A stretch of DNA of 64,000 nt, from the NCBI RefSeq assembly GCF_036961105.1, contig NZ_JBALWW010000006.1, forward strand, positions 15,239 through 79,238, read 5' to 3'. Positions 1-64,000 of the stretch are shown in pieces; position 1 is the stretch's first letter; each line of letters begins with the position of its first letter. The DNA comes from Halopseudomonas sp. (GTDB lineage Bacteria > Pseudomonadota > Gammaproteobacteria > Pseudomonadales > Pseudomonadaceae). The position numbers and the translations under genes were made by a program. The notes under the pieces are model-generated. The model saw only the letters and a program-made list of their open reading frames with translations, was not told the DNA's origin and did not search any database.

Positions 1-285
1 ACAGGGTATTGCTCTCTCGCTTACCTGAAAAAGATGCCGATCGATAAGTTGAAGATTGATCAAAGTTTTGTGCGCGATATCACGCGTTCCAACCGAGATG
101 CGGCCATTGTAGACGTGATTCTTCAGTTGTCTAAACAGTTGGATCTGCGCTGCATCGCCGAAGGGGTGGAGACTCGTGAGGAGCTCACCTGGCTGCTGGA
201 AAAGGGTTGTGAAGTGGTTCAGGGATACTATTTTTACCGTCCCATGCCCCTGGCTGATTTCGAGCCCTTACTGAACATACAGTAA
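1..285 (+). CDS. EAL-domain (c-di-GMP phosphodiesterase-type) protein, 3' fragment; gene starts before the window
   Basis: Frame 1 is open from base 1: TGYCSLAYLKKMPIDKLKIDQSFV...IAEGVET...QGYYF, the canonical C-terminal EAL motifs. Confidence 0.9.
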   Translation, partial: TGYCSLAYLKKMPIDKLKIDQSFVRDITRSNRDAAIVDVILQLSKQLDLRCIAEGVETREELTWLLEKGCEVVQGYYFYRPMPLADFEPLLNIQ

Positions 286-456
286 AACGGCAGCTGTCTT
301 CTTGCCGTGTCCGGCACCTTGTTACCAGCCGCCTGCCGTGAAATGTGGGTGGCGGAACGTCCATCAAGCTGGTGATGACTTCCATTGCGTTAGCGATTAG
401 ACTATCCGGCTTTTACGAAATCACTAATTAATTTGTTCGTTCAACGAGGACTCTCC

Positions 457-1803
457 ATGCAAGTTTCGGTTGAAACCACCTCCGGCCTCGAGCGCCGCAT
501 GACCGTTGGCATTCCTGCCGATCGTATTGAAAACGAGGTCAATAAGCGTCTGCAGCAGACCGCTCAGCGCGCCAAGGTCGATGGTTTCCGTCCAGGCAAG
601 GTGCCGATGAGCGTCATCCGCAAGCGCTTTGGTGCTTCTGCTCATCAGGAAGTGATCGGTGAAGTGATCCAGTCTTCGTTTTACGAAGCCATCATGCAGG
701 AAAAGCTCAACCCGGCCGGTGCGCCGAGTGTTGAGCCAAAAGGCATGGAAGAAGGCAAGGGCTTTGAGTACATCGCCACCTTCGAGGTCTACCCGGAAGT
801 CGCCCTGGCCGACTTTTCCGGCATCAGCGTTGAGCGCCTCGAGTCTGAAGTGACCGACGCCGATCTGGACACCATGCTGGAAACTCTGCGCAAGCAGAAC
901 ACCCGTTTTGAAGCTGTAGAGCGCGCTGCGCAGAACGATGACCAATTGACCATCGACTTTGTTGGCAAGGTTGACGGTGAGGCCTTCCAGGGCGGCACTG
1001 CCAATGGCAGCAACATCGTGCTGGGTTCAGGCCGCATGATTCCCGGCTTTGAAGAAGGTCTGGTCGGCGCCAAGGCAGGCGACAGTCTGACGCTGAAGGT
1101 GACTTTCCCCGAGGATTATCAGAACCTGGATCTGGCCGGCAAGGCCGCCGAGTTCGACGTCACCGTGCAAGCGGTTGCAGCGCCCACATTGCCTGAACTG
1201 AACGATGAATTCTTCGCCCAGTTTGGTGTCAACGAAGGCGGTATCGAAGGTTTTCGCGCCGAAGTTCGCAAGAACATGGACCGTGAACTGAAGCAGGCGA
1301 TCAAGACCAAGGTCAAGGCCCAGGTCATGGACGGTCTGCTGGAAACCAATACCGTTGACGTGCCCAAGGCACTGGTGGCCAACGAGATTGATCGTCTGCG
1401 CGAGCAGGCTGTACAGCAGTTTGGCGGTGCCAACATCCAGGCCAGCCAATTGCCGGCAGAGCTGTTCGAAGAGCAAGCCAAGCGTCGCGTCAGCCTGGGC
1501 CTGATCGTGGCAGAAGTGGTCAAGCAGAATGACATCAAGCCGGACAACGATCGCGTCCGTGCCATGATCGAAGAGCTGGCCGCTGCCTACCAGGAGCCCG
1601 AGCAGGTCATCAACTGGTACTACCAGAATGAGCAACAGCTGGGCGAGATCCAGTCGGTTGTGCTGGAAGAACAAGTGGTGGATACTGTGCTGCAGAAGGC
1701 GCAGGTGACCGACAAGAAGGTCGCCTACGAAGAAGCCGTCAAGCCCGCGCAGCCTGCACAGGTTGAAGCCGGTGAGGCGGAAGAGAGCAGCGCAGACGAG
1801 TAA
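457..1803 (+). CDS. tig: Trigger factor
   Basis: [14 protein letters not shown] start, GFRPGKVP ribosome-binding motif, FKBP domain; RBS GAGGA before ATG 457; lies upstream of clpP. Confidence 0.98.
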
Positions 1804-1824
1804 TCTCGTTGCCGTTTTTCGCTA

Positions 1825-1860
1825 ACGAGAGCCAGCCTTCGGGCTGGCTCTCGTGTTTTC
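1825..1860 (+). terminator. Hairpin after tig (13-bp stem, UUCG loop), possible terminator or processing site
   Basis: ACGAGAGCCAGCC-TTCG-GGCTGGCTCTCGT followed by GTTTTC. Confidence 0.6.
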
Positions 1861-1891
1861 GCGACACGCATACTTGGAGTGACAGGAATCC

Positions 1892-2533
1892 ATGACCCAT
1901 AACAGCTTTATGCAGTTTCCCCCGGACGTGCAGGCCGCCGGCGGTCTGGTACCAATGGTTGTCGAACAATCCGCCCGTGGTGAACGCTCCTACGACATCT
2001 ACTCGCGGCTGCTCAAAGAGCGCGTAATCTTCCTCGTGGGTCAGGTTGAAGATTACATGGCCAATCTGGTGGTGGCGCAGTTGCTGTTCCTTGAGTCGGA
2101 AAACCCCGACAAGGACATTCATCTGTACATCAACTCGCCTGGTGGCTCTGTCACGGCCGGTATGGCGATCTATGACACCATGCAGTTCATCAAGCCCAAC
2201 GTCAGCACCCTGTGCATCGGCCAGGCTTGCAGCATGGGTGCATTGCTGCTGGCCGGCGGAGCGCCGGGCAAGCGTTACTGCCTGCCGCACGCCCGCATGA
2301 TGATCCATCAGCCGCTGGGCGGTTTTCAGGGTCAGGCTTCGGATATCGAGATCCACGCGCGTGAAATTCTCTTTATTCGCGAACGTCTGAACAAGGTGCT
2401 GGCTGACCACACCGGCCAACCACTGGATGTGATTGCCCGTGACACCGATCGGGACCGCTTCATGAGCGGTACCGAAGCGGTTGAATACGGTCTGATCGAC
2501 AAGATGCTGGAATCGCGTCCAAGCGCCGAGTAA
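1892..2533 (+). CDS. clpP: ATP-dependent Clp protease proteolytic subunit
   Basis: [17 protein letters not shown], catalytic S (ACSMG), H (MIHQP) and D (DRD). Confidence 0.98.
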
Positions 2534-2643
2534 CCATTTGTTTCACGCCGACCAACCCTGCGCTGACGCTTGTCGGCGCCGGGCACTGCCCTGGCGCTGT
2601 GCCTGTGTTGCGGGATTTGTCGGTGCATGTTGATCGGGTCGCA

Positions 2644-2670
2644 CTTGCAAAGTGGGCACAATGCCCCCAT
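2644..2670 (+). promoter_or_regulatory. Putative sigma32 (RpoH) promoter of clpX
   Basis: CTTGCA-N15-CCCCAT against consensus CTTGAA-N13-15-CCCCAT. Confidence 0.7.
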
Positions 2671-2708
2671 CTTTATATTCAAGAGCGATTCAAGAGTAGG
2701 GGTTTTCG

Positions 2709-3992
2709 ATGACCGATATGACTGGGAAGGGTGACGACAACGGCAAGCTGCTGTATTGCTCCTTCTGCGGCAAGAGCCAGCATGAAGTGCGCAAGCTGAT
2801 TGCCGGCCCCTCCGTGTTTATCTGCGATGAGTGCGTTGATCTGTGTAACGACATCATTCGCGAAGAAGTGCAGGAAAGTCAGGCCGAAAGCAACAATCAG
2901 AAGTTGCCGACGCCGGTAGAGATTTGCTCCATCCTCGACCAGTACGTGATTGGCCAGCAACGGGCCAAGAAAGTGCTTTCGGTAGCGGTATACAACCACT
3001 ACAAGCGGTTGAACCAGCGCCAGGGCAAAGACGAAGTCGAACTGGGCAAGAGCAACATTCTGCTGATCGGGCCTACCGGCTCGGGCAAGACGCTGCTCGC
3101 AGAAACCCTGGCACGCCTGCTGAATGTGCCTTTCACCATTGCCGACGCGACCACCCTCACCGAGGCGGGTTACGTGGGTGAGGATGTGGAAAACATCATT
3201 CAGAAGCTGCTGCAAAAGTGTGATTACGACGTAGAGAAAGCCCAGATGGGTATTGTCTACATCGACGAGATCGACAAGATTTCACGGAAATCCGACAACC
3301 CATCCATCACCCGCGACGTATCGGGTGAAGGCGTGCAGCAGGCACTGTTGAAGCTGATTGAAGGCACTGTTGCTTCGGTGCCGCCGCAGGGCGGTCGCAA
3401 GCATCCCCAGCAGGAGTTTCTGCAGGTGGATACGCGCAACATCCTGTTTATCTGTGGTGGCGCCTTTGCCGGCCTGGAGAAGGTCATCCGTGATCGTTCC
3501 GAGAAGAGCGGTATTGGCTTCAACGCTACGGTACGCAGCAAGGACGGCGGCAAGAAAGTGGGCGATACGCTGAAGGATGTCGAGCCGGACGATCTGGTGC
3601 GTTTTGGTCTGATTCCCGAGTTCGTCGGTCGTCTGCCGGTAATCGCCACGCTGAACGAGCTGGACGAGGATGCACTGATCCAGATCCTGACCGAGCCGAA
3701 GAACGCGCTCACCAAGCAGTATGCGCGCCTGTTCGATATGGAAGGGGTGGAGCTGGAGTTTCGTACCGACGCGCTCAAGGCGATTTCTTCACGCGCGCTG
3801 GAACGCAAGACCGGTGCCCGTGGCCTGCGCTCCATTCTGGAGAGCGTGCTGTTGGAGACCATGTACGAGATACCGTCGGCCGAGCACGTCAGCAAGGTGG
3901 TGATCGACGAGAACGTGATCAACGGCGAGTCCAAACCGCTGCTGATATACGAGACACCCGAGCAACCGCCCAAGGCGATGCCCGAAGACTGA
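2709..3992 (+). CDS. clpX: ATP-dependent Clp protease ATP-binding subunit
   Basis: C4 zinc finger CSFCGK...ICDECV, Walker [13 protein letters not shown] pore loop, IGF loop. Confidence 0.98.
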
Positions 3993-4079
3993 GCTGCAAG
4001 CTGTTGACTGCGCCGCCATTTTGGCGGCGCAGTCGTTTTCGGAGCAGCAAAATGCGGCAATATTATTACGCTCTGCCTG

Positions 4080-4106
4080 CTTGTTTTTTCTTTCCCTAGC
4101 CCCCAT
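4080..4106 (+). promoter_or_regulatory. Putative sigma32 promoter of lon
   Basis: CTTGTT-N15-CCCCAT; the -35 match is weak, but lon is an established heat-shock gene. Confidence 0.55.
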
Positions 4107-4178
4107 CTTGAATTCAAGAACCTTTCATCTTTCGGCGCCGTTGTACCTTTCGCGCCCCTCAGCGAGTGAGCCTCAGCC

Positions 4179-6578
4179 ATGACGACTCTTAGCGAATTCC
4201 CGCTCCTGCCATTACGCGATGTGGTGGTCTATCCCCATATGGTCATTCCGCTGTTTGTCGGACGTGACAAATCCATTCAGGCATTAGAGCAGGCAATGTC
4301 GGGCGGCAAGCAGGTGTTGCTGATCGCCCAGCGCGACCCCGCCGAGGATGACCCGGCACGTGACGGCCTTTACGACATGGGCACCCTGGCCACCATATTG
4401 CAGCTGCTGAAGCTGCCCGATGGCACCGTCAAGGTGCTGGTCGAGGGCGAGCAGCGCGCACGTATCGACTCGATTGACGAGGTGGATGGTTATCAGTCGG
4501 CCGAAGTCGAATTGCTCGACGAAAGCGCACTGGACGAGCGTGAGGCAGAAGTACTCACGCGCAGCCTGATGAGCCAGTTCGAACAGTTTGTGCAGTTGGG
4601 TAAGAAAGTGCCTTCCGAGGTGGTGTCATCGCTCTCCAGTATTGACCAGCCGGGCCGTCTGGTAGACACCATGGCCGCGCACTTGTCGCTGAAGCTGGAA
4701 GACAAGCAGACGATTCTCGAGATATTGCCGCTGCGCGAGCGGGTCGAGCATGTGCTCGGTGTGCTGGACGGTGAAATAGACCTGCTGCAGGTAGAGAAGC
4801 GCATCCGCGGACGCGTCAAGAAGCAGATGGAGCGTAGTCAGCGCGAGTACTACCTTAACGAGCAGATGAAGGCCATCCAGAAGGAGATGGGCAATCTGGA
4901 TGAAGGTCATAGTGAATTTGACGATCTGCGCAAGAAGATTGACGAGGCGGGCCTCTCGGAAGAAGCCCTGACCAAGGCCAACGCCGAATTCAACAAGCTG
5001 AAGATGATGTCGCCCATGTCGGCCGAGGCCACCGTGGTGCGCTCCTACATCGACTGGCTGACGGCCGTGCCCTGGAAAAAATCCAGCAAGGTGCGTCACG
5101 ACATCGATCGGGCGGAGAAGGTGCTGGAGGCCGACCACTACGGCCTGGAAGAGGTCAAGGAGCGGATCCTCGAGTACCTCGCGGTACAGAAGCGGGTACG
5201 CAAGCTGAAGGGCCCTGTGCTTTGTCTGGTGGGGCCTCCGGGCGTGGGTAAAACTTCCTTGGGCGAGTCTCTGGCGCGCGCGACCAACCGCGAGTTCGTG
5301 CGCATGGCGCTGGGCGGCGTGCGTGACGAAGCCGAAATTCGCGGTCACCGGCGAACCTACATCGGCTCCTTGCCGGGCAAGTTGATTCAGAAGATGACCA
5401 AGGCCGGGGTTAAAAACCCTTTGTTCCTGCTCGATGAGATCGACAAGATGGGGCAGGACATGCGCGGTGATCCTTCTTCCGCTCTGCTGGAAGTGCTGGA
5501 TCCCGAGCAGAATCATGCCTTCAACGACCATTACCTGGAAGTGGATTACGATCTTTCGGACGTCATGTTCATCTGCACCTCCAACTCGATGAATATTCCG
5601 GCGCCGCTGCTTGATCGCATGGAGATCATCCGTATTCCGGGTTACACCGAAGACGAGAAGATCAACATCGCACAGCGGTATCTGGTGCCCAAGCAGGTCA
5701 AGAACAATGGCTTGAAAAAGGATGAGTTGACCTTCAGCGAAGAGTCGCTGCGCGATCTGGTGCGCTACTACACCCGCGAGGCGGGCGTGCGGGGGCTGGA
5801 GCGTCAGATTGCCAAAGTGTGCCGCAAGGTGGTGAAAGAGCAGTCCGGGGAGCGCAAGCCCAAGCCGGTCGCGCTGGATGAAAATCTGCTTGAACATTAC
5901 CTCGGTGTGCGCAAGTTCAAGTACGGTCTGGCCGAGGAGGCTGACCAGGTCGGTCAGGTCACGGGCCTGGCCTGGACCCAGGTTGGTGGTGAGCTGCTGA
6001 GCCTCGAAGCCGTGGTAGTACCCGGCAAGGGAAGGCAGATCAAAACCGGCTCGCTGGGTGACGTCATGCAGGAGTCGATCAGCGCCGCGCTGACGGTGGT
6101 TCGCAGTCGCGCCGCCAGCCTGGGGATCAAGGCAGACTTCCATGAAAACAACGACATACACATCCATGTTCCAGAAGGTGCGACGCCCAAGGACGGTCCC
6201 AGCGCAGGCATCGGCATGTGCACTGCGCTGGTCTCTTCGCTGACCAAAATCCCGGTGCGGGCGGACGTTGCCATGACCGGTGAAATCACCCTGCGCGGTC
6301 AGGTGTTGCCCATAGGCGGGCTGAAAGAGAAGCTCCTGGCTGCTCACCGCGGCGGCATCAAAACCGTCATCATTCCGCATGACAATGTGCGCGATCTGAA
6401 GGAAATTCCCGACCGGATCAAACAGGATATTGACGTCAAACCTGTGAAATGGATTGACGAGGTGTTGCAGATTGCGCTGCAATACATGCCGGAGCCCTTG
6501 AAAGAAGGGGTTGAAGAGATGGTTGCAAAGGATGACAATCGCGAGACTGATGAGAAGGGACGCATCAGTACTCACTGA
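4179..6578 (+). CDS. lon: Lon protease
   Basis: [12 protein letters not shown]-domain, GPPGVGKT Walker A, PKDGPSAG catalytic Ser, GGLKEK catalytic Lys. Confidence 0.98.
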
Positions 6579-6658
6579 GTCGATCAGGTCCGGTGAGTGA
6601 AGTACCCTCCAGCGAGAGAGTGTTTTGCTAACCGGTCCGGGATTACCTCAGGCATTCC

Positions 6659-6688
6659 TTGACACGGTTTTTGACCGCTTGCTATAAA
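6659..6688 (+). promoter_or_regulatory. Putative sigma70 promoter of hupB
   Basis: TTGACA-N18-TATAAA. Confidence 0.7.
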
Positions 6689-6792
6689 GCGTGCTTCGAC
6701 CTAAGCAGGTATGCTGACTGGCCACAGCTTTGCTAAGACCACAAGCTTACATAATGACTAACAACTCATTGAATTAAATAAGGGGACTTAGA

Positions 6793-7065
6793 GTGAACAA
6801 GTCTGAACTGATTGATGCTATCGCCGCATCCGCCGATATTCCTAAAGCTGCTGCCGGTCGTGCTCTTGACGCCGTCATCGAGTCCGTAACTGGTGCACTG
6901 AAGGATGGTGATTCGGTCGTATTGGTAGGATTTGGTACATTCGCTGTTAAGGAGCGTGCTGCGCGCACTGGCCGTAACCCGCAGACTGGCCAGCCGATCG
7001 AAATCAGCGCTGCCAAGATTCCTGGTTTCAAAGCAGGTAAGGCACTCAAGGACGCTGTGAACTGA
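6793..7065 (+). CDS. hupB: DNA-binding protein HU-beta
   Basis: [11 protein letters not shown]...GFGTF...RTGRNPQTG; GTG start; located after lon. Confidence 0.97.
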
Positions 7066-7186
7066 TTGCGTCCCTGATCTGATGTGACATGCCGGCGTTC
7101 AGTGCGACGGCATGCTACGGAGCCGCTCAGGACGCCACAGGCCGCTTGGCCGACAACGTCACCCAGATGGCTCCGTCAGTTACCAG

Positions 7187-7216
7187 AAAGGCGCATCTAC
7201 AGGATGCGCCTTTTTT
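7187..7216 (+). terminator. Intrinsic terminator of the hupB transcript
   Basis: AAAGGCGCATC-TACAG-GATGCGCCTTT plus T-tract. Confidence 0.8.
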
Positions 7217-7302
7217 GTTGGAAGTAGAGAAAGGTTGCTCAAGGCTTGAGCGGCAAGAACCCGAGGCGAGGCGTTTCGGGTTAAACAGAATTCGGGGGCA
7301 TG

Positions 7303-9201
7303 ATGCTGCAAAACATGAGGGACAATGCGCAAAGCTGGGTCGCCAAGGTGATCGTTGGCGTCATTGTGCTGATCTTCGCTTTGACTGGCTGGGAATCCAT
7401 CAGCCGTTTTTCCAGCGACGCCGAAAAGGCGGCGGAAGTGAACGGTGAGGTAATCTCCAAGCTGGAACTGGAGCAGGCTGTAGCATTGCAGCGCCGCCAA
7501 CTGATTCAGCAGTTGCAGCAGATGGGCAACAACAGTTTTGACCCGAGCATGATTGATGAGCGCTTTCTGCGCACAAGCGTGCTTGACGGTCTCATCGAGC
7601 GCTCTGTGCTCCTGCAGGGAGCCAAGGACGCTGGTTTTGACGTCTCCGAGCAGATGATTGACCAGCTCATTCTGTCCACCCCGGATTTCCAGGTAGACGG
7701 CAAGTTCGACAGCAATCGCTTCGATATCGTTATCCGCAACATGGGCATGCCCTCGCGTATGGCCTTCCGTGATCTGCTGCGTCAGCAGTTGCTGATCACC
7801 CAGTACCGTAACGGTTATGAAGCCACGGCCTTTGCCACGCCCATGGAGCGTCAGCAGCTGGTTGAGCTGGAAAACCAGACCCGCGACTTTTCGGTCATCG
7901 ACGTGCCGGTGGGTGATGCCTCTGCAGTCGAAGTATCGGCCGACGAAATTCAGGATTATTACACCGCCAACGCCCAGCAGTTCATGACCCCGGAGCAGGT
8001 GGTACTGGAAACTCTGACCCTCTCGCGAGCTGATTTCTTTGATCGAGTGGATGTCAGTGAAGAGGCGGTAAACGAGCTGTACCAGCGCGAAATCGGCAAC
8101 CTGGCCGAGCAGCGCCGCGCATCTCACATTCTGGTTGAAGTGCCTGACGAGGCAGACGAAGCAGACGCCAAGGCGAGCATAGAAGCAGCGGCAGCGCGCA
8201 TCGCAGCGGGCGAGGATTTCGCTACCGTGGCCGCCGATGTATCGGACGACAGTGGCAGCGCGCGCGAAGGTGGTGATCTGGGTTATGTGGTCAAGGGTAG
8301 CTTTGATCAGGCCTTTGATGACGCGCTCTTTGCATTGCAGGAAGGCGAAGTCTCTGCGCCTGTGCGTACCAGCTATGGTTATCACCTGATCAAACTGACC
8401 AACCTCAAGGCGCCGGAAGTTCCGACGCTGGACTCCATGCGCGAGCAGTTGGTGCAGGAGTTGAAGTCCGAACAGGTGGAGCGCGCCTTTGTGGATGCTT
8501 CGCAGGAGCTGGCCAACCTGGCGCACGAGGCGTCGGACCTGGCAGAGCCGGCCGCCGCGCTTGGTCTGGAGATTGAAACCCTGGGGCCGGTGGAGCGTCT
8601 GGGCGGTGAAGGTCTGGCGAGTAACCCCAAGGTAATGAACGCGGCATTCAGCGACGATGTGCTGAAGAACGGGTTCAACAGTGAATTGCTGGAGCTGGAT
8701 GCCGATACCGTAGTGGTGGTTCGCGTCAAGGAGCACCTGAAGCCCGAGCAGCGCCCGCTGGAAGCGGTCGAGCAGGAAATCAGGGAGTTGCTGGCGTACG
8801 ACAAGGCCGAGCAGGCCGCTGCGGATAAGGTAGAGCAATATATTGCTGGTTTGCGCTCGGGTGAACTGACTGCTGAGGCTCTGGCAGAGGAGCAGGGCAG
8901 CGAGTGGCAGCAATACGAAGCAGTGGGGCGGTCTTCCAGCGAGATTCCCACGCCGTTGCTGCGCAGCATATTCGGCTTGCCCAAGCCCACTGCAGAGCAG
9001 GCTGTCTATGCGCGTGTGAATCAGCCTGCAGGCGGCTTCTGGCTGGTAGCGTTGCGCGGGGTGGCCACAGCTGAAGATGTGCAAGTAGAAGATGGGCCCG
9101 CGTCACAGTATCAGCAGTTCATCGCCGGTCAGTCTGGCCAGCAGGATTTCAGCGCCGCGCAGGAGCAATTGCGCACGGAAGCGGAAATCGAACGCTTCTA
9201 A
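7303..9201 (+). CDS. ppiD: Periplasmic chaperone / parvulin PPIase PpiD
   Basis: MLQNMRD N-terminal membrane anchor, SurA-like domain, rotamase motif ASHILV...GGDLG; located after hupB. Start is 7300 or 7303. Confidence 0.95.
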   Translation: MLQNMRDNAQSWVAKVIVGVIVLIFALTGWESISRFSSDAEKAAEVNGEVISKLELEQAVALQRRQLIQQLQQMGNNSFDPSMIDERFLRTSVLDGLIERSVLLQGAKDAGFDVSEQMIDQLILSTPDFQVDGKFDSNRFDIVIRNMGMPSRMAFRDLLRQQLLITQYRNGYEATAFATPMERQQLVELENQTRDFSVIDVPVGDASAVEVSADEIQDYYTANAQQFMTPEQVVLETLTLSRADFFDRVDVSEEAVNELYQREIGNLAEQRRASHILVEVPDEADEADAKASIEAAAARIAAGEDFATVAADVSDDSGSAREGGDLGYVVKGSFDQAFDDALFALQEGEVSAPVRTSYGYHLIKLTNLKAPEVPTLDSMREQLVQELKSEQVERAFVDASQELANLAHEASDLAEPAAALGLEIETLGPVERLGGEGLASNPKVMNAAFSDDVLKNGFNSELLELDADTVVVVRVKEHLKPEQRPLEAVEQEIRELLAYDKAEQAAADKVEQYIAGLRSGELTAEALAEEQGSEWQQYEAVGRSSSEIPTPLLRSIFGLPKPTAEQAVYARVNQPAGGFWLVALRGVATAEDVQVEDGPASQYQQFIAGQSGQQDFSAAQEQLRTEAEIERF

Positions 9202-9222
9202 GGCGGTGAGGCAGTAAACAGG

Positions 9223-9244
9223 AAGGCGCTTCGGCGCCTTTTTT
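9223..9244 (+). terminator. Intrinsic terminator after ppiD
   Basis: AAGGCGC-TTCG-GCGCCTT-TTTT. Confidence 0.8.
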
Positions 9245-9260
9245 GTTGCCTGCAGACGAT

Positions 9261-9348
9261 AAGCGGCAAGCGGCAAGCGGCAAGCGACAAGCTACAAGCT
9301 AAAGGCAAGGGCAAGGGCAAGGGCAAGGGCAAGGGCAAGGGCAAGGGC
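9261..9348. repeat. Compound tandem repeat: AAGCGGC-type heptamers followed by (AAGGGC)7
   Basis: AAGCGGC x3, then AAGCGAC, AAGCTAC, AAGCTAA (9261-9302), then seven exact AAGGGC units (9307-9348). Confidence 0.95.
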
Positions 9349-9380
9349 AGAATAAGCTAGAGGGCTATTCGGTTAGCGGT

Positions 9381-9409
9381 AAAAAAATGCGGTGACGAAC
9401 GTCACCGCA
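9381..9409 (-). terminator. Intrinsic terminator of the porin gene
   Basis: TGCGGTGAC-GAAC-GTCACCGCA with A7 on its left, which reads as a U-tract on the minus strand. Confidence 0.8.
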
Positions 9410-9458
9410 AAATACGACCGGCTTCTTGTTGGGTGGCTTGAAGCCGTTCGGGAGCAAC

Positions 9459-10694
9459 TTATTTCAGGGCAAAGGAATAGCTCATGATCAAGCGGTTCTC
9501 GTCGATGTCGCGAGTGGCGTTCGAGCGCACGGTGGCATTGCGCCAGCGCAGTGCGAGGTTTTTCAGCGGGCCGCTTTGCAGCGTATAGCTGACATCGATA
9601 TCGCGTTCCCACTCCTTGCCTTCGGTTGCGCCAACGCTGAAGTTGTCCCCGCTTACGTAACGGGTGAAGGCACTGAGACCCGGCACGCCAAGTGAGGCAA
9701 AGTTGATGTCGTAGCGCGCTTGCCAGGATTTCTCATCGGCACGGGTGAAATCCAGAATCTGCACGTAGTTGGCGATATAGGGATCGGTCTCGGCCAGATA
9801 CGGGAAGGCGGTATCGCCATCGCTATGCTGATAACCCAGGCGCAAGGTATGCGCACCGGTTGCAGCCGACAGCAGCAGCGATTTCATCTGGTGATCGATG
9901 TCCAGTGCTTGATTGCCGCTGTCGCCGGTATCGAAGTAGGCCAGATTGGCGCCGAGCGTCCAGTCGCCGATTGGCTGGCTGTGAACCAGATTGAGCAAGG
10001 TCTGCTCATACACGTCTGTCAGTTCCGCGCCCCACAGGCCGACCTTGGTTCGCTTGTCGTTGAAGCTGTAGTCGCCGCCCAGGTAGTTGAACCTGTCCGA
10101 GCTGCCGCCCAGGGTGGCGCGAATATCTTCAGAGTTGGTGCTGTTGCGGTAATTCACTTCGCGCAACTGGCCGCCTTGCACGTCGAGATTGTCGATTTCA
10201 TTCATTGCCACGCTGGCGCCGGTGAATTCCTGCGGTAGCAGGCGCAGGTCCCCGGACGAGGCGATGGGTAGCTTGGGCATCAGGCCGCCGACCTTGAGTA
10301 CGCTTCTGGAGAGTCGCACCTTGGCCGCAGCGGTGGCTTCGCTATAGCTGCCAGGGCCTTCATTGCCATAACTGTTGGGCAGCAGGCCGGTGCCGGCACG
10401 TTCGTCTGCAGAGTCCAGTTTCACGCCGAGCCCGGCGTATACATCCAGACCGAAACCGATAAAGCCCTCGGTAAAGCCGGATTCGGCCTTGAAGATAAAG
10501 CCCTGGGCCCATTCCTCGGCCTTTGACTGCGCGCCGGGGTCACGAAAATCGCGATTGAAGTAGAAGTTGCGTAATTCCAGTTTGGCCGTGGCGTCGTCGC
10601 TGAATCCGGCAGCCTGGACACTGCCTGCCAGGACGGTACCCAGCGCAACGGCAATGGCGCCTGCCAGCAGGGTGTGGGTTGTCACATGCTTCAT
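9459..10694 (-). CDS. OprD/Occ family outer-membrane porin
   Basis: Signal peptide, LELRNFYFNRDFR, EEWAQGF, SGFTEG.IGFGLD, C-terminal DENRLIMSYSFAL; RBS AGGAG before ATG 10694. Confidence 0.93.
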   Translation of the reverse strand: MKHVTTHTLLAGAIAVALGTVLAGSVQAAGFSDDATAKLELRNFYFNRDFRDPGAQSKAEEWAQGFIFKAESGFTEGFIGFGLDVYAGLGVKLDSADERAGTGLLPNSYGNEGPGSYSEATAAAKVRLSRSVLKVGGLMPKLPIASSGDLRLLPQEFTGASVAMNEIDNLDVQGGQLREVNYRNSTNSEDIRATLGGSSDRFNYLGGDYSFNDKRTKVGLWGAELTDVYEQTLLNLVHSQPIGDWTLGANLAYFDTGDSGNQALDIDHQMKSLLLSAATGAHTLRLGYQHSDGDTAFPYLAETDPYIANYVQILDFTRADEKSWQARYDINFASLGVPGLSAFTRYVSGDNFSVGATEGKEWERDIDVSYTLQSGPLKNLALRWRNATVRSNATRDIDENRLIMSYSFALK

Positions 10695-11106
10695 TGTTGT
10701 TCTCCTGATGTGAGTCGGTGCGCTGCGTTGGCGCAGAGTCAATAAAGCATGAGAGCTGAAGGTGGGCCTTACGACGATAGTATTAACGTCATCAAAGTGT
10801 CATTGCAGCTCAAGCAGCCCTGGAGGGCCGGAGGCTCGTTCTTGACGGCTCGGTGCATGCTGTTGCTGTTGTTGGCGAGGCAGGTGGGGCGGCTCGTACT
10901 TTAGTCTAGTGCCGGTTGAACAGCGGCTCGAAGGAAGCTGACGCAGGCCTGGTTGGTACTCGTGACGACCCTGGCAAGGTCTAACATCGCGTAGCCTTCG
11001 GTCGTTCGTTTTTGACAGCAGCGGCGGCCTTCGGCAGAGTACGCGACCTTCGGGATTGCTGCGCAAGCGTGCAGACAATCGAGCCTTGGTCTGTTGGAGA
11101 GCGTGA

Positions 11107-12426
11107 ATGAACGCGGTCGTTGCGGCAGTTGCCGTCATGTTGGTGTTGAGTCTGTGCCGAGTACACGTGGTGGTGGCTCTTATTCTGGGTGCGCTGACCG
11201 GTGGTTTACTCGGCGGGCTGGGCTTGCAGGTGACCCTGGATACCTTCCAGGCCGGCCTGGGCAAGGGGGCCAACATTGCCCTGAGCTACGCGCTGCTGGG
11301 CGTGTTTGCCGTGGCTATTGCCAAGTCGGGGTTGGCCCATGCGCTGGCGGATCGCGCCCTGCAGCTGGTCGACCGGCAGCAGGACAGCGGGGCAGGGCTG
11401 CTCAAGCTGCTGATGCTGTTGCTGCTGGGTGGGGTGGCCATAGCCTCGCAGAATATTCTGCCGATCCATATCGCTTTCATCCCGCTGCTGGTACCGCCGC
11501 TGCTGTATGTCATGGCGCGGCTGAATCTGGATCGCCGTGCGGTGGCCTGCGTGCTGACCTTCGGCCTGATCACGCCCTACATGTTTTTGCCGGTGGGCTT
11601 TGGCGGGATTTTTCTGAATGACATTCTGCTGGCCAACGTGGCGGAGAGCGGGGCCGAGGTGGCGGGTTTGAATGTGATGCATGCCATGGCGCTGCCGGCA
11701 CTGGGTATGCTGCTGGGCCTGTTGGTGGCTGTGTTCATCAGTTATCGCAAGCCGCGTGAGTACGACGTCGCGCGCATTCGTCAGGTCGAACGCATGGAAG
11801 GCGGTTACAGCCCGCTCACGTTGCTGGTGGCACTGGTTGCCGTGGTGGCCGCCTTCGTCATTCAGCTGTGGCTGGACTCGATGATCATGGGGGCTCTGGC
11901 TGGCTTCGTGATTTTCTCGGTCTCGGGCGTGGTGCGCTGGAAGGACGCCGATGGCGTAGTGACCGAAGGCCTGAAGATGATGGCCATGATTGGCTTCATC
12001 ATGATTGCTGCGGCCGGTTTTGCCGAGGTCATGCGCGCCACCGGAGCCATCCAGACACTGGTGGACAGCTCGGCTGACATCATTGGCGACAATCGCGCGC
12101 TGGCGGCGCTGCTGATGTTGCTGGTGGGGTTGCTGATCACCATGGGGATCGGCTCTTCCTTTTCGACCATCCCCATCATTGCCGCCATCTACGTGCCGCT
12201 GGCCATGCAGCTGGGTTTCAGTCCGCTGGCCATAGTGGCGCTGGTAGGGACGGCCGCTGCTCTGGGTGACGCCGGCTCGCCAGCTTCGGATTCAACGCTG
12301 GGACCCACCGCCGGCTTGAACATGGATGGCCAGCACAATCATATCTGGGACACTGTGGTGCCCACCTTCCTGCACTACAATCTGCCCTTGCTGGTCTTTG
12401 GCTGGGCTGCAGTCATGGTGCTCTGA
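11107..12426 (+). CDS. YuiF-like / Na+/H+ antiporter-family membrane transporter (putative amino-acid permease)
   Basis: Polytopic hydrophobic protein with [26 protein letters not shown] and [15 protein letters not shown]...[10 protein letters not shown] motifs. Confidence 0.8.
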
Positions 12427-12444
12427 GGCTTGAACGTCAGCCAG

Positions 12445-12483
12445 AAAAAAGCGCGCAGCGGATAATCCGCTGCGCGCTTTTTT
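12445..12483. terminator. Bidirectional terminator between the convergent transporter and MCP genes
   Basis: AAAAAAGCGCGCAGCGGA-TAA-TCCGCTGCGCGCTTTTTT. Confidence 0.88.
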
Positions 12484-12523
12484 ATTGGTTGCCTTCCGGT
12501 TTGCGTGGCGCCTGAACTGAAGG

Positions 12524-14158
12524 TTAAACGCGGAAACGTTTGAGCAGCTCGTCTATCTGCCGGCCCAGGCTGGCCAGGTGTTGCCCAGCCTGCGCGGTCT
12601 CTTTCGCCCCGGCGGTGGTTTCGCGCGCCAGTTCTGCCGCTTCGGTCACATTGCGGTTGACGTCTTCCACCACGGTGGACTGCTGCGTGGTGGCGCTGGC
12701 AATGGAGGCGTTCAAGGCAACCAGCTGCTCCATCGAGTGGGCAATCAGTTCCAGTGCCTTGCCGGCTTCGTTGACCTGTTCCACGCTCTGCTGCGAATGG
12801 CGGCTGCTTTCATTGATCACGCCGACCACCGTTTGGGTATTGGTCTGCAGCTTGCTGATCATGTTGTGGATTTCTTCGGTCGACTTCTGGGTGCGCTGGG
12901 CCAGATTGCGCACTTCATCAGCGACTACCGCAAAGCCGCGACCCATCTCGCCCGCCCGCGCGGCCTCGATGGCCGCATTCAACGCCAGCAGGTTGGTCTG
13001 CTCGGCAATATTGCGGATAACATCCAGTACCGAGGTGATCCCCTGGGCATCAGTAGACAGGGTTTCCATGTGTTCCACCGCCGTCTGCACGCTGGTGGAC
13101 AGCAGATTGATTTCCTGGATGGTCTTGTCGACCTGATAGCGCCCATTGTTGGCGCCCTCGTTGGCGTTCTCGACTTCCTGTGCCGCGGCGTTGGCGTTCT
13201 GCGCCACATCCTGTACGCCGTAGGTGATTTCGTTGATGGCCGTGGCCATCAGCTCCATACGCTCGGACTGGTTGTTCATGTCGCGTAGACTGTTACCGCT
13301 GATCTGGTCCAACTGGTGGCTCGAACTGATCAACTGACGTGCGCTGTCACCCAGTTGCTGAATGATCTCGCTCAGGTTGCGGTTGAACTGATTGAAGTAA
13401 TGTGCGATCTGCGAGACCTCATCATGGGCGCCATCATCCAGACGGCGGGTGAGGTCGGCTTCGCCACTGGCCACGCCGCGCATGGCGTCGACCACATTGG
13501 TAAGCGGTTGGGTGATGCTACGGCCAATCAGGTAGAGCAGCACCACCATGATCAAGGTGACCAGGGTCATGATGATGACCGAGCTGGTGACCGCGCTGTG
13601 GAACTTGGCTTGCATGTCGTCGATATAGATACCGGTGCCGACCATGTAGTCCCATGGAGCAAAATGCTTGAAGGCGGCAATCTTCGGCGTGCCTTCTTCT
13701 TCGCCGGGTTTTGGCCAGTTGTATTCGAAGCTGGCGGTGCCCTGGCTGCGCGCGAGGGCGACCATCTCGCTGATCACGTTGACGCCTTCGGTATTGCGCA
13801 TGGTGGTCAGGTCGACACCCACGGTCTGGGGCGCCAGGGGGTGCATGATCATGATGTTGTTCATGTCATTGACCCAGTAATACTCGTTACCGTCGTAGCG
13901 CAGCGCGCCCAGTGCGGCCAAGGCTTCCTGCCGGGCTTGCTCGCCTGTGAGCTCGCCATTGAGCTCCTTCTGGTGGTAGAAGCTCATCAAATCGTGCGCC
14001 ACCTCGACCAGGTGCGTGGCCTTGGTTATCTCGCCCTGGCGGATTTCATGGTGCAGGTGAGAGAGCGAGACGCCTTCCATGATCAGGGTACTGGCCAGTG
14101 CAATAATCAGGATCAACCAGATTCGTTGACTGATTCGAATGCTGCGCAACAGCTTCAT
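12524..14158 (-). CDS. Methyl-accepting chemotaxis protein (single Cache_2-type sensor, HAMP, signalling domain)
   Basis: Two TM helices flank YYWVND..MIMHP; [34 protein letters not shown] signature. Confidence 0.95.
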
Positions 14159-14247
14159 CTACAACCTCCATGCACTCAATGGCATACGACTTCTGTTTTA
14201 TTGTTGTCTGCGGTAGGGACTTGGCTGACCAAGTTCCGGTACCGAAC

Positions 14248-14274
14248 ATATCGGCAATACCCTGCATAACCTGA
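14248..14274 (-). promoter_or_regulatory. Putative sigma28 (FliA) promoter of the MCP
   Basis: Minus strand TCAGGTTA-N11-GCCGATAT against consensus TAAAGTTT-N11-GCCGATAA. Confidence 0.7.
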
Positions 14275-14481
14275 GCGATATTTTATTGGCAGCAGATGAT
14301 GTCAATTTGACGTCATGTTGCGACGGCTTTCAAGTAGCAATCGGTTTCTGTGATTGGTCGATATAAGATAGGCCGCTGTTATCTATGTCAGATGACAGCG
14401 AGGTGCCACACTGAGCGCCTCCCTGCGGGCACTATTTCAGCTCCGATCAGTCTATTGGGTAGTTCGCGATAAGGATCTCTC

Positions 14482-15147
14482 ATGCAGTCAGTTTTCAAGG
14501 TTATGTCGTTTTCGGTATGTATGCTCATGGCCTCGGGCAGCGGTTTTGTCCTGGCAGGCGATGATGATGGGGCGGATGAGGCTGGCCGCCAGCACGAAGC
14601 GCAGGTAGTCGGCTGGATCGAGAAAGGCCTGATCATGCCGGAGCATACGGCGGTAAAAATCAAGGTCGACTCGGGCGCATTGACCTCTTCCATGCACGCG
14701 GTCAATCTCGAAACCTTCGAGCACAAAGGTAAGCCCTGGGTGCGCTATGACGTGCCGGTAAAAGATGCCGATACCGGCGATATGGTGACCATGCAGTTCG
14801 AGCGGCCGGTTTTTCGCCGCATTCTGGTGCGCGGCGCCGGCGGATCTGATCGTCGCCCGGTAGTCAAAATGTCCATCTGCATGGGCGATCAGGTCTATGA
14901 AGAGCAGTTTTCCCTGCGTGACCGCGGCGACATGACCTATCCCGTGCTGATCGGCCGGCGCACCATCGAGCATATTGGTCTGATCGATGTGTCCGAAACC
15001 TTTCTGCTCAAGCCGAGCTGCTCACAGCAGGAGCACGAGGAGGAGCGCAACAAGCAGGAGCGGATGAAGGACGACGAGAAGCTGGTGGACGATAGCGAGA
15101 TCGATCAGCCGGAACAAACCGAAGAAGAGCTGGAAGCGGAAGAGTAA
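14482..15147 (+). CDS. Retropepsin-like (RimB / 'ATP-dependent zinc protease' family) protein with signal peptide and acidic tail
   Basis: VVGWIE, KVDSGALTSS (D-S-G catalytic motif), FSLRDRGDMTYPVLIGR. Confidence 0.8.
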   Translation: MQSVFKVMSFSVCMLMASGSGFVLAGDDDGADEAGRQHEAQVVGWIEKGLIMPEHTAVKIKVDSGALTSSMHAVNLETFEHKGKPWVRYDVPVKDADTGDMVTMQFERPVFRRILVRGAGGSDRRPVVKMSICMGDQVYEEQFSLRDRGDMTYPVLIGRRTIEHIGLIDVSETFLLKPSCSQQEHEEERNKQERMKDDEKLVDDSEIDQPEQTEEELEAEE

Positions 15148-15160
15148 TGCCTGGCATGTG

Positions 15161-15200
15161 AAATAACCCGGTAGCGCAAGCGGCTACCGGGTTACTTTGT
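15161..15200. terminator. Hairpin between convergent genes, probable bidirectional terminator
   Basis: TAACCCGGTAGC-GCAAGCG-GCTACCGGGTTA. Confidence 0.7.
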
Positions 15201-15725
15201 TTACCACATCAGATCGTCGGGTACCTGGAAGGCGGCATAGGGATCGTCCTCGGCCACGGCCTCTGCCTTGTTCTCGGCTACGTAAACTGGCCAGTGCGGC
15301 GCTCGTTCCCGTACCTTTTCGGCGATCTCCAGCGGAATCAGCACAAAGTTGCCGGACAGCCGGGTAATGCCCAGGCGGCCGCGGCTGAGTTGATCGAACT
15401 GCTCCTTGGTGACGTGAATCTTCTTCACCTTGTTCTTGCTGACAAACTGGTAGGGTTGCTCGCCGCCGCTGCGATCCAGCTTGCTGTTTTCCACCATCTG
15501 CTTGACCTGGGCTTCGCGCTCCTTGCGGGCGGATTCTTCCTGGCGCTGCTGGTTCAGTTGGCGGTCGCGTTCTGCTTTCTCCGCACGAGCTTTGGCAATG
15601 GCCTGGCCATTGTCCTGCTCGGGTTCGGTCTTGGCGGCCTTTTTCTTGGCGCGTTGGGCTTGCTTGAGTTTTTTCTCATCAACCAGACCGGCCTTGAGAA
15701 GTTGAGCTTGCAGTGAATTGACCAT
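15201..15725 (-). CDS. DUF2058 (YaiL-like) protein
   Basis: SLQAQLLKAGLVDEKK start and C-terminal EDDPYAAFQVPDDLMW, typical of the family. Confidence 0.88.
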   Translation of the reverse strand: MVNSLQAQLLKAGLVDEKKLKQAQRAKKKAAKTEPEQDNGQAIAKARAEKAERDRQLNQQRQEESARKEREAQVKQMVENSKLDRSGGEQPYQFVSKNKVKKIHVTKEQFDQLSRGRLGITRLSGNFVLIPLEIAEKVRERAPHWPVYVAENKAEAVAEDDPYAAFQVPDDLMW

Positions 15726-15815
15726 GATCTGTAACTGTCTTGTCGGCGGCCAGGGCGCGGGGGTCCCCAGCACGCAAATGAATCCATGCCGCGTTGGCGG
15801 CGTTGCGCCGCTAGT

Positions 15816-15989
15816 CTAGCGCTTTTCTTCCTGCGCTTCCTCTGCGGCAAGCTCTGCCTCGCGCGCTTTTACGCGCGCTATGGTTTCCTTGCTGACCTTG
15901 TTGCTGCCAGCATTATCGCGCAGCATGAGGAGACTACCGATGATGCTGCCCAGAGCCAGCAGCATGAACAACCATCCGTACCAGGGCAT
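15816..15989 (-). CDS. DUF2897-like small membrane protein
   Basis: MPWYGWLFMLLALGSIIGSLLMLRD single TM helix followed by a charged tail. Confidence 0.75.
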   Translation of the reverse strand: MPWYGWLFMLLALGSIIGSLLMLRDNAGSNKVSKETIARVKAREAELAAEEAQEEKR

Positions 15990-16177
15990 GGTGTCGATCC
16001 TTTGTGGTGAAGATGTGTTCATCATGGTCGCTCCGGGCGCACATGGCAAACCAGGAACCGGTAACTGGTCTCATTGGACGGTGTTGTAGTGCGCATGGCT
16101 GATCGATCCGCCCCGTTGCATGATTCGCAGCGCATGCCTGGATTCACGCGCCAGGCCGATGGCGCCTCTGACCCGAC

Positions 16178-16810
16178 TCAGCCGCGCAAGGACTGGGTGA
16201 GCATCTCTATGGTGTAACCAATCAGCTTTTCCGGTTCGGGCTGATTGGGCAGGCCCGCGCTGTCCTGCCGCGACTGCATGATCACGCCGTGCAATGCACC
16301 ACGCAAATAGTAGGCGGCCTGCAGCGCGTCGCCCACCCGTTCGGCGCTGAGACTGCCGTCGCTGACCCCCAGTTGCAGTGACTCGACCATGCAGGCCATG
16401 GCCAGTTCGCTGCAGCAGGCCAGTTCCTGGCTCAGGTCGTCGGGGTCCGCCAGGTGCGCGAAGGTACTGGCATTGGTCAGCACGTCGAAATAGTCGGGGC
16501 GTTCCAGCCCGAAGCGATAATAAGCCCAGCCGATCTCCTGCATCTGCTGCCGTCCGTTGGTACCTGCGACCTGCGCGGCGCGAAAACGCTCCAGCAGGCT
16601 GTGGCCGGCCCGTAGCATGATGCCGCGCATGATTGCTGCCTTGTCCTTGAAGTAGACATACAGCAGGGCACGGCTCAAATGGGCGTTGCGCGCGATTTCA
16701 TCCATCGAAGTGCGCTCGTAGCCCTTGTTGAAAAAGCACGTTTCTGCGCTGTCGAGAATGCTCTCGCGGCGCTCCTGCTTTTCCCGTTCTCGTCGCTCAT
16801 CCAAGGTCAT
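16178..16810 (-). CDS. TetR/AcrR family transcriptional regulator
   Basis: ILDSAETCFFNKGYERTSMDEIARNAHLSRALLYVYFKDK helix-turn-helix; divergent from the efflux pair. Confidence 0.93.
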   Translation of the reverse strand: MTLDERREREKQERRESILDSAETCFFNKGYERTSMDEIARNAHLSRALLYVYFKDKAAIMRGIMLRAGHSLLERFRAAQVAGTNGRQQMQEIGWAYYRFGLERPDYFDVLTNASTFAHLADPDDLSQELACCSELAMACMVESLQLGVSDGSLSAERVGDALQAAYYLRGALHGVIMQSRQDSAGLPNQPEPEKLIGYTIEMLTQSLRG

Positions 16811-16855
16811 TCGATTACCTGTAAGGGGTCGATACAAAACCAGTCTGTGCGCTTG

Positions 16856-16903
16856 TTGACAAAGTGTCAATAACTGACAGTATGTAAAAAGGCAGGGTAT
16901 AAC
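16856..16903. promoter_or_regulatory. Divergent promoters with two tandem TetR-type operators
   Basis: TTGACA-AAG-TGTCAA (16856-70) and CTGACA-GTA-TGTAAA (16874-88); CTGACA-N18-TATAAC points toward the MFP gene. Confidence 0.7.
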
Positions 16904-16918
16904 TGGAGCGGATTTCCG

Positions 16919-18004
16919 ATGGCAAGTGTAATCGATGGTAGTGGGTACCGGTGGCTTGGGCTGGTCGCGCTTGCGGGGCTGCTGGTGGGACTTGGCGGCT
17001 GTGAGGATACGGCGGCGGTTACCAGCCCCGGAACCTCGGCGGTGGCGGTTCGCGTGGCTGATGTGGTGGCAGCGCCTGATGCCGAACCCTTGCGCTTTGC
17101 CGGCAGTGCCAGGGCCCAGCAGCGCGCCAGTCTCACCTTTCAGGTGGGTGGGGTATTGGCCACCCGGCCTTTGCAGATAGGTCAGCAGGTGGCCTCTGGT
17201 GAAGTGTTGGCCACACTTTACAACCCCCAGCTCGAGCCGGCTCGCGATGCCGCCCGCGCGAGGCTGGCAGAGTTGCAGGCCCAGGCCGGGCAGGCGCAAC
17301 GCGACCTGGAGCGAGTGGAGCAGCTGTACCAACGCGGCGTGTTGTCCGAGCAAGCGCGCGAGCAGCAACGCGCTCAGCTGGAAGCCATCAACGCGTCGGT
17401 GCGCAGCGCGCGCGCCAGCCTGCAGCAGAGCGAACAACTGAACCGTGAAAGCGTGCTGCGGGCGCCCTTTGCCGGCAGTATCGAGAATCTGCTGGTGGAG
17501 CCTGGCGAGTTCATCACTGCCGGCCAGCCAGTGCTGCAGATGGCGGCTGGCAGCGGCATGGAAGTAGAAATAATGGTACCCGCAGCGTTGCTGGAAGGCC
17601 TGGTTGTTGGGGCGCCCCTCCCAGTGTGGAGCACGCTGGACAACCGTGAACTCATTGGCCGCATTGCCGAGATCGGCCGTGGCGCGTCCCAGGGCAGCGT
17701 GCTCTATCCGCTGGTGGTGAGTCTGGAGGCTGACGTGCAGTCAGGTGCCGCGCTGGAGGTGGGGCTGGCGCATGCCGCTTCGTCACAGTTGACCGTGCCG
17801 CTCGCTTCGATCATGCGCTCGGCGCAGGGGGTCTCGGTGTTTCGCATCCGCAACGGCCAGGCCGAGCGGGTAAGCATTGCAGTTGCCAGTTTGCAGGGGG
17901 AGAGGGCGCTGCTGGCTGGCGATAGTCTTCAGCCGGGCGACCAGGTAGTTTATGCCGGGCTCAGCCGCCTTGCCGAGGGCGATGCCGTGGAGTTGCTGCA
18001 GTGA
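16919..18004 (+). CDS. RND efflux membrane-fusion protein (periplasmic adaptor)
   Basis: Lipoprotein-like GLGGC, FQVGGVL...V..GEVLATL lipoyl half-motif, alpha-hairpin, LRAPFAGSI. Confidence 0.93.
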   Translation: MASVIDGSGYRWLGLVALAGLLVGLGGCEDTAAVTSPGTSAVAVRVADVVAAPDAEPLRFAGSARAQQRASLTFQVGGVLATRPLQIGQQVASGEVLATLYNPQLEPARDAARARLAELQAQAGQAQRDLERVEQLYQRGVLSEQAREQQRAQLEAINASVRSARASLQQSEQLNRESVLRAPFAGSIENLLVEPGEFITAGQPVLQMAAGSGMEVEIMVPAALLEGLVVGAPLPVWSTLDNRELIGRIAEIGRGASQGSVLYPLVVSLEADVQSGAALEVGLAHAASSQLTVPLASIMRSAQGVSVFRIRNGQAERVSIAVASLQGERALLAGDSLQPGDQVVYAGLSRLAEGDAVELLQ

Positions 18005-21000
18005 TCGCCCGCATGCTGCTGCGACCGCGGCTGTTGGCAATGATGGTGGTCATGCTCTCGCTGCTGGGCATCGCCTCTTATCTCACCATGGCCCGCCAGG
18101 AGGATCCGAGTTTCCCCTATCGCGCCGGCATGATTACCGTCGTTTACCCCGGTGCGGTGGCTGAATCGGTCGAGCGCCTGGTGCTGGAGCCCCTGGCAGA
18201 CGAGCTTTCGCAGGTTGAAGAGATCGATTTCACCACGGCCACCGCGCGCACCGGCGTGGCGCTGGTACAGGTACGGCTACTGGACAGCATCTACGCCACC
18301 GAAGAGGCCTGGGACCGGGTGCGTCAGGCGATGAGCCGCGCCGAGCTGGAGTTCCCTGATGGCGTGCGCAGCATGGCGCTGGATGACCGTTTGATCGATA
18401 CGCCAGCGATAGTACTGGCGCTGCGCGGCGATGCTTCACTGGTGCACCTGAGTGACGAGGCCGAGCGCCTCAAGCGCCAGTTGATGGACCTGCCCGGGCT
18501 TTCACGCATCGAGATCATGGGCGACACCGACGAGCAGATCACCATAGCGCTACGCGATGCTGAAATGAACCGGCTTGGTCTCCCGCCGCAAGCGCTGTCC
18601 AATCTGTTGGCACAGCGCAATCAGGTCATTCCCGGGGGCTTTGTGGTGGTGGCGGGGCAGCGGGTAGGGGTCTTGCCGAACAGTGAGTTCATCAGTCTGG
18701 ACGCCTTGCGCGCGACGCAGATTGCCCTGCCCAGCGGCGGTAGTGTGCCGCTGGTCGCCATTGCTGATATCTGGCGCGGGCCGGCCGAGCCTATGGATGA
18801 GCGCGCCTGGTTCGATGGCGATCAGAGCGTGCTGGTCACCCTGGTGGCGCAACGCGGTCAGGTAGACGCAATACGCTTTGGCGAGCAGTTGCGCGCGCGG
18901 CTGGACAGGCTGCGCGGTGATTTTGCGCCGCTGCAGATCGACGAGATGTTCTTTCAACCCGATCAGGTGAAGGAGCGTCTGGATGGGCTGGAGTTCAACC
19001 TGCTCGGCAGCGTGCTGATCATCGTTGCGGTGATTCTATTCGGCATGGGCTGGCGCATGGGACTGCTGGTGGCGACCATGCTGCCGATGGTGGCGCTGAT
19101 CAGTCTGGGGCTTTACGACCTGGGTGGCGGTATCCTGCACCAGATTGCCGTCATTGGCATGGTGATCTCGCTGGGCATTCTGATCGACAACGCCATCGTC
19201 ATGGTAGAGAACCTGCAGGATCGGCTGAATGCGGGCGAGACGCGACGCGCGGCGGTGCTCGACAGCGTGCGCGAGCTGGCCGGGCCGCTGGGCGCTTCAA
19301 CTGCCACCACGCTGGCCGCCTTCACCCCCATGCTGTTGTCCAAGGGCGGGACGGCGGATTTTACCCGCGGCATTCCGATCATGATCATGTTGACCCTGAG
19401 CGTCAGTTATCTGCTGGCGATCAGTGTGGCGCCCCTGTTGGCAGGGCGTTTTCTGCAACCGGCCGCCACGCGCATGAATCCGCGTCTGGAGCGCCTGGCT
19501 ACCGGATTGGCGCGGCTCAGCACCAACTCGCCCTGGCGGGTAGTGCTGCTCGGCTGTGCCATGGTGCTAGCCAGTCTGGCAATGACGCCGTTGATGAAGC
19601 TGCAGTTCTTCCCTAATGCCGATCGACCCCAGGTGGTGATCGAACTCTACATGCCCGAGGGTACGGACCAGCGTCGCACCACCAGCGTGGCGCAACAGCT
19701 GGAGGGTGACTTGAGCAAGCAGCCGGGCGTGCTCTCGGTCCACCGGTTTGTGGGCGGTACCGGGCCGACTTTCTACTACAACCTCAACCGCGCTCCGCAG
19801 GCGCCCAATCGCGCGCGTCTGGTGGTCAATGCCCGATCCCTGGACGATACCGCGCCGCTGATTCACTGGGTACGCGAACAGGTGGCCAGCAACTGGCCCG
19901 AGCTGGACGTGATCGCCAGTACCCTGGGGCAGGGACCGCCGCGCGTGGCGCCGGTGGAGTTGCGCCTTTATCACCACGATGATCGCCAGCGCATTGCCGC
20001 CGCCGAGCATCTGTTCTCGTTACTTAAACAAGTGCCGGGCGCGGTGGACGTGCGGCACAATATTGACCTTGGCGTGCCGGTGGTGCGGGTGCTGGTGGAC
20101 GACGCGCAGGCCCAGCGCTTTGGTCTGAGTCGGGCGGAGGTGGCGCGCACGCTTTTTGGACAGAGCCTGGGGTTGACGGTCGAACAATACCGGCAGGAGC
20201 TGGATCCGATCCCCATGCTGCTGCGCTCGCATGAAGGCAGCTATCAGTCGTTGGAGCGGCTGCTGTCGACTAGCGTGTTTACGCCTGAAGGGCAGGCTAT
20301 TCCACTGACGGCATTGGCGCGCATTGAGCCCGATTGGCAGCCGGCGAGCATCCAGCACCGCGATGGGGTGCGCGTTCTGTCGGTCACTGCCGGCCTGGAG
20401 CAGGGCTATAGCTTCAGCCAGGTGCTGGATGCACTACGCACTCGGCTGGAGCAAGCTCCACTACCTGAAGGGGTGCGTATGGAAATCGGTGGCGACAGCG
20501 AGGGTTCCGGCGATGCCAACCGGGCGCTGTTTACCACCGCGCCCGTGGGTATCATGTTGTTGCTGTTCTTCCTGCTGCTGCAGTTCAACTCGTTCAGCCG
20601 GGTAGGTATTGTGCTGCTGACGGTGCCGCTGGCAAGTGTCGGCGTGTTTCCTGGCCTTGTGCTGTCGGGCTCGCCGTTCGGCTTTCAATCCATGCTGGGC
20701 GTGATTGCCCTGGTGGGCATAGTGGTGAACAACGCCATCGTGCTGATTGACGTGGTGGATCAGCGGCTTGCCGAGGGGATGTCGATCAGCGACGCGGTGA
20801 GCGAGGCCGTGATGCGCCGCACTCGTCCGATCCTGTTGACGACCGCAACCACTATCGCGGGCCTTTTGCCCTTGGCTTTTTCCAGCTCAACGCTGTGGCC
20901 GCCGATGGCCTGGGCAATCATTTCCGGGTTGTTGGCCTCGACGGTACTGACCCTGCTGGTAGTCCCGGCGGTATGTCGTCTGGCGTTGCGCGCGCGAATC

Positions 21001-21036
21001 GTGCAGCTTCACGCGGAGCCGTCACAGCAGGCTTGA
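18001..21036 (+). CDS. RND efflux permease (AcrB/HAE-like)
   Basis: 1011 aa, 12 TM helices, RQEDP, GILIDNAIVMVE, RTRPILLTT; overlaps the MFP stop codon (GTGA). Confidence 0.95.
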   Translation: MIARMLLRPRLLAMMVVMLSLLGIASYLTMARQEDPSFPYRAGMITVVYPGAVAESVERLVLEPLADELSQVEEIDFTTATARTGVALVQVRLLDSIYATEEAWDRVRQAMSRAELEFPDGVRSMALDDRLIDTPAIVLALRGDASLVHLSDEAERLKRQLMDLPGLSRIEIMGDTDEQITIALRDAEMNRLGLPPQALSNLLAQRNQVIPGGFVVVAGQRVGVLPNSEFISLDALRATQIALPSGGSVPLVAIADIWRGPAEPMDERAWFDGDQSVLVTLVAQRGQVDAIRFGEQLRARLDRLRGDFAPLQIDEMFFQPDQVKERLDGLEFNLLGSVLIIVAVILFGMGWRMGLLVATMLPMVALISLGLYDLGGGILHQIAVIGMVISLGILIDNAIVMVENLQDRLNAGETRRAAVLDSVRELAGPLGASTATTLAAFTPMLLSKGGTADFTRGIPIMIMLTLSVSYLLAISVAPLLAGRFLQPAATRMNPRLERLATGLARLSTNSPWRVVLLGCAMVLASLAMTPLMKLQFFPNADRPQVVIELYMPEGTDQRRTTSVAQQLEGDLSKQPGVLSVHRFVGGTGPTFYYNLNRAPQAPNRARLVVNARSLDDTAPLIHWVREQVASNWPELDVIASTLGQGPPRVAPVELRLYHHDDRQRIAAAEHLFSLLKQVPGAVDVRHNIDLGVPVVRVLVDDAQAQRFGLSRAEVARTLFGQSLGLTVEQYRQELDPIPMLLRSHEGSYQSLERLLSTSVFTPEGQAIPLTALARIEPDWQPASIQHRDGVRVLSVTAGLEQGYSFSQVLDALRTRLEQAPLPEGVRMEIGGDSEGSGDANRALFTTAPVGIMLLLFFLLLQFNSFSRVGIVLLTVPLASVGVFPGLVLSGSPFGFQSMLGVIALVGIVVNNAIVLIDVVDQRLAEGMSISDAVSEAVMRRTRPILLTTATTIAGLLPLAFSSSTLWPPMAWAIISGLLASTVLTLLVVPAVCRLALRARIVQLHAEPSQQA

Positions 21037-21109
21037 ATAGCGTGCTCCCGATAGCTTCGGCAGCCTTCGGGAGCGGCACCACGCGCAGCAATAAATCTCT
21101 CGCAAGTGC

Positions 21110-21144
21110 TTGACTCCCTTGGCGGAATGTTTACAATGCGCGCC
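21110..21144 (+). promoter_or_regulatory. sigma70 stable-RNA promoter with GC discriminator
   Basis: TTGACT-N16-TACAAT-GCGCGCC. Confidence 0.8.
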
Positions 21145-21192
21145 TGTTCAGACGCTCTGGAAACGGTGTTTTCGGTGCTTCTGGACTGATGC

Positions 21193-21269
21193 GCAGCGGT
21201 AGTTCAGTTGGTTAGAATACCGGCCTGTCACGCCGGGGGTCGCGGGTTCGAGTCCCGTCCGCTGCGCCA
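21193..21269 (+). tRNA. tRNA-Asp (GTC)
   Basis: Acceptor stem GCAGCGG/CCGCTGC, anticodon loop CTGTCAC, GGTTCGA T-loop, encoded CCA; 77 nt. Confidence 0.98.
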
Positions 21270-21277
21270 TTTCAGAT

Positions 21278-21310
21278 AAACCCCAGTCATTCACTTGGCT
21301 GGGGTTTTTT
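21278..21310 (+). terminator. Terminator after tRNA-Asp
   Basis: AAACCCCAGTCA-TTCACT-TGGCTGGGGTTT-TTT. Confidence 0.8.
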
Positions 21311-21439
21311 GTGGTCTGCAGATTGCCTCGGGCAGATCGCCTGGGGCGCCTGTCCCGTCTGGTACCGAGGCAGGGCAGCTGATCGGGCAACCCGGGTGTT
21401 CCTGGCCGGACCTGCGCCTGCTCGGTTGATCGCGGCCCG

Positions 21440-22729
21440 TTACTGCGCCCGCGTTACCCGCCAGATGGTATTGGACAGATCGTCGGCAATGATCAGCGCG
21501 CCGCGCGGGTCCAGCGTTACGCCTACCGGGCGCCCGCGAGTCTTGCCATTCTCATCCCGAAAACCGGTGACAAAGTCTACCGGGTCCCCGTTTGGACGGC
21601 CGTTGCTGAAAGGCACGAACACGACCTTGTAACCTACCGGGTCGGGGCGATTCCAGCTGCCGTGCTCCCCAACAAAAGCGCCTTCGGCAAATTCCGCACC
21701 CATGACCTCACTGGAAAAGTCGACGCCCAGAGCGGCAACATGCGAACCCAGCGCATAGTCAGGCTTGACCGCCTCGGCGACCTTCTCCGGCTTCTGCGGG
21801 CGCACGCGCGGGTCTACATTCTGCCCCCAGTAGCTGTAAGGCCAACCGTAAAATGCACCCTCGCGCACGGCGGTCAGGTAGTCTGGCACCAGGTTGGGCC
21901 CCAGCTCATCGCGTTCGTTTACCACCGCCCACAGCTGATCCGTGCCGGGTTGGATGGTAAGCGCGGTCGGATTGCGCAAGCCGGTGGCATAGGGCTTGTG
22001 AGCGCCGGTTTGCGCATCAACCTGCCAGATCATCGCGCGATCCACCTCGGCCGCCATGCCGCGCTCGGTGATGTTGCTGTTGGAGCCGATGCCAACATAG
22101 AGGAAGCGCCCGTCCGCACTGGCAGTCAGCGCCTTGGTCCAGTGGTGGTTGATTGCCGAGGGCAGGTCGGTGAGCTTTTCTGGTGGGCCACTGGCCTGGG
22201 TCTGGCCTGGCTGATAATCAAAGCGCACCAGGGCATCCTGGTTGGCCACGTAGAGGTTGTTGTCCACCAGCGCCAGGCCGTAGGGCGCATTGAGGTTGTC
22301 GGCGAACACGCCCTGGGTTTCGTAGGTGCCATCGCCGTCGCTGTCACGCAGCAGGGTGAGGCGGTTGCCACTTTTTACCGAGGTATTGCCCTGTGCCTTG
22401 ATGTAGCCGGCAATGACGTCCTTGGGTTTCAGTTTGGGCGCGTTGCCTCCGCGACCCTCGGCAACCAATATGTCGCCGTTGGGCAGGACCAGGGTCTGGC
22501 GGGGAATTTTCAGATTGGTAGCTATCGCGGTAATGCTGTAATTCTCCGGCACTGTGGGGCGTTGATCCCCCCAGTTTGCCGGCTCGGCGATGGTCATATT
22601 GGGTAACAGGCCGCGTTGCTGTTCGGGTAGTCGCGGGTCGGGGCCGTATTGAGCTGCTTGTTCGTCAGCGGCCTGCGCGCTCAGGGCCACAGCGGTGGTG
22701 AGTATCAGGATTCGGCTGGTATGTATCAT
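21440..22729 (-). CDS. PQQ-dependent sugar / L-sorbosone dehydrogenase-family beta-propeller
   Basis: INHHWTK, GLRNP, VNERDELGPNLVPDY, HGSWNR, GRPVGV motifs; signal peptide; ATG overlaps the stop codon of the upstream gene. Confidence 0.9.
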   Translation of the reverse strand: MIHTSRILILTTAVALSAQAADEQAAQYGPDPRLPEQQRGLLPNMTIAEPANWGDQRPTVPENYSITAIATNLKIPRQTLVLPNGDILVAEGRGGNAPKLKPKDVIAGYIKAQGNTSVKSGNRLTLLRDSDGDGTYETQGVFADNLNAPYGLALVDNNLYVANQDALVRFDYQPGQTQASGPPEKLTDLPSAINHHWTKALTASADGRFLYVGIGSNSNITERGMAAEVDRAMIWQVDAQTGAHKPYATGLRNPTALTIQPGTDQLWAVVNERDELGPNLVPDYLTAVREGAFYGWPYSYWGQNVDPRVRPQKPEKVAEAVKPDYALGSHVAALGVDFSSEVMGAEFAEGAFVGEHGSWNRPDPVGYKVVFVPFSNGRPNGDPVDFVTGFRDENGKTRGRPVGVTLDPRGALIIADDLSNTIWRVTRAQ

Positions 22730-23163
22730 TGCACACCTCCCACGCGGCGGCTGGAAAAGCGAACGGCGGTGGCGGCGCAGGCCAGCAAGGTTACGATCAC
22801 CGAAAGAATCAGGCCAGTTGGCATCATGGCCCACGCGTCTCTGGCGTGAACCAGAGCATTGATAAACCCGAGAATCCAGGCGGCCACCAGCAGTAGCAGA
22901 TAGATCAGGCTGCGTCCGTCTCTGCCGTGCGGGCGAGTCAGACCCAGCAGGGCGCAGACTATCGCCAGACCGGCATAAACCAGCCCGCCGGCAATCAGCC
23001 ATGAGGAAAAGGTACTCCACTCGATCTGGAAACTCTTGGCATAGGCCAGGTCACTCAGCAGGGCGCCGAGAAACAGCGGCATGCTCCCGGCGAGCAAGAT
23101 GGCGTGCAGCGGGTGTAGCGGGTACAGGATAACCTGATGCGATCGCTCGTTATGAACAGACAC
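22726..23163 (-). CDS. DUF2231 membrane protein
   Basis: HPLHAILLA, FSSWLIAGGL, NALVHARDAW; GTG start after AAGGAG. The family is usually coupled to this dehydrogenase. Confidence 0.85.
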   Translation of the reverse strand: MSVHNERSHQVILYPLHPLHAILLAGSMPLFLGALLSDLAYAKSFQIEWSTFSSWLIAGGLVYAGLAIVCALLGLTRPHGRDGRSLIYLLLLVAAWILGFINALVHARDAWAMMPTGLILSVIVTLLACAATAVRFSSRRVGGVQ

Positions 23164-23319
23164 GGTGATCTCCTTATTGTTGGTTTGGCGGGCCACGTCT
23201 TGCACTGCAGGTTGTCGCCGGGCTAGCGCTGGAGGGCTCAGTGAGTCGCCATCAGCTGTAGCTGGTCCGCCGTCTGGTCCGCCGTGTTGGTGCCCTCGTG
23301 CGAGGCGCGCTCCATAGCT

Positions 23320-23346
23320 TTAGAAGAACAAGGCCTGGTTAAGTTC
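23320..23346 (-). promoter_or_regulatory. sigmaE/AlgU-type promoter of the DUF2231-dehydrogenase operon
   Basis: Minus strand GAACTT-N16-TCTAA. Confidence 0.75.
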
Positions 23347-23413
23347 GTACGATTTTCAAGACGGCGGGCATCTGCCATGCCAGCTCGTGCGCCCATTTCT
23401 CCCTCGCTGCTGC

Positions 23414-23429
23414 TGGCACAAGTATTGCT
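23414..23429 (+). promoter_or_regulatory. sigma54 -24/-12 promoter of the NasR-like gene
   Basis: TGGCAC-AAGTA-TTGCT with exact GG-N10-GC spacing. Confidence 0.8.
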
Positions 23430-23469
23430 GCAGCTTCCCTGTGCCAGTCATGGTCATGGGAGGAATGGT

Positions 23470-24759
23470 ATGTCGACTGCTCTGGAGTTCATGCTGGCAG
23501 CGCGGCGCAGCGAAATGCAGGGGCTGCAGGCGCTGGCGGTTACCTGCCAACTGGTAGGCGAGATCAGCCAGCTGGTGCATGCGCTGCAGCGCGAGCGGGG
23601 CTTTTCCAATATGTATCTGGGCGGCCAGGCCGAGCGCTATCGCAGGTCGTTGGATACCTTGTCCGGAGATGCCACTCGCTGCGAACAGGCTGTGCGCAAG
23701 GCCTTTGATGGCATGGATCTGGAGCGCAGCTGCGGTGCCGAAAAGGCACGCCTGTTTACCCGGGTGGCCTTTGTGTTGCATGGGCTGGACGGCTTGCCCA
23801 CCTTGCGTCGCCGGGTGCGCGAACAGCAACTGGACGCGCAGGAGGCCACACACGGTTTTACCCGCCTGATCGCGGGCCTGCTGGCGGTGGTGTTTGAAGC
23901 GGCAGACAGCGCGGTAGATCCGCGCATTACCCGAGCGCTGGTGGCGTTGTTCAACTTCATGCAAGGCAAGGAGTTGGCCGGTCAGGAACGCGCTGCCGGG
24001 GTCTGCGGCTTTGTCGCCGGCTATTTTGAGCAACCGCAGTGCAGCCGACTGGGGTTTCTCGAAGAGGCGCAGCAGCGCTGTTTTGATACCTTCCTGGAGT
24101 TTGCCGAGCAGGACACCCGGGCCGCATGGGCAACCCTGTGCAGTGGCGAGTTGATGGGTGAGATTGCGCGCTTGCGTCAGGTGGCGCTGCGTACCAGTGA
24201 GCAGAGCCAGGTGCAGAGCAGTATGGGCGAAGTGTGGTTTGAGCTTACCTCGCAGCGCATCGACAGCATGAAGCAGGTGGAGGATCAATTGGCCGAGCGC
24301 CTGCAGAGCCTGTGTGAGCACAAGATCCAGCAGGCCAGTGCCGATCTGGACAGTCAACGCCGCCTGACCCGGCGCCTGCATCAACTGGACGAGGAGGGTA
24401 ACGCCCCCGCCGCGCGCCTATACAATGTGCAAGCCACCGAGCTGGAAGCACTGCCGGGCGAGCGTATCGGTAATCACATGCAACGCTCTGTGCTGGAACT
24501 GGTGCACGAACAGACGGTGCGCCTGCAGCACCTGCACGATGAGCTAGACGCCGCGCGTCGCAGCCTCAGCGAGCGCAAGTTGATCGAACGCGCCAAGGGC
24601 GTTCTGATGACCCGGCAAGGGTTGAATGAAGAGCAGGCGTTTCGGGCTCTGCAGGGCGCAGCGATGGAGCGCGGCCAAAAGCTTATCGAGGTCGCCCAGT
24701 CGATTCTCAACTACAACGAACTCCTGCAACCCTCTGCGCAGCAGACGCAGGCGCGTTGA
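23470..24759 (+). CDS. NasR-like nitrate/nitrite-sensing (NIT) + ANTAR antiterminator
   Basis: LVHALQRERG and FMQGKELAGQERA (NIT domain); LSERKLIERAKGVLM...EEQAF (ANTAR domain). Confidence 0.88.
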   Translation: MSTALEFMLAARRSEMQGLQALAVTCQLVGEISQLVHALQRERGFSNMYLGGQAERYRRSLDTLSGDATRCEQAVRKAFDGMDLERSCGAEKARLFTRVAFVLHGLDGLPTLRRRVREQQLDAQEATHGFTRLIAGLLAVVFEAADSAVDPRITRALVALFNFMQGKELAGQERAAGVCGFVAGYFEQPQCSRLGFLEEAQQRCFDTFLEFAEQDTRAAWATLCSGELMGEIARLRQVALRTSEQSQVQSSMGEVWFELTSQRIDSMKQVEDQLAERLQSLCEHKIQQASADLDSQRRLTRRLHQLDEEGNAPAARLYNVQATELEALPGERIGNHMQRSVLELVHEQTVRLQHLHDELDAARRSLSERKLIERAKGVLMTRQGLNEEQAFRALQGAAMERGQKLIEVAQSILNYNELLQPSAQQTQAR

Positions 24760-24825
24760 AGCCCTGCACGCTAGTGGCGCACGGGCCTCTGCTGCTGCGC
24801 CTTATGCGGGCGCCAGGGCTCGCGG

Positions 24826-24854
24826 TTGACGCTTTCGGGCAAAGTCACTACTCT
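24826..24854 (+). promoter_or_regulatory. sigma70 promoter of the btuB/cob leader
   Basis: TTGACG-N17-TACTCT immediately before the riboswitch. Confidence 0.7.
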
Positions 24855-24860
24855 TCACGC

Positions 24861-25066
24861 CTGCTTCAGGTTCCCTCTATTCAGAGAGGGTGAAACTGGG
24901 AAGCCGGTGCGTCTGCCAATGCAGACAATTCCGGCGCTGCCCCCGCAACGGTAAGCGATGTTCGCCACAAGGCGATGCGCCTGAGAAAACCACTGTGCTG
25001 TGCATGGGAAGGTTCAGGTCGCAGGATCCAATGATCAACGCGCAAGCCCGGAGACCGGCCTGATGC
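24861..25066 (+). ncRNA. Cobalamin (AdoCbl) riboswitch
   Basis: GGTGAAACTGGGAAGCCGGTG...CCGGCGCTGCCCCCGCAACGGTAA...CCACTG...GGGAAG...AGCCCGGAGACCGGCCTGA (B12 box); P1 TCAGGT/GCCTGA; upstream of btuB. Confidence 0.95.
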
Positions 25067-25195
25067 TATTCACAACAGTGCGGTGGGCGCTGTAGGTGCG
25101 CGGCCCTCGCTATGCTTGTTGCCGTTCCCCTGCCTCCGTCACTGTGTATCTCAGTCAGAGTCGTGCGGGTGGGTACGACGGAGCAACCAAGCAGT

Positions 25196-27001
25196 ATGAA
25201 AACCTTTCTTCGTGCCCCAGTGGCGCTCGGCCTCGTTGGCCTTTCTTCCCTGTCCTTTGGCCATACGGTCAGTCTTGAAGACCAGGTGGTAACCGCTACG
25301 CGGACCAGCCAGACCAGCAGCATTGCCGCAACCACAGTGTTTGAGCGCACCGACATTGATCGCTTGCAGGCTACCAGTGTCGAGCAAGTGCTGCGCCGTG
25401 TGCCTGGTATCAGCATCAGCAATAACGGCGGTCCCGGTAAAACTACCTCTGTGAGCATCCGTGGCAGCAGCGACAAGCACGTACTGGTGATGATCGACGG
25501 TGTCCGTATTGGTTCGGCGACCTCTGGCGTGGCTGCATTGCAGAACCTCCCGGTCGAACAAATCGAGCGCATCGAGGTGGTGCGTGGGCCGCGCTCCAGC
25601 CTCTACGGTTCCGACGCGATCGGCGGCGTGATTCAGATCTTCACCCGCAGGGGCGATGGCGGCGACCCCAGCCCGTATTTTTCTACCACGGTAGGCAGCG
25701 CCCAGCACCTGGCCGGCACAGCGGGTATTTCCGGGGGCAGCGACCAAGCCTGGTACAACCTGGGCGTGAGTAGTCTGAAAACCGAAGGCATAGACGCGCG
25801 ACCTTCGCGCGAGCGTGATCACGACGGGTACCGTGAACTCTCTGGCACGCTTTCCGGTGGCTATCGCTTCGACAACGGCCTGCTGATTGACGCCAACCTG
25901 TTGCGGGTGGAGTCGCACAATGATTACGACTCGGGCTTCAAGGCCAATGCCGACGGTGTGTTGAGTGCCTACGGTGCACGCGCGCGTTTCTCCCCGGCGA
26001 GCATCTGGGATGTAACCCTGCAGGTGGGTCGCAGTGAAGATGACAACAAGACCTACTCGGGTAGCACCGTCAACAGCCGCTTTGATACACAGCGAGACAG
26101 CGCCAGTTGGCAGAACGATCTGCGTATCGCCGAGGGACAACTGGTCACGCTGGGCTATGACTGGCTCGAAGACCAGATCAGCAGCAGCGTGAGCTATGCG
26201 GAGCAAAGCCGCTACAACCACGGTCTGTTCGCGCAGTATCTTGGTCAGGCCGGCAAGCATGACTGGCAACTGAGCCTGCGTCACGACGACAACCAGGCTT
26301 ACGGCGAGCACACCACCGGCAGTATTGGCTACGGTTTTGCCCTCACCGACAGCATCAGTTTTGCGGCGAGCTACGGTACCGCCTACAACGCACCCACCTT
26401 TAATCAGCTTTACTACCCGGGCTTCGGCAATCCCGCGATCGAGGCAGAAACTTCAAAGAACATCGAGGCCGGCGTGCGCGGGCAGCACAATTGGGGCAGC
26501 TGGTCGGTCAACGCGTTCAACAACGATATCGACAACATGATTTCAACAGTAACCGTAGCCGGCGTTTCCCTGGCGGAAAATGTCGACAAGGCTGAGATCA
26601 AAGGTCTTGAGTTCGAACTGGTAACCCAGCAACTGGGCTGGAACTGGCAGACCAACCTGACGCTGCAGGACCCGAAAAACCGCTCTTACAAGGCGAGCGA
26701 CGGTGATCTGATCAGACGCACCCCCGAGCAGATATTCAACCTCGACGTCGATCGCCGCTTTGGCCGCGTTGGGTTGGGCGCGACCGTGCATGCCGAAGGC
26801 CGGCGCTGGGACGATGCGGCCAATACCAAGGATATGCCTGGTTACAACACCGTCGATCTGCGGGTCGAGTACTGGCTGAGCCATGACTGGCGCCTGCAGG
26901 CGCAGGTCACCAATGTGTTTGATACCGATTACGAAACCGTCGAGAGCTATCAGCAACCGGGTCGCGCAGGCTATCTGACGCTGCGTTATCAGGTGCTCTA
27001 G
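25196..27001 (+). CDS. btuB: TonB-dependent vitamin B12 receptor
   Basis: TonB box DQVVTAT, IERIEVVRGPRSSLYGSDAIGGVIQIFT plug signature, C-terminal PGRAGYLTLRY; under the B12 riboswitch. Confidence 0.92.
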   Translation: MKTFLRAPVALGLVGLSSLSFGHTVSLEDQVVTATRTSQTSSIAATTVFERTDIDRLQATSVEQVLRRVPGISISNNGGPGKTTSVSIRGSSDKHVLVMIDGVRIGSATSGVAALQNLPVEQIERIEVVRGPRSSLYGSDAIGGVIQIFTRRGDGGDPSPYFSTTVGSAQHLAGTAGISGGSDQAWYNLGVSSLKTEGIDARPSRERDHDGYRELSGTLSGGYRFDNGLLIDANLLRVESHNDYDSGFKANADGVLSAYGARARFSPASIWDVTLQVGRSEDDNKTYSGSTVNSRFDTQRDSASWQNDLRIAEGQLVTLGYDWLEDQISSSVSYAEQSRYNHGLFAQYLGQAGKHDWQLSLRHDDNQAYGEHTTGSIGYGFALTDSISFAASYGTAYNAPTFNQLYYPGFGNPAIEAETSKNIEAGVRGQHNWGSWSVNAFNNDIDNMISTVTVAGVSLAENVDKAEIKGLEFELVTQQLGWNWQTNLTLQDPKNRSYKASDGDLIRRTPEQIFNLDVDRRFGRVGLGATVHAEGRRWDDAANTKDMPGYNTVDLRVEYWLSHDWRLQAQVTNVFDTDYETVESYQQPGRAGYLTLRYQVL

Positions 27002-27110
27002 CGTCGGCGAGGGTAAGACGCTTGTCGGTTCACTGAGATGGGCCGACATCAACAGACGTCTGTAGCCACAAAGGCTGCAGGCGTTTTGCTGTTTCAATGA
27101 GGAGAACAAT

Positions 27111-27686
27111 ATGCTGAACCTGTCCAGAACCACTCAGATTTACCTCGGCATTGCCCTGGTGGCCCTGATGGCCATGACCCGTGGCAGTCACTTTCCGCTG
27201 CAGAACCTGCCCAGCGCTTCCTGGGCGGTCTTTTTCCTGGCGGGGGTGCTGCTGCGGCCCAAGTGGGTTTTCCCGCTGCTGTTTGCCGAAGCGACGCTTA
27301 TCGACGTGGCCAGCGTAGGCTGGATCAATGCCGGTCACCATTGCATGAGCGTGGCCTACTGGATGCTGATTCCGGCCTACGGCGCGCTCTGGTTCGGCGG
27401 CCGTCTGTACGCTGGCTGGCATCGTGAACAGGCCGGCTCGCTGGGCATTCTGCTACCGGTCATGGCGCTGAGCGCACTGGTCTGCCATCTGTTTTCCAGC
27501 GGCGGTTTCTACTTTTTTTCCGGCCGCTATGAAACACCCACGCTGCTGGGCATGGCTGAACGCACCGCGCACTATTATCCGCAGTACCTGAGCACCCTGG
27601 CGCTTTATGTCGGCATTGCCGTGGTGCTGTACGTGGGCGCCCGCAGTGCGCAGGCCTTGCTCGGCAAGCAGAGCCCGCAGGCATGA
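27111..27686 (+). CDS. btuM: BtuM-like solitary ECF S-component B12 transporter
   Basis: MTRGSHF, LPSASWAVFF, HCMSVAYW (Cys78), GGFYFFSGRY resemble BtuM as I recall it; lies between btuB and cobO. Confidence 0.8.
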   Translation: MLNLSRTTQIYLGIALVALMAMTRGSHFPLQNLPSASWAVFFLAGVLLRPKWVFPLLFAEATLIDVASVGWINAGHHCMSVAYWMLIPAYGALWFGGRLYAGWHREQAGSLGILLPVMALSALVCHLFSSGGFYFFSGRYETPTLLGMAERTAHYYPQYLSTLALYVGIAVVLYVGARSAQALLGKQSPQA

Positions 27687-28297
27687 GTGAGCAGGACCCG
27701 TCGCGCGACGAGCGCCACCGCCAGCGCATGCAGCGCAAGAAAGCGGTGGTGGATGAAAAGATCGCCGTCGCGCAGCACGAGCGCGGTGTGTTGCTGGTGC
27801 TCACCGGCAACGGCAAGGGCAAAAGCAGTTCGGGTTTTGGCATGGCTGCGCGCGCCCTGGGGCACGGCATGCGCATTGGCATCGTGCAGTTCATCAAGGG
27901 CGCCAAGAGCACTGGCGAGGAGAACTTTTTCCGCCGCTTCCCGGATGAGGTGCGTTACCACGTGATGGGTGCCGGGTTCACCTGGGAAACCCAGGACCGG
28001 CAAGATGACATGGCCAAGGCACAGGCCGCCTGGGCGGTAGCCGTAGAGCTGATGCGCGATCCGCAGGTGGCACTGGTGCTGCTGGACGAGCTGAATATCG
28101 CACTCAAGTACGGATACCTGCAGCTGGACCAGGTGATCGCCGATATTCAGGCACGGCCAGCCGAGCAGCATGTGGTGGTGACCGGGCGCGGTGCGCCGGC
28201 AGCCTTGCTGGAGGTGGCCGATACCGTCACGGAGATGGGCGTGGTAAAGCACGCGTTCAAGGCCGGGATCAAGGCGCAGAAGGGGATCGAATTTTGA
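27683..28297 (+). CDS. cobO: Cob(I)yrinic acid a,c-diamide adenosyltransferase
   Basis: GNGKGKSSS P-loop, QFIKG, GFTWETQD, LDELN, TGR. Confidence 0.96.
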   Translation: MSEQDPSRDERHRQRMQRKKAVVDEKIAVAQHERGVLLVLTGNGKGKSSSGFGMAARALGHGMRIGIVQFIKGAKSTGEENFFRRFPDEVRYHVMGAGFTWETQDRQDDMAKAQAAWAVAVELMRDPQVALVLLDELNIALKYGYLQLDQVIADIQARPAEQHVVVTGRGAPAALLEVADTVTEMGVVKHAFKAGIKAQKGIEF

Positions 28298-29586
28298 ATA
28301 ATAGGGAATGTCCGGCAGTACTGATTGCAGCGCCTGCCTCGGGGCAGGGCAAAACCACCGTCACCGCAGCGCTGGCGCGCATGCATCGGCTGGCGGGCAG
28401 GCAGGTACGGGTATTCAAGTGTGGCCCCGACTTTCTCGATCCCATGATCCTGGAAGTGGCGAGCGGCGCGCCGGTGCATCAGCTCGACCTCTGGATGGTG
28501 GGATTGGAGCAGTCTCAGCGGCTGCTGTGGGAAGCCGCCGGCGAGGCCGATCTGATTCTGATTGAAGGCGTCATGGGGCTGTTCGATGGCACGCCCTCGG
28601 CAGCTGATCTGGCACGTCAGTTCGGGGTGCCGGTACTCGGGGTGATCGACGGCTCCGGCATGGCGCAGACCTTTGCCGCCATGGCCTTCGGTCTGGCGCA
28701 TTTTCAGCCCGGCTTGCCCTTTGCCGGGGTGCTGGGCAACAAGCTGGGCAGCGCCCGTCATGGCGAGATTCTGCGCGATAGTTTGCCGGCGGACATCCGC
28801 TGGTTTGGCGCTTTGCCGCGCTCGGCAGATATCGCACTGCCCAGCCGGCATCTGGGCCTGGTGCAGGCTGCGGAACTGGCCGATCTGGAGGCGCGTCTGG
28901 ACGCCGCGGCGGCAGCATTGGCCGCCAGCGTCAGCGATGCGCTGCCAGCGCCGGTCAGCTTTCGCGCTCCCCTGGCACAAGACATCGAGCCACTGTTGGC
29001 TGGCGTCAGCGTCGGGGTGGCGCGCGACGCCGCCTTTGCCTTTGTGTATCAGGCCAACCTTCAGCTGTTGCAGGCGATGGGGGCAGAACTGGTCTTTTTC
29101 TCGCCATTGAACGATAGCGGACTGCCGGAGGTAGACAGCCTTTACCTGCCCGGCGGCTATCCCGAGCTGCACGCCGCGCGCCTGGCCGGCAACAGGTCGA
29201 TGCAGGCAGATATTGCCGAACACTATCTGATGGGCAAGCCAATTGTTGCCGAGTGCGGCGGCATGCTCTATCTGCTCGACAGTCTGACCGATCTGCAGGG
29301 GGAGCGCTTCGAGATGTGCGGCTTGCTGGAGGGCAATGCAACTATGCAGCAGCGTCTCAGTGCCCTGGCGTTGCAGGCGGTAGACTTGCCCGAGGGCCGC
29401 CTGCACGGACATACCTTTCACCATTCGCAGCTCGAGAGCCAGCTGCAACCGCTGGCGCGCGGCGAATGCCCCAACTATCGGCGCACGGCCGAAGCGGTCT
29501 ATCGCATTGAGCGCTTGACCGCGTCCTATATCCATTTTTATCTACCGGGCAATCCGCAGGCTGCCGCTGCGCTCTTTCTTCCATGA
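28294..29586 (+). CDS. cobB: Cobyrinate a,c-diamide synthase
   Basis: ASGQGKTTVT, FKCGPDFLD, IEGVMGLFDG, GGYPE, AECGG glutaminase Cys; TTG start. Confidence 0.95.
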   Translation: MNNRECPAVLIAAPASGQGKTTVTAALARMHRLAGRQVRVFKCGPDFLDPMILEVASGAPVHQLDLWMVGLEQSQRLLWEAAGEADLILIEGVMGLFDGTPSAADLARQFGVPVLGVIDGSGMAQTFAAMAFGLAHFQPGLPFAGVLGNKLGSARHGEILRDSLPADIRWFGALPRSADIALPSRHLGLVQAAELADLEARLDAAAAALAASVSDALPAPVSFRAPLAQDIEPLLAGVSVGVARDAAFAFVYQANLQLLQAMGAELVFFSPLNDSGLPEVDSLYLPGGYPELHAARLAGNRSMQADIAEHYLMGKPIVAECGGMLYLLDSLTDLQGERFEMCGLLEGNATMQQRLSALALQAVDLPEGRLHGHTFHHSQLESQLQPLARGECPNYRRTAEAVYRIERLTASYIHFYLPGNPQAAAALFLP

Positions 29587-30245
29587 GCCAGCCGCATGCT
29601 TATTCCGTCGAAGAGCGTGAAGCCCTTTATCGGGCCATTCGCGAGCGGCGGGATATGCGCCATTTCAGCGGCGGGGAGGTAGCAGATACCGTGTTGCAAC
29701 GTCTTCTGCTGGCCGCGCATCAGGCGCCCAGCGTCGGTCTGATGCAGCCCTGGCGCTTCGTTCGTGTGTGCAAGCCGGCATTGCGTGAGCAGATTCATCA
29801 GTTGGTGGAGCAGGAACGAGAGGCCACCGCAGACGCCCTGGGTGAGCGCCGGGATGAATTCATGCGTCTGAAAGTGCAAGGTGTGCTGGACTGCGCCGAA
29901 CTGCTGGTGGCGGCGTTGCCGGCAGGGCGTGACGCGCATGTGTTTGGCCGCCGCACACTGCCGGAGATGGATCTGGCCTCGCTGGCCTGCGCGATTCAGA
30001 ATATGTGGCTTGCCGCCCGAGCGGAGGGCCTCGGCATGGGGTGGGTATCGCTGTTCGATCCGCAGGCATTGGCTGAATTGCTGCACTTGCCAGCGGGTGC
30101 CAAACCGGTAGCAGTGCTTTGCCTGGGGCCGGTGGCCGAATTCTATCCGCAGCCCATGCTGGTGCAGGAGCGCTGGGCACAGCCGCGCAACTTGTCCGAG
30201 CTGCTGTTTATTGATCAATGGGGAGCCCTGCGTGATGAAAACTGA
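29583..30245 (+). CDS. bluB: 5,6-dimethylbenzimidazole synthase
   Basis: RRDMRHF, APSVGLMQPWRF, LKVQG, GMGWVS. Confidence 0.93.
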   Translation: MSQPHAYSVEEREALYRAIRERRDMRHFSGGEVADTVLQRLLLAAHQAPSVGLMQPWRFVRVCKPALREQIHQLVEQEREATADALGERRDEFMRLKVQGVLDCAELLVAALPAGRDAHVFGRRTLPEMDLASLACAIQNMWLAARAEGLGMGWVSLFDPQALAELLHLPAGAKPVAVLCLGPVAEFYPQPMLVQERWAQPRNLSELLFIDQWGALRDEN

Positions 30246-30249
30246 TGCC

Positions 30250-31038
30250 ATGAGCGGGCCGCAACGTATCGTCTGCCTGTCCACCGAGACCTGCGAGGTG
30301 CTCTATTGCCTGGGTCAGCAGGAGCGCATCGTGGGCATTTCCGGCTTTACCGTGCGGCCACCGCAGGCGCGCAAGGAAAAGCCCAAAGTGGCAGCCTTCA
30401 CCAGCGCCAAGAGTGACGAGATTCTCGCGCTCGAGCCGGATCTGGTGCTCGGCTATTGCGATCTGCAGGCCGGCATTCTAGCCGACCTGGCGCGCGTGGG
30501 GCTGGAGGTGCATCTATTCAACCAGCGCAGTGTCGCCGGCATTTTGCGTATGGTCTCGACGCTGGGGGCGCTGGTAGGTGTTCCCGAGCGTGCCGCCACG
30601 CTGATCGCCGAGCTTGAGGACGGCTTGCTGCAGGTTCGCAATGCCAGCAGCACTGGGCCCCGCCCGCGGGTGTACTTCGAAGAATGGAATGAGCCGTTGA
30701 TCTCCGGCATCGGCTGGGTCAGTGAGCTGATCGAGCTGGCTGGCGGCGAGGACTGCTTTAGTGAGCTGGCGAGTCACCCCAGTGCCCGCCAGCGCATCAT
30801 TGCCGACCCGCAGGAAGTGGTGCGCCGCGCCCCGGACATCATCATCGGTTCCTGGTGCGGCAAGCGCTTTCGTCCCGAACAGGTGAGGGTACGTGAGGGC
30901 TGGGACGCCATACCGGCGGTGCAGACCGGGCAGCTGCACGAAATCAAGTCGGCGGATATCCTGCAGCCCGGTGTCGGTGCGCTGACCGATGGTGTGGACC
31001 AACTGGCGCGCATCATCGCTCAGTGGCGCGCGGCATGA
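30250..31038 (+). CDS. BtuF-like cobalamin-binding-fold protein, no recognisable signal peptide
   Basis: [40 protein letters not shown]; start 30250 (30235 is an alternative). Confidence 0.8.
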
Positions 31039-31946
31039 TCGCGATATTGCCGGCGGCTCTGCTGGGCGTGCTGCTGGATCGCCTGCTGGGTGAGCCGGCG
31101 CGCTGGCATCCGCTGGTGGGCTTTGGCCGCTGGGCGCAATACCTTGAGGGCAGGTTCAACCGCCAGCGCAGCATTTTCAGCGGCGCCCTGGCCTGGAGCC
31201 TGGCGGTACTGCCCTTTACGCTACTGGCCTACTGGCTGGCCGCCGTGCCCTTGCTGGGTTGGGTTTTCTCCGTATTCTGCCTGTACCTGTGCCTGGGTGG
31301 GCAAAGCCTGGTCGCGCATGCCAAGCCCATAGCGCAGGCGTTGCAGTGCCATGACCTGCCGTTGGCGCGCGAGTTGGTAGGGCGTATTGTCAGCCGCGAT
31401 ACGCGCCAGCTGGACGAGCAGGGCGTGGCGCGGGCGACCGTGGAGTCGGTGCTGGAGAACGGTAGCGATGCGGTATTCGCGGCGCTCTTCTGGTTTCTGC
31501 TACTGGGCGCGCCGGGCGTGCTGCTGTACCGGCTGAGCAATACACTGGACGCCATGTGGGGTTATCGCTCACCCCGATTTCTGTTGTTTGGCCGCAGTGC
31601 AGCCCGGATCGACGACGCGCTCAACTATCTGCCGGCGCGGCTGGTCGCGCTGAGTTATTGCCTGTGCGGTAGCGCCCGCACTGGCTGGCGCAGCTGGCGT
31701 ACGCAGGCCGCCGCATGGGATAGTCCCAACGCCGGACCCGTGATGGCGGCTGGTGCTGGGGCCTTGGAATTGCGCTTGGGTGGCTCTGCTATTTATCACG
31801 GCGAGGCGGTAGAACGGCCGGTGTTGGGATGCGGCGCGGCACCGGCCGCAGCGGATATCGTGCGTGCGCTGCAACTGGTGCACCGCAGCCTGTGGCTGTG
31901 GTTGCTTGTAGTAATGCTGCTCTGGGGACTGGCTGAACATGGATGA
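31035..31946 (+). CDS. cobD: Adenosylcobinamide-phosphate synthase
   Basis: [41 protein letters not shown]. Confidence 0.95.
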
Positions 31947-32964
31947 GCGGAGCCTTGAGCCTATGGGCATGCTGGAACACGGCGGGCGCTTGCAACGCGC
32001 CGCCCGCGACTTTGGTATTCCCCTGGCGCAGTGGCTGGATATCTCGACCGGTCTGGCCCCTTATCACTGGCCGTTGCCGCCGCTTCCCGCCGGTATCTGG
32101 AGCCGATTGCCGGAGCCCGAAGATGGCTTGTGTGACATGGCGGCGGCGCACTACAACGCGCCCAGCGCCTTGCCGGTGGCCGGCTCGCAAGCAGCAATCC
32201 AGGCGCTGCCCCTGCTGCGCAGCCGCTGCCGCGTGGGCATTCTGGAACCCACCTATGCCGAGCACCGGCGGGCGTGGCAGCGTGCCGGGCACGAGGTGGT
32301 GAGTGTGCGGGTGAGCGAACTGGAGCAGCAACTGGAACAACTGGATGTGCTGGTGGTGGTTAACCCCAACAATCCCACTGGCGCAGTCGTCGCCCCGCCG
32401 TTGCTGCTCGACTGGCATCAACGGCTGACCAGTCGCGGAGGCTGGTTAGTGGTAGATGAGGCCTTTGCCGATGCTACGCCGGACATCAGCCTGTCGTCCT
32501 TCAGTCATCTTCCGGGTCTCATAATACTGCGCTCATTCGGCAAGTTTTTTGGCCTGGCCGGTGTGCGGCTGGGTTTTGTGCTGGCCGAAGAAGCACTGCT
32601 GGGCAGGCTTGAACAGCAGCTCGGTCCCTGGGCTGTCAGTGGGCCAGCCCGGGCCGTCGGTATGGCGGTACTCGCCGATCAGGGTACGCAACAGCTCTGG
32701 CGCAGCCGGCTGCAGATGGATAGCAGGCGTCTGCAAGCGTTACTGGAGCGCAGCGGCCTGCCGGGCGATGGCAGTTGCCTGTTTCAATGGCGCGCGCTTG
32801 CGGCTGATCAGGCGCGCAGGTTGTACCTGAGCCTTGCGATGCGCGGCGTACTGATACGTCTGTTCCCGGACATTGCCGGGGTGCGCTTTGGTCTGCCGGG
32901 CAGTGACGCGCAGTGGAAGCGGCTGGAGTCGGCCTTGTCTGAAAGTTCCGAGGAATGGGTATGA
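31939..32964 (+). CDS. cobC: Threonine-phosphate decarboxylase (PLP)
   Basis: [36 protein letters not shown]; true start may be 31963 or 31969. Confidence 0.92.
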
Positions 32965-34445
32965 GCAGTTTGATGGTTCAGGGTACGACCTCGGACGCGG
33001 GCAAGAGCACGCTGGTCAGCGCGCTCTGCCGCTGGCTGGTGCGCCAGGGCGTTAATGTCGCGCCGTTCAAACCGCAGAACATGGCGCTGAACGCGGCGGT
33101 AACCGAGGAGGGTGGCGAAATAGGCCGCGCCCAGGCGGTGCAGGCCCAGGCCGCGCGTATCCCGGCCCACACCGACATGAACCCCATTCTGCTCAAACCC
33201 AACAGCGATGTTGGAGCTCAGGTCATCATTCAGGGCCAGCCCATCGGCAACATGGATGCGGTCGCCTACCACGCCTATAAGCCCGTTGCCATGCAGGCAG
33301 TGCTGGCGGCGCATCAGCGCTTGAGCGCGCGTTACCCGGTGGTGGTGGTGGAAGGTGCCGGCTCACCGGCCGAGATCAACCTGCGCGAAGGGGATATTGC
33401 CAATATGGGGTTTGCCGAGGCGGTGGATTGCCCGGTGATCATAGTGGCGGATATCGACAAGGGTGGCGTCTTTGCCCACCTGGTGGGCACCCTGGAGCTG
33501 CTCTCGGCCAGCGAGCAGGCGCGGGTCCAAGGTTTTGTCATCAATCGCTTTCGCGGTGATATTGCGCTGCTGGAACCGGGCCTGCGCTGGCTCGAAGCAC
33601 GCACGGGCAAGTCGGTGATCGGCGTGCTGCCTTATTTGCAGGATCTCCATCTGGAGGCCGAGGATGCTGTCGACACCCGCCAGGCACCAAAGCGGCAGGA
33701 ATGCCTCAAGGTAGTAGTACCGGTGCTGCCGCGCATCAGCAATCACACCGACTTTGATCCCCTGCGCCTGCATCCCCAGGTGGAGCTGCAATTTGTCGGT
33801 CCGGGGCAATCGATACCGCTGGCTGACCTGATCATACTGCCGGGCTCCAAAAGTGTGGCTGCAGACCTTGCCTTTCTGCGTGAGCAGGGTTGGGAATCGG
33901 CGCTGCAACGCCATCTGCGCTACGGTGGCAAACTGCTGGGTATCTGCGGCGGCTTCCAGATGCTGGGCGCTGAACTGGCAGACCCGCTGGGCCTGGAAGG
34001 CCCGCCAGGTAGCGTGCCTGGCCTGGGTCTGCTGGCGATGCGCACTGAGCTGCAGGCGGCCAAGCAACTGACCAATGTCACCGGCGTGCTGAGCCTGGGA
34101 CAGGCGGCGGTGAGCGGGTACGAAATTCACGCCGGCGTCAGCCTGGGCGCGGCACTGGAAAAGCCGCTGGTGCAACTGTCAAGCGGCCGCCGCGATGGCG
34201 CGCTGAGTGAAGACGGGCAGGTGGCGGGCTGTTATCTGCATGGGTTGTTCGAGCAGCCGGCAGCGCAACAGGCGATCCTGCGCTGGGCAGGGCTGACGCA
34301 GGCCGAAGGTCTGGATTATGCTGCGCTGCGCGAACGCGACCTTGAGCGCCTGGCTGATCTGGTCGAGGCGCATCTGGATACGGCGATGCTGCGTCGGCTT
34401 TGTGGTCTGAACCCTGGAATCAACGTCATGGAGTCGGAATCATGA
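32961..34445 (+). CDS. cobQ: Cobyric acid synthase
   Basis: [49 protein letters not shown]. Confidence 0.97.
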
Positions 34446-34483
34446 AGAGTGAACCATGAAGTCTGAGCTTGGGAGTCTGAAGC

Positions 34484-35005
34484 GTGCATGAGTTGATCCT
34501 GGGGGGCGCGCGTTCGGGCAAGAGCCGACTCGCCGAGCGTTTGGCAGTGGAGTCCGGCTTGCCGGTCACCTATATCGCCACCTGTGAGCCGCGTGATCGG
34601 GAAATGGCCGAGCGCGTGGCCCAGCACCGTGCGCAGCGTCCCGCAGAGTGGGCTCTGGTGGAAGAGCCGCGGTCGCTGGCGCAGGTCTTGCGCGAGCAGG
34701 CCGCGCCAAGTCGATGCCTGCTGGTCGACTGTCTGACATTGTGGCTCAGTAATCTGCTGCTCAGCGATGACCCTCAGCACTGGGCTGTTGAGCGCGAGGC
34801 GCTGTTTGCCGCTCTGCCGGGGTTGCCTGGGCGGGTGATCATGGTCAGCAACGAGACGGGGCTGGGCGTGGTTCCCATGGGGGAGCTGAGCCGGCGGTTT
34901 GTCGATGAATCCGGTTGGCTGCATCAGCAGTTGGCCGCACACTGTGACCGGGTTGTGGTCTGTATTGCGGGATTGCCGCAGACCTTGAAGGGAGAAAAGG
35001 TGTGA
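34484..35005 (+). CDS. cobU: Adenosylcobinamide kinase / adenosylcobinamide-phosphate guanylyltransferase
   Basis: [32 protein letters not shown]. Confidence 0.96.
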
Positions 35006-36057
35006 ACGGAGCTTGGTGGCAGACAAGGGCGCGGGACGCCGACGCAGGTAGACGCGCGCAGGCATTGGCGCGCCAGACACAATTGACCAAACCGCAGGGC
35101 GCGCTGGGGCGTCTGGAGCAGCTTGCGGTTAACCTGGCGGGCTTGCAGGGGCGCAGCCAACCATCGATGGAGCGCATCTGGATATCCATTTTCGCAGCTG
35201 ACCACGGTATCGCTCAGGAGGGCGTGTCTGCGTATCCGCAGGAAGTCACCGGGCAGATGCTGGCCAACTTTGCCGGCGGCGGCGCTGCCATCAATGTGCT
35301 GGCGCGTCATCTCGGCGCCGAACTCGAATTGCTCAACCTGGGGTTGGTGGACGAAAGCGGTCCCCTGCCCGGTGTGCGGCAACTGAAGATTGCAGCCGGT
35401 ACCAACAACTTCCTGCACGCGCCGGCCATGTCCGAGGTGCAATGCGCCCACGCCCTGCTGGCCGGGCGAGAAGCAGTGCTGCGCAGTAGCGAAAAGGACA
35501 CCGACCTGTTCATCGGTGGCGATATGGGGATCGGCAACACCAGCAGTGCCTGCGCACTGGCTTGCCTGCTGCTGGATATGCCGGCGGTGCGTCTGGTAGG
35601 CGCCGGCACCGGCATGAAAAATGGCGGGCTGCAGCACAAGACCCGGGTGATCGAAGCCGCCCTGAAGCTGCATCGACCGCATATATCCTCCCCCCTAGAG
35701 GCGCTGGTGCGGGTCGGCGGGCTGGAAATTGCCGCCCTGGCCGGCGCCTACATGGCTGCCGCGCAGGAGGGCATACCGGTACTGGTGGACGGCTATATCT
35801 GCTCCGCCGCCGCGCTCTGCGCGACGCGCATGAATCCGAGCATCATTCCCTGGCTGCTCTACAGTCACCGCAGTGCTGAACCCTGTCATCAGGAGTTGCT
35901 CGACGCGCTGGACGCCGAACCCCTGATCGCTCTGGAGATGCGCCTGGGTGAGGCGAGCGGCGCTGCGGTAGCAGTGCCGCTGCTGCAAAGCGCCTGCCGA
36001 CTGCACAATGAAATGGCTACCTTCAAGGAAGCGGCGGTCTCGGGCAGCCTGTTTTGA
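35002..36057 (+). CDS. cobT: Nicotinate-nucleotide--dimethylbenzimidazole phosphoribosyltransferase
   Basis: [33 protein letters not shown]. Confidence 0.96.
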
Positions 36058-36632
36058 CCCTGTATCTGGAATGGCTGCGCCACGGTGAGACCGAGCTGGG
36101 CGGCGGACTGCGCGGCAGCCTGGATGACGCGCTCACGGCGGCGGGTTGGCAGCAGATGCAGGCCGCTGTGGCGCAGGCCGGCGATTGGCAGCGCATTGTC
36201 AGTTCACCGCTGCAGCGCTGTTCCCGTTTCGCTGAACAGCTCGCGGCGCGGCTGGAACTGCCTTTCGAACATTGCGCGGACCTGCGTGAACTGCACTTCG
36301 GCGAATGGGAGGGGCTGCACCCGCGCGACTTGATGCTGACCCAGGCAGATGAACTCGGACGTTTCTGGGCTGATCCCTATGCCTTTACGCCGCCCGGAGC
36401 TGAACCCTTGCGGGCCTTCTCTCAGCGTATAGACGCGGCTTTGCAGGGGTTGTACGAGGCGTACGCCGGCGAGCGGTTGCTGGTAGTCTCGCACGCCGGC
36501 GTGATGCGTCTGCTACTGGCGCGTGCGCGTGGTCTGGCCCCGGCAGCACTGTTGCAAGTGGTGGTCGGTTATGCCGAGCGCGTACGTCTGGATTATCACC
36601 CAGAGCGCGGCCTGACAGAGCTACCGGCATGA
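36054..36632 (+). CDS. Alpha-ribazole-phosphate phosphatase (histidine phosphatase family)
   Basis: [25 protein letters not shown]; lies between cobT and cobS. Confidence 0.9.
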
Positions 36633-37363
36633 TGCCCTTCGCCCTGGCACTGCAGTTTCTCACGCGCTTGCCGGTGCGCCTGCGCCGCGCGCCCAGCGCA
36701 GAGGAAAGCGCCGAATCGCTGCTCTGGTATCCACTGGTGGGCGTGGTGCTCGGGCTCTTGTTGTTGCTGGGTAATGTCCTACTGAGCGGCGTGGATGTGT
36801 CGCTGCGCGCTGCTCTGTTGCTGGCTGCCTGGGTCTGGTTGAGTGGCGGCCTGCATCTGGACGGCCTGGCCGATACCGCAGATGCCTGGATCGGTGGCTA
36901 CGGCGATCGCGAACGCACCCTGGCGATCATGAAGGATCCGGCCTGCGGACCCATTGGGGTGCTGGCGCTACTGCTGTGTCTATTGCTGAAATACTGCGCG
37001 CTGGCGCTGCTGCTGCAGCACCAGCTCTGGAGTCTGTTGCTGGTTGCGCCCTGGATGGGGCGTTGTCTGTTGCCGCTGCTGCTGCTGACCACGCCCTACG
37101 TGCGGGCCGGTGGGCTGGGCGAGAGCCTGACCCGCGCCATGCCACGCCAGCGTTTGCAGTGGGTTTTGCTGGGCAACGCCGTTGTCTTGCTGTGTTTTGG
37201 CCTGGTCGGCCTGCTGGCGTTCATGACGGCTATCGTCCTGACGCTGCTGGCGCGTCGCCTGCTGCTGCAGCGTTTGGGTGGCACCACTGGTGATACCGCC
37301 GGCGCGCTGTTGGAGGTCGCCGAATGTACGGTTCTGGTAGTGGCGGCCGTAGTGTTAGCTTGA
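36629..37363 (+). CDS. cobS: Adenosylcobinamide-GDP ribazoletransferase
   Basis: QFLTRLP, GGLHLDGLADTAD, IMKDP, GGTTGD. Confidence 0.96.
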   Translation: MMPFALALQFLTRLPVRLRRAPSAEESAESLLWYPLVGVVLGLLLLLGNVLLSGVDVSLRAALLLAAWVWLSGGLHLDGLADTADAWIGGYGDRERTLAIMKDPACGPIGVLALLLCLLLKYCALALLLQHQLWSLLLVAPWMGRCLLPLLLLTTPYVRAGGLGESLTRAMPRQRLQWVLLGNAVVLLCFGLVGLLAFMTAIVLTLLARRLLLQRLGGTTGDTAGALLEVAECTVLVVAAVVLA

Positions 37364-37395
37364 TCACAATTCTGTGCCAACCCGGTGCTGGAGTT

Positions 37396-37423
37396 GAACT
37401 TTTGCCGCTAGTCTTTCATCTGA
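37396..37423 (+). promoter_or_regulatory. sigmaE/AlgU-type promoter upstream of a micro-ORF
   Basis: GAACTT-N17-TCTGA. Confidence 0.7.
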
Positions 37424-37498
37424 ATGTCATCTGGCATGGCTAACGTAAACCTTGCGATAGCAGTATGTCAGAACCGCCAAGAAGAAAAGGGAGGCGAT

Positions 37499-37582
37499 AT
37501 GAGCGACTATATTGAAGAGTTGATTGAACTGCAGGCGCAGCAACGTGAAGATGAAGTGGTAGAAGACGCTGAAGAGATGTAA
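37499..37582 (+). CDS. Putative 27-aa acidic small protein MSDYIEELIELQAQQREDEVVEDAEEM (below the ORF-track cutoff)
   Basis: AAGGGAGG RBS 4 nt before ATG; TAA at 37580-82; its own promoter upstream. No homology known to me. Confidence 0.6.
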   Translation: MSDYIEELIELQAQQREDEVVEDAEEM

Positions 37583-37670
37583 TTCTCTTCATGCGTTTTC
37601 TACAAAGAGAAAGTAGGTGGCTGTTTCCTCTCGTTTTTTCCTGTCTCGTCATCCCCGCATTTATCTGTTA

Positions 37671-38702
37671 TCAAATCGACTCCTGTGCGTTGCGTGCCAG
37701 CAATAGGGCACGGCGGTAGCTACCGGGCGCTGACCCGCTCCAGCGTTTGAATGCCCGCTGAAATGCCTCCGGTGAGGAAAATCCCAGGAGAAAGGCGATC
37801 TCGCCCAACGCCAGCTCGGTGTCTCGAATGTAGCTGACCGCCAGGTCGCGGCGCATTTGGTCGATGATGTCCTGGAAGCGGGTGTGATCCTCCTGTTGCA
37901 GACGCCGGCGCAAGGTCCAGGAGGGCAACCCCAATTCCCGCGCGACTTCGTCCAGGCTGGGTAGCCGTTGATGAAGCTGCGGCGCGACAATGCTTTCGAC
38001 CCGTTCGCGCAAGGCCCTATGGCGGGTCAGTTCCTGTAAGCGTTGGTCGCACAAGGACAGCAGGTGCTGATAATGGCCTGGCGCGCTCTGCAGCAATGGC
38101 AGCTGCAGGCTGCGCGGCTCCCACACCAGCTGATTCTGGCTCTGGGAAAACAGCACCGGGCATTGAAATACCTCTTCATAGCGCGCTGCATAAGTAGGCG
38201 CGGGAAACTCGATATGCACTTCGCGCAGTTGCGCCTGTGCGCCAGTCAGTTGTCTGGCGGCTAACGCACGTGCTGCCAGGGCAGAATCCACGACAAACAG
38301 GTTGAACATGTTGTAAGGCGCGATGGAGTAAAAGCGCAGCGCCGGAATTTCAAAACTGGAATGCCCGCGATAGTTCTGGCTGGTCAGGCGTTCATATCGA
38401 ACCATGACCTCGAAGGCTTCGCCGAGCGTGGGGGCGCACTGCGCGGTCATGCCAGCCAGGCCCAGGTGGCTGAGCTGGCTATGGTTGCCCATCAGCAGTC
38501 CAATGGCGGGGTTCTGTGTGTAACGGATGGCGGCATTGCCCAGGCGCATGAAGCGCGCAATGCTGATGCGTGCGTGGGGCTCGCTGAGCAAGGCGTCGGT
38601 AATGCCGAAGCGGCGCAGCAGGGGCGCAGGGTCCAGCTGCAGCTGCTGAATAGCCGCGCGCAGGCTGAGCAGATAGCTGACAGAGATGTCGCCGAGTTTC
38701 AT
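37671..38702 (-). CDS. AraC-family regulator (Arabinose_bd_2-type N-domain)
   Basis: C-terminal WTLRRRL...ELALGEIAFLLGFSSPEAFQRAFKRWSGSAPG; divergent from fadH. Confidence 0.92.
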   Translation of the reverse strand: MKLGDISVSYLLSLRAAIQQLQLDPAPLLRRFGITDALLSEPHARISIARFMRLGNAAIRYTQNPAIGLLMGNHSQLSHLGLAGMTAQCAPTLGEAFEVMVRYERLTSQNYRGHSSFEIPALRFYSIAPYNMFNLFVVDSALAARALAARQLTGAQAQLREVHIEFPAPTYAARYEEVFQCPVLFSQSQNQLVWEPRSLQLPLLQSAPGHYQHLLSLCDQRLQELTRHRALRERVESIVAPQLHQRLPSLDEVARELGLPSWTLRRRLQQEDHTRFQDIIDQMRRDLAVSYIRDTELALGEIAFLLGFSSPEAFQRAFKRWSGSAPGSYRRALLLARNAQESI

Positions 38703-38891
38703 GGGCATAGCTCTACAAGTGGCCCGCGAAGGGGGAGCGGTGGCTACGGGATTGTAATTCAAGGTTATGAATGTGTCATTTAAGGTGATTGAGCGGCATC
38801 CCGCCTGGGCCTATTGTTCTGGCCATAACAGGCTCCGGGCAGGTACCCGCGGGCCTATTCGATGTGATGCCGCCTGATGATGCCGGAGTAA

Positions 38892-40931
<2,040 letters not shown>

Positions 40932-41172
40932 GTTTGTTCTGCCGGCACCGCAGCTGTACCGCTGCTGCGGTGTCGGTCTTCCCGTTTCACGGCTTTCGTC
41001 TCCAGCCCGCGCCACCTCTGCCATGACGATTTTATGCCAGCAGATAGGCTGCTTGCCAAATCGATCACATAAGGTCATGAACCTTTTCCCTACACTTGCT
41101 GCCTTACAGGCGTGCGGGATGCATTTGCCGGAAAAAAGGCGCAGAGTATTGAGCAGGGCAAGGAGATAGATG

Positions 41173-42027
41173 ATGAGCACAGCAACACGGCCAATGCTCA
41201 CTGAGGCGGTGATGTTCTTCTCGGAGCGCGGCATCTGCAAGGAGATGTTGTTCCCCGAGTTTGAAGCATTGCTGGATGGCCTCGTGGCGTCCCCCGAATT
41301 CGCCGATGAAACCGTCGAAGCGGTATTCGTACAGATCAACTCGCGGCTGCAGGTTCGCGCAGCGGTGTTCTTTACGCTCGACTTCGATCTGGACGGTTAC
41401 GTCAACCGCCTGTGGAACATGCCGCTGCGCCAACTGGCGGAGAAAGCCGAGCGCGGTCCGGACATGGGCGGCGGTCCTATTCGCCTGGTTTGTCTGGGCT
41501 ACAACAAACTGCCCAATTATCGCCCCCTGCTGTGGAAACCCGGCCAGCGCGCCGGTACCAATGATCTGGCCCTGGTGAAGGACGCGGTGACGCGCAATTC
41601 TCTGGGTATTCTGGGCGATGACGAAGAAGCCATCAGCATACTTTCCCCGGAACGCCTCCAGGTCGCCGCCGAAGATACCTGGTACGGCAGTGGCGTAATC
41701 ATTGATCCGGACAACACCACGCTCCTGCCTATCGAATCCAGCGCCCCGCACAGCGATGAACTTGACGATGTGCTTGAGCAGCACGCACTGGAGGTTCGCG
41801 AGTACCAGCGCCAGATCGAGTTGCTGAGTAATCGTCTCAAGGCGCTGACCCTGGAAAAGGATCAGGCGCTTGCCGAGCTCAAGGGCACCCACGCCGATCA
41901 CCTGGAAATCGTCCAGGGTGAACTGCTCGATATCAAGCAGGAGCTGGCCCAGCAGCAGAAACTCAATGTTGCGCTGAAACGCGACCTGGTGAAACTGCAG
42001 AGCCGCACCTCAACCGATATCGATTGA
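41173..42027 (+). CDS. Conserved hypothetical protein: globular N-domain plus C-terminal coiled coil
   Basis: AAGGAG RBS; KEMLFPEFEALLDG...GPDMGGGPIRL N-domain; heptad-rich C-terminus. Confidence 0.75.
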   Translation: MSTATRPMLTEAVMFFSERGICKEMLFPEFEALLDGLVASPEFADETVEAVFVQINSRLQVRAAVFFTLDFDLDGYVNRLWNMPLRQLAEKAERGPDMGGGPIRLVCLGYNKLPNYRPLLWKPGQRAGTNDLALVKDAVTRNSLGILGDDEEAISILSPERLQVAAEDTWYGSGVIIDPDNTTLLPIESSAPHSDELDDVLEQHALEVREYQRQIELLSNRLKALTLEKDQALAELKGTHADHLEIVQGELLDIKQELAQQQKLNVALKRDLVKLQSRTSTDID

Positions 42028-42969
42028 TCAGGCCGGCCAGCCGTCAGCTACACAAATCAGGCGGTCTGCGCGGAGCGGCTGGTATTCACCCGCCGGGTCT
42101 GCGCGGATAAACATCACCGGCTGCAGTGCTCTTGCCTTCTCAAATACACTGCTCATTTGCGCCGGACTGAAGAGTTCTGCCTCTTCCGGCCTGGGCGGCA
42201 TCAGCCAGTGCTTGTGCGGTAGCGCTATCCATTTGCTATTTGCTGGCAGCCATAATTCAACTTCACTGCGGTGACACCATAACCGATCTGCTGGCTGAGC
42301 GGCCTGCACGCAGGCCGGCGGCATGCGCTGCGCTGCCGACTGGAACAGACAGCCCTGTAGCCAGGCGGCGGAACAATCCGGCTGCGGCAATGCCCCGGGG
42401 TAATGGCTGAACAGCTCTGATTTGCCGCCGCTCTGCAAATGACGGCCAAGCGGTAGTTGGTGTTCCTTGAGGCGCTGAATCTTGCGCGCCAGCTGATCGC
42501 TCGGGTCAGGGCCCCACCAGAGCGCGGCATCACTGCAATCGGCATTGCTGTCTGTCTCTTGCAGCTCCGGTCTGCCCAGATAGAACTTGATCGCCAACTC
42601 CAGATGTACGATCTCGCCATTGGCGGCACGAATGACCAGATCCAGCTCGCCAAGAGTGCGGCCAGCTTCGCGCAGCGCCAGGTTGTGCGCCAGAATCTCC
42701 ACGTCGGGCGCCAGGCTCAGCAAGGCGTGCCACAGGCGCTCGTAGTAATTGCCCAGACGGCGGTCGCGGGTCTGTGCCAGCAAGGCCGGCAGTTGGCCAG
42801 GCTCGGCGTCCAGTCGCTGCAAGGCTGCCAGCAACTGCTCGGGGTACCGCCGCCAGACGGAGTCTCGCAAGGGATCGCGCAGCGGTAGAGCAACCTCGGT
42901 CAACAGCGGGCCGCTGAAGGCGAGCCAGGCCAGGTCGCGTACCATGGGGTGAGTGAAATCCGGCAACAT
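42028..42969 (-). CDS. DUF1853 family protein (PD-(D/E)XK-like)
   Basis: VRDLAWL, RRLGNYYE.LW, TLGELDLV, HLELAIKFYL, GP...DQL..K. Confidence 0.85.
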   Translation of the reverse strand: MLPDFTHPMVRDLAWLAFSGPLLTEVALPLRDPLRDSVWRRYPEQLLAALQRLDAEPGQLPALLAQTRDRRLGNYYERLWHALLSLAPDVEILAHNLALREAGRTLGELDLVIRAANGEIVHLELAIKFYLGRPELQETDSNADCSDAALWWGPDPSDQLARKIQRLKEHQLPLGRHLQSGGKSELFSHYPGALPQPDCSAAWLQGCLFQSAAQRMPPACVQAAQPADRLWCHRSEVELWLPANSKWIALPHKHWLMPPRPEEAELFSPAQMSSVFEKARALQPVMFIRADPAGEYQPLRADRLICVADGWPA

Positions 42970-43094
42970 GTATCAGGTCCTGATTTGCCAGCGCAGGGCC
43001 GGCTGCGGAATAATCGCCATTCCAGAAGAGGATGTAGTCCGGCCAGTGTCTGTCATGTCCGGTCATCTCTCAAGCGAACAAACAACGAGGTGCT

Positions 43095-43979
43095 ATGGAC
43101 CAGTTCCGCAATATCGGGCTAATCGGCCGACTCGGCAGCGGGCGGGTGGTGGATACCCTCAAGCGTTTGAAGCGCTTCCTGCTCGATAGCGGACACACCG
43201 TAATCCTGGAGGATGCGGTGGCTGACCTGTTTCCGGGCCACCAGCAGCAGGTGTGTTCGCGCAAGATGATGGGCGAGATCTGCGACCTGGTGATCGTGGT
43301 GGGCGGCGATGGCAGCCTGCTGGGTGCCGCGCGGGCGCTATGTCGTTACAACATCCCGGTGCTGGGAGTGAACCGCGGCGGTCTGGGCTTTCTCACCGAT
43401 ATTCCACCGGACGAGCTGGAGCACCGGGTAGGCGAGGTGCTGGCAGGACAGTACATGGTCGAGACGCGCTTTCTGCTGGATGCCTTTGTGCGCCGTGGTG
43501 AGGAGCAACTGGGCACCAGTGAAGCGCTCAATGATGTGGTGCTGCATCCGGGCAAATCGGCGCGGATGATCGAATTCGAGCTCTACGTTGACGGCCAGTT
43601 TGTCTACAGTCAGAAATCCGATGGACTGATCGTGGCAACGCCTACTGGCTCTACCGCGTATTCCCTGTCCGCTGGCGGCCCCATCATGCACCCCAAGCTG
43701 GACGCTGTGGTGCTGGTGCCCATGTTCCCGCACACGCTGTCCAGCCGCCCCATAGTGGTGGACGGCAACAGTGAGCTGAAAATCATCATCTCCAAGCAGA
43801 ACGGCATCTATCCGCAGGTCAGCTGCGATGGGCAGGTGCACATTTCATGCGCGCCGGGTGACAGTATCACCATCCGCAAGAAGCCGCAGAAGCTGCGTCT
43901 GCTGCATCCGCTGGACCATAATTTCTACGCCATCTGCCGCAGCAAACTGGGATGGTCCAGCCGTCTCACGGATCAGTAG
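43095..43979 (+). CDS. nadK: NAD+ kinase
   Basis: GGDGS, ALNDVV, DGLIVATPTGSTAYSLSAGGP. Confidence 0.96.
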   Translation: MDQFRNIGLIGRLGSGRVVDTLKRLKRFLLDSGHTVILEDAVADLFPGHQQQVCSRKMMGEICDLVIVVGGDGSLLGAARALCRYNIPVLGVNRGGLGFLTDIPPDELEHRVGEVLAGQYMVETRFLLDAFVRRGEEQLGTSEALNDVVLHPGKSARMIEFELYVDGQFVYSQKSDGLIVATPTGSTAYSLSAGGPIMHPKLDAVVLVPMFPHTLSSRPIVVDGNSELKIIISKQNGIYPQVSCDGQVHISCAPGDSITIRKKPQKLRLLHPLDHNFYAICRSKLGWSSRLTDQ

Positions 43980-44948
43980 ATGAGTGTGCTGGAGAGCGAG
44001 CGCGGTTACGACATTATCGGCGACGTGCATGGGTGTGCGCGTACCGTCGAGCGTCTGCTGGAGCAGATGGGTTATCAAAAACAGGCCGGGGTCTGGCAGC
44101 ATCGATCACGTCAGGCGCTGTTTCTGGGCGATATCATCGACCGCGGGCCGCGCATCCGCGAGGCGCTGCATCTGGTGCGGGATATGGTGGAGGTCGGCAG
44201 CGCGCGTTGCATCATGGGCAATCATGAGTTCAACGCGCTGTGCTGGGCCACACCGGCGCCGGCAGACAGCGACCGCAGCTTCATGCGTGAGCACAGCGAA
44301 CGCCATCGCCGTCTGATTGGTGACACCCTGGATCAATTCGCCGCCTGGCCGGACGAATGGCAGGCCTTTCTGGACTGGTTCTATGAACTGCCGCTGTTTC
44401 TCGACTGCCAGGAAATTCGCCTGGTGCATGCCTGCTGGGATGATCGGCTGATCCAGCCATTTCGCGCCCAGCACCCCGATGGCTGTATCGACGAGGCGTT
44501 TCTGCTGGCCAGTAGCCGCTGGGGCAGCTTTGAGTCGCAGACGCTGGACCGCCTGCTGCGCGGCACCGACATGCGCCTTCCCGACGGCCTTACCATGACC
44601 GGCAAGGATGGTTTTACCCGCGGCTCTTTCCGTACCAAGTTCTGGGAAGAAGCTCCTCGGACTTACGGTGATGTGGTGTTTCAGCCCGATGCCTTGCCCC
44701 ATGACATAGCGGCGCTGGCACTCTCAGATGAACAAAAGGCGGCATTGCAGATCTATGTTGCCGAGGACCCGATTCTCTTTGTCGGTCACTATTGGCAACA
44801 GGGCTACCCGCAGCCGATCCGGCCCAATCTGGCCTGTCTGGATTACAGTGCGGTCAAGTACGGCAAGCTGGTGGCCTATCGATGGGATGGCGAGCGGCGG
44901 TTGAATCCGGATCATTTTGTTTGGGTAGATGTACCCCATTACGCCTGA
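43980..44948 (+). CDS. Metallophosphoesterase (Ser/Thr phosphatase-like)
   Basis: GDVHG, GDIIDRG, GNHE, VGHYW motifs. Confidence 0.92.
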   Translation: MSVLESERGYDIIGDVHGCARTVERLLEQMGYQKQAGVWQHRSRQALFLGDIIDRGPRIREALHLVRDMVEVGSARCIMGNHEFNALCWATPAPADSDRSFMREHSERHRRLIGDTLDQFAAWPDEWQAFLDWFYELPLFLDCQEIRLVHACWDDRLIQPFRAQHPDGCIDEAFLLASSRWGSFESQTLDRLLRGTDMRLPDGLTMTGKDGFTRGSFRTKFWEEAPRTYGDVVFQPDALPHDIAALALSDEQKAALQIYVAEDPILFVGHYWQQGYPQPIRPNLACLDYSAVKYGKLVAYRWDGERRLNPDHFVWVDVPHYA

Positions 44949-44955
44949 GGCATGC

Positions 44956-45795
44956 ATGCAACGAGCGCTGAGTTGTCCCTTGGAAGAAGACCTGCGGCCA
45001 CTGGTGCGCTTTCTGCGTCAGCGTGGCGTGGTTCACCGGGTGGTGGAGGAGAACGGCAAGCAGGTGCTCTGGGTCGTCGATGAAGCCACCGCAGAAATAG
45101 TTCGCGCGCTGCATCGGGGCGGGGTGGAGCAGTTACCGCGCGGTCCAGTGGACGGTATCCGGGAAACTCCCACGCGGGCCTACTGGCGGCAATCGCCGCG
45201 GTTGATCCCGATCACCCTGGCAGTGCTGGTGGTGACAGCACTGGTAGCAATTTTTACCGGCCTGGGCAGCGATCTGCGGCAAGTGGTCATGCTGACCTAT
45301 ACGCCGCTGGAGCCCACTGGCCACCTTGCCGCCCAACCCGACATGAGTCAGTGGTGGCGGCTGATTACCCCCATATTCATCCATTTTGGCATGCTGCATC
45401 TGGCATTCAATGCGCTCTGGTACTGGGAGCTGGGTCGGCGCATCGAGATGCGCTCCGGCGGCCTTTGGCTACTGGGTCTGACCCTTTTGATCGGCGTGAT
45501 TTCCAACACCGTGCAATGGTGGTGGAGTGGTACGGCGGGGCTGTTTGGCGGGCTGTCCGGAGTACTTTACGGCCTGTTGGGCTATTGCTGGTTGTACCAG
45601 TTGATCGCCCCGAACGTCCATTTTGCGCTGCCCAAAGGCGTGGTGGTGATGATGCTGGCGTGGCTGGCGTTGTGCATGTCCGGCCTGGTCACCCTGTTGG
45701 GGTTTGGCGCCATCGCCAACGCTGCGCACCTCAGCGGTCTGCTGGTCGGCTGCCTGCTCGGCAGTATCGCCGGAGCGCTGCAGCAACGCCGGTGA
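44956..45795 (+). CDS. Rhomboid intramembrane serine protease (GlpG-like)
   Basis: WWRLITPIFIHF, HLAFN, GLSG (catalytic Ser), AHLSG (catalytic His). Confidence 0.93.
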   Translation: MQRALSCPLEEDLRPLVRFLRQRGVVHRVVEENGKQVLWVVDEATAEIVRALHRGGVEQLPRGPVDGIRETPTRAYWRQSPRLIPITLAVLVVTALVAIFTGLGSDLRQVVMLTYTPLEPTGHLAAQPDMSQWWRLITPIFIHFGMLHLAFNALWYWELGRRIEMRSGGLWLLGLTLLIGVISNTVQWWWSGTAGLFGGLSGVLYGLLGYCWLYQLIAPNVHFALPKGVVVMMLAWLALCMSGLVTLLGFGAIANAAHLSGLLVGCLLGSIAGALQQRR

Positions 45796-45838
45796 CGGGT
45801 TACAATAGCGCCCATTTACACCTTTGGCCGGAGTACGG

Positions 45839-46105
45839 ATGACCACTTTCATCGACATGCTGCGCAATATCACCCCGGATGTATATGCTGCTCTCAAACT
45901 GGCCGTGGAAATCGGTAAATGGTCCGATGGGCGCAGATTGACCCAGGAACAGAAAGAGCTTTGCCTGCAGGCCATGATTGCCTGGGAGCAGGACAATCTT
46001 CCGGAAGAAGAACGTACCGGTTACATGGGGCCGCAGGCCTGCAAATCCGAAGGCAAGGAAGTACCCAATATTCTGTTTTCCACCGGTTCGGACACCCTGC
46101 ACTGA
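45839..46105 (+). CDS. YeaC/DUF1315 family protein
   Basis: ITPDVY..LK.AVEIGKWSDGRRLT.EQKE.CLQA.IAWE. Confidence 0.88.
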   Translation: MTTFIDMLRNITPDVYAALKLAVEIGKWSDGRRLTQEQKELCLQAMIAWEQDNLPEEERTGYMGPQACKSEGKEVPNILFSTGSDTLH

Positions 46106-46962
46106 TGTCGTTGCCGGAATTGCAGGGCCCCGAATTACAGGGCAGTGTGCGCAAAATGCTGGGCGCTCTGAGTGACCCATCAAGCCCGGTGCAATACCAT
46201 TTGCCGCTGGGCGAACAGCAGGTTGCACTGAATGCGGCCATAGGCAAGCAGATACGTCTGCAGGCGCTGGGCGTGATCAACTGCGTGCATTGCGGCCGCA
46301 AGACCAAGAAGAGCTTCAACCAGGGTTACTGCTATCCCTGTTTTGCCAAGCTGGCGCAGTGCGACAGTTGCATCATGAGTCCGGAAAAATGCCATTACCA
46401 TCTGGGCAGTTGCCGCGAGCCGGCCTGGGGCGAGCAGTTCTGCATGACTGATCATGTGGTGTACCTGGCCAACTCGTCTGGCCTGAAGGTAGGTATTACC
46501 CGCGCCACCCAGATTCCTACCCGCTGGATTGATCAGGGCGCCAGTCAGGCGCTGCCGATTCTGCGCGTTGCCACCCGGCAGCAGTCGGGTCTGGTGGAGG
46601 ATCTGCTGCGCCAGCACGTGGACGACAAGACCAATTGGCGCGCGCTGCTGCGCGGTGAGCCCGAGCAACTGGATCTGATAGTCGAGCGCGAGCGTCTGCT
46701 GGGGCTGGCCGGGGAGGGCATAGCTGCGCTGCAGGCGCAGTATGGCCTGCAGGCCATTCAACCGATTACCGGTATCGAGCCCCTGCAGATTCGCTATCCG
46801 GTGGAGCAGTACGTGGCCAAGCCCCAGTCGGCCAATCTGGACAAGGTGCCCTTGCTGGAGGGCACACTTTTGGGTATCAAGGGTCAATATCTACTACTCG
46901 ATACCGCCGTCATCAATATTCGCAAATATACTGCCTATCAGTTGGCCTTCAGCGTCAACTGA
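46105..46962 (+). CDS. DUF2797 protein (Cys-rich, probably zinc-binding)
   Basis: CVHCG, QGYCYPC, CDSC, VYLANSSGLKVGITR, GIKGQYL; TGATG coupling to the upstream gene. Confidence 0.88.
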   Translation: MSLPELQGPELQGSVRKMLGALSDPSSPVQYHLPLGEQQVALNAAIGKQIRLQALGVINCVHCGRKTKKSFNQGYCYPCFAKLAQCDSCIMSPEKCHYHLGSCREPAWGEQFCMTDHVVYLANSSGLKVGITRATQIPTRWIDQGASQALPILRVATRQQSGLVEDLLRQHVDDKTNWRALLRGEPEQLDLIVERERLLGLAGEGIAALQAQYGLQAIQPITGIEPLQIRYPVEQYVAKPQSANLDKVPLLEGTLLGIKGQYLLLDTAVINIRKYTAYQLAFSVN

Positions 46963-47041
46963 CAGCGCGTTTTCAGGACTGCCGCGCCAGCGCGGCGGAC
47001 GGGATTTTCATTTCCCGGCCACGGCCGGAGCGGGGCACTGC

Positions 47042-49699
47042 ATGCGTACCGAACAACCCAAGACCATTTACCTGAAAGACTACCAGCAGCCCGACTACTG
47101 GATTGATGAAACCCAGCTGACCTTCGAGCTGTTCGAGGATCACGCCCTGGTGCATAGCCGTCTGAGCCTGCGCCTGAACACTGACAAGCCGGCCGTCGCA
47201 GGCGACCAGCCGCCACTGGTGCTGGACGGACAGTTGCTAGAGCTGCTGACGGTCGAGCTGGACGACCAGCCGCTGAGCGCGGCCGACTATCAGGTTGACG
47301 ACGACAGCCTGCGCCTGCAACCGCGCAGCCCGAGTTTCGAGCTGGCCATCACCACGCGGATCGAGCCGCAAAACAACACCGCGCTCGAAGGACTCTACAA
47401 ATCCGGCGGCATGTTCTGCACTCAGTGCGAGGCTGAGGGTTTTCGCAAGATCACCTACTACCTCGACCGCCCGGATGTGATGAGTCGCTTCACCACCACA
47501 GTGGTTGCCGATCGCGGTAGCTACCCGGTGCTGCTCTCCAACGGCAACCCCATCGCCTCCGGCGAGCACGAAGGCGGGCGCCACTGGATCAGTTGGGAAG
47601 ATCCGTTCCCCAAGCCGGCCTACCTGTTTGCCCTGGTAGCCGGCGATCTGTGCCTGTTGCAGGACAGCTTTACCACCATGAGCGGCCGGAAAATCGACCT
47701 GCGTATCTATGTCGAGCCGGAAAATCGCGAACAGTGCGACCACGCCATGGATAGTCTCAAGCGTTCCATGCGTTGGGACGAAGAGGTTTATGGCCGCGAA
47801 TACGATCTGGATATCTTCATGATCGTAGCGGTCAACGACTTCAATATGGGGGCGATGGAAAACAAGGGGCTGAATATCTTCAACTCCAGTTGCGTGCTGG
47901 CGCAGCAGGACACGGCAACCGATATGGCCTTTCAGCGCGTCGAGGCCGTGGTGGCGCACGAGTACTTTCACAACTGGTCGGGCAATCGCGTGACCTGCCG
48001 CGACTGGTTCCAGCTGTCGCTGAAGGAAGGTTTTACCGTGTTCCGCGACTCCGAGTTCTCTGCCGACATGAACTCGCGCACGGTCAAGCGGATTGAAGAT
48101 GTCACTTTCCTGCGTGCCAACCAGTTCGCCGAAGACGCTGGCCCCATGGCCCACCCGGTGCGACCGGATTCCTTTATCGAGATATCCAACTTCTACACCC
48201 TGACGGTCTATGAGAAAGGCGCGGAAGTGGTGCGCATGCTGCATACCCTGTTGGGGCCAGAGGGCTTTCGCCAGGGTACCGATCTGTACTTCGAGCGCCA
48301 TGACGGCCAGGCGGTCACTTGCGACGACTTTATCCAGGCGCTGGAAGACGCCAATGGCGCGGACTTCAGCCAGTTCAAGCGCTGGTATAGCCAGGCCGGT
48401 ACGCCGCGCCTGGATGTGGCCAGTCAGTACGATGCCGCGCGGCGCGAGTACCGCCTGAGTTTCCGTCAGCATTGCCCGGCTACGCCGGGGCAGAGCGAGA
48501 AGTTGCCGCAGGTCATTCCGGTGCGCATGGCATTGCTCGACAGCAAGGGTGGGGAATTGCCACTGCAACTGGCTGGGCAGACAGATGCTCTGGGCACTGA
48601 AACCGTGCTGTCGGTCACCGAGGCCGAGCAGGAGTTCGTGTTTGCCAATGTTGATCAGGAGCCGCTGCCCTCGTTGCTGCGTGGCTTCTCCGCCCCGGTC
48701 AAGCTGAACTACCCCTACAGTCGCGACGAGCGGGTATTTCTCGCCAAGCACGATCCTGATGGTTTCAACCGCTGGGAAGCGGCCCAGAGCCTGGCGGTTG
48801 AGGTGCTTCAGGGATTGGTGGAGATTCATCGGGCCGGGCGCCCACTGCACCTGGATCAGCGTCTGGCTGAGATCTACCGTACGGTGCTGGCCGATGCCGA
48901 GCTGGATGCGGCGATGGTAGCCGAGATCATTCGCTTGCCGTCCGAGGCCTACCTGGTCGAGTTGGCTGACACTGCCCACGTGCAAGCCATCCACTTTGCC
49001 CGTGAATGGCTGCGCACCGAGCTGGCGCGGGTGCTCAAGATTGAGCTGCAACAGCGCTTCGACAGTCTGCCGGCAGGAGGGCAGTACAGCGCCAGCGCTG
49101 CTGCCATGGCCGCACGCAGCTTGAAGAACACCTTGCTGGGGTACCTGATGCTGACCGAGGATCCGGCGGTCATGCAGCTGTGTGTTCGTCAGTTTGTGGA
49201 GGCCGACAATATGACCGACCGGCAGGCGGCGCTGGTGGCACTGGTCAACTCGCCCTTCGAGCAGCAGCGCAAGGCGGCACTCGAGCATTTTGCCGAGCGC
49301 TGGGCGGCCTATCCGCTGGTAATGGATCAGTGGTTCAGCATCCAGGCCGGCAGCACGCTGCCGGGCGGGCTGGAACGGGTGCAAGCGTTGATGCAGCATC
49401 CGTTGTTCACGCTGCGCAATCCGAACAAGGTGCGGGCACTGATTGGCGCCTTTGCCAACCAGAATCTGGTCAACTTCCACAGGGCTGATGGCGCCGGTTA
49501 TCGCTTCCTTGCCGAACGCATCATCGAACTGGACAGCCTCAATCCGCAGATCGCGGCGCGGCTGGTCACGCCGCTCAGCCGCTGGCGCAAGTTTGCCGAG
49601 GATCGCCAGCAGCTGATGCAGCAGGAGCTGGCGAGGATTCTGGCGACCGAGAAGCTATCACCTGATGTCTATGAGGTGGTCAGCAAGTCACTGGCATGA
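47042..49699 (+). CDS. pepN: Aminopeptidase N
   Basis: TQCEAEGFR, GAMEN, HEYFH...KE zinc motif, NFYT.TVYEKG. Confidence 0.97.
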   Translation: MRTEQPKTIYLKDYQQPDYWIDETQLTFELFEDHALVHSRLSLRLNTDKPAVAGDQPPLVLDGQLLELLTVELDDQPLSAADYQVDDDSLRLQPRSPSFELAITTRIEPQNNTALEGLYKSGGMFCTQCEAEGFRKITYYLDRPDVMSRFTTTVVADRGSYPVLLSNGNPIASGEHEGGRHWISWEDPFPKPAYLFALVAGDLCLLQDSFTTMSGRKIDLRIYVEPENREQCDHAMDSLKRSMRWDEEVYGREYDLDIFMIVAVNDFNMGAMENKGLNIFNSSCVLAQQDTATDMAFQRVEAVVAHEYFHNWSGNRVTCRDWFQLSLKEGFTVFRDSEFSADMNSRTVKRIEDVTFLRANQFAEDAGPMAHPVRPDSFIEISNFYTLTVYEKGAEVVRMLHTLLGPEGFRQGTDLYFERHDGQAVTCDDFIQALEDANGADFSQFKRWYSQAGTPRLDVASQYDAARREYRLSFRQHCPATPGQSEKLPQVIPVRMALLDSKGGELPLQLAGQTDALGTETVLSVTEAEQEFVFANVDQEPLPSLLRGFSAPVKLNYPYSRDERVFLAKHDPDGFNRWEAAQSLAVEVLQGLVEIHRAGRPLHLDQRLAEIYRTVLADAELDAAMVAEIIRLPSEAYLVELADTAHVQAIHFAREWLRTELARVLKIELQQRFDSLPAGGQYSASAAAMAARSLKNTLLGYLMLTEDPAVMQLCVRQFVEADNMTDRQAALVALVNSPFEQQRKAALEHFAERWAAYPLVMDQWFSIQAGSTLPGGLERVQALMQHPLFTLRNPNKVRALIGAFANQNLVNFHRADGAGYRFLAERIIELDSLNPQIAARLVTPLSRWRKFAEDRQQLMQQELARILATEKLSPDVYEVVSKSLA

Positions 49700-49820
49700 G
49701 CCGGTGATGGTGGCAAATTGCCCCTCGATAGCACCAAGAGGGGCTTGAGTTAAATCGCGATAAATGAGTTACTTCGTCAGCGCAAGGCCGACATATTAAT
49801 AAAAAATTACCAAGAGGTAT

Positions 49821-49849
49821 TTGTGCGGTATCTAGTAGGCCTCTAATAT
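49821..49849 (+). promoter_or_regulatory. Putative sigma70 promoter of YCF48-RND module 1
   Basis: TTGTGC-N17-TAATAT downstream of an AT-rich tract. Confidence 0.5.
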
Positions 49850-49970
49850 GCCTTGTCCGCTGGAGCGATAGCTGAACCAGACTCTGTCTGTCAGCCTCCA
49901 GGCATGGCGACATCTGTTCATCGTTCCCTTGCGGAGCAGGGCACCTTATAAAAACAAAGAGGGGTGGTGT

Positions 49971-51074
49971 ATGCGTAAGCCTGTCAATTGGCGCGCTCCA
50001 TTCATGGTTCGTGCGAACCTGTTTCAAACGACCAGCAAGCAAAAATTTCCTGTTCGTTCAGTTCTCTCAACGTTAGCGCTCTCTGCCGCCGTTGCCGGTT
50101 TTGCCGCGCCTGGTGTGAGCCTGGCCGAGGCTGCCGAAGACATCAAACCCGCAATCGAATCCCAACTGGCCGCTTCCGAGCTGCTGCTGGACGCCACCAT
50201 CGCTGGTGAGCGGCTGGTCGCTGTGGGCGCGCGCGGGCATATTGTCTATTCCGACGATCAGGGCAGCACCTGGCAGCAGGCTGCAGTGCCGGTACGCCAG
50301 TTGCTCACAGCCGTGTATTTTGTCGATGACAAGAACGGCTGGGCAGTGGGTCACGACTCGCTGATTCTGCATACCTCCGACAGTGGCGCCACCTGGGCCT
50401 TGCAGTACCGTGACCCGGAGCTGGACGAGCCTGTGGATCCCGAAGGTCCCAGCCTGCTTGAGCGTCCGCTGATGGACGTCTGGTTCCGCGACGCCAAGAC
50501 CGGCTTTGCGGTCGGTGCCTATGGCATCTTCCTGCGCACCGATGATGGCGGCGAGACCTGGGAAGATCTTAGCGACGTGGTGGATAACCCTGATGGTTTC
50601 CATTACAACGCCCTGGCTGACATCAAGGGTTCAGGCCTCTTTCTTGCCGGCGAGATGGGTACCATGTACCGCTCTGCCGATTATGGCGATACCTGGGAAA
50701 CCCTGACCGAGATGCCCTATGACGGTTCCTGGTTTGGCGCTTCCGGCACCACCCAGAACAACGAGGTGCTGGTCTGGGGGCTGCGCGGCAACATGTTCCG
50801 CTCCACCGATTTCGGTGACAGCTGGCAGCAGGTAGAGCTTGCTACGGGCGCCACGCTGCTTGGTGGTAGCGTTTCAGCCAATGGTGAGTTGGCGGTAGTA
50901 GGTGCCGGCGGCGTGGTGGTGGTCAGCCACGATGGCGGCCAGACATTCAGCGTCTCCACCCGTCCTGACCGCATAGCCCTGGCCTCGGCCAAGGTGCTGC
51001 CCAACGGTCGAATCTTGCTTGTAGGCCAGCACGGCGTTTCAACCGCCGCTGCGAACGGTCTCAAAGCCAACTGA
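49971..51074 (+). CDS. YCF48/BNR-repeat periplasmic beta-propeller, copy 1
   Basis: Repeated SxDxGxTW boxes, AVGARGHI, LLTAVYF, GWAVGHD; long N-region then a signal peptide. Confidence 0.9.
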   Translation: MRKPVNWRAPFMVRANLFQTTSKQKFPVRSVLSTLALSAAVAGFAAPGVSLAEAAEDIKPAIESQLAASELLLDATIAGERLVAVGARGHIVYSDDQGSTWQQAAVPVRQLLTAVYFVDDKNGWAVGHDSLILHTSDSGATWALQYRDPELDEPVDPEGPSLLERPLMDVWFRDAKTGFAVGAYGIFLRTDDGGETWEDLSDVVDNPDGFHYNALADIKGSGLFLAGEMGTMYRSADYGDTWETLTEMPYDGSWFGASGTTQNNEVLVWGLRGNMFRSTDFGDSWQQVELATGATLLGGSVSANGELAVVGAGGVVVVSHDGGQTFSVSTRPDRIALASAKVLPNGRILLVGQHGVSTAAANGLKAN

Positions 51075-51101
51075 TAATAATTACAAGCCAGGAGAATGTG
51101 G

Positions 51102-53477
51102 ATGTCCCGCGACGAGGAAAACGCGACTTTCATGGAACGGTTGGTATTCAACAACCGCCTGATCGTCGTAATGCTGTTCTCTATTATTACCGTGTTTCTC
51201 GGCTATCAGGCGCTGCAGGTTCGCCCCGATACCAGCTTCGGCAAGATGATACCGCTGGAACACCCCTATATTGTCAACATGCTCGAGCACCAGGATGACC
51301 TGGCCAACCTTGGCAACTCCATTCGTATTGCGGTGGCGATTGAAGATGGCGACATTTTCACCACGGAGTACATGGAAACCCTCAAGCAGATCAACGATGA
51401 GGTGTTCTTCCTGCCGGGGGTAGACCGTTCCAACCTGCGTTCGTTGTGGACACCCAACGTCCGCTGGACCGAAGTGACCGAGTACGGTTTCGACGGTGGC
51501 CCGGTAGCCAACCACCCCTCGTATCTGAATGAAGATGATCTGGACGAGCTGCGCGCCAATGTGCTCAAGTCCGGTGAAATCGGCCGTCTGGTTGCCAACA
51601 ACTTCAAGTCGACCATCATTGAAGTGCCGTTGCAGGAGTTCTATCCGAACCCGGAAAACCAGAGCGAGCTGCTGCGTCTGGATTACAAGGATTTCTCGCA
51701 CCAGCTGGAAGAGAAGATTCGTGACCGCTTCCAGTCCGAGAACCCCAACATCAAGATCCACATCGTCGGTTTCGCCAAGAAGGTGGGGGACCTGATTGAT
51801 GGTCTGATGGGGGTTGTTGCCTTCTTTGGTATCGCCTTCCTGATTACCTTCGTACTGCTGTATCTGTTTACCTGGTGTATTCGCAGTACCGTTTCGGTAT
51901 TGGTTACTACCGTCATCGCGGTTATCTGGCAGTTGGGTCTTATCAACCTGGTCGGCTTTGGTCTGGACCCGTATTCGATGCTGGTGCCTTTCCTGATCTT
52001 CGCCATCGGTATTTCCCACGGGGTACAGAAGATCAACGGTATTGCTCTGCAATCGGGTGAGGCTGACAACGCCCTGACCGCTGCGCGCCGTACTTTCCGA
52101 CAGCTGTTCCTGCCGGGCATGATCGCGATTCTGGCGGACGCCGTGGGCTTTATCACGCTGCTGGTCATGGATATTGGCGTGATTCACGAGCTGGCCATCG
52201 GTGCCTCCATCGGTGTCGGCGTGATTGTCTTCACCAACCTGATCATGCTGCCGGTAACCATTTCCTACCTGGGTATCAGCAAGAAGGCGATCGAGCGCAG
52301 CAAGCGCGACGCGGTACGCGAACATCCGTTCTGGCGCGCCATGTCCTATGTGGCTCATCCCAATGTAGCACCTTGGCTGGTGGTCACAGCGGTGGTGGTG
52401 GGTGTGGGTTGCTTCATCTATCAGGAGCGCAACATCAAGATTGGTGACCTGGATGCCGGTGCACCCGAGCTGCGCCCCGACTCGCGCTACAACCTGGATA
52501 ACGATTTCATTATCCAGAACTACTCGACCAGCTCCGACATTCTGGTGGTGATGGTCAAGACGCCGCCAGAGAAGTGCTCTGCCTACGAAACCATGGAAGC
52601 CATCGACCAGCTGCAGTGGAAGATGAACAACCTCGAAGGTGTGCAGTCGGCCGTCTCACTGGTGACCGTAGCCAAGCAGGTGCTGATGGGCAACAACGAG
52701 GGCAACCTCAAGTGGCAGGGCCTGTCGCGCAATCAGGACAACCTGAACAACGCTATCAGTCGTGCTCCGTCGGGCATGTTCAACGCCGCCTGTTCTCTGG
52801 CGCCGGTGATGATTTTCCTGGATGACCATAAAGCCGATACTCTGACCCGTGCTACCGATGCGGTTAAAGAGTTTGCTGCCGAGTACAACACCGATACCCT
52901 GGAGTTCAAGCTGGCTGCCGGTAATGCCGGTATCGAAGCGGCCACCAACGATGTTATCTCCAGCTCTGAGCTGCTGATTCTGGCGTTGGTATATATCTGG
53001 GTAGGTGTCATGTGCTTCATGACCTTCCGTTCCTTCCCGGCCACCATCTGTATCGTGTTGCCATTGGTGCTGACTTCAGTGCTGGGTAATGCCCTGATGG
53101 CCTTCCTGGGGATCGGCATGAAGGTGGCCACGCTTCCGGTAATCGCTCTGGGTGTGGGTGTGGGTGTGGATTACGGCATCTACATCTACAGTCGACTGGA
53201 GAGTTTCCTGCGGGCGGGCATGCCGCTGCAAGAAGCCTACTACGAGACCCTGCGCTCTACCGGTAAGGCAGTCCTGTTCACCGGTCTGTGTCTGGCAATC
53301 GGCGTGGCGACCTGGATCTTCTCGGCGATCAAGTTCCAGGCGGATATGGGTCTGATGCTGACCTTCATGTTCCTGGTCAACATGATTGGTGCCATGCTGC
53401 TGTTGCCGGCACTGGCGCGGTTCTTGATCAACCCTGAGAAAATTCGTCAAACCAAGGGCAGCAAGCTGAGTCACTGA
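51102..53477 (+). CDS. RND/MMPL-type inner-membrane transporter, copy 1
   Basis: LWTPNVRW, GISHGVQKING, GVDYGIY, FQADMG; RBS AGGAG 7 nt before ATG 51102. Confidence 0.92.
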   Translation: MSRDEENATFMERLVFNNRLIVVMLFSIITVFLGYQALQVRPDTSFGKMIPLEHPYIVNMLEHQDDLANLGNSIRIAVAIEDGDIFTTEYMETLKQINDEVFFLPGVDRSNLRSLWTPNVRWTEVTEYGFDGGPVANHPSYLNEDDLDELRANVLKSGEIGRLVANNFKSTIIEVPLQEFYPNPENQSELLRLDYKDFSHQLEEKIRDRFQSENPNIKIHIVGFAKKVGDLIDGLMGVVAFFGIAFLITFVLLYLFTWCIRSTVSVLVTTVIAVIWQLGLINLVGFGLDPYSMLVPFLIFAIGISHGVQKINGIALQSGEADNALTAARRTFRQLFLPGMIAILADAVGFITLLVMDIGVIHELAIGASIGVGVIVFTNLIMLPVTISYLGISKKAIERSKRDAVREHPFWRAMSYVAHPNVAPWLVVTAVVVGVGCFIYQERNIKIGDLDAGAPELRPDSRYNLDNDFIIQNYSTSSDILVVMVKTPPEKCSAYETMEAIDQLQWKMNNLEGVQSAVSLVTVAKQVLMGNNEGNLKWQGLSRNQDNLNNAISRAPSGMFNAACSLAPVMIFLDDHKADTLTRATDAVKEFAAEYNTDTLEFKLAAGNAGIEAATNDVISSSELLILALVYIWVGVMCFMTFRSFPATICIVLPLVLTSVLGNALMAFLGIGMKVATLPVIALGVGVGVDYGIYIYSRLESFLRAGMPLQEAYYETLRSTGKAVLFTGLCLAIGVATWIFSAIKFQADMGLMLTFMFLVNMIGAMLLLPALARFLINPEKIRQTKGSKLSH

Positions 53478-53493
53478 TAACAGCGTGCTGTAG

Positions 53494-53523
53494 AAAAACC
53501 CGCCTTGATCGGCGGGTTTTTTT
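53494..53523 (+). terminator. Intrinsic terminator after module 1
   Basis: AAAAACCCGCC-TTGATC-GGCGGGTTTTTTT. Confidence 0.85.
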
Positions 53524-53710
53524 ATGCGCAAGAAATACCGATTGACGAGAAGTTGTTACGTCATATTGCGGCGAAAATCGTCGAACTGTTATCAATATGC
53601 TGATTAACAAAAGATAACCGCGAGCCGTTGGCGAGCAGGGTGCCTCCTCGTTAGTATTGTTGATTCCGTCTCAGTTGGCGGGTTTCTGACAACAATAAGG
53701 GGAATGGCGT

Positions 53711-54838
53711 ATGCGTGAGCGCAACGAAGAGCGCACTCAATCTGCAGACCAGACAGTTTGCCCGAATCGAGGTCCGAACCTCCGTAACTCATACACCGGC
53801 CAGCCCATGCTGCGCGCTGTTGGTCTGGCCGCAGCTCTGCTGATGGCGCCAGCTGCCATGGCGCAGCAAGCCGAGCCTATTGCCGAAGCGCCCAAGCCGG
53901 CCATCATGTCCGATCTGGCCAGTTCCACGCTGCTGCTTGATCTGGTGACCGCTGGCGATCGGCTGGTCGCGGTAGGCAGTCGCGGTCATATTCTGTATTC
54001 CGATGACCAAGGCAAGAGTTGGGACCAGGCTGATGTGCCGGTCCGGCAGTTGCTGACTGCGGTCTATTTCGCGGATGCCAAACATGGCTGGGCAGTAGGC
54101 CACGATGCGGTGATTCTGCACAGCAGTGATGGCGGTGAGACCTGGCAAATGCAGTACCGCGATCCCACGCTGGATGAGCCTGCAGATCCTGAAGGTCCGG
54201 GCCTGCTTGAGCGACCGCTGATGGATGTGTGGTTCCGTGATCTGCAGACCGGCTTTGCGGTAGGCGCCTACGGCATCTTCCTGCGCACCGACGATGGTGG
54301 CGCCACTTGGCAGGACCGCAGCGACAGCATCGATAACGAATACGGCATGCACTACAACGCCATTGCCCCCGTTCATAACGCAGGTCTGTTCATGGTTGGC
54401 GAGATGGGCAGCATGTATCGCTCCTCCGACTATGGCGATACCTGGGAAACGCTCGAGACCTCACCTTATGACGGCACCTGGTTCGGCGTATCCGGTACTG
54501 GCCAGACCGGCGAAGTGGTGGTCTGGGGACTACGCGGCAACCTCTATCGCTCGGACAATTTCGGTCACAGCTGGCAGGTCGCTGAATTTACCAACCAGGC
54601 TCCCGAAGCCACTCTGCTGGGTGGCACTCTCTCCGCCGATGGCCACCTCGTGGTGGTGGGGTCGGGCGGCGTGGTACTGACCAGCGATGATCGGGGCGAC
54701 AGCTTCGAGACGCACACACGGGCTGACCGTATTGCCCTGGCCACGGCCAAGCGCTTGCCCGATGGCGAGCTGCTTATGGTTGGCCAGCACGGGGTAGTCA
54801 AGGGAAGCGTTGAGGCCCCCATCGACTCACAACAATAA
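53711..54838 (+). CDS. YCF48/BNR-repeat periplasmic beta-propeller, copy 2
   Basis: Same motifs as copy 1, including the shared QYRDP.LDEP.DPEGP.LLERPLMDVWFRD segment. Confidence 0.9.
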   Translation: MRERNEERTQSADQTVCPNRGPNLRNSYTGQPMLRAVGLAAALLMAPAAMAQQAEPIAEAPKPAIMSDLASSTLLLDLVTAGDRLVAVGSRGHILYSDDQGKSWDQADVPVRQLLTAVYFADAKHGWAVGHDAVILHSSDGGETWQMQYRDPTLDEPADPEGPGLLERPLMDVWFRDLQTGFAVGAYGIFLRTDDGGATWQDRSDSIDNEYGMHYNAIAPVHNAGLFMVGEMGSMYRSSDYGDTWETLETSPYDGTWFGVSGTGQTGEVVVWGLRGNLYRSDNFGHSWQVAEFTNQAPEATLLGGTLSADGHLVVVGSGGVVLTSDDRGDSFETHTRADRIALATAKRLPDGELLMVGQHGVVKGSVEAPIDSQQ

Positions 54839-54859
54839 GTTTCTACCGGGAGAATCTGG

Positions 54860-57211
54860 ATGTCGAAGCACCATCAGGAGACCGCGCCCATAGTGGAGCG
54901 GCTGATTTTCAATAATCGGATTGCAGTACTGCTGATCTTTGCCCTGCTCACCGTGTTTTTTGGCTATCAGGCGGCGCAGGTAAAGCCCGATACCAGTTTC
55001 GAGAAGATGATTCCTCTCAAACATCCTTACATCGTCAACATGATCGAGCACGAGAACGACCTGCCCAATCTGGGCAACTCGATCCGTATTGCGGTGGAGA
55101 TAGAAGAAGGTGACATCTTCTCAACCGAATACATGGAGATGCTCAAGCGCATCAATGATGAGGTGTTTTTTCTGCCTGGCGTTGATCGCTCCAACCTGCG
55201 CTCGTTGTGGACGCCCAATGTGCGCTGGACCGAGGTAACCGAATACGGCTTTGACGGCGGGCCGGTGGCCAACCGGCCGTCCTACACGAGCGAGGAGGAC
55301 CTGGAAGAGCTGCGCTCCAATGTGCTCAAATCCGGCGAGATCGGCCGGCTGGTGGCTAATAACTTCAAGTCGACCATCATCGACGTGCCGTTGCAGGAAG
55401 CCTATCCCAACCCCGAAAACCAGAGCGAGCTGATTCAGCTCGACTACGGCGATTTCTCCCGCCAGCTGGAAGAGAAAATTCGGCAGAAGTTCGAGGCTGA
55501 AAATCCCAATATCAAGGTGCACATTGTCGGCTTCGCCAAGAAAGTGGGTGATCTGATCGAAGGCATCATCAAGGTGGTGATGTTTTTTGCTGCCGCGCTG
55601 CTGATTACCTTCGTACTGCTGTTGATGTTTACCCGCTGTCTGAAGAGCTCGCTGACCACCCTGGTGTGTTCGGTCATTGCCGTGGTCTGGCAGCTGGGCT
55701 TGCTGCGTACCCTGGGCTTTGGTCTGGACCCGTATTCGATTCTGGTGCCCTTTCTGGTGTTTGCCATCGGTATTTCCCATGGCGTGCAGATCATCAACGG
55801 CATGGCCATCGAGTATCCCACCTCCCAGGGTAGTTACGATGCAGCGCGACGCGCCTTCCGGGCGCTCTACATCCCGGGCATAGTGGCGCTGATTTCCGAT
55901 GCCGTTGGTTTTGTCACCTTGCTGCTGATCGAGATCGAGGTGATTCGTGAGCTGGGCATCGCTGCCTCCATCGGTGTGGGCGTGATCATCCTGACCAACC
56001 TGATGCTGCTGCCGATTCTGATGTCCTATATCGGCATCAGCAAGGGCGCGGTGGAGCGTAACCGTGAGCGCGCTGCACGGCCGCAGAAGACCTGGTTGGC
56101 GGTGGCGCGCTTTGCCCATAGCAAGGTGGCGCCAGTGTCCATTTTGCTGGCGATTGCGGCCTTTGCCTTTGGTATCTATCACGGCAAGAACGTGGCTATC
56201 GGCGACCTTGACCCTGGGGCGCCGGAGCTGCGGGCAGACTCGCGCTACAACCTCGACAACAAGTTCATCATCGACAATTATTCGACCAGCTCGGACATTC
56301 TGGTCGTCATGGTGAAAACACCGCCGGAGCAGTGTTCCGCTTACGAGACCATGGAAGCCATCGACCAACTGGAATGGAAGATGAACAACCTTGATGGCGT
56401 GCAGTCGGCGGTGTCACTGGTGACCGTGGCCAAACAGGTGATCATGGGCAACAACGAGGGCAACCTGAAATGGCAGGGGCTGTCGCGCAATCAGGACAAC
56501 CTGAACAACGCCATCAGCCGCGCCCCCTCGGGTATGTTCAACTCCAGCTGCTCGCTGGCCCCGGTGATGGTCTTCCTGGATGATCACAAGGCTGAAACGC
56601 TGAGCCGGGCGACGGCGGCGGTGGAGGCCTTTGCCGAGGAGTACAACACCGACGAGCTGGAATTCAAGCTGGCAGCGGGTAATGCCGGTATCGAGGCGGC
56701 CACCAATGTGGTGATCGAGGCGTCGCAGACCAAGATGCTGCTGACCGTTTACGCGGTGGTAATCTTTATGTGCCTGGTGACCTTCCGCTCGATTCGCGCG
56801 GTGCTCTGCATCATCATCCCGCTGGCTCTTACCTCTGTGCTGGCGAATGCGCTGATGGCCTTCCTGGGGATTGGCGTCAAGGTGGCTACTCTGCCGGTAA
56901 TTGCACTGGGTGTGGGTATCGGGGTGGATTACGGCATCTATATCTATAGCCGTCTGGAATCCTACCTGCGCCAGGGATTGCCGTTGGACGAGGCCTACTA
57001 CGAAACCCTGAAGACCACCGGCAAGGCGGTAACCTTCACCGGCTTCACGCTGGCCATCGGCGTGGCGACCTGGATCTTCTCGGCGATCAAGTTCCAGGCC
57101 GACATGGGCATCCTGCTGACCTTCATGTTCCTCTGGAACATGTTCGGCGCGCTCTGGTTGCTGCCAGCCCTGGCCCGCTTCCTGATTCGGCCCGACAAGC
57201 TGCGTCAGTAA
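54860..57211 (+). CDS. RND/MMPL-type inner-membrane transporter, copy 2
   Basis: LWTPNVRW, GISHGVQIING, GVDYGIY, FQADMG. Confidence 0.92.
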   Translation: MSKHHQETAPIVERLIFNNRIAVLLIFALLTVFFGYQAAQVKPDTSFEKMIPLKHPYIVNMIEHENDLPNLGNSIRIAVEIEEGDIFSTEYMEMLKRINDEVFFLPGVDRSNLRSLWTPNVRWTEVTEYGFDGGPVANRPSYTSEEDLEELRSNVLKSGEIGRLVANNFKSTIIDVPLQEAYPNPENQSELIQLDYGDFSRQLEEKIRQKFEAENPNIKVHIVGFAKKVGDLIEGIIKVVMFFAAALLITFVLLLMFTRCLKSSLTTLVCSVIAVVWQLGLLRTLGFGLDPYSILVPFLVFAIGISHGVQIINGMAIEYPTSQGSYDAARRAFRALYIPGIVALISDAVGFVTLLLIEIEVIRELGIAASIGVGVIILTNLMLLPILMSYIGISKGAVERNRERAARPQKTWLAVARFAHSKVAPVSILLAIAAFAFGIYHGKNVAIGDLDPGAPELRADSRYNLDNKFIIDNYSTSSDILVVMVKTPPEQCSAYETMEAIDQLEWKMNNLDGVQSAVSLVTVAKQVIMGNNEGNLKWQGLSRNQDNLNNAISRAPSGMFNSSCSLAPVMVFLDDHKAETLSRATAAVEAFAEEYNTDELEFKLAAGNAGIEAATNVVIEASQTKMLLTVYAVVIFMCLVTFRSIRAVLCIIIPLALTSVLANALMAFLGIGVKVATLPVIALGVGIGVDYGIYIYSRLESYLRQGLPLDEAYYETLKTTGKAVTFTGFTLAIGVATWIFSAIKFQADMGILLTFMFLWNMFGALWLLPALARFLIRPDKLRQ

Positions 57212-57230
57212 GCACAGCAACTGAACGATG

Positions 57231-57253
57231 AAGGCGCCTGCGGGCGCCTTTTT
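57231..57253 (+). terminator. Intrinsic terminator after module 2
   Basis: AAGGCGCC-TGCG-GGCGCCTT-TTT. Confidence 0.8.
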
Positions 57254-57269
57254 GTTGTGCGCCGCAAGA

Positions 57270-57331
57270 GTAGGGTGGATGGCCTAAGCCCTCCACCATG
57301 GTGGGCAAGCCTGCGGCGTTGCCCACCCTAC
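57270..57331. repeat. Inverted pair of GTAG-type REP elements (REP doublet)
   Basis: GTAG-GGTGGA..TCCACC on the plus strand and GTAG-GGTGGGCAA..TTGCCCACC on the minus strand, facing each other. Confidence 0.75.
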
Positions 57332-57521
57332 GAAGCGGGACTAAATATAAGCCACCGCACGGACCCAGTTTCCCATCTGAGTGGGCGAGTAACGCAGCGA
57401 ACCCGAAGGGCCGCTCAGCTGGGTGCCCTTGGCTCGCCAGCCAGGCGAAAAGCGCCAATGAGCAGCGCACGGAATACTGTTGCTGACGCTTGTCATCCGA
57501 GGTTGCTGGATTCGGAAACAC

Positions 57522-59189
57522 CTAAACATCCGGATATAACGGCTGCATTCCCCCCTCACTCGCCTCGGCAGCCTCCCGCTGCCGCGACTGCGTAACCTGC
57601 CGCACCGCACGCCACAGCGGCTTGCCACGCCAGGCGTTGTCGTTCTGACCAAACAGGCAGGTGTTGAGGTCGTCCAGGGCATCGGCCAGCGTCGGATATT
57701 GCTGGCTGAGCGCGATCAGGTCGCTTTCCTGCTGCTTGGCCCAGTGTTCCAGGGCCTTGCGTGCTTCGGCCGGATGGTTCTGACGACAGGCAACTTGCAG
57801 GTCGGCCAGCGGATTGCCCTGGGCGTCGGTATCAAGATGGCTGACGTCCTCGTGCAATTCATCCTGGCTGTGCAACTGCGTGCGCAACTGGCGCAGCCGG
57901 TAGACAGTCGCAGCCAGGGCAGCGAGCAGCAGGGCGCATGCCAGTTGCCAGGGCCAGACCAGGGGGGCAGGCAGATCGTTGCGGATTCGTTCGTTGCCGT
58001 TGTTGCCGTTGCTGGCTGCCTGGCTGCCGAGAATATTCAGCTTGACCGCAGCCAGGCTGGCCTCTTCCAGGCTGTCGGTAGTGGTGTTCCACCAGGGTAC
58101 GCTCACCGCCGGCACCGTCAGCTGTCCGGGGCTACGGGCTACCAGTGCGGAGCTTTCCTGACGCAGGCCAAGTATGCCGTTGACCGAAAGCTGGTTTTCC
58201 AGCTGCGGTTGATCGTTGTACTGGCGCAGTTCGTCAGCCTGCTGATCGCTCAAGCGGCCCAGCTCCGGCAGTTGGCTGGCGGTCAGACCATCTGCCTGGA
58301 TGGAGAGGGTGCGGGTCAGGGGTTCACCGCGCAGCAGATCCTGGTCCGGGTCGGGTTGCCAGTTCTGGCTCAGGCGTACCTGTTTGGCCGGTAGCCAGAG
58401 CGCATCGGGGGGATAGTCGGCGGGGACAGGCCTTACCTGCAGCTGCAGGCTTGGCGAGCGCAACTGGACCATTCGCGCGCTGTGCGGACTCGCCGGGTCA
58501 GCGGGATTACGAGGTAGCTGGACAGTTGCGCTGAACAGCTGTGAGGGAATATCCAGCTCGCCGCTCTGCTGCGGAAAAATGGCATAACGCACTTCGATTA
58601 CGCCGTGCAGCACGCCGTTGATAGTACGTTCGTAGTTGCGCGGGGCGCCAAGGCGTTCGATTCGGGTATTGGAGATATCCAGCCCGCTGAGGTCGGAATC
58701 ATCGTACAGAGAGACAGAATGGTAGATGCGCAGGGTCAGTAGCACCTGCGCCTGGACGTAGGGCGTTTCGGTGTCCACCTCGCTGTCGATGAAAATGGGT
58801 GCCAGGGTGCCGGCTTCGTCGTCCTCGGCCTGTTGGGCGGTAAGCACGCGCAAGGTGATGGGCTCGCTGCTGTCGGGCCCCAGAAATAGCGGCGGTATGA
58901 TCACGAAGCCGGTGCGCTTGGGCTCTAAGGCTACAACCCAGCGGTTGACCCATTGTTTACGCCCTTCGAGTTCGCTGAGCAGGCTGAGCTGATGGCTTTG
59001 CCTGACCTCGAAGTGTTCCTGCAGAGGAGTGAAGTCGGGTGGCCCGTATTTGCTGCCAGCGTTGCTTTCCAGGGTCAGTTCGAGACTTTCCCCCTCAATC
59101 AACTGGGTGCGGTCGACACTGGCCTGCATCGCAGCCTGGCAAAGGCCGCTGAGCATGAGCAGGCAAAGCGTGTACAGCAGTCGCATCAT
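57522..59189 (-). CDS. BatD-family protein
   Basis: Signal peptide, ASVDRTQL, QVLLTLRIY, YAIFPQQSG, WWNT, C-terminal TM helix, LYP end. Confidence 0.9.
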   Translation of the reverse strand: MMRLLYTLCLLMLSGLCQAAMQASVDRTQLIEGESLELTLESNAGSKYGPPDFTPLQEHFEVRQSHQLSLLSELEGRKQWVNRWVVALEPKRTGFVIIPPLFLGPDSSEPITLRVLTAQQAEDDEAGTLAPIFIDSEVDTETPYVQAQVLLTLRIYHSVSLYDDSDLSGLDISNTRIERLGAPRNYERTINGVLHGVIEVRYAIFPQQSGELDIPSQLFSATVQLPRNPADPASPHSARMVQLRSPSLQLQVRPVPADYPPDALWLPAKQVRLSQNWQPDPDQDLLRGEPLTRTLSIQADGLTASQLPELGRLSDQQADELRQYNDQPQLENQLSVNGILGLRQESSALVARSPGQLTVPAVSVPWWNTTTDSLEEASLAAVKLNILGSQAASNGNNGNERIRNDLPAPLVWPWQLACALLLAALAATVYRLRQLRTQLHSQDELHEDVSHLDTDAQGNPLADLQVACRQNHPAEARKALEHWAKQQESDLIALSQQYPTLADALDDLNTCLFGQNDNAWRGKPLWRAVRQVTQSRQREAAEASEGGMQPLYPDV

Positions 59190-61039
59190 CGGGGACGTCC
59201 ATCGGGTTGTTGCAGGTGTTGGTAGAGAAACTTGCGGCGCAGTAGCTCCGACGGGTTGTCGGGGATGCTGCGCAGCCATTGTTGCAGGGCTTGTTGTTGC
59301 TCGGCATTGTAGCGTCTGGCAATCGAAGTTGCGCTACCGCTGCCTGCGGTTGGCGGGCTGTCGAGCAGGTCTTCGGCCGGCGACTCCTGGCTTTCGGCTG
59401 GCGTATTCAGGCTGCCCTGAGGCGCTGCGGCGTCTGTCTCGGCGGCATCGCCGTCTTCATTTGTGCCGGCCGCTACCGTCTGGGGGGTGGCATTGGCGCT
59501 TTGCTGGGTTTCGCTTACAGGCGGCTGAATGGCCTGGATGGCCTCGTTGTGCTGACTGTCGGCGGTGGTCGCCGGCTCGGTGCTATCGGCGTCAGCGGTG
59601 GTTGCTGCACCGGCATCGCTGTCGCCTTTGGCACTCGTCTGCGTATCGTCCTCATCGCGCTGCTTCTCGAGTTCAGCCAGGTAGGCCTCTACCCGACGGC
59701 GATTGTGGCGCGCGGCAGTGTGTTCCGGCGCCCGAATCAAGGTTTGCTCGAAGGCATCAAGTGCGGGTTGATACTGGCCGTCCAGCGCCAGCGCGGTGCC
59801 CTGGGCAAAGTGGTATTCGGCGTTGTCTGGGGTGGCGCTCGCCAGCGCCCCATAGGCCTGACTGGCGGCGGCATAATCGCCAGCTTGCAGCAGGGACCAG
59901 GCGCGCCAGGGGGCGTTTTCAAAACGCGCTGCGGCGGCTGCCGGATCGCCTTCGGCAAGCAGCCTGGCGGCTTGCTGGTCCGGACGTTGCCACAGGTCCT
60001 GCCAATCCATTGCGGAAGCGGGAGGGGGTAGCCAGAGCGCGATAAGCAGTAACCCGAGCCAGCCGCGCCGGGCGCCAAACGCCGCCAGCGGCACCAGCAA
60101 TAACAGCAACCAATGGCCCTGGTCCAGCCATTGACGCTGCTGTGTCTGCAGACTCTGCTCGTCGCTGGCAACGCCTGCCAGCAGATACTGGATGTCGTTG
60201 TCGTCCACGCTCAGATGGGCGTAGTTGCCGCCGTGGCGCCGGGCAAAATGGCTGAGCGCGCTCTCGTCCAGGCGCGGCAACAGGATGCGACCCTGCTCAT
60301 CGCGCATGAAGCCGCCCTCGGCCAGGGGCACCGGGGCGCCATCGGCGGTGCCGATGCCTAGCACCTGCAGACGCTCGCCCAATTGCTCTGCGCTGGCGTC
60401 GGCCAGGCGCTGCTCGGTGTCATCCAGGCCATTGGTCAGCAGCAGGACCTGCGCGCTGTCCGGCGGCAAATCTCGCAGCAACTGATAGGCCAGGATCAAC
60501 GCCTGATCGGCCTGCTGCCCACGCGCCGGCATGATATCGGGGTGTAGCACGCCCAGCAGATTTTTCAGGGTGTCGTGATCGCGGGTGAGTGGAGCCACCA
60601 GGTGGGCGCTGCCAGCGTAAGCGATCAGGCCGATTCGCCGCTCGGGAAAGGCGCGCATGATGTCCTCTATCTTGCGGCGACCCTGCTCCAGCCGGTTGGG
60701 TGCAAGGTCGGTGGAGAGCATGCTGCGCGACACCTGCAATACCACCACCAATGCGGCCTGGTCGCTGCGTTCAACACGGTCACTGGATTCCCAGGCGGGG
60801 CCGGCGAGGGTCAGTAATGCCAGTATCCAGCAGAGCGCCAGCAACAGGTAGCGCCCGGCATAGCGTCGCCCGCTTTGCTGCTGCAGCAGCACCTGGCGCA
60901 GATTGGCAGGCAGCAACGCTTCCCAGCCAGAGTATTTCTTCATGTGCCGGTAGAGATACCAGCACAGTAACAGGCTAGGCAGCACCGCCAGCAGCCACCA
61001 GGGACGGGTAAAACCGAATGGCAGCAGCTCAGGCGACAT
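59186..61039 (-). CDS. vWA + TPR protein (BatB/BatC-like fusion)
   Basis: RPWWLL, AGPAW, PNRLEQ, AYAGSAHLVAPLT.D, TPR region, QWLRSIPDNPSELLRRKF. Confidence 0.9.
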   Translation of the reverse strand: MSPELLPFGFTRPWWLLAVLPSLLLCWYLYRHMKKYSGWEALLPANLRQVLLQQQSGRRYAGRYLLLALCWILALLTLAGPAWESSDRVERSDQAALVVVLQVSRSMLSTDLAPNRLEQGRRKIEDIMRAFPERRIGLIAYAGSAHLVAPLTRDHDTLKNLLGVLHPDIMPARGQQADQALILAYQLLRDLPPDSAQVLLLTNGLDDTEQRLADASAEQLGERLQVLGIGTADGAPVPLAEGGFMRDEQGRILLPRLDESALSHFARRHGGNYAHLSVDDNDIQYLLAGVASDEQSLQTQQRQWLDQGHWLLLLLVPLAAFGARRGWLGLLLIALWLPPPASAMDWQDLWQRPDQQAARLLAEGDPAAAAARFENAPWRAWSLLQAGDYAAASQAYGALASATPDNAEYHFAQGTALALDGQYQPALDAFEQTLIRAPEHTAARHNRRRVEAYLAELEKQRDEDDTQTSAKGDSDAGAATTADADSTEPATTADSQHNEAIQAIQPPVSETQQSANATPQTVAAGTNEDGDAAETDAAAPQGSLNTPAESQESPAEDLLDSPPTAGSGSATSIARRYNAEQQQALQQWLRSIPDNPSELLRRKFLYQHLQQPDGRPR

Positions 61040-62024
61040 GCAGCTGTCTCCTTGCCTGCTGCACAGCCATGCCCAGACTGAGGAGCCAGGCGGCGCCCAA
61101 CGGCCAGGGATAGAGCGGGATACTTTCATGACTCGGTCGGCCCGCCCGCAGACTCGGCTCCAGCTCATCCAGCTGGGCGTAGATGGCCTCCAGGCTGGCG
61201 CTGTCGCGCGCGCGGAAGTAAGTGCCGCCGGTAATCTCGGCTACCTCGCGCAGGGTGGTCTCATCCAGATCAATGGAAGGGTCGACCTCGCCGTTCAACA
61301 AGCCCAAAAGGCCTTCGTGTTGCTGGCTGTCTGCGCCCACGCCAATGGTGAATATCCGGATGCCCTGTTCGGCTGCGAGTTGCGCAGCCTGAATGGGCGC
61401 GATCTCGCCGGCGGTGTTGGCGCCATCGGTAATCAGCAGTAGCACACGGCTGGAAGCCGGTTGCTGGATCAGCCGCTTGATGCCCAGACCAATAGCGTCA
61501 CCGATAGCGGTGTCGCGCCCGGTCAGCCCGATAAAGGATTCGTTCAGCCACTGCGCCACGCTGTCGAGATCGTAGGTCAGGGGGGCCTGTACATAAGCTT
61601 TGCTGCCAAACAGGATCAAACCCAGGCGATCGCCGCGACGTCGCTCGATAAAGGCGCCCAGCCAGTGTTTTACCAGGCCCAAACGATCCAGCGGCTGATC
61701 CTGCAACTGCATATCGCGGATTTCCATGCTGGCAGAGAGGTCTACTGCGATCATCATGTCGCGCCCGCTGATGCTGGGTGCGAGCGGGGCGCCCAACAAT
61801 TGCGGCCGACTGACTGCGCAGACCAGTAGCAACCAGATCAGCAGCCAGGGCCAGCGGGTTCCGCGCCGTGCTTGCGGCCCGGCTGCCGGTTCCAGTTGGT
61901 GCAGGCGCCGCATGAAACTGATGTGCAGGGCACTCGCCGGCCGGCCGGCCGCGGGCAACAGCCAACGTAGCAGCCAGGGTAAGGGCAGCAAGGCAAAAGC
62001 GGCGGGCCAGTAAATTTCAAACAT
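61029..62024 (-). CDS. vWA-domain protein (BatA-like)
   Basis: GRDMMIAVDLSASM (MIDAS DxSxS), GDRLGLILFG, PLTYD, TAIGDAIG, LITDGANTAG. Confidence 0.93.
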   Translation of the reverse strand: MFEIYWPAAFALLPLPWLLRWLLPAAGRPASALHISFMRRLHQLEPAAGPQARRGTRWPWLLIWLLLVCAVSRPQLLGAPLAPSISGRDMMIAVDLSASMEIRDMQLQDQPLDRLGLVKHWLGAFIERRRGDRLGLILFGSKAYVQAPLTYDLDSVAQWLNESFIGLTGRDTAIGDAIGLGIKRLIQQPASSRVLLLITDGANTAGEIAPIQAAQLAAEQGIRIFTIGVGADSQQHEGLLGLLNGEVDPSIDLDETTLREVAEITGGTYFRARDSASLEAIYAQLDELEPSLRAGRPSHESIPLYPWPLGAAWLLSLGMAVQQARRQLHVA

Positions 62025-62478
62025 GGTTGTGCCGGATCCAGCGCAGCAGCTCACGCTGCAGAGCGAGCCGTTCCAGCGAACTCAGGGGTTCGCCTGGCTC
62101 GTAGAGCCCCTTGCCCAAAGGTTGCAATACTTTGGCCTGCGGATGTGGGTAGCTCTGGCAGAGATAGTCCACCCAGGCGGAGCCGAATAGTCGGGTGGCG
62201 TGCAGTTCACCACGGCTTTTCAGTTGCCGTTTCAACTGGGTGTTGAGCGCGGCCAGCCAGGCTTGGTCGGGCAGTTGATCCGGCACTTCCCAAATGATGC
62301 GTTGCGCACGCTGGCGGCGCCGCTGACGGCGGCGCAAGGCCAGCCAGAACAGCGGGATCGCAATCAGCAGCAGTACCAGAATCACGGCCAGCGCAATCCA
62401 GCCGGACGCCGGGGGCCACCAGGGAATTGGCGGCGGAGGGGCCGGCTGGATCAGCGCATCCTGCAAAGGGCTGCTCAC
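62017..62478 (-). CDS. DUF4381 protein
   Basis: PPPIPWWPPASGW plus a TM helix; position in the MoxR-DUF58-DUF4381-vWA operon. Confidence 0.85.
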   Translation of the reverse strand: MSSPLQDALIQPAPPPPIPWWPPASGWIALAVILVLLLIAIPLFWLALRRRQRRRQRAQRIIWEVPDQLPDQAWLAALNTQLKRQLKSRGELHATRLFGSAWVDYLCQSYPHPQAKVLQPLGKGLYEPGEPLSSLERLALQRELLRWIRHNHV

Positions 62479-63425
62479 CGCACGCCTCCGCGCGGATGGC
62501 CGGTCAGGGTGTCATGCAGTTGTTCGTGTGCGGCAAAGCGGGTATCCAGCGGAATCAGGCTGCAGCGTAGTCGGCGCGCCAGGCGCAGCCAGTTCTGCTG
62601 CTGTTGAATGAACTGCGCGGCGTAAGTCTCGCGTACCCCCGCTTGCAGGGTATCCAGAGTCAGGCGTTCGTCGCCCTGGATGAAATCCAGCGGACCGAAT
62701 AGCGGCAGGCTGGTATCGAGCGGGTCGAACACCGGCAGCAGTACCAGGTCGTTGTGCCCGGCCAGAGGCACCAGCAGGCTCTGATTGAGACCGTCGATGG
62801 CGCTGTGGTCACAGATGAGATAGAGAATGCTGCCGGGACGAATGATTTCGCGGCTGTGGCGCAGCGCCAGATTCAGCGGCTCGGTGTCATCTTCGGGCTC
62901 CGGTTGCTGCCCCGGGGCCAGTTGCTGGTTGGCTTTGAGCAGCAGCTGCAGCAATTGCAGCAACGCCTTGCGGTCGCGCCTGGGCCGGACCTCGTGGCAC
63001 ACGCCGGGGCCAAAGACCATGCCGCCCACCCGATCATGATGCGATAGCGCGGTCCAGGCGATCAGGGCGCAGGTCTCGGCCGCCAACACCGATTTGAAGC
63101 AGCGCTGGCTGCCCAGAAACAGGCGGGGGCTCTGTTCGCCGATGACGAATACCGGCCGCTCGCGTTCCTCGTTGAAAACCTTGGTATGTACTTTCTGGGT
63201 GCGCGCGGTTACCCGCCAGTCGATGTTGCGGATGTCGTCACCCGGTTGATAGGCGCGCACCTGATCAAAGTCGACCCCACGTCCGCGCAGGCGCGAGCTC
63301 TGCTGCCCGCTTTGCCGCCCGCTGCGTACCGGCCGGCTGAACAGCGGCAATTCATGGCAGTGCCGGCGGGTGGCAAGCAGCGCATCGAGGCTGGTGTAGA
63401 TGGCAGGGTCCAGACCGACGGACAT
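62475..63425 (-). CDS. DUF58 protein
   Basis: RGRGVDFDQVRAYQPGDDIRNIDWRVTAR, EERERP. Confidence 0.93.
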   Translation of the reverse strand: MSVGLDPAIYTSLDALLATRRHCHELPLFSRPVRSGRQSGQQSSRLRGRGVDFDQVRAYQPGDDIRNIDWRVTARTQKVHTKVFNEERERPVFVIGEQSPRLFLGSQRCFKSVLAAETCALIAWTALSHHDRVGGMVFGPGVCHEVRPRRDRKALLQLLQLLLKANQQLAPGQQPEPEDDTEPLNLALRHSREIIRPGSILYLICDHSAIDGLNQSLLVPLAGHNDLVLLPVFDPLDTSLPLFGPLDFIQGDERLTLDTLQAGVRETYAAQFIQQQQNWLRLARRLRCSLIPLDTRFAAHEQLHDTLTGHPRGGVR

Positions 63426-63428
63426 GGA

Positions 63429-64000
63429 TCAGACCACCGGGACCGAATCAATCAGCAGGTTGATCGCCTGATCGGTATCAATGCCGGCCGCTTCGGCCTC
63501 GAAGCTGAGCATGATGCGATGACGCAACACATCGTGCACTATGGCCTGTACATCCTCCGGGCTGACAAAGTCGCGCCCCGCCAACCAGGCGTGGGCCCGC
63601 GCGCAGCGGTCCAGGGCAATGGTGCCGCGCGGGCTTGCGCCCATGGTTAGCCATTCCGCCAGTTGCGGGTTGTACTGCTCGGCGCGGCGGGTAGCCATGA
63701 TCAGCTGGATCAGGTACTCCTCCACCGCGTCGGCCATGAACATCTCGAGTACTTCCTGACGGGCGCCCAGAATGCTGGCCTGGCTGATCTTGCTGCGGAT
63801 GGCGGGCTCTTCACCGCGCGCTTCGCCACGGGCCAGCTGGAGTATCTGGCGCTCCAGCGCGGCGTCGGGGAAGCCGATGCGTACATGCATGAGAAAGCGG
63901 TCGAGCTGCGCTTCGGGCAGGGGATAGGTGCCTTCCTGCTCGATCGGGTTCTGGGTCGCCATCACCATGAAGAGTTCTGGCAGGGGGTAGGTCTCGCGGC
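63429..64000 (-). CDS. moxR: MoxR AAA+ ATPase, 3' part; gene starts beyond the window end
   Basis: VMATQNPIEQEGTYPLPEAQLDRF, GASPRG, VLRHRI. Confidence 0.94.
   Translation of the reverse strand, partial: RETYPLPELFMVMATQNPIEQEGTYPLPEAQLDRFLMHVRIGFPDAALERQILQLARGEARGEEPAIRSKISQASILGARQEVLEMFMADAVEEYLIQLIMATRRAEQYNPQLAEWLTMGASPRGTIALDRCARAHAWLAGRDFVSPEDVQAIVHDVLRHRIMLSFEAEAAGIDTDQAINLLIDSVPVV

What the first reader, a model, noticed from the sequence alone, without database searches (positions are those of the whole stretch)
37396..37670. Hidden sigmaE/AlgU-driven unit encoding a 27-aa highly acidic micro-protein (possibly a dual-function RNA)
Seen: the 300-bp gap between cobS and the AraC gene contains GAACTT-N17-TCTGA (37396-37423), a strong RBS (AAGGGAGG) and ATG-[MSDYIEELIELQAQQREDEVVEDAEEM]-TAA (37499-37582). 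The peptide has 11 Asp/Glu, one Arg and an amphipathic YIEELIEL start. A GAAGAG/CTCTTC hairpin spans the stop, and a CU-rich tail follows (TTTCCTCTCGTTTTTTCC). The ORF track missed it. Known: GAACTT-N16/17-TCTnA is the Pseudomonas AlgU / sigmaE consensus. Inference: an unannotated envelope- or osmotic-stress micro-protein, such as an acidic mimic or anti-adaptor. The CU-rich tail could also pair with SD sequences.
Basis: partly seen in the sequence, partly recalled or inferred. Interest (0 to 1): 0.7.

Follow-up and report, generated by a model that had tools for sequence, protein, structure and literature searches.

The report
Conserved stress-controlled acidic micro-protein gene
The gap between cobS and an AraC-family regulator gene holds a real but mostly unannotated gene for a 27-residue, very acidic protein that is conserved across Pseudomonas and its relatives, always lies tail-to-tail with that regulator, and appears to be switched on by stress-type promoters.

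Summary
The 27-codon ORF (37499-37582) is a genuine protein-coding gene. An ortholog lies convergent to the same AraC-family gene in 78 of 80 related loci (Halopseudomonas, Pseudomonas, Bermanella-like). The RBS is kept, length changes stay in frame, third codon positions vary about three times more than first or second, and pN/pS is 0.15-0.24. The consensus is M-[DSN]-[DE]-Y-x-E-E-[LI]-[LIM]-E ... [ED]-D-A-[TEQ]-E-[LM]. No Pfam, NCBIfam, Rfam, PDB or literature match was found; public copies are all called 'hypothetical'.

The GAACTT-N16/17-TCnnA (AlgU/sigmaE-type) promoter is conserved in 20-23 of 24 distinct Halopseudomonas-type sequences and absent from the other genera. What the whole family shares is a direct repeat, (T)[G/T]TCAT-N5-(T)[G/T]TCA[T/C]. 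A [T/C]AnnnT element sits exactly 10 nt after it. This is PhoB (Pho box) geometry, and a matrix built from it picks out a real pstC promoter.

The hairpin over the stop codon is an intrinsic terminator supported by covariation. The 'CU-rich tail' is not conserved, so nothing supports a dual-function RNA. What the peptide does is unknown. My best guess is a small connector protein acting on the adjacent AraC regulator. Verdict: a real, new small-protein family; its regulation is partly resolved.

The parts
37396..37401 (+). GAACTT, -35 element of an AlgU/sigmaE-type promoter
   Evidence: GAACTT is kept in 20 of 24 distinct Halopseudomonas-type sequences, and GAACnn in 23 of 24, always 16 nt (17 here) before TCnnA, while the spacer sequence varies. 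It is absent in other genera.
37419..37423 (+). TCTGA, -10 element of the AlgU/sigmaE-type promoter. It overlaps the end of half-site 1 and the spacer of the direct repeat.
   Evidence: Variants TCAGA, TCTTA, TCTCA and TCCTA all keep TCnnA.
37413..37430 (+). Direct repeat CTTTCAT-CTGA-ATGTCAT, a PhoB-type (Pho box-like) site for a response regulator
   Evidence: One mismatch to TGTCAT-N5-TGTCAT. The same repeat with an 11-bp period occurs in 72 of 77 orthologous promoters. It matches the P. aeruginosa PhoB ChIP-seq motif (PMC4513871). A matrix built from it hits a real pstC promoter at 18.1 bits.
37441..37446 (+). TAACGT, probable sigma70 -10 hexamer of the activator-dependent promoter
   Evidence: [T/C]AnnnT starts exactly 10 nt after half-site 2 in 67 of 69 distinct promoters. 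The geometry is the same as in the H. xiamenensis pstC promoter.
37430..37472 (+). 5' leader stem-loop. It would be present only in transcripts that start at the AlgU-type promoter.
   Evidence: Folding z = -3.8. Consensus of 15 pairs in 6 relatives, with G.U pairs on this strand and one compensatory change. Hairpins of different sequence sit at the same place in other lineages.
37487..37494 (+). Shine-Dalgarno sequence AAGGGAGG
   Evidence: An RBS-like purine motif lies 3-18 nt before the ATG in 66 of 69 distinct orthologs.
37499..37582 (+). 27-codon ORF plus stop, encoding the acidic micro-protein MSDYIEELIELQAQQREDEVVEDAEEM
   Evidence: Orthologs in 78 of 80 loci. Summed codon-position entropy is 7.9 / 6.6 / 21.3, pN/pS is 0.15-0.24, and lengths of 25-32 aa always stay in frame. 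The profile finds 610 database proteins, all 'hypothetical'.
37559..37603 (+). Intrinsic terminator hairpin: 19 bp with one bulge, stop codon in the loop, U-rich 3' side (GCGUUUUCU)
   Evidence: Across 16 relatives 83% of cells pair, against 46-58% for slid controls. 11 cells changed on both sides (0 of 500 shuffles reach this). The GCC/GCT Ala codon co-varies with the downstream G/A. L005 carries a clear T6 run.
37606..37639 (+). Possibly a back-up terminator.
   Evidence: Fold. The sequence is not conserved in L001-L003.
37671..38708 (-). AraC-family regulator gene (PF12625 ligand-binding domain plus HTH_18), convergent with the sORF. This is the sORF's constant genomic partner.
   Evidence: The sORF lies tail-to-tail with it in 78 of 80 genome loci, and in every sORF-seeded metagenome locus that had room and an AraC match (14 of 18).

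Best explanation
This is a stand-alone small gene.

Shown:
- A roughly 110-175 nt mRNA unit encodes a 27-aa, net -10 charged cytoplasmic peptide. It has a conserved N-terminal M-x-[DE]-Y-x-E-E-[LI]-[LIM]-E motif and a conserved C-terminal [ED]-D-A-x-E-[LM] end.
- The peptide is under purifying selection across Pseudomonadaceae and some Oceanospirillales-like relatives.
- The unit ends at an intrinsic terminator whose 5' arm is formed by the last codons.
- The gene is almost always tail-to-tail with one AraC-family regulator gene, which usually pairs with fadH.

Inferred from sequence:
- Two overlapping promoters drive transcription. The first is family-wide. It is an activator-dependent sigma70 promoter in which a tandem TGTCAT-type repeat takes the place of the -35, 10 bp before the -10. 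The activator is most probably PhoB, which would mean induction on phosphate starvation.
- The second is specific to Halopseudomonas. It is an AlgU/sigmaE-type promoter (GAACTT-N16/17-TCTGA) whose transcript begins with a stabilising 5' stem-loop, which would mean induction on envelope stress.

Inferred with low confidence:
- The peptide acts by binding a basic or hydrophobic surface of a partner protein, as a 'connector' that passes these stress signals to another regulator. The most likely partner is the AraC-family regulator encoded convergently.
For: Coding:
- Orthologs in 78 of 80 loci.
- Invariant residues M1, E6, E7, D-5, A-4 and E-2 (the last three counted from the C-terminus).
- Third-position entropy 21.3 against 7.9 and 6.6; pN/pS 0.15-0.24; indels always in frame.
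- RBS kept in 66 of 69 distinct orthologs.
- 610 homologs in the protein database, including P. aeruginosa and Azotobacter.

Synteny:
- AraC convergent in 78 of 80 loci and fadH divergent from AraC in 75 of 80. Four loci keep sORF-AraC without fadH.
- The upstream neighbour varies: cobS in some, a tRNA-Val/Asp cluster in others.
- A search seeded with the sORF itself recovers the same context.

PhoB-type promoter:
- The motif and its 11-bp period are shared by all lineages.
- The -10 lies at a fixed 10 nt in 67 of 69.
- It equals the P. aeruginosa PhoB ChIP-seq consensus, two (T)GTCAT boxes with a 5-nt spacer (PMC4513871).
- It fits the Pho box definition and its usual position replacing the -35 (PMC4971064).
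- The matrix built from sORF promoters scores 18.1 bits on the pstC promoter and 15.0 on a promoter divergent from phoB. Background hits of 15 bits or more number 2 per 1.35 Mb.

AlgU-type promoter. 5' stem-loop.

Terminator.
Against: - No transcript, start-site, ribosome or proteomic data could be obtained. Logan contigs of candidate RNA runs were flat and unstranded.
- The Pho box spacers (CTGA, CTGG...) are less A/T-rich than in genuine Halopseudomonas Pho boxes (ATAA, AGAA, TAAT).
- PhoB, CopR and CzcR have similar motifs in P. aeruginosa (PMC8599809). The fadH operator next door also uses GTCAT-like half-sites. The activator's identity is therefore not settled.
- The two promoters overlap and would exclude each other.
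- An inverted repeat around the -10 in non-Halopseudomonas lineages implies transcripts that start further upstream. I could not explain this.
- The peptide's partner is a guess from synteny only.
Confidence: 0.55

Rival explanations
1. The gene is the same, but the tandem repeat is bound by something other than PhoB. Candidates are the neighbouring AraC-family regulator (local control) or another OmpR/PhoB-family response regulator such as CreB, CopR or CzcR.
For: - Tight sORF-AraC linkage.
- The conserved fadH operator TGTCAY-N4-GGTSAT uses GTCAT-like half-sites, and Halopseudomonas uses both TGTAAT and TGTCAT at both places.
- CopR and CzcR share PhoB-like motifs with a GTAAT half-site (PMC8599809; PMC11195947; PMC8025907).
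- The E. coli CreB tag TTCAC-N6-TTCAC has the same period (my own knowledge).
Against: - Half-sites in the fadH operator are 10 bp apart within a unit, while the sORF repeat is strictly 11 bp.
- The CusR/CopR site ATTCATnnATGTAAT has TTCAT-N4-GTAAT spacing, not N6. The CzcR first half, GAAAC, does not fit.
- TCAT dominates over TCAC.
- The matrix finds pst- and phoB-linked promoters.
Confidence: 0.3
2. The peptide itself does not matter. Transcription or translation of the sORF acts in cis, sending antisense or read-through transcription into the convergent AraC gene. A ribosome at the stop codon would mask the terminator.
For: - In most Pseudomonas loci the sORF stop abuts or nearly abuts the AraC stop with no room for a terminator.
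- In the window the terminator's 5' arm is made of the last 8 codons.
- The convergent arrangement is conserved.
Against: - Strong selection at the amino-acid level: pN/pS 0.15-0.24, invariant residues, and a conserved N- and C-terminus despite synonymous turnover.
- Halopseudomonas keeps a covarying terminator that would stop such read-through.
- A cis effect could still exist alongside a functional peptide.
Confidence: 0.1
3. It is a non-coding or dual-function regulatory RNA whose CU-rich 3' part pairs with Shine-Dalgarno sequences.
For: - The transcript is short and structured: z = -3.0 for 37430-37670.
- A CU-rich stretch is present.
Against: - The CU-rich stretch lies beyond the terminator and is not conserved even in L001-L003.
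- No Rfam family matches.
- The conservation pattern is codon-periodic.
Confidence: 0.04
4. It is the precursor of a modified peptide or cofactor (RiPP-like, PqqA- or MftA-like) tied to the FadH-like flavoenzyme.
For: - Size and acidity resemble leader or precursor peptides.
- A weak, sub-threshold match to a class III lanthipeptide model: E = 0.22, 12 bits against a cut-off of 22.
- FadH is most similar to mycofactocin-system FadH/OYE models, but far below their cut-off: 415 against 793 bits.
Against: - No maturation enzymes (radical SAM, LanKC and the like) are seen among the neighbours.
- There is no conserved Cys/Ser/Thr-rich core. The conserved parts are the two acidic ends.
- Some loci lack fadH.
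Confidence: 0.03

Closest known systems
Small 'connector' and feedback proteins induced by two-component or stress systems (PmrD, SafA, MgrB, IraP; E. coli YoaI, which is PhoB-induced). From my own knowledge, not tested here.
   Same: - A very small protein.
- Its own promoter carries a response-regulator or stress-sigma signature.
- It is presumed to act by binding a larger regulator.
- It is usually missed by annotation.
   Different: - No sequence similarity to any of them.
- It is soluble and highly acidic, with no membrane helix, whereas MgrB, SafA and YoaI are membrane proteins.
- No partner is known.
- It keeps a fixed synteny with an AraC-family gene.
ANR (AraC negative regulator) small proteins such as Aar, which bind and inhibit AraC/XylS-family activators. 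From my own knowledge.
   Same: - A small helical protein genetically associated with an AraC-family regulator.
- It offers a plausible way for a peptide to modulate such a regulator.
   Different: - ANR proteins are about 60-70 aa, basic to neutral, and activated by the AraC protein they inhibit.
- This peptide is 25-32 aa and acidic, has no Pfam or NCBIfam match, and its promoter looks response-regulator- or AlgU-dependent.
- Membership is not supported. The resemblance is one of mechanism only.
Pho regulon promoters (Pho box) of Pseudomonas and E. coli
   Same: - Two TGTCAT-type 7-bp direct repeats with an 11-bp period in place of the -35, 10 bp before the -10.
- The same layout as the Halopseudomonas pstC promoter.
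   Different: - The spacers are not A/T-rich.
- One half-site is TTCAT rather than GTCAT.
- No expression or binding data exist.
- Here the box overlaps an AlgU-type promoter.
AlgU/sigmaE-dependent promoters (consensus GAACTT-N16/17-TCTGA; for example E. coli rpoH P3, P. aeruginosa algD and algU). Consensus from my own knowledge.
   Same: - An exact -35, a 16/17-nt spacer and a TCnnA -10, conserved across the genus.
- They drive a short transcript, as sigmaE does for several small RNAs.
   Different: - The product is a protein, not an sRNA.
- The motif is missing in orthologs outside Halopseudomonas.
- Dependence on AlgU is untested.

Membership tests
Protein-coding small gene (sORF) | Start codon, stop codon and reading frame conserved in relatives, with indels in multiples of three | tested here: met
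   78 of 80 loci. Lengths of 25-32 aa, always in frame.
Protein-coding small gene (sORF) | Codon-periodic substitution pattern and purifying selection | tested here: met
   Entropy by codon position is 7.9 / 6.6 / 21.3. pN/pS is 0.235 over all pairs and 0.154 within Halopseudomonas.
Protein-coding small gene (sORF) | Ribosome-binding site at the right distance | tested here: met
   AAGGGAGG at 37487-37494. RBS-like in 66 of 69 distinct orthologs.
Protein-coding small gene (sORF) | Direct evidence of translation (Ribo-seq, mass spectrometry, tagged product) | not testable with these tools
   No usable runs. The peptide is not in the P. stutzeri small-protein proteomics tables.
AlgU/sigmaE-dependent promoter | -35 GAACTT, 16-17 nt spacer, -10 TCTGA/TCnnA | tested here: met
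   37396-37423.
AlgU/sigmaE-dependent promoter | Motif conserved at orthologous promoters | tested here: inconclusive
   Met within Halopseudomonas-type sequences: 20 of 24 strict, 23 of 24 relaxed. Not met in Pseudomonas or the outgroups.
AlgU/sigmaE-dependent promoter | Start site about 6-8 nt after the -10 and dependence on AlgU | not testable with these tools
   Only indirect support: a conserved 5' stem-loop with sense-strand G.U pairs begins at about 37430.
Pho regulon promoter (Pho box) | Two 7-bp direct repeats of CTGTCAT type, 11-bp period | tested here: met
   TTTCATCTGAATGTCAT has 1 mismatch in 12 to TGTCAT-N5-TGTCAT. The repeat is conserved family-wide. Consensus taken from PMC4513871.
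Pho regulon promoter (Pho box) | A/T-rich 4-bp segment after each repeat | tested here: not met
   The spacers here are CTGA and CTGG. Genuine Halopseudomonas boxes have ATAA, AGAA or TAAT. P. fluorescens-type orthologs do have TTTT.
Pho regulon promoter (Pho box) | The box replaces the -35 and lies about 10 bp upstream of the -10 | tested here: met
   [T/C]AnnnT lies exactly 10 nt after half-site 2 in 67 of 69. The pstC promoter has the same layout. Position rule from PMC4971064.
Pho regulon promoter (Pho box) | PhoB binding and induction by phosphate limitation | not testable with these tools
   The PhoB ChIP/RNA-seq supplement lists annotated genes only. There is no entry for the genes I believe flank the P. 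aeruginosa ortholog (PA3092-PA3094, assigned from memory).
Intrinsic (Rho-independent) terminator | Stable stem-loop followed by a U-run, with the structure conserved | tested here: met
   19-bp stem at 37559-37603 with a UUUUCU 3' side. 83% of cells pair and there are compensatory changes. The U-run is clearest in L005, L010 and L096.
Any curated protein or RNA family (Pfam, NCBIfam, PADLOC, PDB, Rfam) | Significant profile match | tested here: not met
   No hits at or near threshold.
RiPP or cofactor precursor peptide (lanthipeptide, PqqA, MftA) | Adjacent maturation enzymes and a conserved modifiable core | tested here: not met
   The neighbours are cobS or tRNAs, AraC and fadH. There is no Cys/Ser/Thr core. 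The only match is a 12-bit sub-threshold lanthipeptide hit.

The most novel reading that the evidence does not exclude
A micro-protein found across the Pseudomonadaceae, including P. aeruginosa, is induced by PhoB (phosphate starvation) and, in Halopseudomonas, by AlgU (envelope stress). It works as an acidic connector or anti-activator that binds the convergently encoded AraC-family regulator. This would couple phosphate and envelope stress to FadH-dependent breakdown of unsaturated fatty acids, for example during membrane-lipid remodelling.
Probability: 0.15. Interest if true: 0.75.

Novelty: new member of a known kind. Interest (0 to 1): 0.55.

Why it matters
Proteins under 30 residues are systematically missed by annotation. 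This one is conserved from Halopseudomonas to P. aeruginosa and Azotobacter, has a fixed genomic partner, and carries recognisable stress-promoter signatures. That makes it a well-defined, testable candidate for a new small regulator in a genus of medical and biotechnological importance.

If the PhoB and AlgU inputs and the AraC partner are confirmed, it would add a new type of soluble 'connector' peptide linking two-component and ECF-sigma signalling to a metabolic regulator. Even without a known function, it should be added to Pseudomonadaceae annotations.

Tried and rejected
- Rfam at gathering and permissive thresholds gave only chance microRNA-like hits on the terminator hairpin.
- Pfam, NCBIfam, PADLOC and PDB sequence searches with the peptide or its profile found nothing.
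- The 52-aa extended ORF from ATG 37424 is rejected. The extension is not conserved and the RBS precedes ATG 37499.
- A sigma54 reading of TGGCATG-N4-TTTGT in the Pseudomonas orthologs is rejected. The -12 position is GT rather than GC, the element sits at a different position in Halopseudomonas, and it is absent in many lineages.
- I looked for an AlgU-type promoter in non-Halopseudomonas orthologs and found none.
- RNA evidence failed. No RNA run holds the window sequence. Runs for relatives are kept only as Logan contigs, which are flat and unstranded.
- Literature: there is no paper with the peptide string and nothing in the P. stutzeri small-protein proteomics. The PhoB ChIP-seq supplement has no entry for PA3092-PA3094. 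The DAP-seq supplements are not held. Two older Pho-regulon papers are not held.
- Other Pho-box-like or matrix hits in the window (10787, 14300, 32490, 49813) lack a suitably placed -10 or a Pho-type gene.
- The second AlgU-like motif, at 23320, precedes no recognisable sigmaE-regulon gene.

Full report
**Observation.**
- GAACTT (37396-37401), 17 nt, then TCTGA (37419-37423).
- AAGGGAGG (37487-37494).
- ATG 37499 to TAA 37580-37582, giving MSDYIEELIELQAQQREDEVVEDAEEM.
- A hairpin across the stop codon.
- A CU-rich stretch at 37624-37641.

The 307-bp gap lies between cobS (36629-37363, NF001278) and a convergent AraC-family gene (37671-38708, PF12625 + HTH_18). That gene is itself divergent from a FadH-like 2,4-dienoyl-CoA reductase gene (38895-40931). 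The promoter pattern alone is barely beyond chance: 2 matches against 0.32 expected, and 7 of 100 shuffles reach 2. The question therefore had to be settled by comparison with relatives.

**The ORF is a real gene.**
- Searching one genome per species with the AraC-family protein returned 80 loci from Halopseudomonas (70-90% identity; the window is a Halopseudomonas), Pseudomonas sensu lato and a few outgroups.
- A small ORF of the same type lies just past the 3' end of the AraC gene, on the opposite strand, in 76 loci by a strict pattern. Two more have Q-D-E in place of x-E-E, giving 78 of 80.
- The consensus is M-[DSN]-[DE]-Y-x-E-E-[LI]-[LIM]-E, a variable acidic middle, then [ED]-D-A-[TEQ]-E-[LM]-stop. 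M1, E6, E7 and, counted from the C-terminus, D-5, A-4 and E-2 are invariant.
- Lengths run from 25 to 32 aa and stay in frame.
- Summed positional entropy is 7.9, 6.6 and 21.3 for codon positions 1, 2 and 3. pN/pS is 0.235 over all pairs and 0.154 within Halopseudomonas.
- A purine-rich RBS precedes the ATG in 66 of 69 distinct sequences.
- A profile search of 5.8 billion proteins found 610 relatives. None has a Pfam domain and all named ones are 'hypothetical protein'. They include P. aeruginosa HB15 (MDDYQEELLEQHAAECDLPEPADDATEM), Azotobacter vinelandii and P. viridiflava.
- Pfam, NCBIfam, PADLOC, PDB and Rfam give nothing. No paper contains the peptide.

**Context.**
- fadH is divergent from the AraC gene in 75 of 80 loci. 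Four loci keep sORF-AraC without fadH.
- The gene upstream of the sORF changes. It is cobS in 7 of 13 Halopseudomonas loci and a tRNA-Val/tRNA-Asp cluster with its terminator in many Pseudomonas.
- A metagenome scan seeded with the sORF itself gave 18 loci. An AraC match lay convergent in 14 of them; three of the other four are too short to show it, and L101 gave no match at the threshold used.
- The constant partner is therefore the AraC-family gene.

**3' end.**
- The GAAGAG/CTCTTC pairing is the core of a 19-bp hairpin (37559-37603) with the stop codon in its loop and a U-rich 3' side.
- Across 16 Halopseudomonas-type sequences, 83% of cells pair, against 46-58% when partners are slid.
- Eleven cells changed on both sides, which 0 of 500 shuffles reach.
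- The synonymous GCC/GCT Ala codon co-varies with the downstream G/A.
- Relatives such as L005 have a plain T-run.
- This is an intrinsic terminator built partly from the last codons.
- The 'CU-rich tail' is the 3' arm and T6 run of a weak second hairpin (37606-37639) and is not conserved even in the closest relatives. I find no support for a base-pairing RNA function.

**Promoter.** Two signals overlap.

*(i) An AlgU/sigmaE-type promoter, within Halopseudomonas only.* GAACTT-N16/17-TCnnA is present in 20 of 24 distinct sequences, and GAACnn in 23 of 24. The spacing is constant while the spacer sequence is free. Immediately after it comes a stem-loop (window 37430-37472, z = -3.8). In the six closest relatives it has 15 consensus pairs, several of them G.U on the sORF strand, plus one compensatory change. 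More distant relatives have hairpins of different sequence at the same place. This fits an AlgU-type start near 37430 and a 5'-terminal stabilising hairpin.

*(ii) A PhoB-type box, in every lineage.* The GAACTT element is absent outside Halopseudomonas. What all lineages share is a direct repeat, [C/T][G/T]TCAT-N4-n[G/T]TCA[T/C] (window CTTTCAT-CTGA-ATGTCAT, 37413-37430). [T/C]AnnnT begins exactly 10 nt later in 67 of 69 distinct promoters (window TAACGT, 37441-37446).
- This is the layout of an activator-dependent sigma70 promoter in which a response-regulator dimer replaces the -35.
[quoted passage not shown] It also matches the general Pho box definition and position (PMC4971064).
- The window site has 1 mismatch in 12.
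- To test this without relying on memory, I fetched phoB loci of Halopseudomonas and Pseudomonas. A matrix built only from the sORF promoters scores 18.1 bits on the H. xiamenensis pstC promoter. That promoter has the same 7+4+7+10+hexamer layout. The matrix also scores 15.0 bits on a promoter divergent from phoB. Hits of 15 bits or more elsewhere number 2 in 1.35 Mb.

*Caveats on the PhoB reading.*
- The spacers here are not A/T-rich.
- The phoB promoters themselves (CTGTCAC-ATAA-CTGCAAT) score low.
- CopR and CzcR have PhoB-like motifs.
- The conserved fadH operator next door also uses GTCAT-like half-sites, though at 10-bp spacing: TGTAAT-N4-GGTTAT-N5-TGTCAT-N4-GGTGAT, abutting -35 TTGAGC and -10 TATTGT.

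I rate PhoB as the activator at about 55-60%, another regulator at about 30%, and a functional AlgU-type promoter in this genus at about 65-70%.

**Unexplained.** In putida-type, fluorescens-type and outgroup loci, an inverted repeat pairs half-site 2 with the sequence just after the -10. Examples are CTGTCATT...AATGACAG and CTTCACC...GGTGAAG. If this is an RNA structure it needs a start site upstream of the repeat, and I could not identify one there. Read-through from the tRNA operon is one possibility.

**Function.** Nothing tested here reveals what the peptide does. It has no membrane segment, carries a net charge of about -10, and has a short amphipathic N-terminal motif and a conserved acidic C-terminal end. 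Adjacency with the AraC-family gene is conserved at family level while both outer neighbours change. The most economical hypothesis is a small 'connector' that binds that regulator, working like PmrD, SafA or IraP, or like ANR anti-activators, though it belongs to none of those families. I give this about 25% taken alone.

- A purely cis, antisense role is unlikely given the selection on the amino-acid sequence, but it could coexist with a functional peptide.
- RiPP or cofactor-precursor readings lack the required enzymes and a modifiable core.

**What failed.**
- No RNA run holds the window.
- Runs for relatives are stored as unstranded contigs with flat depth.
- Supplementary tables of PhoB studies list annotated genes only.

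**Verdict.** This is a real, previously uncharacterised small-protein family with a stress-type promoter. Its AlgU input is specific to the genus, and its ancestral input looks like PhoB.

Noticed in passing
window 38753-38817 (AraC-fadH intergenic region): A conserved operator forms a 21-bp direct repeat, 14 of 21 identical: TGTAAT-N4-GGTTAT-N5-TGTCAT-N4-GGTGAT. It abuts a sigma70-like fadH promoter (-35 TTGAGC 38789-94, -10 TATTGT 38812-17). The core TGTCAY-N4-GGTSAT-TGAGC is kept from Halopseudomonas to Pseudomonas. It is probably the AraC-family regulator's binding site.
   Followed up: partly
L015, L019, L024, L034, L041, L071 (for example L015 5271-5638): In many Pseudomonas species the sORF lies directly downstream of a tRNA-Val / tRNA-Asp (two or three copies) cluster and its terminator, on the same strand. 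An Asp/Glu-rich peptide next to tRNA-Asp genes may be coincidence.
   Followed up: partly
orthologous promoters, e.g. L079, L080, L077, L011; window 37430-37472: A sequence-variable but complementary inverted repeat encloses the putative -10, with its 5' arm at half-site 2. It implies an RNA hairpin and hence transcripts that start upstream of the repeat. Outside Halopseudomonas this is unexplained.
   Followed up: partly
window 24851-25077 (+) and 21193-21266 (+): A cobalamin riboswitch (RF00174, 101.9 bits) lies upstream of the cob gene cluster. There is also a tRNA gene.
   Followed up: no
window 23320-23346 (-): A second exact GAACTT-N16-TCTAA motif lies upstream of a 159-aa membrane ORF (22726-23205) and an overlapping 526-aa ORF (21440-23020) that was not run against any family library.
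   Followed up: partly
window 10787-10803 (+): The Pho-box-like site CGTCATCAAAGTGTCAT (1 mismatch) lies between an OprD-family porin gene and an NhaC-type antiporter gene. No -10 sits at the expected distance, so it is probably chance.
   Followed up: partly
L081 15280-15320 and L082 20606-20690: Likely genuine Pho boxes in Halopseudomonas. One is CTGTCAC-AGAA-CTGCAAT, before a TonB-dependent receptor and phytase pair. The other is CTGTAAT-TAAT-CTGTCAT, before pstC. Both are useful as a genus-specific reference set.
   Followed up: partly
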